Origin: Dehalococcoidia bacterium
GTDB lineage: Bacteria; Chloroflexota; Dehalococcoidia; JAZGDP01
Assembly: GCA_036477885.1 (NCBI GenBank)
Contig: JAZGDP010000093.1
Span: 1 to 27,079 of the forward strand
Length of the DNA: 27,079 bases
Reading direction: 5' to 3'
How positions within the stretch are numbered: the first letter of the stretch is position 1; the number at the start of each line of letters is the position of its first letter. The notes under the pieces are model-generated. The model did no database searches. It worked only from the letters and a program-made list of their open reading frames with translations, and was not told the DNA's origin. Positions 1-27,079 of the stretch are shown one piece after another. A program made the position numbers and the translations under genes.

Positions 1-1
1 T

Positions 2-448
2 GTGACCACGGTGAAGAACTATAACCCCGTGACCTACTATGAGAAACTCATCGAGATATTTTGCCACATGATATCTGGGAACATGCTGCTCAAGAGGCTA
101 CAAACAACCTCCGGCATGATCCGCTTCTTGTACCTGCTACGAGCCCACCACATGCGGCGAACGCTGGGGGCATTCCGAAATATCGTCGAATTGATGAAGA
201 CAGACCTACAGTTCAGGGCTTTTCACGAAGGCGAATCACAAACTTTGCCAGAGTTTTATCACTATCAGTACGAGCGTGCACTGGGTCCCTATGCAACCCT
301 CTTATCCCGCGAGGATCGTCAGCCCTTGCTCCTTAAAACGCAGCCTGCTTTGGCCCCCTCAAGGCATCGAGGAGATAAGAAATATAACACTGAACTCGAC
401 GTAGTAATACCTGCCCTTGTCTCTACGCCCGCCTCCAGATCTAAATAG
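2..448 (+). CDS. C-terminal part of a gene cut by the window edge; resembles the C-terminus of B12-binding radical SAM proteins
   Basis: Open from the window edge to TAG at 446-448. No catalytic motif is visible; the family guess rests on recalled similarity of KNYNPVTYYEKLIE and FHEGESQTLPEFY. Confidence 0.4.
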   Translation: MTTVKNYNPVTYYEKLIEIFCHMISGNMLLKRLQTTSGMIRFLYLLRAHHMRRTLGAFRNIVELMKTDLQFRAFHEGESQTLPEFYHYQYERALGPYATLLSREDRQPLLLKTQPALAPSRHRGDKKYNTELDVVIPALVSTPASRSK

Positions 449-519
449 CCCAGAGGGGTTTAATCACACAAAATATTGAAGTGGGTATCCAAGTTATTCA
501 TCAGGTGGTCGGGATACCC

Positions 520-1607
520 TCAATTTTCTGGCAGGCGGATGACCGAGCGCAGGGTTTCACCGTGTTCCATGGCCTCGAAGGCGGCCTCGGTATCCTCTAA
601 GTTGATCACTCGAGTCACCATCCTATCCAAGTCCAGCTCTCCCTGCTGGTACCAGTTGGCCAGAAGTGGGAAGTCCCGCGATGGCAGGCAGTCACCGTAC
701 CAGCTCACTCGCAGGGCGCCGCCCAGGCCGAAGAACTGCATCATGGGCACCTCTATCTTCATAGTAGGGTCCGGGACCCCGATGAGGGTGCATGTGCCTG
801 CCAGATCCCGCGACCAGAGCGCTTGAAGAAGGGTCTGGGGAGTCCCGACAGCTTCGAAGGCGTAGTCCACACCGTTCCCACCGGTAAGCTCCTTGATGGC
901 CTCCACAGGGTCTACTTTACTGGCATTAACTACATCGGTGGCGCCGAACTCCCGTGCCCAGGCAAGCTTGTTCTCGGCTATGTCCACGCCGATGATTTTC
1001 CCAGCACGGGCCAGCTTAGCGCCCATTATGACGCTACAGCCGACACCGCCGCAGCCGAATACAGCGACGCTGCTACCGCGCCGCACCCCTGCGGTATAGA
1101 GCGCCGCGCCTACCCCAGTCATCACCCCACAGCCAATCAAACAGGCCTGTTGGGGTGGACACTCCACGGGGATAGGCACAGCCTGTTTCGCCGCAACGAC
1201 AGTGTGGGTGCAAAAGGTGCCGATGCCGATAGCGGGGCTCAACTTGATGTTTCCCTTTTTAGTATACATTCGCGGCTGGGCATTCAGGCTTGCGGCACAA
1301 AGGTGCGGTTGCCCTATTGCACAGAAGCGACAATGCCCGCACGGAGCGCGCCATGCAAGAACCACATAATCGCCTACCGCTGGTGTGCTGACCTCTTCGC
1401 CCACAGCCTCGACGACTCCCGAGCCTTCATGGCCCAGCAAATAGGGGAAATCTTGCCCAATTTGTAATGAAGGTCGGTATGGCAGACGCTGGTTGCCTGG
1501 ATGCGAACCAGCACTTCGCCCGGACCAGGGGGCTCTATGATGATCTCCTCCACCTCGACCGGCTCACCGGCGCGCCTAGATATCACACCATGTCCCGCTA
1601 TGCTCAT
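520..1607 (-). pseudogene. Zn-dependent alcohol dehydrogenase, S-(hydroxymethyl)mycothiol dehydrogenase (MscR/AdhE2)-like, frameshifted near 1450
   Basis: N-terminal ORF 1374-1607 carries VCHTDLH. ORF 520-1440 carries GHE, the structural Zn site CGHCRFC..C, GCGGVG, RDLAGT and SWYGDCLP. SD GGAGG precedes ATG 1607. The two halves are in different frames. Confidence 0.8.
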
Positions 1608-1732
1608 GGTAGTCCTCCCTAGTTAGTTCAGGATATCTATATGCTACCACAATGCGTCTGGGAGACTAAAACCCATCCTGGCAGCATGCGGTAGGCAAAA
1701 GGTAAGGTAAGGAGAGGGCATACCGTGGCCAA

Positions 1733-1758
1733 GAGTATCCAGAGCAAACTGGATGCTC
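1733..1758. promoter_or_regulatory. 10-6-10 inverted repeat in the divergent adh/cox intergenic region
   Basis: GAGTATCCAG-agcaaa-CTGGATGCTC with one G-T pair, ending 6 bp upstream of the cox -35 box. Confidence 0.4.
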
Positions 1759-1764
1759 CGACAA

Positions 1765-1793
1765 CTGACAAGGTCAATAATACGAGGTATAAT
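1765..1793 (+). promoter_or_regulatory. sigma70-type promoter of the molybdenum hydroxylase operon
   Basis: CTGACA-17 bp-TATAAT, 33 bp upstream of the TTG start. Confidence 0.7.
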
Positions 1794-1826
1794 TAATGCT
1801 CATAAAACAAGAATGGAGAGGGACTA

Positions 1827-2702
1827 TTGAAGTGGATTGACTATGCCAACCCTCGTTCAGTATCGGAAGCCGTGGAGATCCTTGCGCAACACGGGGGTGA
1901 GGCGCTGGTGCTGGCTGGCGGGACAGACATCCTAGTCCAGCTTAGAGCTGGCAACAGACAGCCCGCTATTCTGGTGGACATCAAGGAAATCCCCGAACTG
2001 AATGAGGTGACGTACGACCCTGCAATAGGCCTGACTCTGGGAGCGGCAGTGCCCTGCTACAAGATCTACAGCAATGATGTTGTAGCCTCCGCATACCCTG
2101 GCCTCATCGACTCGGCCTCCTTCATCGGCGGCATTCAGATACAAGGCAGGGCTTCCATCGGTGGCAACCTATGTAATGCCGCTCCTAGCGCGGATGCGGT
2201 GCCAGCGCTGATTGCCCTGGGTGTAACTTGCGAGATTGCAGGACCTAACGGAACGCGAAGAGTCTCCGTCGAGGACTTCTGCACCGGCCCGGGACAGAAC
2301 ATGCTTAATCCCGGAGAGCTGCTGGTAGCTCTCCACTTCCCACCTCCCCCATCAAACTCAGGGGCACGTTACATACGGTTCATCCCCAGGAACGAGATGG
2401 ATATAGCCGTGGCAGGGGCAGGCGTCTCAGTGATACTGGACGATGACAAGCGCACCTTCAAGTCGGCTCGTATCGCTCTCGCCTCGGTGGCCCCTACGCC
2501 TCTTTTCTGCAGGGCTGCCGGGGACGCCCTCGCAGGGCAACCAGTGAATGAAGAGAGCATCCAAACGGCAGCCGCAATCGCCAAAGATGCCGCCAAACCC
2601 ATCACCGACATGCGGGGCACCATCGAGTTCAGAAAACACCTGTGCGAAGTATTGACCCGCAGGGCCCTGAATACCGCTATAGGGAGGGCCACGGAGGCAT
2701 AA
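1827..2702 (+). CDS. Xanthine dehydrogenase family FAD-binding subunit (CoxM/CutM-like)
   Basis: LAGGTD, ASIGGNLCNAAPSAD and DMRGT..FR motifs; TTG start after GGAGAGG. Confidence 0.92.
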   Translation: MKWIDYANPRSVSEAVEILAQHGGEALVLAGGTDILVQLRAGNRQPAILVDIKEIPELNEVTYDPAIGLTLGAAVPCYKIYSNDVVASAYPGLIDSASFIGGIQIQGRASIGGNLCNAAPSADAVPALIALGVTCEIAGPNGTRRVSVEDFCTGPGQNMLNPGELLVALHFPPPPSNSGARYIRFIPRNEMDIAVAGAGVSVILDDDKRTFKSARIALASVAPTPLFCRAAGDALAGQPVNEESIQTAAAIAKDAAKPITDMRGTIEFRKHLCEVLTRRALNTAIGRATEA

Positions 2703-2705
2703 TAG

Positions 2706-3191
2706 ATGCATAGAAAGACATATGTACGCTCGAGAATCAACGGGGAGGACATGGAGTTCCTCTGCGAACCCCGTCAGAGCCTTTTGGAGTGTCTAAGGGA
2801 CATAGTTGGACTCACGGGGACAAAGGAGGGATGCAACGACGGCAACTGCGGTGCATGCACCGTTATCCTTGACGGCAGGATAGTGACCTCCTGCCTCGTG
2901 CTCGGCGTTGAAGCCCATGACAAGGAGATAACCACCATCGAAGGCATCGCCGCCGGTAGCAGCCTGCACCCTATTCAGCAGGCCTTCCTGGAAAACGCAG
3001 CGCTACAGTGCGGTATCTGCACGCCTGGGTTCATCGTGGCCACTAAGGCCCTCTTGGACCAAGAGCCTAACCCCTCGGAGGAGCGAATACGGTTTTGGCT
3101 GGCTAACAACCTATGCCGCTGTACAGGCTACGACAAGATAGTGAGAGCGGTTATGGATGCAGCAAGTAAGACACAGGAGGCTAAGGCATGA
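2706..3191 (+). CDS. (2Fe-2S)-binding subunit (CoxS/CutS-like)
   Basis: GTKEGCNDGNCGAC, QCGICTPG and NLCRCTGY. Confidence 0.95.
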   Translation: MHRKTYVRSRINGEDMEFLCEPRQSLLECLRDIVGLTGTKEGCNDGNCGACTVILDGRIVTSCLVLGVEAHDKEITTIEGIAAGSSLHPIQQAFLENAALQCGICTPGFIVATKALLDQEPNPSEERIRFWLANNLCRCTGYDKIVRAVMDAASKTQEAKA

Positions 3192-5494
3192 GCACCACAG
3201 ATTACGAACACAGTGTGGTCTTGGTTACCCAAAAGTACGACGTTGTGGGCACACGCCCAATCCGGCACGATGGGGTGGACAAGGTGACAGGGAGGGCCCT
3301 TTATGGGGCCGACTTTCAAACCGCCGGGCTGTTATACGGTAGGATACTGCGAAGCCCCCACGCCCACGCACGAATTAAATCCATCGACACCAGCAAGGCC
3401 GAGACATACCCCGGTGTCCGTGCGGTGGTGACCGCCAAGGATTTCCCGCTCATGGAGTCCAATGAGATACTTACCTTAGGTGAGCTGATTGTTAACCTGA
3501 AACATCTACGAAGCAACGTGTTGGCCAGCGATAAGGTCCTTTATAAGGGTCAGCCGGTGGCCGGCGTAGCCGCGGCAAATCAACATGTGGCCGAAGAGGC
3601 GCTGGGACTGATTGAGGTGGAGTACGAAGTCCTCCCCCCCGTCGTCACGGTGCTGGATGCGCTGAAAGAGGACACTCCCATTCTACACGAGAACCTGAGA
3701 ACCGAGGAGTTCGGCCAGAAGGCTGACAAGGCGAGCAACGTGGCCTCTCATTTCCAGCATAGGCTAGGCGACGTTGAAAAGGGGTTCGCCGACGCAGACG
3801 TAGTGATCGAGCGTGAGTTTCACACCAAGACAGTTCATCAGGGCTACATCGAACCTCATAACGCCACCTGCTTCTGGAACAAGGATGGTAAGGTCACCAT
3901 CTGGTGCAGCACCCAGGGCCCCTTCGAGGTAAAAGACGCAACAGCCTATGTGCTGGGGCTCAATGTCTCCGATGTCAAGCTGGTCCCCATGGAGATTGGC
4001 GGGGGTTTCGGAGGGAAGTTCGAGCCGTATGGAGAGCCCGTTGCGGTGCTGCTGTCCAGAAAGACGGGTCATGCCGTGAAGATAGTGATGACCCGAGCCG
4101 AGGAGTTCGAAAGCACGGGTCCCACACCGGGCTCTTATATCAAGGTCAAGATGGGAGCCACCAAGGAGGGGAAAATCATTGCTGCCCAGGCCTATCTGGC
4201 CTACGAGGCCGGAGCCTTCCCGGGTTCGCCGGTGGATCTCGGAGCATTATGCGTCTTCGGGCCATATGACATACCCAACGTGCTCATCGACGGCCTAGAT
4301 GTTGTGGTCAACAAGCCCAAGACGGCAGCCTACAGGGCACCCGGGGTCACCAATGCCTCCTTTGCCTCGGAGACGGTGATAGACGAGCTGGCAAAGGGAC
4401 TGAAGATCGACCCTCTGGAGTTCCGGTTGCTCAACGCCGCTAAAGAAGGAACCCGCCGAGCCGATGGAGTGGCCTACTCAGGCATAGGCTGCGTTGAGGT
4501 CATGGAGGCGCTAAAGGGCCATCCCCACTGGATGGCGCCTCTGGAGGGGCCCAACCGGGGCAGGGGGATAGCCCTAGGCTACTGGATGAACGGGGGTGGC
4601 CCGTCGAGCTGCACTATCAAAGTGAACGCCGACGGCACCGTCAACTTGAGCGAAGGCTCGCCCGACATCGGTGGCACTCGGACTTCGGTGGCAATGCAGG
4701 CCGCCGAGGTGCTGGGAATCCCCGCCGAGGACGTTCACCCTACCGTGGTAGACACCGACGCAGTTGGGTACACCACAGGCACAGGTGGGAGCAGCGTTAC
4801 CTTCAAGACCGGCTGGGCAGCCTACGAGGCGGCCCAGGATGTAAGACGTCAAATGATTGAGCGCATCGCCATGATCTGGGACGTGGCCCCCGACTCCCTG
4901 GAACTGAACAAAGGCATGTTTCTCTCCAAGTCCAACTCGGAGCTGAAGATGACCTTTAAAGAGCTTGCGGCCCAATTGGAACAAACCGGAGGGCCTATTG
5001 TGGGTTGTGGCAATGTTCAGCCAAGTGGCATCGGAGGCGCATTCGCCGGCTGCATCGCTGATGTGGAAGTAGACCCGGAGACGGGAAAGGTAGACATACG
5101 GCGGTTCACCGTGGTCCAGGACGCCGGCAAGGCCATCCACCCCAGCTATGTGGAGGGACAGATGCAGGGAGGGAGCGTTCAGGGCATAGGTTGGGCTCTG
5201 AATGAAGAGTATTACATGAGCGAAAGCGGGCAAATGATGAATTCCAGCTTGCTGGACTATCGCATGCCCATCAGCCTTGACCTGCCGATGATAGATACAG
5301 TCATAGTGGAAGTGCCCAACCCAGGGCATCCCTTCGGAGTACGGGGTGTAGGCGAGGTTAGCATCATTGCTCCACCAGCCGCCATAGCCAACGCTATCTA
5401 TAATGCTGTAGGCATACGGATGGATAGATTACCCATGAACCCCGGTGCCATCATGGAAGCCATCTGGGAGAAACAGAGAGAACAAAAGAAGTGA
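3188..5494 (+). CDS. Xanthine dehydrogenase family molybdopterin-binding subunit, substrate unknown
   Basis: DKVTG, GGGFGGK, AYRAPG loop and GVRGVGE; ATGA overlap with the small subunit. Confidence 0.92.
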   Translation: MSTTDYEHSVVLVTQKYDVVGTRPIRHDGVDKVTGRALYGADFQTAGLLYGRILRSPHAHARIKSIDTSKAETYPGVRAVVTAKDFPLMESNEILTLGELIVNLKHLRSNVLASDKVLYKGQPVAGVAAANQHVAEEALGLIEVEYEVLPPVVTVLDALKEDTPILHENLRTEEFGQKADKASNVASHFQHRLGDVEKGFADADVVIEREFHTKTVHQGYIEPHNATCFWNKDGKVTIWCSTQGPFEVKDATAYVLGLNVSDVKLVPMEIGGGFGGKFEPYGEPVAVLLSRKTGHAVKIVMTRAEEFESTGPTPGSYIKVKMGATKEGKIIAAQAYLAYEAGAFPGSPVDLGALCVFGPYDIPNVLIDGLDVVVNKPKTAAYRAPGVTNASFASETVIDELAKGLKIDPLEFRLLNAAKEGTRRADGVAYSGIGCVEVMEALKGHPHWMAPLEGPNRGRGIALGYWMNGGGPSSCTIKVNADGTVNLSEGSPDIGGTRTSVAMQAAEVLGIPAEDVHPTVVDTDAVGYTTGTGGSSVTFKTGWAAYEAAQDVRRQMIERIAMIWDVAPDSLELNKGMFLSKSNSELKMTFKELAAQLEQTGGPIVGCGNVQPSGIGGAFAGCIADVEVDPETGKVDIRRFTVVQDAGKAIHPSYVEGQMQGGSVQGIGWALNEEYYMSESGQMMNSSLLDYRMPISLDLPMIDTVIVEVPNPGHPFGVRGVGEVSIIAPPAAIANAIYNAVGIRMDRLPMNPGAIMEAIWEKQREQKK

Positions 5495-5497
5495 ATC

Positions 5498-5761
5498 ATG
5501 GCTACGGTGTATATACCTTCCCTGATGCGGGACCTCACAGGAGGACAGGACAAGATAGAGGTGCCCGGCTCCACTGTGCGGCAGATCATCGACAACCTGG
5601 ATAGCGCATATCCTGGCATAAGGGACAGACTGGTGGAAAACAACCGGATCAGGCCGAACATCTCCGTGGCCATTGACGGGCAAGTGGCACCCCTGGGTAT
5701 GCTTGAGAAGGTGGGAGAGGATAGCGAGGTCAACTTTCTGCCAGCCATCGGGGGTGGCTAG
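5498..5761 (+). CDS. MoaD/ThiS family sulfur carrier
   Basis: 87 aa, ubiquitin-like pattern, C-terminal PAIGGG. Confidence 0.9.
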   Translation: MATVYIPSLMRDLTGGQDKIEVPGSTVRQIIDNLDSAYPGIRDRLVENNRIRPNISVAIDGQVAPLGMLEKVGEDSEVNFLPAIGGG

Positions 5762-5871
5762 CTAAATAGAGACGGCTACTTGCCTATCTACGAGAATCGG
5801 GTACGATGGCCTCAGGAGAATTTCATTATCCATAAAGCCTACAGGGAATAGAGTCACATCGAAGATGTGGT

Positions 5872-5948
5872 TGGCGACCCCGACCGGATTCGAACCGGCG
5901 ATCTCCACCGTGACAGGGTGGCATGTTAGTCCGCTACACCACGGGGCC
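5872..5948 (-). tRNA. tRNA-Asp(GTC)
   Basis: Acceptor stem GGCCCCG/CGGGGTC, anticodon arm CCACC-CT GTC AC-GGTGG, T-loop GGTTCGAATCC and encoded CCA; 77 nt. Confidence 0.97.
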
Positions 5949-6181
5949 GCGGTTATGGGAATTACTATTGGGCATGGAAGTCGATAGTATTCCTATTATA
6001 AAACTGTCGCATCTTACGCAAGCCCAGTACCCCTACCACCAGAATTATACCTCAAGTTAAACTCTTTTGTCACAGGCCAGCCTCTAGTCGTTTATCCTGA
6101 CAGGCATAGTCCACCTTTTTGTTGTAAGAACGCTCAGGGTACTTCCCCCCGAAGACCCATTGATCCTGATGGATCGAAAGA

Positions 6182-7318
6182 TTATTGACTGCCTTGTTCT
6201 CCTCGACCGTACTTAGAGTCCGGCACCACCACTACCTTGCCGAACTGTTTCCGGTCAGCCAGATAGGCTACTGCCTCTCTAGCCTGAGACAGAGGGAATA
6301 CTCTATCCACTACCGGCCTCAACTTGTCTGCCTCAAATTGCTGAAGGATGTCCAAGAGCTCGTGTTTGGACCCCATCAGGGACCCCATAACAGTGGCCTC
6401 TTTAAACAGCATCCGCCCCATGTTTATCCGGGCCCAGTTTCCCAGGGTGCACCCGCAGTTGACCAAACGGCCCCCTGGAGCCAGGGCCTCTACGCTTTGC
6501 TCCATTAGTTCCCCAGAGAGGCTGTCTATAACTACATCGACCCCTCGATTTTCGGTGAGGCGCATGACTTCTTGGCATAGGGAGCTGGTGGTGTAATTTA
6601 TGCCTCCTTCGGCTCCCAGTGAGAGGCCTTTGTTAATCTTGGCCTTGGAGCCGGCGCTGGCCAATACCCGTGCACCGAGGAGACAGGCTATCTGCACGGC
6701 GGCGATACCCACTCCACTACCGACGGCGTTAACTAGGACAGTCTCCCCAGGGCGTACCCTGGCCTTACCTACCAGCATGTGCCAAGCGGTTAGAAACGCG
6801 ATGGGCAGAGAGGCAGCATCTGTTAGGGAAAGCGAGGGGGGAACAGGTACAACGTTCCATTCCGGAGCCAGGGTGTACTCCGCCATGCCACCATCCCTAT
6901 CTGACCCGAAAGTGCCTGAAGATTGGCAAAGGTTATCTCGGCCGCTGAGGCAGAAATAGCAGTTGTGACACACCAAAGAAGGGAAAAGGACGACCCGATC
7001 GCCGGGTTTTACGGACTTGATTCCCTCCCCTACTGACTTTACTATGCCAGCGATATCAGCGCCAGGTATCCTGGGCTCACTTCGGAGGTGGTCCCGGGGA
7101 GCTTGAACCGCCCATACGTCCAGATGGTTTAGCCCACAACCCCACACCTCCACCAGCACCTCGCCTGCCTTTGGGGAAGGATCCGGTACCTCTTGATACT
7201 GAAGCCGTTCCAGGCTCAGCCCCTTGTGCATACGTATCTCTCTTTTCCAGGTTTCATGGTCGTCCACAAAATAGTGGCTTAGGTAATCGCCGCTTTGGAT
7301 CAGTTGAACCGCATTCAT
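6182..7318 (-). CDS. MDR superfamily oxidoreductase (quinone oxidoreductase/Zn-ADH-like)
   Basis: CGLNHLD, structural CHNCYFC..C, AVGSGVG and FGKVVV. Start placed at ATG 7318 because GGGGGAG precedes it. Confidence 0.88.
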   Translation of the reverse strand: MNAVQLIQSGDYLSHYFVDDHETWKREIRMHKGLSLERLQYQEVPDPSPKAGEVLVEVWGCGLNHLDVWAVQAPRDHLRSEPRIPGADIAGIVKSVGEGIKSVKPGDRVVLFPSLVCHNCYFCLSGRDNLCQSSGTFGSDRDGGMAEYTLAPEWNVVPVPPSLSLTDAASLPIAFLTAWHMLVGKARVRPGETVLVNAVGSGVGIAAVQIACLLGARVLASAGSKAKINKGLSLGAEGGINYTTSSLCQEVMRLTENRGVDVVIDSLSGELMEQSVEALAPGGRLVNCGCTLGNWARINMGRMLFKEATVMGSLMGSKHELLDILQQFEADKLRPVVDRVFPLSQAREAVAYLADRKQFGKVVVVPDSKYGRGEQGSQ

Positions 7319-7457
7319 AAGCTCCCCCACAGGTTATACTCATCCACGAGGTTTATATAGGCGAGGCAAAAATCAGGAATGAGCAAACCCTCTTTCACGC
7401 GGAATCTACCCTAGCGCTCATAGGTGCTCCCTCATTCAATTGTTACCCATGAGCTAT

Positions 7458-8708
7458 CTACTCCAGCAGACGCCAATCAAAGGGGGCCTGGGTGATGACT
7501 TCAGGGCCATTGGCAGTGATGAGTACCGCCTCTCCCAGTTTCACTCCTTCCCTGGCCCCTTCCCTACCTGCGTAGGCCTCTACACACATAACCATATCCT
7601 CCTCCAGTTGACCCTCGTAGTTCCCCATACCACTCCAGCTTCTGTCGGTAAAGTAGATGGCTGGCCACTCATCACGCATGCCCAGCCCGTGACCTAGAAC
7701 TGCGTAGCGGTTAGCTTTATACTCTTCGGGCCAAGGAGGTGACTTTTCCGCTATCTCCTGGAGGGTCATGCCTGGCCGGAATAATGGTATCGACTCATAG
7801 ATGATGTCGTAGGCGAGCTTGTAGGCCTCCTTCTGTTCAGAGTTAGGTCTATCACCACATAAATATGTCCTGGACATGCAAACGAAATACCCCATCGGCC
7901 CCGCCATATCGGTATCGAAGCCCACCAGGTCTCCCGTCCTAACGATGCGATCCGAGGCTTCCCGGTACCAGGGATTGGTGTTGCCGCCGGCGGCTAAAAA
8001 TTTAGAGTCCTGGTGTTCCCCGCCGAAACGTAGATTGGTGCTGGCAAGGATGGCATAGAGTTCATTTTCAGTTACTCCGGGACGAAGGGCCTCCCTGACA
8101 GCACAGCACGCCACGTCTGCTATAGCACACGTCTGCCGCATCAGGGCTATCTCATCCTTAGTTTTGACGGCATGGGCATGCTCCAGTACCGATTGTCCGT
8201 CCACAAACTTGATGTCCTGCTCGAGCAGTGCGTGGGCGGTGAGGGCCTCGAGGCGATCCACCCCCAATGGCTCATTAACTATACCCATCTCTTCCAGGGC
8301 CACCTTTAACTCCATTCCCCACCTTTGAGCTACCTCTTCATTGAAGGTGCCGGACACGAAGTAGTTACACGACTGGGCTGGCCTTAGCTTGATCCCTTCC
8401 AAGTCCTTCAGATGCTGATCTCCCTGATTCAGATCAGTAAAGAGAACCACATCCCCCTCTCTGGGCACCACGCAGTAACGATGTGCAGTATGCATGGAGA
8501 AAATCTGGACAAATCGAGTTCCGGTAGCGTAGCGCACGTTTATTGGATCGTATAGAAGGACACCTCCCAGGTCCCGTTTGGCTAGCTCCGCTTGTATACG
8601 CGCTATCCGCTCTCGCCGTAACCGGCGTATATCCACTCGCTCATCGTAGTCCACCGCCTGCTGGCCTATGAGGTCTCGTTGATGGATCTCCTTGACTCCC
8701 TTAAACAT
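7458..8708 (-). CDS. M24 (pita-bread fold) protein, DddP/Xaa-Pro peptidase-like
   Basis: YDPINVRYATG, NPWYRE, FDTDM, HGLGMRDEWP and CVEA. Start placed at ATG 8708 after AAGGAGG. Confidence 0.85.
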   Translation of the reverse strand: MFKGVKEIHQRDLIGQQAVDYDERVDIRRLRRERIARIQAELAKRDLGGVLLYDPINVRYATGTRFVQIFSMHTAHRYCVVPREGDVVLFTDLNQGDQHLKDLEGIKLRPAQSCNYFVSGTFNEEVAQRWGMELKVALEEMGIVNEPLGVDRLEALTAHALLEQDIKFVDGQSVLEHAHAVKTKDEIALMRQTCAIADVACCAVREALRPGVTENELYAILASTNLRFGGEHQDSKFLAAGGNTNPWYREASDRIVRTGDLVGFDTDMAGPMGYFVCMSRTYLCGDRPNSEQKEAYKLAYDIIYESIPLFRPGMTLQEIAEKSPPWPEEYKANRYAVLGHGLGMRDEWPAIYFTDRSWSGMGNYEGQLEEDMVMCVEAYAGREGAREGVKLGEAVLITANGPEVITQAPFDWRLLE

Positions 8709-8771
8709 GGGCCCCTCCTTCCTGGACAACCTCGTAAGTAAACCCGAGATTGTCTTATAGATTTACCCTGC

Positions 8772-9668
8772 CTAGGAAAAGATATCCCCGTACTTGATCC
8801 AATAATAGGCTATATAGGCCCCTGCTCCCACCAAGAACAGGGCGCTTATAGTGTGGACATGGGGCATCAAACCCTTGAGAGAGCGGGCCACCGCCCCTCG
8901 GAACAGGGCCGCTCCTACGGTAACGGCGATTAAGATAACCCCCATCCCCATGGAGTAGCTGATAAACTGAGCGAAGGAGTCGGCGAGCCCCTGGGTGGCA
9001 ATGGCGCTACCGACCACCACGAGAAAGATGGGTAAAGTGCAGCTCAGGGAGCCCACTGCATACGCTATGCCAAAGAGGAATACGTTGCGCAGGTTGCGCT
9101 GGGGGGTAATTGTCACCCGGCTGGCCGCCATGATACCCAAGGGTTTGTGAGTAGCAAACAGCCACAAACCCACCAGGGCCATAGCTATCCCTATGATAAG
9201 CCCTCCGATGGGGAAGGCACTAATTAGCCAGTTGCCCCCCAGGGAGATGATATATCCCACCAGGGAGAAAATGGCGATAAACCCTGTCGTGGCCACTAAG
9301 GCCAGAACAAGGGCACGGAAGAGACGAACAGGAGCTGGCGACTGGTAGAATCCCTCCTCCTGGGTGCCGAGATTATAGGCTACATAGGAAGGGAGCATGA
9401 AGAAGCCGCAGGGATTAACGCTGGCCACCATGCCGGCGCCGAAAGCGTAGCCGAAAGGCAAAGCCTCGGAGAGGCTAGCGAGGCCTCCCTCGGCGTCGCT
9501 GCGCACCGAAAGCAGGGCCGCCATGGCCGCCACTACCCCGCCGATGACGGCAATGAAAATACCCAGCCTGATGACTGACTGCTTTCGCGATACCCCGTTT
9601 AACGGTGAGCCTTGAATGGAAGCGCCCTCTCTACTATTGCCCTTGGCTATTCTGAAAGCCAGTTTCAT
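8772..9668 (-). CDS. ccdA: Cytochrome c biogenesis CcdA / DsbD-beta family membrane electron transporter
   Basis: Multiple hydrophobic helices; the two redox Cys lie in VNPCGFFMLPSY and SLSCTLPIF. Confidence 0.85.
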   Translation of the reverse strand: MKLAFRIAKGNSREGASIQGSPLNGVSRKQSVIRLGIFIAVIGGVVAAMAALLSVRSDAEGGLASLSEALPFGYAFGAGMVASVNPCGFFMLPSYVAYNLGTQEEGFYQSPAPVRLFRALVLALVATTGFIAIFSLVGYIISLGGNWLISAFPIGGLIIGIAMALVGLWLFATHKPLGIMAASRVTITPQRNLRNVFLFGIAYAVGSLSCTLPIFLVVVGSAIATQGLADSFAQFISYSMGMGVILIAVTVGAALFRGAVARSLKGLMPHVHTISALFLVGAGAYIAYYWIKYGDIFS

Positions 9669-9701
9669 CTTGCGCCCTGACAGTTGGGATTATTAAGTCC
9701 C

Positions 9702-10370
9702 TTATTCTTCGCTTACCGTTCCCAGGGCCTCAAGGAGCCTCTCCTCGATCTCCTTTTCCCCCATTTTCCCAATTCGCTTGTCCCGAATTATCCCATCTCG
9801 ATCGAGGAAATAAGTGGTAGGAAGAGCAGTAAGAGAGTAAGCCCGGGATACCAAGGCCTCCCCATCCAGCAACACAGTGTAACTCATGCCTGTTCTAGCT
9901 ACATAACGTGCTACAGGCTCCCGATTCTCCAGCAAGTCGACCCCTAAGAACTCCACGCCCTGGCTGTTGTATTTCTGGTACACCGCCTCCAGGTCAGGGA
10001 TCTCCGCCCTACATGGAGGGCACCAGGTGGCCCAGAAGTTGATGACCACCGCCTTTCCTCGGAGGTCGGCCAGGGAGACCTCATTTCCCTCTAGGTCGCT
10101 AAGGGTAAAGAGGGGTGCGGGAAAACCCACCTTTGGAGCGGGTGACAGCTCCCCCTCCAATGTTATGTTCACCGCTCCGGTAGCGCTAAGGTCACCACCT
10201 CGGATGTCCCCAGCGCTAGGAGTTACCAAAGAGTTATCTGAACTCCGGCTAACGATGATAGCCCAACTTACAAGGGCGATGAAACCCAAAAGACCCGTTA
10301 CAGCTAATATTGTAGGCCATCGCCTAAAGAAAGGGTCTTTTATTTTCTCTACATGGGTTGGGTTATCCAT
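9702..10370 (-). CDS. Membrane-anchored TlpA/ResA thiol-disulfide oxidoreductase
   Basis: N-terminal TM helix, NFWATWCPPC and ALPTTYFLDRDG. Confidence 0.92.
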   Translation of the reverse strand: MDNPTHVEKIKDPFFRRWPTILAVTGLLGFIALVSWAIIVSRSSDNSLVTPSAGDIRGGDLSATGAVNITLEGELSPAPKVGFPAPLFTLSDLEGNEVSLADLRGKAVVINFWATWCPPCRAEIPDLEAVYQKYNSQGVEFLGVDLLENREPVARYVARTGMSYTVLLDGEALVSRAYSLTALPTTYFLDRDGIIRDKRIGKMGEKEIEERLLEALGTVSEE

Positions 10371-10438
10371 GCTTTACCCTTGATTCGGCTCCCCCCTACT
10401 TTCCCTAAGCATTGCAAGCGGATTACTAGTATATCTTA

Positions 10439-10990
10439 TCACAAAACTCTCTCTACTTCCCTCTTCAGGGTGTCGTAGGAAGTAGCCCCATTGTCGCGAT
10501 ACACAATCTTTCCCTCTCTGTCTATTATGACCGTTGTGCCGAGGGCAGTTATGTTATACGTCTTGGTAACAAATCCGTTGGTGTCCTGGCCCCAGATGAC
10601 CTCCCCTGCGTCCACACTATTCCAGAAAACCTTCCAGGTCGATAGCGAGTAAGAGGGAAGTAAGTTGATGGCCACCACCTGCACCCCTTTATCGGCGAAC
10701 TCGGCATGAATCCTGCCCAGCGCTGGAGCCTCCAGCGCACAGGTGGGTCAACCAGGGAAGGAGAAGTATAACACCGTGACCTTCCCTAGCTGCTGGGCCA
10801 ATTGAAAGTCTCCGTTTAAGGTTGGTACTGTGAAATCGGACGCCAGGGGTCCACGGGGTTTCTCAATAGAGATATCGTTGCCTTCCCCAGAGGTTAGCTG
10901 CCAAGTGGCAACAGCGGCAATCACAGCCATCAATATCAACAGCGACCCAGCAGATAAAAACAGGAGGCTCTTTCTCCCTTGAATCGTCAC
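10439..10990 (-). CDS. Membrane-anchored TlpA/redoxin-family selenoprotein (U-P-T-C), 183 aa
   Basis: ORFs 10748-10990 and 10439-10684 are in one frame joined by TGA at 10748-10750, reading LYFSFPG-U-PTCALEAPAL. The TGA sits at the first position of the redoxin CxxC and is followed by a hairpin. Confidence 0.85.
10720..10738 (-). promoter_or_regulatory. Candidate bacterial SECIS element
   Basis: GCGCTGGA-GGC-TCCAGCGC is a perfect 8-bp stem whose loop starts 18 nt after the TGA; a lower stem CCTG/CAGG is possible. Confidence 0.7.
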
Positions 10991-10999
10991 TCCTACCCC

Positions 11000-11494
11000 C
11001 TATTCAGCCGTTATTCCACCGAGAAGTGCCCCGGCGCCGTGGAAATTCTTTCCCCCTTCCATCATCAAGGCCTGAAACTCGGTGTATTGGAAGGGGGTGG
11101 ATTCATCGCCCTGATCGGGCAGGAGTAAAGAGGCCGCTGATATATACCTCATTATAGCTATCTTAAAGGACTCATGAGCCTCGGTCACCTCAGAAGGCAC
11201 CGGTTCCAACCCCTCAACCCTTTCCAGTTGCTTCTCCAAGTCCTTGAGGACTAGGCGGGTATCTGCCTCAAACTCCGAGCTTAACCGATCGTCCTGACTG
11301 ATAGACACAGCCAGAAAACCGAGGATGCGAGTATCGTTCACCAGGCTTAGGGTGACCTGGTTGAATACATCTATGTACTGGTCTGTGGAGACCCTAGGTG
11401 TGATCGGGGTGGGGGTGGCTTCAGTAGCCCTATTAAGACACGCCGCAGCTATAAGAGACACAGCCACAACTAAAAGCAAAAGGCCCTTCATCAT
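11000..11494 (-). CDS. Hypothetical lipoprotein
   Basis: Basic N-terminus, hydrophobic core, IAAA-C lipobox, then a Thr/Pro-rich linker (TEATPTPITP). Confidence 0.7.
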   Translation of the reverse strand: MMKGLLLLVVAVSLIAAACLNRATEATPTPITPRVSTDQYIDVFNQVTLSLVNDTRILGFLAVSISQDDRLSSEFEADTRLVLKDLEKQLERVEGLEPVPSEVTEAHESFKIAIMRYISAASLLLPDQGDESTPFQYTEFQALMMEGGKNFHGAGALLGGITAE

Positions 11495-11529
11495 TCCCCT
11501 GCAAAAGTGTTTAATACGCCTGACAGAAA

Positions 11530-11691
11530 TTAGCCCTCGTCTTCTCGGCCCCCGCTTTTCAGTTGCCCCTCTATGACTTCCCTTGGCTCAGGGAGTTCCT
11601 CTTTCTCTCCACCTTTGAACCTCTTGGCCAGGAAAACTATACCGAGAACTGGCGCAAGACAACATGCAGCCACCAATAAGATAAATGGCAT
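11530..11691 (-). CDS. 53-aa single-TM microprotein with vicinal Cys-Cys (MerT/MerF-like motif)
   Basis: MPFILLVAACCLAPVLGIVFLAKRFKGGEKEELPEPREVIEGQLKSGGREDEG; SD AAGGGG upstream; starts 18 bp after the merA stop; below the length of any ORF in the track. Confidence 0.7.
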   Translation of the reverse strand: MPFILLVAACCLAPVLGIVFLAKRFKGGEKEELPEPREVIEGQLKSGGREDEG

Positions 11692-11709
11692 TGGAATACC
11701 CCTTTCTAG

Positions 11710-13146
11710 CTATTCTATGCAACAGGTCATCACCGAGATATCTCGGGTGAAGGCCTGGGCCGCCAGCTTTATCCCCTCGCTCAGGGTGGGATAGACGTGC
11801 ACCGTATCTATGATGTCGTCAACTGTTAGCTTGAATTTCACCGCTAATGTGGCCTCGTGGATGAGGTCGGCGGCGTGGGGAGCTACTATGTGCATCCCCA
11901 GGATCTGCGAGCTCTGGGGGTGGATCACCATCTTTATCACCCCTCGAGTCTCACCAATAACCATGGCCTTAGGGACTCTGGACACAGGCACTACACGACA
12001 GGCGCAGGCGTTGAAGCGCCGCATCTCCTCCTCCTCGGTTATGCCCACGCTAGCCACCTGGGGGTTGGTGAAGACGGCGTGGGGCACCTCGTCATAGTTA
12101 ATGGACCGCTCTGAACCGGCTAAGGCGTTCTCGGCCGCAAGCGCGCCCTCCTTGGCGGCGACGGTCTCCAGCAAGGCATTCCCCACACAATCCCCGGCGG
12201 CGTAGATATCAGGGGTGTCGGTCTGATAGTATTGGTCTACCTTGATGAACCCACCCTTATGGGTCTGTACACCCGATTTATCCAGGGCCAAGTCTTCGGT
12301 GTTGGCCTTGACCCCGGCGGCCAGGAGTAGCTCCTGGGCCTTCAACACCTCCTCATCGGTGCCGAAGGAGTGCTTTCTCAGGCCAGGCTGGCTTTTGCGG
12401 ATGGACACCACCTTCTCCTTGCCCTCTTGGGCGACTCTTTTCAACGTCACCCCGACTCGGAAGGAGATGCCCTCCTCTTCCAGGCAACGCTGTAGCTCCT
12501 GGGCCACCTCCGGCTCCTCTCTGGGCAATATCTGGTCCATGGCCTCCAGCACGGTGACCCTGGTGCCGAAGTGGGCGAACATCTGGGCGAACTCCAAGCC
12601 TAGGGGCCCCGCACCGATGACTATCATGGACTCTGGCAGCTCCTGGAGCTCCATGGCAGTAACATTGCTCAGCCAGGAGATGGTGTCCATCCCCGGGATA
12701 GGAAGGGGCTTGGTGGAGGAGCCGGTGGCGATGAGGAGCTTTTCTCCCTCATAGGTCTGCCCATCGACATCGACCTGGGTAGGCGAGACGAACTTAGCGC
12801 GGCCGTCGAGATAGGTAACCTCCTTCAGGCCCTCCACCACGTTTATGTAGTTGCTCTGCCGTGCCGTGGCAACCAACTCATCCTTCTGCTGGATAGCCAC
12901 TGCGAAGTCAAATCTAGGTCTGTGGCCGTTAGCCAGGGCCTTGAACCGGGGCGGGTCGGGGTAGAATAGCTCGTCGCCTACCGTAAGAAGATGCTTGCTG
13001 GGCATACAGCCCACGTTGACGCACGTGCCACCAATAGGAAGTCCACTATTGATCATTAGGGCCGACTTTCCCAGGTCCGATGCCTTGGTAGCGGCAGCGA
13101 AGGCCGCCGCCCCACCACCCACAATAACAAGATCGAATTTATCCAT
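11710..13146 (-). CDS. merA: Mercuric reductase-like flavoprotein disulfide reductase without an N-terminal NmerA domain
   Basis: [27 protein letters not shown] and C-terminal [19 protein letters not shown]. Start placed at ATG 13146 after GGGAGG. Confidence 0.85.
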
Positions 13147-13261
13147 TACTTCTTTACCTCCCAAGATTAGTTTGATTTGCTGTCGAAAAATCCCTTATAA
13201 TCCCACACCTCGAAAGCCCTAGCCGCAGCAACCTGAGTTCAAATGCCTGTACAGGGTTTCA

Positions 13262-13807
13262 TTAGCCTAGCAACGGCTTTAATTCCTCCACCAGCTTCTC
13301 CCCCGAGAACACTACCGGATACCCCCACCCCACCAAAGGCTCGGGGACCTTATCCCATTTAGCCTGGCCTCCAAAGAGCAAATAGACATCCCAAATCACC
13401 TCATCTTGGAATGGCCTACCTAAGAACTGCTCCACCTCCTCAGAGGAGCCAGCAAATTTAGCAGCGTCACCCTCCCTCCAGGAGGGAAGGACCTTCTCCT
13501 TGAACCATCGTGCCAACTCCCGTTTCCCATCCCAGAAGTGGGAAACTCGAGGGTCGTCCAGAAGCTTCTGGGCCTCGGGCACCTTTTCCCGGGAATCGCC
13601 GGGCATCATAGGCAGCCAAACCGTATAAACGGAGAGCTTGGAGCGGCTGTTCTCTCCCAGGACCTTCTCCTGCACCCAACGGGCGCCGTCAGCACAGTAA
13701 CCTCAAGTTGGAGATAGGAAAAGGAGGAGACGCGGTACGCCGCGGTCGTCGTTAAAGCGAGCCTTCAAGGTATCGTGGGCAGCCTGCTGGACTAAATCAT
13801 CTTCCAT
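13262..13807 (-). CDS. Cytoplasmic thioredoxin-like selenoprotein (U-G-Y-C), 181 aa
   Basis: Frame is open from ATG 13807: MEDDLVQQAAHDTLKARFNDDRGVPRLLLFLSPT-U(TGA 13703-13705)-GYCADGARWVQEKV, continuing into track ORF 13262-13675. Confidence 0.82.
13670..13697 (-). promoter_or_regulatory. Candidate bacterial SECIS element
   Basis: CTGTGCT-GACGG-CGC-CCGTT-G-GGTGCAG hairpin including G-U pairs; the loop starts 18 nt after the TGA. Confidence 0.6.
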
Positions 13808-13834
13808 GTTGCACCCAAATAAGAAGTAAGGATT

Positions 13835-14152
13835 CTACTTGATTATCTGACAAGCTAGGACCCGCTCGGCGTTGTCTGCGAGAATCTGCTGTCCCAGCTC
13901 CAATATGTCCTTCACCCTCGGGTCGGCTATGGTGTAGTAGACGTTTTTACCCTCCCGATAGGAAACGACATATCCGCACCATCGCAGGCATGCCAGGTGG
14001 CTGGAGACCCTTCCCTGGGGCGAACCCAGCAGCTCCACTAACTCACCAACGTTCTTGTCGCCCTCCAGAAGGAGCTGAAGGATTTTTACCCTGGTGGGGT
14101 CGCCCAGGCCTCGGAAGAATTTAGCGGTAACCCCTGCGGTAGTAGGGACCAA
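13835..14152 (-). CDS. ArsR/SmtB family metal-sensing repressor, CmtR-like
   Basis: FFRGLGDPTRVKIL, SSHLACLRWCGYV and C-terminal LACQ. The start codon is uncertain. Confidence 0.9.
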   Translation of the reverse strand: MVPTTAGVTAKFFRGLGDPTRVKILQLLLEGDKNVGELVELLGSPQGRVSSHLACLRWCGYVVSYREGKNVYYTIADPRVKDILELGQQILADNAERVLACQIIK

Positions 14153-14182
14153 TTGAGGTACTGTATGAGTTTGCTGCGTGCT

Positions 14183-14210
14183 ATATACTCCTATACGTTT
14201 ATAAGTATAT
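14183..14210. promoter_or_regulatory. Candidate ArsR operator, imperfect 14-14 palindrome
   Basis: ATATACTCCTATAC|GTTTATAAGTATAT, 11 of 14 positions complementary; overlaps the -10 box and probable start site. Confidence 0.65.
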
Positions 14211-14235
14211 TAACGCTGGAACTCCTTTTTGTCAA
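14207..14235 (-). promoter_or_regulatory. sigma70-type promoter of the arsR-merA operon
   Basis: TTGACA (14235-14230)-17 bp-TAATAT (14212-14207). Confidence 0.75.
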
Positions 14236-14367
14236 GCACTATTTAACGGCCACAAACGAAAAGGGTGCCAGTGGGTTAAAAGAGGTTAGAGAAACTCGAG
14301 GAGTAACGCTAACGATTCCTTCACCCCCTCCACTGAGGAGCTAAATGGCTTAAAGGGGTAACTGTGC

Positions 14368-14396
14368 TTGACATACAGAGTCAAAGATGATAAGTT
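14368..14396 (+). promoter_or_regulatory. sigma70-type promoter of the ribosomal superoperon
   Basis: TTGACA-17 bp-TAAGTT with an extended -10 TG. Confidence 0.7.
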
Positions 14397-14498
14397 TAAA
14401 CTTTGGTATCTATATAGATATCAAATGCAGCGTGGCAAGATGTCTGTTACCCTATTTGAATGTTACAAAGAGAAGGGTAGCCTTGAGGGAGTTGGGAT

Positions 14499-14927
14499 AT
14501 GCCCACTATAAACCAATTGATTCGCAAGGGGCGTAAGAGGTCTACAAAAAAGACCAAGGCGCCAGCCTTAAGGTTCTCCTATAATGCGTTAAAGAACCGG
14601 ATGGTGCGGGGTAAAGGCTCACCCCAAAAAAGAGGGGTTTGCATTCAAGTGAGGACGGTTACCCCTAAAAAACCCAACTCTGCTCTCCGTAAAGTTGCCC
14701 GGGTAAGGCTTACCAACGGCATGGAGGTCATAGCCTATATACCGGGGGAGGGCCACACCCTTCAGGAACACTCGGTGGTGCTTATTCGAGGCGGCCGCGT
14801 CCCCGATCTACCGGGGGTGCGATATCATATAGTCCGCGGGGCCTTGGATGCCACGGGTGTAGACAACCGACATAAAGGCCGCAGCAAGTATGGGACCAAG
14901 AAGGTCAAGTCCATAGGAGGAGGGTAG
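14499..14927 (+). CDS. rpsL: 30S ribosomal protein S12
   Basis: [18 protein letters not shown] and DLPGVRYH. Confidence 0.98.
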
Positions 14928-15144
14928 GTTCAAAGGCCTCTACCTACATATGAATTATGAGTAAGGAGACCTAAGACCTGCCCTTCCAGGTGCCATCAGG
15001 GTCGCTAGGGCCAAACAATCTTCCCAGTCTAAAGTCAGCATTGCGGATGGCCTAGGGTGTTGGTGTGGGGAAAGGCAAGACTGAGGGAGACTTTCCACGG
15101 GAATTCATGAGTTTTAAGTATGTGTTGTCTAAGGGGAGCGGATA
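14928..15144 (+). ncRNA. Putative structured intercistronic RNA between rpsL and rpsG
   Basis: 217-nt spacer with several complementary segments, e.g. 15019-15030 with 15078-15090. Confidence 0.35.
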
Positions 15145-15615
15145 GTGCCCAGAAGAAGAAGAGCTGAAAAAAGGATAATACCTCCTGACTCCAAATATCG
15201 AAGTGAGAAGGTGGCTCGTTTCATCAATAAGATAATGATGGGGGGCAAAAAAAGCCTCGCCGAAAGGGTAGTCTATAAGGCCTTCGATATCATGGAGGAG
15301 GAGACGAAAAACAACGCCTTGGATGTGTTTGAACAGGCTATCCGTAACACTACCCCCTTCTTAGAGGTTAAGCCCAGGAGGGTGGGAGGGGCTACTTACC
15401 AGATTCCTATTGAGGTTAGGAGCGACAGAAGCCTCTCTCTTTCTATGCGATGGCTGGTTTCTGCCGCTAGGGCTCGCTCAGGCAGTGCCATGGCTCAAAG
15501 GTTGGCCACCGAGTTGATAGATGCCTCCAAAGGCCAAGGAGCGGCAGTCAAAAAGAGGGAGGATATCCACCGCATGGCTGAGGCCAACAGGGCCTTTGTA
15601 CACTATCGATGGTAA
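15145..15615 (+). CDS. rpsG: 30S ribosomal protein S7
   Basis: MPRRRRA, RRVGGATYQIP and MAEANRAF. Confidence 0.98.
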   Translation: MPRRRRAEKRIIPPDSKYRSEKVARFINKIMMGGKKSLAERVVYKAFDIMEEETKNNALDVFEQAIRNTTPFLEVKPRRVGGATYQIPIEVRSDRSLSLSMRWLVSAARARSGSAMAQRLATELIDASKGQGAAVKKREDIHRMAEANRAFVHYRW

Positions 15616-15642
15616 GGGCTATGCCCTTTATCGAGTTGAAAG

Positions 15643-17727
15643 ATGTCTACGATGTCACAAGGTAACGGCTTAGAAAAGATACGCAACATCGGCTTTATAG
15701 CCCATATCGATGCGGGGAAAACCACCCTCACCGAGAGGGTCCTATATTATACCGGCAAGACCTACAAAATGGGGGAGGTACACGAAGGGACCACGGTGAT
15801 GGATTGGATGGAGCAGGAGCGAGAGCGAGGCATAACTATTACCGCTGCAGCCACCACTTGCCACTGGAGGGATACCACCATAAACATCATAGATACCCCA
15901 GGTCACGTGGATTTCACCGCCGAGGTGGAAAGGAGCCTGAGGGTGCTGGATGGAGGTGTAGTGGTCTTCGATGCGGTGGCCGGCGTCGAGCCTCAATCGG
16001 AGACGGTGTGGCGACAGGCCAATAAATATGGAGTGCCCCGGATATGCTTCGTCAATAATATGGACAGAGTTGGGGCCGATTTTCAGCGCACGGTGGATAT
16101 GATTACCGAGCGGCTTAAAGCCAAGCCCTTGCCTATTCAACTGCCCCTGGGAGTGGAGGAATCCTTCCGAGGGGTTATTGATATTATCGAGAGGCGAGCC
16201 TGGATATACTCCGACGATAACCACACCAACCCCATCGAAGCCCCCATACCTGATGACCACCAAGAGATAGTCTCCCAATACAGGGAGGCTATTATTGAGA
16301 AGATCGCCGAGACCCAGGATTCCCTGCTGGTCAAGTACCTGGAAGGGGAAGAGTTAACGGTGCCCGAGCTCAAGGAGGGGCTGCGCAAGGCCACCATATC
16401 CAGTATCTTTGTGCCAGTCTTGTGCGGCAGCGCCTTACGCAACAAAGGGATTCAGCCCATGTTGGATGCCGTGATCGACTATCTTCCCTCCCCTCTAGAT
16501 GTGCCCTCGGTCAAGGCTATACACCCAAAGACCCATCAAGAGGAATACATAGAACACACCAAAAGCGCCCCCTTCGTCGCCCTGGCCTTCAAGGTGGTAT
16601 CGGATCCCTATGTAGGCCGATTGGTATACTGCCGCGTATATTCGGGCAAGCTTAAGTCGGGGGCCACCATCTACAATGCCACCAAGGATTTAAAGGAGCG
16701 GATAGGGCGCTTGCTTAGGATGCACGCCAAGCGCCGGGAGGAGTTGACCGAGGTCCAGGCGGGGGATATCTTCGCCGCCGTGGGACTCAAAAACACCTTC
16801 ACCAGCGATACTATCTGCGACTACGCTAACCCGACAATTCTGGAATCCATCAGTTTTCCCGAGCCAGTCATATCGGTGGCCATTGAACCCAAGACCAAGG
16901 CAGACCAGGATAAATTGGGGAATGCTCTATCTAAGATGGGGGAGGAGGACCCAACCTTTGAAGTGAATTACAATGGAGAAACGGGACAAACCACCGTAGC
17001 AGGTATGGGGGAACTGCACCTGGAGGTTATAGTAGAGCGCATAAGACGGGAATACAGCGTCGAGGCCAAAGTGGGCACTCCTCAGGTGGCTTATAAAGAG
17101 GCCATTACCAGACCCTCGCAAGCCGAATGTAGATTCGTCAAGCAAACAGGAGGGAGGGGGCAGTACGGCCACGTCAAGATAGAGCTGGAGCCCAGGGAGA
17201 GGGGTCAAGGGTTTGAGTTTGTAAAACGTATTAGGGGAGGGGTGATACCCCAAGAGTATATACCATCGGTGGAGCGAGGCATCAAGGAGGCCCTAGAAAC
17301 AGGGGTGCTAGCAGGTTACCCCATGATAGATGTAAAGGCAACCTTGTACGATGGCAGTTATCATACGGTGGATTCCTCGGACATCGCCTTTAAAATGGCC
17401 GGCTCTCTGGCTTTCAAAGAGGCGGCTCGAAAGGCCCGCCCAGCTCTATTGGAGCCCATTATGAGAATAGAGGTGACTACCCCGGGGGAATTCCTGGGCG
17501 ATATCCTGGGAGACCTAAACAGTCGCAGGGCCAGAATAAAGGGCATAGAGGGGCGTGCCGATTTCCAGGTAATCCAGGCCCTTATCCCTTTGGCAGAGAC
17601 CTTTGGGTACACCACCCAGCTGAGGTCCATGAGCCGAGGTAGGGCCAGCTATTCCCTGGAGTTCTATCATTATGCCCAGCTTCCAGAGGAGCTATCTCAG
17701 AAAATAGTAAGCAAGGGTCAATTATAG
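15643..17727 (+). CDS. fusA: Elongation factor G
   Basis: [22 protein letters not shown] and [12 protein letters not shown]; G4 reads NNMD. Confidence 0.97.
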
Positions 17728-17744
17728 AGGTGTAGAGATATTCC

Positions 17745-18053
17745 ATGCCTAAACAGAAGATACGCATCAAGCTAAAGGCCTTTGACCATCGCATCATCGA
17801 CCAGTCGGCCACCCTTATCGTGGAGGCGGCGGAACGGACCGGCGCAGGGGTGACAGGTCCCATTCCCCTGCCCACTCATATTAAGAGATTCTGTGTCATT
17901 CGCTCCCCTCACATAGATAAAGACTCTCGTGAGCAGTTCGAGATAAGAACCCATAAGCGATTGATCGAGGTGCTAGAGCCCACCAGCAAGACTATAGATG
18001 CACTGACTCGACTAAATCTGCCGGCGGGAGTGGATATAGAGATCAAGCTTTAG
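17745..18053 (+). CDS. rpsJ: 30S ribosomal protein S10
   Basis: [24 protein letters not shown]. Confidence 0.98.
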
Positions 18054-18087
18054 ACCTACCTGGCTGGGAAGGAAAGGCAGGCACAAG

Positions 18088-18711
18088 ATGATTGAGGGGC
18101 TAATAGGGAAAAAACTAGGAATGTCTCAGTTATTCACTGAGGATGGCACCGTTGAGGCGGTGACCATAGTGGAGATGGGGCCCTGTACCGTAACGCAGGT
18201 AAAGACGCCCGAAAGAGATGGGTATATGGCAGTTCAACTGGGATTTGAGGCCACTAAACGCCTGAATCAGCCTGAGCAGGGACACCTAAAGAAGTTGGGC
18301 ACCTTACGCCACCTTCGGGAGTTCCGAGTAACCGAGCCCAGCGATGTTCAAGAGGGTCAACAGGTAGATGTGAGCATATTCCAGCCGGGGGAAAAGGTGA
18401 ATGTAACGGGTATATCCAAAGGAAAAGGCTTCGCCGGGGTGGTTAAACGCCACCACTTTGCGGGCGGTCCTAAAACTCACGGCCAGTCCGACCGTCATAG
18501 GGCTCCTGGCTCTATCGGTGCCAGCGCCACGCCGGGGCGGGTTTTCAAAGGGCTTAGGATGGCAGGACACATGGGAAGTAAAAGGGTAACCACCCGAAAC
18601 CTAACTGTCCTAAGAGTGGACCAAGAGAAAAACCTCCTTTTCCTAAAAGGAACGGCTCCCGGGGGTGTCAATAACCTTTTGATCGTCAAAAAAGCGGAGA
18701 AGGTCCGCTAA
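18088..18711 (+). CDS. rplC: 50S ribosomal protein L3
   Basis: GKKLGMSQ, SKGKGFAG, HRAPGSIG. Confidence 0.98.
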   Translation: MIEGLIGKKLGMSQLFTEDGTVEAVTIVEMGPCTVTQVKTPERDGYMAVQLGFEATKRLNQPEQGHLKKLGTLRHLREFRVTEPSDVQEGQQVDVSIFQPGEKVNVTGISKGKGFAGVVKRHHFAGGPKTHGQSDRHRAPGSIGASATPGRVFKGLRMAGHMGSKRVTTRNLTVLRVDQEKNLLFLKGTAPGGVNNLLIVKKAEKVR

Positions 18712-18728
18712 GGTTCGCGAGGAGTGGG

Positions 18729-19391
18729 ATGCAAATTCCAGTGAAAAATAGAGCAGGTAAGCCTGTGGGGGAAATAGAGATCAACGACAAGGTGTTTGGT
18801 GTGCCTATGAACGCAGCCGTGGTCCATCAGGCCCTGGTAAGGCAACGGGCCAACGCTCGTCAGGGCACGGCCGACACCAAGACTCGCGGTGAGGTCATAG
18901 GAAGTAGAAGAAAGCTACATCCCCAAAAACATACAGGGCGGGCTAGGGCCGGAAATATCGGCTCGCCCCTTCGCAGGGGGGGAGGAGTGGCCTTTGGCCC
19001 CCATCCCAGGAGCTATACCCAGCAGATGCCCAAGAAGATGAGACGCCTAGCCCTAAAATGTGTCCTCTCCTCCAAAGCCTCGGAAAATCGGCTGTCGGTG
19101 ATCCAGAATTTAAACCTTAAAGAGGTCAAGACAAAGGAGATAGCCCATATGTTAGAGGCGCTGGAGGCGAAACCCTCCGCCCTCATCGTGACTTCAGAGA
19201 CAGACAGGAACATAGTAAAGTCCGCCGCCAATCTGCCCCGAGTTAAGACCTTGCCCGCCCCCCTCCTCAACGTTGTGGACCTGCTATCCCATCGCCATTT
19301 GATCATGACCGTGGATGCGGTGCGACGGGCAGAGGAGATATGGGGGACTAACGGCTCAGTAAAAAATCAAAAAGCTATCAGCAAGAGATAG
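18729..19391 (+). CDS. rplD: 50S ribosomal protein L4
   Basis: RQGTADTKTR, QKHTGRAR, GGGVAFGP. Confidence 0.97.
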   Translation: MQIPVKNRAGKPVGEIEINDKVFGVPMNAAVVHQALVRQRANARQGTADTKTRGEVIGSRRKLHPQKHTGRARAGNIGSPLRRGGGVAFGPHPRSYTQQMPKKMRRLALKCVLSSKASENRLSVIQNLNLKEVKTKEIAHMLEALEAKPSALIVTSETDRNIVKSAANLPRVKTLPAPLLNVVDLLSHRHLIMTVDAVRRAEEIWGTNGSVKNQKAISKR

Positions 19392-19442
19392 AGCACATTG
19401 ATGGTTGATTGAAAGATTGGCATAATAAGCAGGCAAAAGAAG

Positions 19443-19727
19443 ATGGAGCTTTTAGAGATAGTCCGAAGACCGATCATAACCGAGAAGAGTACAGCTCTTC
19501 AGGATAAAAACAAATATGCTTTTGAGGTAAGCTCTAAGGCCAATAAGATCCAGATTAAACAGTCGGTAGAGAAGGCGTTCAACGTGAAGGTCACCAAGGT
19601 GAACGTGATCACCATGCCAGGAAAGACGCGCTACGTGGGTCGGAGGCGAGTGTGTAGCTCCCCTTGGAAAAAGGCCATCGTTACCCTTAAAGAGGGGGAG
19701 AAGATAGAGATCTTCGAAAACGTATAA
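19443..19727 (+). CDS. rplW: 50S ribosomal protein L23
   Basis: RPIITEKS, WKKAIVTL. Confidence 0.97.
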   Translation: MELLEIVRRPIITEKSTALQDKNKYAFEVSSKANKIQIKQSVEKAFNVKVTKVNVITMPGKTRYVGRRRVCSSPWKKAIVTLKEGEKIEIFENV

Positions 19728-19819
19728 AAAATGTTTTTTATGATAGACATTGCGAAAATAAAGCGAGAGATAGATAGAGCGGATTCGTCAAGAGGAACCC
19801 TAAGGGGAGGAACGGATTT

Positions 19820-20644
19820 TTGGCGCTAAAGAGTTATAAACCTACCTCGCCAGGGCGGCGAGGCATGACTGGGGCCAGCTTCAAGGAGATAACCAAGAAG
19901 AGGCCCGAAAAGTCCCTCCTGGTCCCTCTAAAGAAGAGCGGAGGCAGAAACGCCAGGGGCAAGATAACGGTGCGACACCGTGGTGGTGGGGCCAAGAGAA
20001 TGCTGCGAATCCTGGATCTCAAACGGAATAAAGAGGGGATTCCGGGCAAGGTTGCCGCCATCGAATACGACCCCAATCGCTCGGCCCGAATAGCCCTTAT
20101 TCATTATGTAGATGGCGAGAAAAGATACATGCTGGCTCCTTTGGGTTTAAAGGTGGATGATACAGTGCTATCGGGGGAGGAGGCTGATATTAAGCCGGGC
20201 AATGCCCTGCCCCTCAGGCTCATTCCCACAGGCACCATGATTCATAACATCGAGCTTAAACCAGGCAGAGGAGGTCAGATAGTGCGTAGCGCGGGCACAT
20301 CGGCCCAACTTCTGGCCAAGGAGGACAAATATACTTTAGTCCGCCTTCCCTCAGGGGAGGTGCATAAGATATTAAGCCGATGTAAGGCCACTATAGGCCA
20401 GGTGGGCAATATAGACCATAAAAATATAAACCTGGGCAAGGCTGGCAAAAATCGCTGGAGAGGACGACGTCCCACAGTGCGGGGCTCGGCCATGAACCCC
20501 CGAGACCACCCCCACGGCGGTGGAGAGGGCAGGTCTCCTGTGGGAATGCCAGGCCCCAAGACACCCTGGGGCAAGCCTGCATTGGGTTACAGAACCAGGA
20601 GAAACAAGCGCACTGATAAGATGATCGTAAAGAGAAGGAAGTAG
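19820..20644 (+). CDS. rplB: 50S ribosomal protein L2
   Basis: [25 protein letters not shown]. Confidence 0.98.
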
Positions 20645-20646
20645 AG

Positions 20647-20937
20647 ATGTCCCGATCCACCAAGAAGGGCCCCTTTGTGGACCCCAAGTTGATGAAAAAG
20701 GTGAATGTCCTCATCAAAAATGACCAAAAAGCGGTGATTAAAACCTGGTCCAGGGCCTCAACCATCGTGCCGGAAATGCTTGGGTATACCCTGGCAGTCC
20801 ACGATGGAAGAAGACACGTGCCTATATACATTACCGAGAACATGGTGGGCCATAAGCTGGGGGAATTCGCCCCCACCAGGACCTTCCGAGGACACACTGG
20901 GAGATCGGAGAAGATCACCCAGATAAAGAGCGAATGA
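20647..20937 (+). CDS. rpsS: 30S ribosomal protein S19
   Basis: [18 protein letters not shown]. Confidence 0.98.
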
Positions 20938-21013
20938 TCCTACACACTCACATGTGGAATAGCCTTTATAGAGCCGAGAAGTATATAACGAAAGGTGAAT
21001 TAAAGTATATAGC

Positions 21014-21349
21014 ATGGAAGTAATAGCCAAAAGCAGACAGGTTAAAGTATCGCCCAGCAAAGTAAGGCCCGTGCTGGACATAGTTAGGGGCAAAAAGGTA
21101 GAGGAGGCCTTGGCCATCCTTAAATTCATGCCTATGCCCTCGGCTCAACTGGTGGCCAAAACCATCAAATCTGCCTCGGCCAACGCCGAGAACAACTACC
21201 AGGTAGCGCTGGATTCGCTGAGGATCACCAAAATCTTCGCCGATAAGGGTCAGACCTTAAAAAGGTTTCGGCCTAGAGCTAGGGGAAGGGCAAGCCCTAT
21301 CCTAAAAAGACGCACCAATATAACGGTAGTAGTAGAGGAGGAGCTCTAA
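21014..21349 (+). CDS. rplV: 50S ribosomal protein L22
   Basis: SPSKVR, PRARGRA. Confidence 0.97.
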   Translation: MEVIAKSRQVKVSPSKVRPVLDIVRGKKVEEALAILKFMPMPSAQLVAKTIKSASANAENNYQVALDSLRITKIFADKGQTLKRFRPRARGRASPILKRRTNITVVVEEEL

Positions 21350-22096
21350 GTGGGTCAAAAGGTTCATCCCATAGGCTTTCGTGTGGGGATAATAAAGGAT
21401 TGGCAGGCCAAGTGGTTTGCCCATAAGGAGCATAGATATAGAGAGCTGATACTGGAGGACATCAACATACGTAAAGCCATCAAGTCCAAGTATGAGGAGG
21501 CGGGCATCGCCCGAGTAGAGATAGAGCGTGGCTCTAACGAGATAGTGATCGCTGTGCACACGGCCAGGCCAGGAATAGTAATAGGTCGAGGGGGACAAAG
21601 GGTGGAGGAGCTGCGAGCCCATTTAGAGAAGCTTACAGGAAAAAGGTGTCGCATAAACATTCAGGAGATCAGACAACCGGAGCTGGAGGCCTACTTAGTG
21701 GCTAGGAATGTGGCTGAGCAGTTAGAGCGAAGGGTGGCTTACAGGCGGGCGATAAGGCAGACCATCAGCCGCACCATGCAGGCAGGGGCCAAGGGGATAA
21801 AGATAACCTGCTCAGGAAGGCTGGGAGGGGCTGAGATAGCTCGCACGGAGAAGGCCAGGGAGGGGCGTGTTCCCCTCCATACCCTGCGAGCCGATATAGA
21901 CTACGACTTTGCGGAGGCCGCCACCACCTTGGGGCGTATAGGGGTTAAGGTATGGATATACAAGGGTGATATCCTTCCCGAGCCTAAAGAGGAGGAGATG
22001 GGGGAGGAGATGAAGACTATTGAGGTAACTATCGAGGGGCCGAAAGAGGAAGAAGATGTTACAACCGACTCGGGTGAAACATCGCAAAGCTCATAG
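21350..22096 (+). CDS. rpsC: 30S ribosomal protein S3
   Basis: [28 protein letters not shown]. Confidence 0.98.
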
Positions 22097-22472
22097 AGGA
22101 CGACGAAAAGGAACAGCCCATTCGGGCAATGCCGTCACCTTCGGTGAGTACGGCCTTAAAGCACTGGAGGGCTGTTGGATGACCAGTCGACAAATAGAGG
22201 CAGCCCGCCGAGCTATAACCCACCATTTAAAACGGGGCGGGCAAATCTGGATTCGCATCTTCCCCGATAAACCGGTGACCCGCAAGCCCGCGGAGACTCG
22301 CATGGGCAGCGGCAAAGGTAACGTAGACCACTGGGTGGCGGTGGTCAAACCCGGCCGTGTGCTTTTCGAGGTGGCAGGGGTCAGAGAAGAGCTGGCCAAG
22401 GAGGCCTTGCGCCTGGCGTCCCACAAGCTCCCCATAGCTACGACACTGGTGGGAAAAGAGGATGGATTTTAG
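22056..22472 (+). CDS. rplP: 50S ribosomal protein L16
   Basis: [18 protein letters not shown]. Confidence 0.98.
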
Positions 22473-22488
22473 AGTTGAGGAGTAGCCA

Positions 22489-22686
22489 TTGAAGGCAGCA
22501 GAGGCAAGAGCGATGACCCCCGAGGCTCTGACCACCGAGCTGGAGAAGACCTATAAGGAGCTATTTAATCTTCGGCAGCGGCAGGCAGCCAAAGAGTTAA
22601 CTAACTACCAGGAGATCCGCGAGACTAGGAAGAAGATAGCCCTAATTAAGACCATATTACGGGAAAGGGAGTTAGCGAGGGCCTAG
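22489..22686 (+). CDS. rpmC: 50S ribosomal protein L29
   Basis: ELFNLR, IALIKTILRE; expected position. Confidence 0.93.
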   Translation: MKAAEARAMTPEALTTELEKTYKELFNLRQRQAAKELTNYQEIRETRKKIALIKTILRERELARA

Positions 22687-22692
22687 CCGATT

Positions 22693-22989
22693 ATGACCCC
22701 TAAGCGAAAGGTTAGAATAGGCCGTGTAGTAAGCAACAAAACGGATAAAACGGTAGTTGTAGCCGTAGAGTGGCGCAGGATCCATCCCTTATACAAGCGC
22801 GCGATGCGCCGGATTACTAAGTTTAAGGCCCACGATAAGGACAATGCATGCCAAGTGGGCGACACGGTTAAACTGGTGGAAACTAGGCCCCTGTCCAAAG
22901 AGAAACGATGGAGAGTGGCGGAGATAGTAACCAGAGCCGAAATAGTAGAGGTTAGACCCCAAGACATAGATAAGGCGGAGGAGGAATGA
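22693..22989 (+). CDS. rpsQ: 30S ribosomal protein S17
   Basis: [22 protein letters not shown]. Confidence 0.97.
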
Positions 22990-23354
22990 TTCAAGCCTTT
23001 ACCCGCTTAAAGATAGCCGATAATTCAGGGGCCAAGGTGGTTATGTGTATAAACGTCCTTGGGGGCACTCGAAGGCGCTATGCTAGAGTGGGCGATGTTA
23101 TAGTGGCCTCGGTAAAAGAGGCCCTGCCCGCCTCCGCGGTAAGAAAGGGGGAGGTGGTGCGAGCAGTGGTAGTTCGTACCGCTAAGCCCTACCGTAGGCC
23201 CGATGGCTCCTACATAAGATTCGACGAAAACGCTGCAGTGATACTGGGAGAGAAGAATAATCCCAGAGGCACCCGCATCTTCGGGCCCGTGGCTCGAGAG
23301 CTGAGAGATAAGAAGTTTGTAAAGATCATCTCGTTAGCGCCTGAGGTTTTGTGA
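22986..23354 (+). CDS. rplN: 50S ribosomal protein L14
   Basis: [20 protein letters not shown]. Confidence 0.98.
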
Positions 23355-23355
23355 T

Positions 23356-23667
23356 ATGAAAATCCGTAAGAACGATACCGTTCTAGTTTTAACGGGTAAA
23401 GAGAGGGGCAAGAGGGGCAAAGTCTATAGGGTAAACCCTTCGGCTAATGTTATCGTGGTGGAGGGGTTAAATATGGTTAAACGCCATATGAAACCCAAGC
23501 CCGGGCTCGCTCAGGCAGGCATCATCGAGCGGGAGGCACCTATCCATATCTCTAACCTCATGCTCATTTGCCCCAGCTGTAATGAAGCCGTTAGGGCTGG
23601 AACCAAGCGCTCAGAAGAAGGGAAAAAGGTGAGGGTCTGTAAGTCATGCCAAGAGGAGATCGAGTAG
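23356..23667 (+). CDS. rplX: 50S ribosomal protein L24
   Basis: [16 protein letters not shown]. Confidence 0.97.
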
Positions 23668-24260
23668 CAACCAAGAAGGGCAAAAAGGCCGAGGAGAAGG
23701 CAGAGGAACAACAAGCGCCTCCCGGGCTGAAGCTGAAGTACCAGCAAGAGATGGTATCCGCTCTCATGAAGGAACTCAACTATACCAACCCTATGCAGGT
23801 GCCCCGGCTGAAGAAAATAGTCCTGAATGTGAGCCTAGGAGAGGCCCTACAGAATCCCAAAGCCATCGAATCGGCCACCAAGGATCTGTCCATCATCTCG
23901 GGGCAGCAGCCTGTAGTAACCAGGGCCAAAAAGTCGGTTGCGGCCTTCAAGCTGCGCAAGGGCATGGCCATCGGTATTATGCTCACCCTGCGAGGCAGGA
24001 TGATGTGGGATTTCTTCGATAGGCTAGTAAACGTCTCCCTCCCCCGCATTCGAGACTTCCGTGGGGTACCGCAAGAGGGGTTCGATGGGCGAGGCAACTA
24101 TAACTTGGGCCTTAGAGAGCAGGTGATCTTTCCTGAGATAGAGTACAGCCAGGTGGAGCGCCTGCGAGGCCTCCAGATCTGTGTCGTCACCACTGCAGCC
24201 ACCGACGAGGAGTGTAAACGCCTCTTGGAACTATTGGGAATGCCCTTTAGTAGAGATTAA
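23646..24260 (+). CDS. rplE: 50S ribosomal protein L5 with N-terminal extension
   Basis: [26 protein letters not shown]; exact start uncertain. Confidence 0.96.
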
Positions 24261-24290
24261 CTGAAGCAGTAGAAGAGGAAAGGGATAAGT

Positions 24291-24476
24291 TTGGCAAAGT
24301 TATCCAAGATAAATAAGTGGAAGAGGCCCCCTAAATATAAAGTCCAATATCATAACAGGTGTCATCTTTGCGGCAGGCCCAGGGCCTATATTAGACATTT
24401 TGGACTGTGTCGAATCTGTTTCCGCACTCTAGCCCTTAGGGGGGAGATGCCGGGCGTACGTAAGGCAAGCTGGTAG
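24291..24476 (+). CDS. rpsN: 30S ribosomal protein S14, type Z (Zn-binding)
   Basis: [15 protein letters not shown], 61 aa. Confidence 0.97.
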
Positions 24477-24499
24477 TACATGGAGTCCCGAGGAAGTAA

Positions 24500-24898
24500 A
24501 TGAGCGTTACAGACCCAATAGCCGATATGCTAACCAGAATAAGGAACGCCGCTACCGCCGGGCATCCCTCGGTGCTGGTGCCGGCCTCCCGGTTAAAGAT
24601 ATCCATCGCCCGAATTCTCAAGGAGGAGGGATTTATCAAGGACTATGAGGTCTTGGGGGGCAGTGTCCAAAAGACCATCAAGCTATATCTTATCTATAGA
24701 GAAGAGAAGGAGCCAGCCATAAGGGGACTGGAGAGAAAAAGCAAACCAGGTCGAAGGGTCTACACACCCACAAAGGAGATCCCCAGGGTTTACGGAGGCA
24801 TAGGCATCGCTATCCTTTCTACTCCTCAAGGAGTGATGACAGGCCAACAGGCTCGTCACAAAGGTGTAGGTGGCGAGCTTATCTGCTACGTCTGGTGA
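24500..24898 (+). CDS. rpsH: 30S ribosomal protein S8
   Basis: DPIADMLTRIRNA, SKPGRRVY. Confidence 0.98.
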   Translation: MSVTDPIADMLTRIRNAATAGHPSVLVPASRLKISIARILKEEGFIKDYEVLGGSVQKTIKLYLIYREEKEPAIRGLERKSKPGRRVYTPTKEIPRVYGGIGIAILSTPQGVMTGQQARHKGVGGELICYVW

Positions 24899-24916
24899 TA
24901 AGGAGAAAAGAGGAAG

Positions 24917-25462
24917 ATGTCCAGGGTAGGCAAAGTGCCTATAAGAGTACCCAAAGGAGTAGAGGTAACCATCAATGGCTCCCAGGTAAGGGTGAAAGGG
25001 CCCAAGGGCGAGCTTTCTCAATCCTTTCACCAGGACATGATAATAGCCCTCGATGACGACCTTCTGACAGTATCAAGGCCCAGCGATGATCGCCTCCATC
25101 GTTCCCTTCACGGCCTTACTCGAACCCTTCTGGCCAATATAGTAGAGGGGGTGAGCCAGGGGTTTCAGAAGACCCTGGAGATGGTGGGGGTGGGATATAG
25201 GGCTCAAATGACGGGAGGAAAACTGATGCTGCAGGTGGGCTATTCCCACCAGGTGGAGATAGTCCCTCCTCCATCCATTACCCTGGAGGTGGAAGGCAAC
25301 AATCGAATTCACGTGCGAGGGATAGATAGACAGATGGTGGGGCAAATAGCCGCGAAAATACGAGCGGTCAAACCCCCAGACCCTTACAAGGGAAAGGGCA
25401 TCAGGTACGCCGGTGAACAGGTACGTCTCAAGCCAGGCAAGGGGGCCGTTAAAACTATTTAG
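24917..25462 (+). CDS. rplF: 50S ribosomal protein L6
   Basis: [17 protein letters not shown]. Confidence 0.98.
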
Positions 25463-25464
25463 TC

Positions 25465-25830
25465 ATGTCTATTAAAAGTAGAAGAGAAGGCCGACTGAGG
25501 AGACATCGTAGAATCAGGTTCAAAGTAAAGGGAACGGCCGATAGTCCCCGACTTTGTGTCTTCAGAAGCCTTAATCATATGTATGCCCAGATCATCGACG
25601 ATAGTCGAGGGCAGACCATCGTCTCCGCCTCCACCCTGGACCCTCAACTAAAAGAGGAGGCCAAAAACAGGAAAAAACGAGAGGCGGCCCAATTAGTGGG
25701 TTCCTTGGTGGCCCAAAGGGCTCGGGAGAAAGGCATCGCCCGAGTTACTTTAGACCGGGCCGGGTACAAGTATTTCGGTAGAGTGCAAGCCCTAGCGGAA
25801 GCAGCTCGGAAGGCAGGGTTAGAGTTTTGA
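25465..25830 (+). CDS. rplR: 50S ribosomal protein L18
   Basis: [22 protein letters not shown]. Confidence 0.97.
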
Positions 25831-26360
25831 TTGATCGCGATAAGAGCAGAAAGATAGGAGAGCCTGAGGAGTTAGACCTCACCGAGAAGGTGGTGGATAT
25901 AAAACGAGTGGCAAAGGTAGTCAAAGGAGGGCGTAGGTTTAGTTTTAACGCCATGGTAGTAGTGGGCGATGGCAATGGTCGGGTAGGTGCCGGCTTAGGC
26001 AAGGCGAAAAACGTGCCCGATGCCGTCAGAAAAGCCAATACTGTCGCCAGGAAAAACCTGATAAACGTATCCCTCAAAGAGACCACCATTCCTCATGAAC
26101 AATTAATCAAATATGGAGCCGCCAAGGTGCTCTTAAAGCCCGCCTCTCCAGGCACTGGCGTCATAGCTGGAGGGGCAGTCAGGGCAGTGGTGGAGGCAGT
26201 GGGCATAAAGGATATCCTCACCAAATCCCTGGGAAACCCTAATCCTATTAACGTGGTCAAGGCGACGCTACTAGGATTGGGCCAGCTTAGAGACCCTAAA
26301 GAGGAGAGGGAAAAGCGAAAGCAAGCGGTGGAAAAGACTACATCTGAAGAAGGATCCTGA
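25827..26360 (+). CDS. rpsE: 30S ribosomal protein S5
   Basis: [18 protein letters not shown]. Confidence 0.98.
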
Positions 26361-26362
26361 AG

Positions 26363-26542
26363 GTGTTACGTATAACCCTTAAGAAGAGCCCTATAGGATA
26401 CTCCAAAGACCAGGTAAGAACGGTAAAGGCCCTGGGATTCAAGCGCCTTAACCAAACGATAATTCAAGGTGACTCCCCTTCTGTCCGTGGTATGATAGAA
26501 AAGGTAAAACATTTGGTCAGGGTAGAGGAGTCGGAGGAATAA
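26363..26542 (+). CDS. rpmD: 50S ribosomal protein L30 (missing from the ORF track)
   Basis: GTG start gives [47 protein letters not shown], 59 aa, between rpsE and rplO. Confidence 0.93.
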
Positions 26543-26553
26543 GAGAGAAGTCG

Positions 26554-27015
26554 ATGAGACAGGATGAGCTGGCTCCCCCGCCAGGAGGCAGGAAAAAAAG
26601 GAGGCGGGTGGGGCGAGGATATGGCAGTGGTCGAGGCACCACAGCAGGGCGGGGAACAAAGGGCCAAAAGTCCCGCTCTGGAGGAGGGGTGCGCCCTGGC
26701 TTCGAGGGGGGACAGTTACCCTTAATTAAACGTATGCCCTCTAAGCGGGGATTTACTAACATCTTCAAGCGAGAATATAACGTGGTTAATTTGAGGGAGT
26801 TGGGCACCTTTAAAGAGGGTGTTGAAGTGGACCCTCAAACTCTCATGGAGGCAGGGCTGGTCAAATCCCTTCAGAAGCCTATCAAGATATTGGGTGACGG
26901 CGAAATTAGCAAACCTCTCACAGTGAAGGCCAACAAATTCTCCCAATCGGCCAAGAGAAAGATTGAGGCGGCGGGAGGAAGGACGGAGGAGTTGGTAAGT
27001 GCGTCAACAAGCTGA
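26554..27015 (+). CDS. rplO: 50S ribosomal protein L15
   Basis: [22 protein letters not shown]. Confidence 0.98.
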
Positions 27016-27079
27016 AGCAGCCTCTAGACCCCGGTTGCTCCAGGTGATGATAGATGCCTCCAGGCAGCCGGATTTACGA
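26999..27079 (+). CDS. secY: Preprotein translocase SecY, first 27 codons only
   Basis: GTG after GGAGGAG gives [27 protein letters not shown]; expected position after rplO. Confidence 0.75.

Follow-up and report, generated by a model that had tools for sequence, protein, structure and literature searches.

The gene cluster at positions 8772 to 14235 of the window, that is, the entire 27,079-nucleotide stretch of Dehalococcoidia DNA that was analysed, is probably a mer operon of the Gram-positive/Chloroflexota type that confers resistance to mercury(II) by the mechanism proposed below. One of its two Sec helper proteins represents a large mercury-gene-linked family for which there is no Pfam or NCBIfam model.

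Organization of the cluster

The cluster is a single minus-strand run of eight genes, preceded by a promoter and a palindrome, and all eight genes lie where the original prediction had placed them. From 5' to 3' the order is arsR, P0001 (UxxC), merA, CC peptide, lipoprotein, P0002 (UxxC redoxin), CxxC TlpA and CcdA-like, with the following features:

14207..14235, minus strand: sigma-70-like promoter, TTGACA-17-TAATAT, 10 of 12 consensus positions, predicted from the consensus match only
14183..14210, no strand assigned: imperfect palindrome that overlaps the -10 box, its 14-nt arms being 79% complementary
13835..14152, minus strand: ArsR/SmtB-family metalloregulator (NF033788, 84 bits, above cut-off)
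13262..13807, minus strand: P0001, signal-less thioredoxin-fold selenoprotein of 181 aa, SPT(U/C)xxC family
13703..13705, minus strand: very probable Sec codon TGA, U35 of P0001, a conserved TGA in relatives and Cys in homologues
13672..13686, minus strand: SECIS-like hairpin of P0001 with a stem of 5-6 bp and a GUU loop, beginning 16 nt past the UGA
11710..13164, minus strand: merA, encoding a mercury(II) reductase that has the core only and lacks NmerA; TIGR02053 score 520.6 bits (cut-off 454)
11530..11691, minus strand: membrane peptide of 53 aa whose single helix contains an intramembrane Cys-Cys (VAACCLAP), an intact ORF in relatives
11000..11494, minus strand: lipoprotein, lipobox LIAAAC, no family-model match
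10439..10990, minus strand: P0002, membrane-anchored TlpA/redoxin-family selenoprotein (FSFPGUPTC); Pfam Redoxin 58.9 and AhpC-TSA 54.7 bits
10748..10750, minus strand: very probable Sec codon TGA, U81 of P0002, aligned with the first Cys of Cys homologues
10720..10738, minus strand: SECIS-like hairpin of P0002, 8-bp stem, GGC loop, beginning 9 nt past the UGA
9702..10370, minus strand: membrane-anchored TlpA/ResA-like thiol-disulfide oxidoreductase (WCPPC); AhpC-TSA 105 and Redoxin 101 bits
8772..9668, minus strand: CcdA-like membrane protein, its 6-TM core (Cys87 and Cys210) preceded by an additional N-terminal helix

The intergenic gaps, from arsR to the CcdA-like gene, are 27, 97, 18, 35, 9, 68 and 33 bp; the 97-bp value assumes the TTG start of merA at 13164 and becomes 115 bp with the ATG at 13146. 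These short gaps, together with a terminator search along the run that returned nothing convincing, indicate that the eight genes probably form one transcription unit, and the palindrome is a candidate ArsR operator. As the original prediction had stated, merR, merT, merP and merB are all absent from the cluster; MerT has no match anywhere in the genome (78% complete), and a MerB-like gene is present on another of its contigs.

The reductase and its regulator

The product of merA is, as judged from its sequence, a bona fide MerA equivalog. Its best PDB matches are the mercuric reductases 5x1y and 4ywo, its alignment keeps the CVNVGC motif, both signature tyrosines and the C-terminal CC, and its nearest relatives, 75% identical, are annotated as mercury(II) reductases of Dehalococcoidia/Chloroflexi. 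Conversely, the protein falls far under the cut-offs of the rival models (RclA, 251 versus 740; HOSCN reductase, 246 versus 650).

The regulator was originally called CmtR-type, a label that holds for its Cys triad, which combines a helix-4 C-x3-C with a C-terminal Cys, but not for family membership, as the CmtR model, with a cut-off of 150 bits, gives 68. All 19 aligned sequences keep the triad unchanged. Relatives 45-63% identical occur beside merA or SPTU modules in 18 other loci, most of which have this ArsR subtype next to merA or merB (L102 and L113 contain merB and no merA), a few being SPTU modules devoid of mer genes. Experiments in Streptomyces lividans and Sulfolobus solfataricus have established that ArsR-type proteins regulate mer (PMC3466566).

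The search of merA neighbourhoods that the original prediction had proposed linked the modules of the cluster to merA in other genomes. Its reading of a metal system is supported, mercury being the metal concerned. The order is arsR-lipoprotein-HMA(CxxU)-merA-CC peptide-Sec redoxin in L193, where the CxxU HMA selenoprotein directly upstream of merA occupies the place of P0001 in the window; arsR-merA-64-aa TM protein-Sec redoxin in L192; arsR-merA...redoxin(Cys)-CcdA in L230; and arsR-merA-MerF-like-CcdA-SPTU lipoprotein in L053. The exact eight-gene arrangement was found only in the very close relatives L260 and L261, and in these only from the 3' end of merA onward.

Selenocysteine decoding

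Both in-frame TGAs are almost certainly selenocysteine codons, because the Sec machinery is present, cysteines and TGAs align at the codon, and the hairpins are conserved with compensatory changes. The genome encodes selA (577 bits), selB (359 bits), selD (375 bits) and tRNA-Sec (61.7 bits), all of which the original prediction had proposed to look for. The selD gene itself contains one TGA. Reading TGA as Sec fuses split ORFs into P0001 (181 aa; U35 in SPTUGYC) and P0002 (183 aa; U81 in FPGUPTC), both of which gene callers report as fragments only, just as had been foreseen.

For P0001, the codon is TGA in 12-13 of the 15 six-frame matches within the phylum and in 76 SPT(U/C)xxC family loci recovered by pattern scan, and Cys replaces U35 in P0005, L058 and P0136-P0140. 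Pair 21-33 of its hairpin is CG in 57 loci, GC in 14, UA in 3, UG in 3 and unpaired in 2, with C at the Ala wobble base in 79/79 and an invariant G in the loop. In P0002, U81 aligns to the first Cys of CPTC, CPSC, CGEC and CSTC and to a TGA in L254, and the TGA is retained in L260 and L261. Its hairpin is identical in L192 and L242, and shows a compensatory C-G to G-C change in L193.

It is very improbable that the TGAs are instead real stops, belonging to split or decaying genes or produced by assembly errors, so that no selenoproteins are made. The fragmentary gene calls would suit this explanation, as would the weakness of the first hairpin when folded as a single sequence (z = +1.05), but dozens of genomes belonging to several phyla have the TGA at this one active-site codon, flanked on either side by open frame, and independent assemblies retain it. 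Covariation at wobble positions backs the downstream hairpin, and both the Cys homologues and the complete Sec machinery count against stops. The two selenoproteins first proposed are thus borne out by a Sec-competent host, conserved TGA codons and hairpins.

The SPT(U/C)xxC family

The AF2 model of P0001 (pLDDT 88.9) has ResA 1su9 as its best Foldseek match (E=3e-5), and neither Pfam nor NCBIfam models match the protein or its family. SPT(U/C)xxC is a large thioredoxin-fold family, most members of which are exported by means of a signal peptide, lipobox or anchor. P0001, predicted to be cytoplasmic, is an exception within this mostly extracytoplasmic family; the cytoplasmic UxxC protein of the original prediction is accordingly right as to the missing signal and atypical of the family as a whole.

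A CcdA-like protein adjoins the SPT(U/C)xxC gene in 32 of 79 loci; MerR, ArsR, MerA, MerB, DUF2703 or zf_CopZ neighbours occur in 25, and MerA or MerB in 11. The family is enriched next to MerR, ArsR, MerA and MerB. Other neighbours include zf_CopZ, DUF3179 and CBS proteins, and 37 of the 79 loci have none of the 12 examined neighbour clusters (CcdA-like, metal-linked and other) within 8 kb, so that the family need not be mercury-specific. Fusions are also found, namely CcdA-SPTC (P0165, P0181), SPTC-HMA-SPTC-Thioredoxin_3 (P0133, P0176) and MerT-like-SPTU (L104, with a MerT match of 17 bits, below the Pfam cut-off). Among the UxxC, thioredoxin, redoxin and disulfide entries found by term search in a 2026 inventory (PMC13188914), none could be matched to the family, nor does that inventory describe an association of the family with CcdA and mer genes.

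The CC peptide, the lipoprotein and the thiol-redox module

Family-model searches with the CC peptide gave no match; nevertheless, relatives with about 91% nucleotide identity keep its ORF intact and its CC helix unchanged, and single-TM CC peptides of similar type lie near merA in L193, L223, L230, L232 and L233. The peptide appears to resemble the first helix of MerT/MerF. The lipoprotein has a homologue, 32% identical, between arsR and merA in L193, and others, 90-92% identical, in L260 and L261.

Sec forms of P0002 are found beside merA in L192 and L193, about 6 kb from merA in L222/L254, and further in L242. The TlpA/ResA-like protein scores 131 bits with the ResA model, below its cut-off of 170. 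The gene originally named ccdA encodes a divergent protein, below the Pfam DsbD_TM (E=0.19) and DsbD_2 thresholds, but the name is supported by an 18-homologue profile, whose match to the solved CcdA structure 5VKV (E=8.7e-7) aligns both Cys, and by Foldseek, for which 5vkv is the best match (probability 0.99). Compared with near relatives, this gene has 14-19 synonymous and 0-1 non-synonymous changes.

Proposed mechanism and alternatives

Genomic context, fusions and chemistry suggest Hg-handling roles for the Sec proteins, the CC peptide, the lipoprotein and CcdA. The ArsR repressor would be released by Hg(II). Outside the membrane, the Sec-redoxin and TlpA, kept reduced by cytoplasmic electrons delivered via CcdA, would use their selenol/thiol pairs to capture Hg(II) or, alternatively, repair envelope thiols that are Hg-damaged and those that are oxidised. 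The CC peptide, possibly with the CcdA cysteines, may aid the passage of Hg(II) across the membrane. In the cytoplasm, P0001 would fill the role of NmerA by passing Hg(II) on to the paired C-terminal Cys of MerA, and MerA would then use NAD(P)H to reduce the Hg(II) to volatile Hg(0).

A different division of labour, in which P0001 supplies CcdA with electrons from the cytoplasmic side for the outer Sec-redoxin and TlpA, and the Sec proteins are pure disulfide/selenenylsulfide reductases that never carry Hg, is unlikely. It draws on the ResA/TlpA-like fold of P0001, on the frequent adjacency or fusion of its family to CcdA-like proteins, on the established electron transport by CcdA (5VKV), and on the S. 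aureus mer operon, where the presence of MerT alongside TlpA and CcdA suggests that this pair serves redox chemistry and not transport. However, the SPTU protein lies outside the membrane in nearly all relatives and would therefore normally be an acceptor, not a donor, and P0001 adjoins merA, five genes away from ccdA. P0001 would need to be reduced by thioredoxin reductase or, as the original prediction had it, by the MerA-like flavoenzyme in a chain from NADPH through the cytoplasmic Sec protein to CcdA; this chain is not sustained, since MerA has all the marks of a true MerA and no feature indicating a protein-disulfide substrate. The other mechanism first put forward, Sec capture of Hg in place of MerP/NmerA, fits better, because L193 has its metallochaperone-type Sec-HMA protein directly upstream of merA and because the HMA and MerT-like fusions tie the SPTU domain to metal handling.

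Less likely still is a system that is not specific for mercury, such as a general, Scs-like envelope defence against thiophilic metals (Cd, Pb, Cu, Ag) or oxidant/disulfide stress, with a flavoenzyme acting on another substrate. MerA-like flavoenzymes of this sort exist, for example RclA and hypothiocyanite reductase; the regulator shares its Cys triad with the Cd/Pb sensor CmtR and has a sub-threshold match to the CmtR model; many SPTU loci lack mer genes; and zf_CopZ, DUF3179 and CBS proteins are among the neighbours. Against this, MerA exceeds its equivalog cut-off, stays far below those of both flavoenzymes and keeps the CC pair and signature tyrosines, MerB, which acts on organomercurials only, recurs beside SPTU/CcdA/ArsR modules, and the same ArsR subtype accompanies merA or merB in most of the 18 loci. 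The mercury resistance operon thus remains the preferred reading.

Comparison with known systems

With CcdA plus TlpA/ResA/Etrx, DsbD and ScsB-ScsC/D, the window shares a 6-TM, two-Cys transporter (5VKV-like) and membrane-tethered thioredoxin-fold partners, and the CcdA-redoxin fusions P0165 and P0181 recall DsbD and ScsB. The Scs system ties an extracytoplasmic reducing pathway to copper tolerance. Unlike in these pathways, the partners in the window include UxxC selenoproteins, and the context is merA instead of cytochrome c maturation or Msr.

The likeness to MerP/NmerA and MerT/MerF is a functional analogy only, consisting of paired chalcogen ligands (U/CxxC) outside and inside the membrane and of a vicinal Cys-Cys in a membrane helix (VAACCLAP), as in the CC of MerT/MerF helix 1. 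The UxxC proteins have a thioredoxin fold versus the ferredoxin-like HMA fold of MerP/NmerA, the CC peptide has one helix versus two or three in MerT/MerF, and neither comparison gives a sequence-family match.

The use of Sec for heavy-metal handling is an idea already in print. In two sources (PMC13188914; bioRxiv 10.1101/2022.07.06.499078), Hg-linked selenoproteins comprise MerT-family proteins, an HMA UxxU 'putative mercuric reductase', HgcA and the SAO system, and catalogued UxxC thioredoxin-fold selenoproteins comprise the 'Redoxin family protein' (PF08534), the 'Prx-like thiol:disulfide oxidoreductase' and 'thiol-disulfide isomerase-like' (cd02966) proteins. P0002 fits the catalogued Redoxin/AhpC-TSA UxxC class.

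ArsR-regulated mer operons that lack NmerA are known from Actinobacteria and Archaea, as in S. lividans and S. solfataricus (Boyd and Barkay 2012, PMC3466566). There, as in the window, an ArsR-family repressor replaces MerR, and canonical MerT/MerP are often absent; in contrast, no selenoproteins have been reported in them, and the Cys triad of the window regulator resembles that of CmtR. TrxA-like and CcdA-like proteins of actinomycete mer clusters have been labelled 'mercury transporter' (Table 4, PMC12195606); the literature search found no published test of the TlpA/CcdA role in any mer operon.

The claim that no described mer operon has this composition was overstated, given ArsR-regulated mer and the plasmid operons merR-TlpA-CcdA-merT-merA-merB of S. 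aureus (e.g., NZ_LR130516.1) and merR-CcdA-TlpA-merA-merB of Arthrobacter pJ340-69. These share with the window a metal-sensing regulator, MerA and the pair of TlpA-like redoxin and CcdA, and the window CcdA-like protein is 37% identical to the staphylococcal mer-plasmid CcdA over 80% of its length. Since the S. aureus operons hold MerT as well as TlpA and CcdA, this pair is probably not simply the Hg importer. The plasmid operons have MerR, all-Cys proteins, an NmerA-bearing MerA (encoded in S. aureus by 1641 nt) and MerT and/or MerB. In the window, the regulator is of ArsR type, MerA consists of its core alone, one redoxin carries Sec, a further Sec protein is encoded upstream of merA, and a CC peptide with a single helix takes the place of MerT. 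The overall design, a mercury reductase with a TlpA/CcdA thiol module, is already present in the classical Gram-positive mer operons.

Organization of the Operon

The sequence had been described accurately in the original prediction, as the eight minus-strand genes, the promoter, the palindrome and the two in-frame TGAs were all found in the window:

14235-14207, minus strand: promoter TTGACA-17-TAATAT, a consensus match
14183-14210: palindrome with 14-nt arms, seen in the sequence, overlapping the -10 box
13835-14152, minus strand: ORF of the ArsR-family regulator
13807 (ATG) to 13262, minus strand: ORF of P0001, a 181-aa signal-less UxxC protein, open on readthrough of the TGA at 13703-13705
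11710-13164, minus strand: ORF of merA
11530-11691, minus strand: 53-codon ORF (CC peptide)
11000-11494, minus strand: lipoprotein gene
10990 to 10439, minus strand: ORF of P0002, a 183-aa membrane-anchored UxxC redoxin, open on readthrough of the TGA at 10748-10750
9702-10370, minus strand: TlpA-like gene
8772-9668, minus strand: polytopic membrane-protein gene (CcdA-like)

The intergenic gaps are, in operon order, 27, 97, 18, 35, 9, 68 and 33 bp, and no convincing terminator was found between the operon genes. The GC content of the operon equals that of its flanks (0.50-0.60 across the window), with no sign of a foreign island in the base composition, and no mobility genes were seen in the partly annotated ORF list of the window. 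The ribosomal genes rpsL-rpsG-fusA adjoin the operon.

About 40 bp downstream of ccdA lies an M24/DddP-like gene (7458-8729, minus strand), whose product has its best score, 271 bits, with the model for the DMSP lyase DddP (cut-off 600) and was remarked in the original prediction to have altered metal ligands. It was left outside the system because only the closest relatives (L260) have it alongside the operon.

The Mercuric Reductase and Its Regulator

The window MerA passes the TIGR02053 equivalog (520.6 bits against a cut-off of 454.45) and falls far under the cut-offs of lipoamide dehydrogenase, RclA and hypothiocyanite reductase. Among solved structures it is nearest to the mercuric reductases 5x1y and 4ywo; its closest relatives overall (at most 75% identical) come from Dehalococcoidia/Chloroflexi MAGs and bear the annotation mercury(II) reductase. 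The features that define MerA are a redox-active CxxxxC, a C-terminal vicinal cysteine pair and two signature tyrosines, 264 and 605 in the Bacillus numbering (PMC3466566). When aligned to 5x1y, the GGTCVNVGC motif, the tyrosine of NYINVV, the tyrosine of VYPTL and the terminal MTCC all match their counterparts, the numbers 264 and 605 having been placed on the aligned tyrosine columns by our own arithmetic. The NmerA domain, an HMA-fold Hg(II) carrier found in some MerA, is absent. The C-terminus had been regarded as atypical; the CC pair is present in all 27 genuine MerA of the clade examined, mostly followed by V/I and E/D, and the C-terminus of the window protein is therefore typical of its clade. 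Judged by its sequence, the protein is a real MerA, for which NADPH-dependent Hg(II) reduction is predicted.

The regulator scores 84 with the generic ArsR/SmtB model NF033788, over the cut-off of 55. It had been called CmtR-type, and it does share with CmtR the layout of C-x3-C plus a C-terminal cysteine, but membership of that family did not stand, since the CmtR (Cd/Pb sensor) equivalog NF047906 is missed with 68.3 bits against 150. Relatives of this ArsR with 45-63% identity adjoin merA, or modules of CcdA and the selenocysteine form of the P0001 family, in 18 other loci, among them L102 and L113, where merB and not merA accompanies the relative. All 19 aligned sequences keep the triad HLxC-x3-C ... 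C(-terminal). Repressors of the ArsR type are established for mer operons of Streptomyces lividans and Sulfolobus solfataricus, and they account for 8% of mer operons (PMC3466566).

Selenocysteine Decoding

The UGAs of P0001 and P0002 are almost certainly selenocysteine codons, as judged from machinery, codon conservation and RNA structure, and selenium incorporation is predicted. In both families the UGA is conserved or faces Cys in homologues, within a frame that stays open before and after it. The check for Sec machinery proposed with the original prediction was positive: the host genome (1.67 Mb, 78% complete) contains selA (577 bits), selB (359 bits), selD (375 bits, with one in-frame TGA of its own) and tRNA-Sec (61.7 bits), all over their cut-offs.

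P0001 belongs to a family, here named SPT(U/C)xxC, with selenocysteine (SPTU) and cysteine (SPTC) forms. In 400 genomes from the same phylum, searched in six frames, homologues were found in 17 genomes, 12-13 of them with exactly one TGA at the Sec codon of P0001 and one (G054) with Cys. When 185,579 species genomes were scanned with a DNA pattern, 80 loci came out, and 76 of them have the reading frame ...PRLILLLSPT-TGA-PxCxxGA(R/S)WVQ... and span Actinomycetota, Chloroflexota, Acidobacteriota, Latescibacterota, Gemmatimonadota and Dormibacterota; as the pattern includes SECIS-constrained codons and is biased to Sec, its 76 TGA and 1-2 Cys loci do not estimate the Sec:Cys ratio.

The family has a hairpin formed by the 15 nt that encode G-A-(R/S)-W-V, 16 nt past the UGA (stem columns 20-34). 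Pair 21-33, between the third bases of the Gly codon and the Val codon, is C-G in 57 sequences, G-C in 14, U-A in 3 and U-G in 3, and is unpaired in just 2 of 79. All 79 sequences have C as the wobble base of the Ala codon, G26 in the apical loop does not vary, and the Arg/Ser switch is one of CGU/CGG versus AGU. The alignment has a covariation score of 0.132; shuffled alignments give 0.035 +/- 0.009, and none of 500 reached the observed value. The register also outscores every slid register. The scan pattern had fixed columns 19, 20, 22, 23 and 28-32; the signal resides in those that it left free (21, 24-27, 33 and 34). This SECIS accounts at the RNA level for the invariant GA(R/S)WV motif of the family.

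In P0002, U81 of the motif FSFPGUPTC stands where Cys homologues have the first cysteine of CPTC, CPSC, CGEC or CSTC, and where four other Chloroflexota sequences have TGA. Its hairpin, an 8-bp stem with a GGC loop, begins 9 nt past the UGA; one compensatory pair (C-G to G-C) occurs in the related locus L193, and both TGA and hairpin are kept in two independent assemblies with 94-97% nucleotide identity over the gene. In one close relative (L261:1611-2164) the stem has one mismatch, CCAGAGC versus CCAGCGC, which could reflect either natural variation or a mistake in the assembly. An Rfam scan of positions 8000-15000 at E<=5 matched no SECIS or other family, a result of little weight given that bacterial SECIS elements are poorly covered in Rfam.

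The SPT(U/C)xxC Family

No Pfam or NCBIfam model matched through the SPT(U/C)xxC domain in 15 members and ten further representatives. NF053656, the "TUGYCR motif thioredoxin fold (seleno)protein", was considered because P0001 carries a TUGYC motif, and gave no match to P0001 even at E<=10; P0002 scores 21 bits with it, below the 100-bit cut-off. The AlphaFold model of P0001 (pLDDT 88.9) is a thioredoxin fold, nearest to ResA, Mycobacterium DsbE/DsbF, TlpA, Sco and GPx.

Against 1.84 billion cluster representatives (50% identity), a family profile found 3,555 matches at E<=1e-3 and 1,522 at E<=1e-10, mostly full-length SPTCxxC forms; C-terminal fragments, the form in which Sec members should appear, make up about 14 of the best 150. 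This search is free of the Sec bias of the pattern scan, and it rules out a tiny family, as three word-index matches would have had it. No match to P0001 was found in plasmid records. Nearly all members have a signal peptide, lipobox or membrane anchor. P0001 begins exactly where the mature domain of the others starts, which makes it a cytoplasmic derivative; signal-less members also occur, in small number, among the Cys forms (L056-L058, P0005).

A clear partner of the family is a CcdA-like protein, and metal-linked genes lie at 25 of 79 loci, as tabulated below.

Table. Neighbors of the SPT(U/C)xxC gene (79 loci)
CcdA-like protein, adjacent: 32
MerR family: 12
CmtR-like ArsR: 9
DUF2703/Thioredoxin_3: 9
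MerA: 8
MerB: 5
zf_CopZ: 5
MerA or MerB: 11
At least one metal-linked neighbor: 25
None of the 12 neighbor clusters examined: 37

Domain fusions, as read from sequence, are independent links of the family to CcdA and to metal-handling domains. CcdA-SPTC fusions occur in P0165 and P0181, and SPTC-HMA-SPTC-Thioredoxin_3 fusions in P0133 and P0176; in a Thermoanaerobaculia MAG (L104:4379-5521, plus strand) an SPTUxxC domain lies C-terminal to a three-helix membrane domain that has a CC pair in helix 1 and a weak match to MerT (17 bits, positions 6-105 of 116). At L026, the neighboring DUF2703/Thioredoxin_3 domain is itself fused to a MerT-like helix bundle and an HMA domain.

Other neighborhoods recur as well. 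In Gaiellaceae MAGs (L106, L111, L118, L120 and L126) the SPTU gene lies directly downstream of a chlorite-dismutase-family (HemQ-like) gene, and no mer genes were found in these 8-kb loci. In Actinomycetota (L064, L107, L110, L138 and L049), genes for DUF3179, CBS-domain and sigma-factor-like proteins recur by SPTU/CcdA pairs; DUF3179 is a listed selenoprotein family (PMC13188914).

The Membrane and Redox Partners

The single sequence of the CcdA-like protein matches Pfam DsbD_TM below threshold (E=0.19), and a profile of 18 homologues matches Thermus CcdA (5VKV) at E=8.7e-7 over profile positions 55-272, with both cysteines aligned. These residues, C87 and C210, are invariant among the homologues and place one conserved Cys in each half of the protein (TM1 and TM4), as in CcdA/DsbD. 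For the AlphaFold model (pLDDT 76), 5VKV is the sole credible fold match and the top Foldseek match, with a probability of 0.99 but a TM-score of only 0.40-0.49. The gene is under strong purifying selection, with 14-19 synonymous and 0-1 non-synonymous changes against close relatives. By homology, the protein would move electrons from cytoplasmic thioredoxin to the outer redoxins, and it may also have a role in Hg(II) transport.

P0002 and the 222-aa CxxC protein are both anchored in the membrane at the N-terminus and both have a Redoxin/AhpC-TSA domain (Pfam Redoxin, 58.9 and 101.4 bits, respectively) with the (U/C)xxC motif; neither reaches the equivalog cut-offs of ResA, StoA, DsbE or TlpA. 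The 53-aa peptide resembles MerT and MerF in its CC-in-helix motif, but it has a single helix instead of the two or three required for these proteins, and it gave no match to the PF02411 (MerT) or MerF models at E<=10. Single-helix CC peptides occur near merA in six loci, including the window; gene callers often miss this recurrent companion of merA.

Related mer Loci and Other Selenium Candidates

MerA of this clade was found in 24 other genomes among 400 of the class. At 20 loci of the class and three metagenome loci of the same clade, ArsR is next to or near merA in 10 and MerR in 10. The linkage of the modules to merA, proposed as a check in the original prediction, was recovered elsewhere: arsR - lipoprotein - HMA(CxxU) - merA - 56-aa CC peptide - Sec redoxin (L193), arsR - merA - 64-aa membrane protein - Sec redoxin (L192), arsR - merA ... 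Cys redoxin - CcdA-like (L230) and arsR - merA - MerF-like - CcdA-like - SPTU lipoprotein (L053). Beyond the window, the full eight-gene order was observed in just two assemblies, with about 90-98% identity to it, and these span the operon only from the merA 3' end to ccdA. The L193 lipoprotein is 32% identical to that of the window. The HMA protein of L193 (6770-6982, plus strand; Pfam HMA, E=5e-15) has the motif C-D-G-U and is a CxxU selenoprotein, and its gene lies directly upstream of merA, the place of P0001 in the window.

Outside the window, host contig C114 contains a MerB-like ORF (3887-4729, plus strand; Pfam MerB, 38 bits, over the cut-off) with two in-frame TGAs in the contexts VYAAUALTSLD and SQYUPNIV. 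Their positions are presumably those of the two catalytic cysteines of MerB, making the product a candidate double-Sec organomercurial lyase-like protein. Beside merA, a MerB match (L240:6417-6950, minus strand) and a MerR-family regulator match (L238:6549-6932, plus strand) each have one in-frame stop by tblastn; the stops could be additional Sec codons, or the genes could be broken.

Proposed Working of the Operon

From the gene identities, the Sec decoding signals, the conserved linkage and the fusions, we infer the following scheme. Hg(II) would derepress the ArsR-controlled unit, and the outward-facing Sec-redoxin and TlpA would capture Hg(II) or repair envelope thiols, being kept reduced by CcdA. 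Hg(II) would then cross the membrane with the help of the CC peptide and possibly of the CcdA cysteines; P0001, signal-less and beside merA, would play an NmerA-like part, and MerA would produce Hg(0).

P0001 may instead be a dedicated cytoplasmic electron donor of CcdA. The original version, in which MerA reduces P0001, found no support. Extended to the whole family, the NmerA-like reading of P0001 becomes a broader proposal, possible and in our opinion rather unlikely, that SPT(U/C)xxC proteins and their CcdA-like partners, in both exported and signal-less roles, form an unrecognized selenol/thiol route for mercury, equivalent to MerP-MerT-NmerA, in Chloroflexota, Actinomycetota, Acidobacteriota and other soil phyla. 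In this scheme the exported copies would bind Hg(II) at the Se-S pair and pass it inward via membrane cysteines, of the CcdA-like protein or the CC peptide, and MerA would be fed by signal-less copies, P0001 among them, which would stand in for NmerA and contain selenium. If this were true, then, together with the Sec-HMA, Sec-redoxin and double-Sec MerB-like genes, some bacteria would run mercury resistance largely on selenium.

Mercury is bound more tightly by selenium than by sulfur, and Hg-Se antagonism is a classic theme of toxicology; the characterized bacterial mer systems, to our knowledge, depend on cysteine pairs. The window has a real MerA operon with two predicted selenocysteine proteins, relatives add a CxxU HMA, and the same genome has a MerB-like gene with putative Sec at both presumed catalytic Cys positions, so that any benefit of selenium for mercury capture or hand-off in bacteria becomes directly testable with defined genes. 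SPT(U/C)xxC is itself a large thioredoxin-fold family with a clear partner, the CcdA-like protein, and a clear Sec/Cys switch.

Comparison with Known mer Systems

The CcdA-like protein of the window has 37% identity over 80% coverage to a "cytochrome c biogenesis protein CcdA" in 40 Staphylococcus plasmid records. The plasmid inspected (NZ_LR130516.1) has the order merR - TlpA-family protein - CcdA - merT - merA - merB, and the other S. aureus CcdA matches, among those listed, likewise overlap a neighboring TlpA-family gene. The Arthrobacter plasmid pJ340-69 has merR - CcdA - TlpA - merA - merB, and a Mycolicibacterium plasmid has ArsR ... TlpA - CcdA without merA. In actinomycete records, TrxA-like and CcdA-like proteins of this kind carry the label "mercury transporter" (PMC12195606). 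Because staphylococcal and Arthrobacter mer plasmids carry TlpA/CcdA, the thiol-redox/transport pair is not new gene content, and no published test of its role in mer operons was found in the literature. Already catalogued, too, are UxxC redoxins, a MerT-family selenoprotein, a UxxU HMA and MerB-like selenoproteins (PMC13188914; bioRxiv 10.1101/2022.07.06.499078).

The interpretation of the operon as a selenium-based metal or disulfide-stress system is partly supported, and the operon is best classed as a mer operon of the ArsR type that lacks NmerA and includes a TlpA/CcdA module. Genuinely new are the SPT(U/C)xxC family and its SECIS, selenocysteine in two of the accessory proteins, and the CC micro-peptide; the operon also directs attention to the TlpA and CcdA genes of the long-known staphylococcal mer operon, whose role there is putative.

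Follow-up and report, generated by a model that had tools for sequence, protein, structure and literature searches.

The locus examined here raises the question of what is encoded by two short open reading frames that a single TGA separates in the neighbourhood of a mercuric reductase gene, and what the product would do there. We analysed contig JAZGDP010000093.1 of a Dehalococcoidia bacterium (assembly GCA_036477885.1) over 27,079 nucleotides, a stretch referred to below as the window. The ORFs at 10748-10990 and 10439-10684 (both minus strand) lie in the same frame, with the TGA at 10748-10750 as the only break between them, in agreement with the original prediction that they are one gene. 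Reading through this codon from 10990 to 10442 (minus strand) gives a product of 183 residues that contains FSFPG-U81-PTC. The features of the gene are:

10442-10990, minus strand: coding sequence of the putative selenoprotein redoxin, 183 codons, GTG start, stop TGA at 10439-10441
10748-10750, minus strand: UGA almost certainly read as selenocysteine (U81), position 1 of the UxxC active site, aligned with the invariant first Cys
10720-10738, minus strand: candidate SECIS hairpin, 8-bp stem, apical loop GGC at +21 to +23 counted from the U of the UGA
10901-10966, minus strand: predicted N-terminal signal-anchor/transmembrane helix (residues about 9-30), with K/R N-terminal to the helix
10436-10441, minus strand: tandem stops TGA-TAA closing the gene

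The GTG start at 10990 is supported by the four metagenome runs compared with the region, all of which carry a C-to-T change at this position and hence an ATG. The read-through product matches the Pfam families Redoxin (59 bits, cut-off 26.6) and AhpC-TSA (54.7 bits, likewise above the cut-off), and both strings singled out beforehand as typical, SDFTVPTLNG and TTVIIDREGKIVY, are present in it. The tandem stops at 10441-10436 had also been described correctly. Their explanation as a safeguard in a UGA-recoding host fared less well: the pair is confined to the window and one close relative (L041) and is absent from another (L025), and the idea is speculation.

We consider the gene with its in-frame UGA to be almost certainly a genuine selenoprotein gene. 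U81 aligns with the first Cys of the CxxC motif in all homologues of three alignments (13, 10 and 60 sequences), in each of which columns 81 and 84 are the only two invariant ones, so that the placing of the TGA at the first Cys of the redoxin motif is borne out. The TGA recurs at the same site in eight further diverged sequences from several metagenomes (45-90% identity) and is not private to this assembly. These Sec orthologues comprise L041, a Logan contig of about 90% identity; L025/L042 (45% identity); L071, which belongs to genome G235 of this class (redoxin domain 55% identical); and L080, L081, L082 (with two paralogues) and L083, four loci found by way of C-terminal-only gene calls. 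Their motif is F(S/F)FPG-U-P(T/S/E)C, except in L080, which has FSG-U-LTC. An exhaustive search of 1.8 billion representatives returned at least ten clusters (at 50% identity) of C-terminal-only fragments that begin just past the UxxC, as is expected of the footprint of split selenoprotein genes, and the TGA was confirmed in all four of the clusters that were looked up. One representative (P0156) has an apparent frameshift at the UxxC site and another (P0146) is a Cys orthologue nested in the Sec clade. Because the Sec orthologues are split, a search with the full-length protein recovered only Cys relatives of at most 35% identity; the C-terminal half found one close relative. A search of 400 genomes of the class for the SECIS pattern, with up to three mismatches, added a single genome, and the Sec form therefore appears to be rare among reference genomes. 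The genome itself (a 1.67-Mb MAG, 78% complete) encodes SelA (478.7 bits), SelB, a tRNA-SeC with anticodon TCA, and a SelD that is itself Sec-containing, its gene having a TGA in frame at the customary GG-U-ASK position.

A bacterial SECIS is expected to present a G in its apical loop at about +20 to +24, as in E. coli fdhF and the bSECIS models. The hairpin of the window begins 10 nt past the UGA and pairs 10731-10738 with 10720-10727 (arms at +13 to +20 and +24 to +31) around the loop GGC at 10728-10730 (+21 to +23), with G at +22. In the Sec-SelD gene the folded structure likewise has an apical loop of 3 nt in this place (+21 to +23, G at +22); in a second candidate selenoprotein of the window (see below) a CGC loop can be drawn by hand at this position, and the minimum-energy folds do not choose it. 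The SECIS search that had been proposed thus brings out a well-placed hairpin and GGC loop and, on the other side, no match of the region to any Rfam family, SECIS included. As the folding energy alone is unremarkable (z = -0.99), the case for a SECIS rests on conservation and covariation. Orthologues that have diverged at most of their synonymous sites are identical or nearly so along the 36 nt that run from the Pro-Gly codons to the end of the hairpin, and at columns with identical residues the same codon is used in 10 of 12 cases around the UGA versus 11 of 43 elsewhere (Fisher p = 5e-4). Across a small sample of nine sequences, 95.8% of the pair cells hold standard pairs; compensatory changes on both sides occur in two stem pairs (C-G to U-A and G-C; G-C to A-U) and wobble changes in three, and the covariation score is 0.257, versus 0.159 after shuffling (2/500) and at most 0.083 in slid registers. 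Contigs of four sediment metagenomes, each from a different study, point in the same direction when compared over 10300-11500: depth rises 3- to 80-fold exactly across 10707-10768, and dozens of contigs that are otherwise dissimilar align over this core of about 60 nt alone. Among the 40 differences listed (84 further exist), none falls between 10707 and 10770. Non-conservation of the hairpin, which the original prediction had named as a finding that would tell against it, is not what we see.

The contrary reading, in which the TGA is a real stop, whether in a pseudogene, between two independent small ORFs or through an error of assembly, can draw on P0156, which looks frameshifted, and on L041, which has an additional TAG (Q64) and has lost one stem pair of the hairpin to a C-to-A change. 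The L041 copy may be decaying or mis-assembled. We judge this reading to be very improbable, given that nine diverged sequences have the TGA at the catalytic position with both halves conserved at the protein level, that the SECIS is conserved and covarying, that the Sec machinery in the genome is complete, and that the same core returns in four independent metagenome runs.

The product is, with strong support from the model and the charge pattern, one membrane-anchored protein with a ResA/TlpA-like domain outside the cell. The AlphaFold2 model, built with a 60-sequence alignment (mean pLDDT 90, about 98 over the domain), predicts an N-terminal helix (residues 14-30) followed by a thioredoxin-fold domain in which U81 and C84 are located where helices 82-85 and 88-101 begin. 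Its best PDB matches in Foldseek are a DsbE-like protein and B. subtilis ResA (E 1e-12 to 1e-13, TM 0.88-0.91, rmsd about 1.5 A), with the Bcp-type peroxiredoxins ranking below; the fold and the Pfam scores bear out the assignment to the TlpA/redoxin family. Residues 9-27, the N-terminal hydrophobic segment noticed at the outset, are the only strongly hydrophobic stretch, preceded by K/R and followed by 15 residues that have none, and the relatives carry the same type of anchor or a lipobox (one or the other in L071, P0149, L007, S. aureus and Rhodococcus). From these features we infer that the domain faces outward, as had been proposed. More specific labels do not apply: the protein scores below the NCBIfam cut-offs for ResA (54.9 vs 170), DsbE (29.4 vs 123) and TlpA (24.9 vs 230), no NCBIfam model covers its clade above cut-off, the ESM Atlas offers only generic TlpA/AhpC clusters, and Pfam finds no HMA match in this thioredoxin-like fold.

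The tree and the gene neighbourhoods show that the redoxin of the window is not a canonical TlpA but a member of a mer-linked clade without the cis-proline. A maximum-likelihood tree of 26 sequences unites seven canonical TlpA/ResA-like proteins in one clade (100/100), among them the WCPPC protein encoded at 9702-10370 of the window itself. The other clade contains the query, the MerA-adjacent Cys relatives of genomes G004 and G028, and the TlpA genes from mer operons of the S. aureus pI258 type and of a Rhodococcus plasmid. Eight Sec forms and the Cys form P0146 make up a sub-clade (98/98), a topology that fits a single origin of the Sec/SECIS state. The signature of the clade reads FSFPG-U-P(T/S/E)C-x-LEAP. 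At the cis-Pro position before strand beta3 the query has Gly151, and 56 of 60 representatives have D (32), G (13), E (9) or S (2), with P in two; the canonical TlpA rows of the alignment retain the proline. The ResA-type Glu three residues past the second Cys (Glu87) is kept in 52 of 60 relatives. In thioredoxins and cytochrome-maturation proteins the cis-Pro is more conserved than the CxxC, and it is thought to be part of the polypeptide-substrate site and to prevent the binding of metal to the CxxC (PMC2757866, citing Su et al. 2007).

The gene run around the redoxin is as follows:

13835-14152, minus strand: metalloregulator of the ArsR/SmtB family, first gene of the run, with a promoter-like site at 14207-14235
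13262-13807, minus strand: second candidate selenoprotein, SPT-U-GYC, between arsR and merA
11710-13164, minus strand: core-only mercuric reductase MerA, ending in CCIE, TIGR02053 520.6 bits vs a cut-off of 454.45
11530-11691, minus strand: membrane peptide of 53 aa with one helix and two vicinal Cys, 94% conserved in L041
11000-11494, minus strand: predicted lipoprotein of 164 aa, function unassigned, directly upstream of the redoxin and conserved only in the close relative L041
9702-10370, minus strand: canonical TlpA/ResA-like redoxin, WCPPC, cis-Pro present, 34-41% identical to redoxins beside ccm-type CcdA
8772-9668, minus strand: CcdA of the cytochrome-c-maturation type, with two TM cysteines, no other CcdA being found in the genome (78% complete)

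The MerA encoded upstream of the Sec redoxin, counted as two genes away, passes its equivalog cut-off; the second candidate selenoprotein matches no NCBIfam model, 'TUGYCR' included. Named mer genes are found at four of the six independent Sec-form loci (the window, L025/L042, L082 and L083). L042/L025 has the order HMA, MerE (PF05052, 48 bits), Sec redoxin, CcdA-like, HMA, MerT-like. In L082 a MerA ending in SCCAA is followed by a Sec redoxin, a Sec-glutaredoxin-like gene, a CC-motif membrane protein (95 aa, in a place comparable to that of the 53-aa peptide of the window), a second Sec redoxin and a CcdA-like gene, and L083 reads Sec redoxin, HMA, MerA N-terminus. As to the other two loci, G235 has a MerR-family regulator, the Sec redoxin (here a lipoprotein), a CcdA-like gene, HMA and a second DsbD_TM protein, and thus only the regulator and HMA to suggest mercury, and L081 is too short to tell. 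Among the Cys forms, G004 has the order MerA-redoxin-CcdA-like with MerA at equivalog level, G047 repeats this order with a partial MerA-like gene at the contig end (310.5 bits, below cut-off), and in G028 the redoxin adjoins an equivalog-level MerA. MerA is not adjacent to the redoxin in G235 and G027. The clade is nearly always paired with a CcdA-like gene.

In the window this pairing takes a different form. The neighbouring CcdA is 65-74% identical to the CcdA of ccmH-ccmF-x-x-ccdA-redoxin loci on Chloroflexi-type contigs and clusters with them (97/98), compared with only 41-46% identity to the mer-linked CcdA-like proteins; its closest named homologues are from Chloroflexi/Anaerolineae MAGs. 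Given this clustering, its being the sole CcdA found, and the presence of a cytochrome-c assembly protein in the genome, the TlpA-CcdA pair of the window looks like a housekeeping cytochrome-maturation pathway. A scan for promoters and terminators places a weak promoter-like site in the gap ahead of tlpA. No mer-type CcdA-like partner follows the Sec redoxin, and the canonical TlpA sits between it and CcdA. The earlier suggestion of an exported Sec redoxin fed by CcdA is therefore right as to the neighbour, which is present, and needs a correction as to its kind: this CcdA is of the ccm type and not the CcdA-like partner proper to the clade; the Sec redoxin may nonetheless draw on it.

The redoxin probably captures or processes mercury outside the cell. 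The most probable single role, to which we would give about an even chance, is that of a selenol/thiol component of the mer operon that captures Hg(II) in the manner of MerP. Compared with Cys, Sec has a much higher affinity for Hg and a lower pKa, and the loss of the cis-Pro taken together with the use of Sec would favour metal binding over disulfide exchange. SelB and tRNA-Sec almost certainly decode the UGA at 10748-10750 with the aid of the hairpin at 10720-10738, and it is strongly supported that the N-terminal helix anchors the product in the membrane with the domain bearing the U81-P-T-C84 site outside the cell. There the reduced selenol/thiol pair would bind Hg(II), and might also strip it from exposed protein thiols. 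By ligand exchange the metal would then be handed to Cys pairs of membrane proteins, in the window the 53-aa CC peptide and/or CcdA, and at the orthologous loci the mer-type CcdA-like protein, MerE or the MerT-like proteins; from there it would reach the C-terminal Cys pair of MerA, to be reduced to Hg(0). Whenever the Se-S bond is oxidised, CcdA would reduce it again, supplied with electrons by the thioredoxin of the cytoplasm. The redoxin would in this way be a functional seleno-analogue of MerP on a thioredoxin scaffold. More tentatively, and somewhat short of an even chance, we suggest that the whole clade is a widespread extracytoplasmic 'seleno-MerP', a thioredoxin-fold group that lost its cis-Pro and adopted Sec in order to bind Hg(II). 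The spread considered under this wider reading covers marine and other sediments, and Chloroflexota-like as well as other lineages.

Several observations count against a carrier. The Se-Hg bond is stronger than the S-Hg bond, so that the hand-off to acceptors having only thiols would be thermodynamically uphill and would need the pull of MerA. The ResA-type Glu (52 of 60) and the near-constant pairing with CcdA-like genes are marks of a redox-cycling reductase, and the ccm-type CcdA of the window as well as the lack of an adjacent MerA in G235 and G027 also tell against a carrier. So do the extra TAG and the broken stem pair of L041, in view of which the gene may be dispensable in some strains. 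A complex prediction for a Cys-type redoxin and its CcdA-like neighbour gave a score of 0.00, a value that weighs on neither side.

The same Sec protein in the same location could instead act as a reductase, a reading that we hold to be less likely though a real contender. Fed by CcdA, it would keep the outward-facing Cys pairs of the Hg(II) uptake proteins (the CC peptide, MerE/MerT-like and CcdA-like proteins) reduced, or would resolve oxidised or Hg-bridged thiols, and Sec would bring it faster exchange and resistance to over-oxidation. The partnership with CcdA-like proteins agrees with such a role, as do the ResA-like fold (TM 0.9) with its conserved Glu87 and the nature of UxxC selenoproteins, which as a rule are redox catalysts (PMC1088965). 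What weighs against it is the missing cis-Pro, which in thioredoxin-fold reductases helps to form the binding site for polypeptide substrates (PMC2757866), and the canonical cis-Pro TlpA already present next to CcdA in the window, beside which a second plain reductase would be redundant. That same pair, of ccm-linked type and including the only CcdA found in the genome, and the weak promoter-like site ahead of tlpA lend some colour to another view, that the Sec redoxin is a housekeeping extracytoplasmic reductant for cytochrome c maturation or envelope thiol homeostasis and merely adjoins a mer cluster. We find this improbable: the Sec redoxin clusters with the mer-linked redoxins and is only 24-29% identical to the ccm-linked ones, named mer genes occur at four of six independent Sec-form loci, and the cis-Pro kept by CcmG/ResA proteins is absent.

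Even less probable is a peroxidase-type antioxidant, a 'Prx-like UxxC protein' that would shield the envelope from Hg-induced oxidative stress. A selenoprotein family of this kind is known (PMC1088965), and the Pfam AhpC-TSA match would suit it. Peroxiredoxins are characterised by a PxxxT/SxxC(U) motif and an Arg at the cis-Pro position (PMC2757866, PMC13188914); the protein has FPG-U-PTC in place of the former and the clade has Gly/Asp in place of the latter, and its best structural matches are ResA/DsbE, ahead of the Bcp-type peroxiredoxins.

The very high affinity between mercury and selenium underlies much of mercury toxicology, and to our knowledge the characterised bacterial mercury-resistance proteins use cysteine only. 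If the wider 'seleno-MerP' reading is true, selenium would have a functional place in genuine mer operons, something that a cataloguing effort of 2022 said had never been seen. A selenoprotein within mer operons would reveal a microbial use of Hg-Se chemistry in capturing or detoxifying the metal and would link resistance to mercury with the selenium supply of sediments. It would also assign a function to the TlpA/CcdA genes of the classic mer operons of Gram-positive bacteria, which have long been ignored. As every standard gene caller splits the Sec redoxin genes, inventories of mer operons and selenoproteome counts in sediment metagenomes miss them. The mer-operon reviews PMC3466566 and PMC8261052 make no mention of TlpA/CcdA genes or of selenocysteine, and our literature search found no experimental paper on the TlpA-like/CcdA-like pair of mer operons.

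The original prediction had called an exported Sec redoxin unusual, which overstates the case. Exported UxxC redoxins have already been catalogued as selenoprotein families (PMC13188914, PMC1088965), and those of the TlpA/redoxin type use Sec for the first Cys of the CxxC with a SECIS directly downstream, as in the window; a Sec TlpA-like protein is on this evidence a known kind, and an exported one not unprecedented. In the portions of the two catalogues on which we draw, the redoxin families are given by domain and motif only, with no mercury context. When compared by these descriptions, the families carry no mention of the FSFPG-U-P(T/S/E)C-x-LEAP signature, the absence of the cis-Pro or the mer linkage. 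The same portions list a MerT-like family and a UxxU metal-binding family named 'putative mercuric reductase'.

The nearest counterparts are the TlpA proteins of two Gram-positive mer operons, the S. aureus pI258-type operon (merR-TlpA-CcdA-merT-merA-merB) and that of Rhodococcus pRWAY01 (ArsR-hyp-TlpA-CcdA-merA), both in the same clade as the redoxin of the window. They share with it an anchored or lipoprotein N-terminus, a replaced cis-Pro, a C-terminal YR...(Y/F)D.LK region and a place adjoining merA; an ArsR-type regulator is common to the window and Rhodococcus. Their identity to it is 21-25%, and they have Cys at the first active-site position and a CcdA of the mer type, whereas the window has Sec with a SECIS and a CcdA of the ccm type. 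ResA, CcmG and TlpA resemble the redoxin in fold (TM 0.88-0.91 to ResA), membrane anchor, CxxC-x-x-E and CcdA neighbour, and differ from it in that it lacks the cis-Pro, belongs to a separate clade and has a mer rather than a ccm/res neighbourhood. The likeness to MerP is one of function and not of family, and concerns the proposed role only, that of an extracytoplasmic two-ligand Hg(II) binder that would pass the metal to a membrane transporter of the mer operon; MerP itself has an unrelated ferredoxin-like HMA fold with GMTCxxC, and has neither redox coupling to CcdA nor Sec.

SelD of the source genome (a metagenome-assembled genome, 78% complete) is itself a selenoprotein, as its gene carries an in-frame TGA at a TKSGG-U-ASKFS site:

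G000:C40:5444-6367 (locus L084), minus strand, selD with the in-frame TGA

The hairpin downstream of this TGA has a 3-nt loop at +21..+23 (counted from the U of UGA), as in the Sec redoxin gene. In the latter, the conserved UGA/SECIS core of about 60 nt (window 10707-10768) is marked in sediment metagenomes by contig breaks and a depth pile-up, reaching up to ~1300 versus ~16 in run X4; this core is an assembly-graph repeat common to many members of the redoxin family.

In a close relative (L041, a Logan contig, ~90% identical) the Sec redoxin gene has a TAG where Gln64 stands (1264-1266) and a C-to-A change at 1353 that breaks one SECIS stem pair; either decay or an assembly error may account for this copy. 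The representative family protein P0156, which runs ...LLPWLPTCALEAPALG..., fits the loss of one TGA base with a frameshift, and is therefore possibly a pseudogene or the product of a sequencing error at the Sec site.

Further candidate selenoproteins and neighbouring genes occur at this and other Sec-redoxin loci:

window 13262-13807, minus strand, second candidate selenoprotein (SPT-U-GYC), between arsR and merA
L082:1441-1641, plus strand, glutaredoxin-like ORF preceded by an in-frame TGA (context SGG-U-LFC)
L042:1560-4880, plus strand, spermidine-synthase-domain gene(s) adjoining the Sec-redoxin locus
L082:3768-5343, minus strand, the same
L072:3238-4861, plus strand, the same

The SPT-U-GYC protein did not match the NCBIfam model "TUGYCR motif thioredoxin fold (seleno)protein", and the remaining NCBIfam models gave no hit with E <= 0.01 either. 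The glutaredoxin-like ORF, given its preceding TGA and SGG-U-LFC context, is probably another selenoprotein. It lies in a mer-type cluster in which two paralogous Sec redoxins and a 95-aa membrane protein (motif VVCCGG) are also encoded. The spermidine-synthase-domain genes adjoin three independent loci: at two of them the domain is fused to TPR repeats in a large protein, and at the third a SpeE gene is paired with one for SAM decarboxylase. The linkage may be real or coincidental.

Within the window, the Sec redoxin and mer genes are accompanied by the following:

8772-10370, minus strand, TlpA (WCPPC) and CcdA genes adjoining the mer genes
10428-10455, minus strand, weak promoter-like site directly upstream of tlpA
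11000-11494, minus strand, 164-aa lipoprotein, 92% conserved in L041
11530-11691, minus strand, 53-aa CC peptide, 94% conserved in L041

This TlpA and CcdA are of the cytochrome-c-maturation type: the window CcdA, the sole one detected in the source genome, is 65-74% identical to CcdA of ccmH-ccmF loci. The lipoprotein and the CC peptide, both encoded between merA and the Sec redoxin, matched no family; the CC peptide is similar to helix 1 of transporters of the MerT/MerF type.

Follow-up and report, generated by a model that had tools for sequence, protein, structure and literature searches.

A gene of 181 codons lying between arsR and merA in a Dehalococcoidia bacterium almost certainly encodes a genuine selenoprotein, with UGA codon 35 decoded as selenocysteine (Sec). 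The gene, here called X, lies on contig JAZGDP010000093.1 (assembly GCA_036477885.1), positions 1 to 27,079 of which make up the window, that is, the whole 27,079-nucleotide stretch of DNA analyzed. Homology across the TGA codon, a covarying hairpin just downstream, the Sec machinery of the same genome, and the recurrence of the TGA in metagenomes all bear out the selenoprotein reading proposed in an earlier note on this DNA. The best-supported reading of the function of X is that its Sec35/Cys38 pair handles Hg(II); metal binding and transfer by this pair are inferred.

Gene X and its operon

The reading frame of X contains a single TGA, and the peptide around this codon reads RLLLFLSPT-U-GY-C (Table 1). 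Translation of the locus with table 11 yields only a 137-amino-acid (aa) open reading frame (ORF) from GTG 13675, and public protein collections contain precisely this shortened product (P0002; also present in the Atlas). The arsR stop codon (TAG 13837-13835) precedes X in frame at a distance of 27 nt, and the absence of any start codon between the two rules out an N-terminal extension or signal peptide. A 1-nt insertion interrupts this spacer in relatives from three metagenomes, which shows that it is noncoding. X is one gene rather than a 137-aa fragment. The earlier note had described an open frame from ATG 13807 with one TGA at codon 35, a gene track reporting only the C-terminal 137 aa, and a product without a signal peptide; coordinates and translation agree with it on all of these points.

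Table 1. Features of X and of the surrounding operon in the window.
Feature	Position	Strand	Remarks
Promoter-like TTGACA-17-TAATAT	14207..14235	-	upstream of arsR; consensus scan only
ArsR/SmtB-family metalloregulator, first gene	13835..14152	-	PF01022 55.9 bits; NF033788 84.3 bits (cut-off 55)
Gene X (full length)	13262..13807	-	181 codons, ATG 13807-13805 to TAA 13264-13262
Codon 35 of X, UGA	13703..13705	-	sole in-frame TGA; read as selenocysteine
Codon 38 of X, TGT	13694..13696	-	resolving/partner Cys of UxxC
SECIS-type hairpin GCGCCC-GUU-GGGUGC	13672..13686	-	6 bp, stem 17 nt past UGA, +20..+34
MerA, core type	11710..13164	-	TIGR02053 520.6 bits (cut-off 454.45); likely start ATG 13146
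Second TGA gene, membrane-anchored Redoxin/TlpA-like, FPG-U-PT-C	10436..10990	-	read-through ORF; PF08534 58.9 bits; ResA-like NCBIfam match
Membrane-anchored TlpA-like redoxin, WCPPC	9702..10370	-	PF00578 105 bits; PF08534 101 bits
CcdA/DsbD_TM-like membrane protein, NPC... and SC... motifs	8772..9668	-	37% identity to S. aureus CcdA; Atlas PF02683 clusters

X is separated from arsR by the 27-nt spacer and from merA by about 97 nt, and no convincing terminator was seen between the three genes on the minus strand. The MerA of the window has a CVNVGC redox site and a C-terminal Cys pair (TCCIE). It scores above the curated TIGR02053 cut-off and lacks the NmerA domain, its match to PRK13748 starting at profile position 96, and the placement of X between arsR and an NmerA-less merA, as originally described, is thus upheld. 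Farther downstream, small minus-strand ORFs lie between merA and the second TGA gene, and the 37% identity of the CcdA-like ORF to the CcdA from a mer operon on an S. aureus plasmid extends over 80% of the ORF. The window operon contains no merT, merP, or merB. The best explanation of this arrangement is that X shares a transcript with the genes for an ArsR regulator of the thiophilic-metal type and for a MerA that lacks NmerA.

Evidence for selenocysteine decoding of X

An exhaustive phmmer search with X against 1.84 billion representatives returned 1,103 hits at an E value of ≤1e-3, 313 of them at ≤1e-10. Homologs cover X from end to end. Among the 115 homologs that span the TGA column, the residue found there is Cys in 108, Ser in 3, Trp in 2, Gly in 1, and Lys in 1. 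The second Cys of the motif (codon 38) is kept in 114 of the 115 and is invariant in alignments A1 and A2. About 40 further matches are proteins of 110 to 160 aa that start directly after the motif, which is the product expected from gene callers on a Sec gene. TGA itself occupies the same column in two metagenome contigs (L009 and L010), where read-through gives a 204-aa protein with the motif LLLSPT-U-PM-C.

We also scanned GTDB, at one genome per species, with a C-terminal pattern that was built on a 10-sequence alignment and is neutral as to Sec or Cys. The scan recovered 67 loci; of 66 family genes in these, 64 have TGA at the Sec column and 2 have TGC. Of 200 genomes sampled evenly from the phylum of the window, 8 carry the family, and eight of the nine matches hold exactly one TGA. 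Across phyla, the 34 codons upstream of the TGA are conserved both in sequence and in length. Four independent sediment metagenomes, each from a different study, yielded contigs that cover the TGA of X at 90 to 99% identity and keep it as TGA; a contig from run X2 differs from the window at 12 positions in all, none of them in this codon. Homologs thus align across the TGA with Cys or TGA in that column, and the checks that the earlier note named as possible grounds for rejection (homologs starting downstream of the TGA or having a residue other than Cys in its column, or reads showing TGT or TGC) all came out in favor of the selenoprotein.

Downstream of the UGA lies a small hairpin whose 3-nt loop, GUU, starts with G at +26. 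Its second pair (21-33) connects the third base of a Gly codon with that of a Val codon, so that the compensatory changes seen there fall at synonymous sites; among the 66 genes this pair is C-G in 38, G-C in 13, U-A in 6, and U-G in 3, with non-pairs in 5. In a 53-sequence alignment preselected for at least five of the six pairs, 95% of cells are paired, sliding the partner by 1 to 3 columns lowers this to 31 to 58%, and none of 500 shuffles reached the observed covariation score; the other 13 genes have different hairpins in the same place. A natural variant, 13685 G>A (C>U in the RNA), turns a C-G pair into U-G and so leaves it paired. Among the Cys-form genes with available DNA, only three in number, the hairpin is absent in one and present as a remnant in two. 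A minimum free energy fold of the window X sequence alone gave no significant structure (z = +1.0), and an Rfam search at the hairpin matched no known RNA family. The hairpin is visible only through comparison across genes.

The window genome encodes SelB (358.6 bits; cut-off, 242), SelA (576.7; 268), and SelD (374.8; 125), the last itself with one TGA, together with a tRNA-Sec (61.7; 47). SelA and SelB were found in all five other genomes examined that carry the X family. SelA was not found in the one Cys-form genome checked, but this is a metagenome-assembled genome, so that the absence carries little weight. In the proposed mechanism, SelB and tRNA-Sec would decode UGA codon 35 with the help of the small hairpin 17 nt downstream.

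The opposite reading is that the TGA is a true stop, which would leave either a defective gene or the 137-aa ORF from GTG 13675 as the sole product. The fact that table 11 yields this ORF alone, its presence in databases, and the lack of an Rfam family at X would all fit. The 137-aa product, however, would be without strand 1 and the active site, and the Atlas model of this fragment is the poorer one (pLDDT, 0.70). Nor would a true stop be expected to come with 34 conserved codons before it, a fixed TGA column that recurs in independent assemblies, a covarying hairpin, and complete Sec machinery in the same genome. We therefore consider a true stop very improbable.

Fold, relatives, and mercury linkage

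AlphaFold2 modeled X, given the family alignment, with a pLDDT of 89.4 and a pTM of 0.86. In this model, a strand at residues 26 to 31 is followed by U35-x-x-C38 at the N terminus of a helix spanning residues 36 to 51, so that the predicted active site has the geometry of a thioredoxin fold, as had been surmised from the hydrophobic strand before the motif. The best Foldseek matches are SdbA, Mycobacterium tuberculosis DsbE, ResA, TlpA, CcmG, Sco1, and GPx; matches to thioredoxin-fold structures have a probability of 1.0, a TM score of about 0.5, and 11 to 15% identity. Among PDB sequences, the profile matched thioredoxin-fold proteins only weakly (E = 0.04). The candidate for a cis-Pro is found in D85-P86-R87, ahead of the strand at 88 to 92; its position is presumptive, and column 86 is not one of the columns with at least 90% conservation in alignment A1.

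That X could not be assigned to a named family also proved correct, since no Pfam or NCBIfam model matches it (P0001) at E ≤ 0.1. Its relatives P0004 and P0005 are likewise unmatched, as are 43 aligned family members save for two weak PF13462 hits, and the only name that sequence sources give is "hypothetical protein." In databases, most members of this large family are present in truncated form. The family has a signature of its own, comprising F18, R26, S-P-T-U/C-x-x-C, G41, W64, D71, D93, W139-D140, and W151, and X has a long insertion at residues 94 to 140. The x-x dipeptide of the UxxC motif comes in 27 kinds among the 66 family genes; in classical oxidoreductases, by contrast, the redox motif appears to be tuned. 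The family is represented in Acidobacteriota, Chloroflexota, Actinomycetota, Gemmatimonadota, and further phyla, and a tblastn search of 72,556 plasmids with X found no match.

Nearly all homologs carry an N-terminal hydrophobic anchor, signal peptide, or lipobox. Besides the window copy, leaderless members are L047_2660, L032_2818, and L034_2806, each of which adjoins an anchored paralog. In a maximum likelihood tree, the phyla are intermixed and the window X has no settled placement; it is closest to the L009 protein, which is anchored and 51% identical, and the other leaderless copies do not group with it. The leader was thus lost more than once in the family.

All flanking ORFs of the 66 loci were clustered. 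Recurrent neighbors are a MerR-type regulator (14 loci), ArsR (12), MerT (PF02411; 11), a CcdA-like protein (10), MerA (9), MerB (PF03243; 8), and a CopZ-N-terminal-type metallochaperone (NF047645; 7), with DF-family/MerTP genes also present. A strict mer gene (MerA, MerB, MerT, or DF-MerTP) lies within 4 kb of X at 27 of the 66 loci and any metal gene at 32; at roughly half of the Sec-form loci, no metal gene lies this close. Typical gene orders are MerR-MerT-X, ArsR-X-MerB, and MerB-ArsR-MerA-X-CcdA-like, and in the 10 loci with a CcdA-like homolog it lies directly downstream of X. In the first of these orders, X follows merT and so takes the place usual for merP, and at locus L009 a DF-family/MerTP gene adjoins X. 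All five true MerAs neighboring X lack NmerA.

Natural fusions lend independent support to the mercury link: signal-HMA-X (L063), HMA with X repeats (P0007), and MerT-HMA-X (P0080). Other fusion partners of X include YceI and beta-lactamase/PDZ. Leaderless Cys-form relatives adjoin genes for PEP mutase/SnoaL, thioesterase, NRPS, PKS, and hydrolase/enoyl-CoA hydratase, not mer genes; it is in the Sec-rich subfamily that the link to mercury holds. In a close relative from one metagenome, arsR is joined straight to merA, with 624 bases including X missing. X is thus dispensable for the arsR-merA operon of that relative.

Possible functions and known systems

X probably works in the handling of mercury or other soft metals. 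In the mechanism that we propose, U35 and C38 would bind Hg(II) as a Se-Hg-S complex, and ligand exchange would then move the ion from X to the Cys pair at the C terminus of MerA. A MerP-like capture role, alongside MerT or a membrane protein resembling CcdA and with a supply of reductant, may fall to the exported members; the merP position, the fusions to MerT and HMA, and the CcdA-like neighbor fit such a role. For the leaderless window copy, NmerA-like delivery is suggested by its position between a metal sensor and an NmerA-less MerA. By analogy, we tentatively propose that X carries Hg(II) to MerA as a substitute for NmerA, a proposal that we place somewhat below an even chance. The explanation taken whole, in which a Sec-decoded leaderless X passes Hg(II) through its Sec/Cys pair to MerA, is the best available, and to us its being right or wrong seems evenly balanced. 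It is doubtful, although conceivable, that the SPT-U-x-x-C family as such forms a selenium-based mercury relay on both sides of the membrane, its exported or anchored members capturing Hg(II) as Se-Hg-S and passing it to MerT or a CcdA-like protein in place of MerP, and its leaderless members delivering it inside the cell to the C-terminal cysteines of NmerA-less MerA.

The idea of a mercury chaperone standing in for the absent NmerA was already present in the earlier note, and it survives in part. In its favor are the mer linkage, the HMA and MerT-HMA fusions, and the absence of NmerA from all of the neighboring true MerAs. Against it, most relatives are exported or anchored, leaderless Cys forms lie outside mer loci, and a relative has arsR and merA without X. 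The window operon, moreover, also holds a CcdA/TlpA reductant pathway in need of a cytoplasmic thioredoxin-like donor.

The main rival reading makes X a thioredoxin-like electron carrier rather than a metal carrier, passing reducing equivalents to the CcdA-like protein (8772-9668) and from there to the two extracytoplasmic redoxins (10990..10436 and 10370..9702), in which case mercury resistance would rest on keeping envelope thiols and selenols reduced. Electrons could then reach X from the cell's thioredoxin reductase or from the MerA-type flavoenzyme, in the latter case through its C-terminal Cys pair, as in high-molecular-weight thioredoxin reductases. X is the sole cytoplasmic thioredoxin-fold protein of an operon that it shares with a CcdA homolog and two TlpA-like genes, its fold is nearest to reductases of the TlpA, ResA, and CcmG type, and UxxC selenoproteins with a thioredoxin fold are commonly considered redox proteins (PMC13188914). 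A CcdA-like gene immediately 3' of X in 10 loci is also consistent with this role, and the varied nonmetal surroundings of leaderless Cys-form relatives are as for a general redox protein. Where a CcdA-like gene adjoins X, however, X is anchored or exported, which would make it an acceptor rather than a cytoplasmic donor. The HMA and MerT fusions suggest direct metal traffic, neither the x-x dipeptide nor the presumed cis-Pro column (86 in A1) is conserved, and the window MerA exceeds the curated equivalog cut-off for MerA. We regard an electron carrier of this kind as possible but less likely than not.

A looser alternative sees X as a selenoprotein of general stress or redox function, not specifically tied to mercury and drawn into these loci because mobile metal islands gather redox genes. 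Such a protein could well lack a metal gene within 4 kb at about half of its loci, be fused to YceI or beta-lactamase/PDZ, be missing between arsR and merA in a close relative, and show a patchy distribution, as in the 8 of 200 genomes of the window's phylum. Yet a strict mer gene within 4 kb at 27 of 66 loci is far over chance for genes as rare as these, and the gene orders that combine X with MerR and MerT, with ArsR and MerB, or with MerA and a CcdA-like protein are conserved. The MerT-HMA-X fusion would be hard to account for, and the window X sits inside an arsR-merA transcription unit with short spacers and no terminator. A role without any mercury tie accordingly seems improbable, and handling of Hg(II) by the Sec35/Cys38 pair remains our preferred reading.

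If these conclusions are true, a large and widespread family has been misannotated as two fragments or as a "hypothetical protein" of 110 to 140 aa, and the prokaryotic selenoproteome is enlarged accordingly. Selenium use would be linked to mercury detoxification in soils and sediments, and there would be a testable answer to how MerA without NmerA acquires Hg(II). The findings would also bear on the function of the thioredoxin-like and CcdA genes in Gram-positive mer operons, for which an explanation has long been lacking. Should the family indeed act as a relay on both membrane sides, bacteria of soil and sediment phyla would routinely use Sec as a ligand in detoxifying mercury.

Among known proteins, those of the TlpA/ResA/CcmG/DsbE type and Sco resemble X in having a thioredoxin fold with C/UxxC at the start of helix 1. 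Most members of the X family are, like them, anchored outside the membrane, and several adjoin a CcdA-like gene. None of the corresponding models (Redoxin PF08534, AhpC-TSA PF00578, Thioredoxin_8 PF13905, and SCO1-SenC) matches X at E ≤ 0.1, and hhalign comparison with two TlpA proteins aligned only the strand 1-CxxC-helix 1-strand 2 core, with probabilities of 78% and 30%. Unlike the TlpA and ResA types, X has its own signature and the insertion at 94 to 140, and the window copy is cytoplasmic. A plasmid mer operon of S. aureus, merR-TlpA-CcdA-merT-merA-merB (NZ_LR130516.1), likewise encodes an annotated thioredoxin-fold CxxC protein and a CcdA, as found near X. Its TlpA, an ordinary TlpA-family protein with Cys, is no more than a remote relative of X. 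The roles of these staphylococcal TlpA and CcdA ORFs are not known to have been tested.

The analogy that we propose is with MerP and NmerA (HMA, GMTCxxC), in which a two-ligand soft-metal site on a small protein lies outside beside MerT or inside beside MerA, as may be the case for X. They have a ferredoxin-like HMA fold, whereas that of X is a thioredoxin fold without an HMA (PF00403) match, and in some proteins X is fused to HMA instead of replacing it.

Like the catalogued UxxC selenoproteins with a thioredoxin fold, X has Sec in place of the first Cys of CxxC. Several catalogued selenoprotein families have been linked to the handling of Hg or As (PMC13188914). Those with UxxC motifs or metal links include Sec-Trx, Prx-like, DsbG-like NF041057, Redoxin PF08534, SaoT NF040730, HUIPC NF047660, TUGYCR NF053656, the MerT selenoprotein, the UxxU metal-binding protein NF041115, and the DF family NF049942 (PMC13188914). 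The prokaryotic inventories of 2022 and 2026 give a domain model per family (PMC9312934, PMC13188914); none of these models, including the thiol-disulfide isomerase-like one, matches X, and the listed models place none of the 43 aligned members in a family. Despite its T-U-G-Y-C string, X is not TUGYCR (NF053656; cut-off, 100 bits), which gave no match at E ≤ 0.1. Assignment to the DsbG-like selenoproteins (PF13462/NF041057), a family defined in PMC1088965 and PMC13188914, was rejected because X (P0001) has no match, and the Redoxin, SaoT, and HUIPC selenoprotein models do not match it either. The family is not mentioned in a survey of mer gene diversity (PMC8261052) or in the Haft preprint on metal-linked selenoproteins. 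Selenium in predicted mercury proteins is already known from the MerT selenoprotein, the UxxU metal-binding protein, HgcA/B, and the DF family; what is new here is the leaderless form of X inside an arsR-merA unit.

Presence and absence of gene X

Gene X, the leaderless selenoprotein gene with UGA at codon 35, is a natural presence/absence polymorphism between arsR and merA. In a sediment metagenome (run X4), arsR is directly followed by merA on a 3.7-kb contig from an organism of 90 to 95% similarity. Gene X is missing from this contig, where 38 unrelated bases replace the 624 bases that hold the gene (window 13206-13831). A contig bearing gene X is also present in this sample, at lower depth.

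Within gene X, counting from the U of UGA, comparative data place the hairpin at +20..+34 (window 13672-13686, minus strand) with the loop GUU at +26..+28. These data favor this placement over the separate SECIS model of the earlier note, in which the UGA is followed at +18 by an apical loop of 3 nt. The selD gene of the same genome (G000:C40:5444-6367, minus strand) contains a single in-frame TGA, and SelD is therefore itself a selenoprotein here.

Genes accompanying family X

The operon of gene X includes a second gene with an in-frame TGA, whose product is a membrane-anchored Redoxin/TlpA-like protein. A family search with the two ORFs lying between merA and the redoxins returned no matches for either.

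Features of the window and natural fusions of family X
Feature	Location	Strand	Details
Second in-frame TGA gene	10436-10990	-	FPG-U-PT-C; PF08534, 58.9 bits
Putative lipoprotein	11000-11494	-	164 aa
Small ORF	11530-11691	-	53 aa
CcdA-like ORF	8772-9668	-	298 aa
Fusion P0080			419 aa; MerT(13-70)-HMA(125-183)-X(256-349)
Fusion at L063	L063:2579-3466		signal-HMA-X, Cys form
Fusion P0007			HMA and three X repeats in one protein

Family X members also occur in natural fusions and, at several loci (L032, L034, L047, L049, and L063), as two neighboring copies. In most such pairs one copy has no leader and the other is anchored, and a gene for a CopZ-N-terminal-type metallochaperone often separates them. 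At a MerR-controlled locus, X is followed by a gene (L009:1671-2528) whose product is a fusion of a MerTP-like transporter and a domain of the DF (seleno)protein family (NF049942, 110.6 bits). Two MerA-like flavoenzymes near family members (L024:6194-7564 and L041:202-1572) lack the C-terminal Cys pair and are thus probably not mercuric reductases.

The CcdA-like ORF

Searches of Pfam and NCBIfam with the CcdA-like ORF returned no matches. Its homologs directly follow X in 10 loci of Actinomycetota and Chloroflexota, all of which lack merT. The product could be a reductant conduit or an Hg(II) importer, and it shares 37% identity with CcdA of S. aureus mer plasmids.
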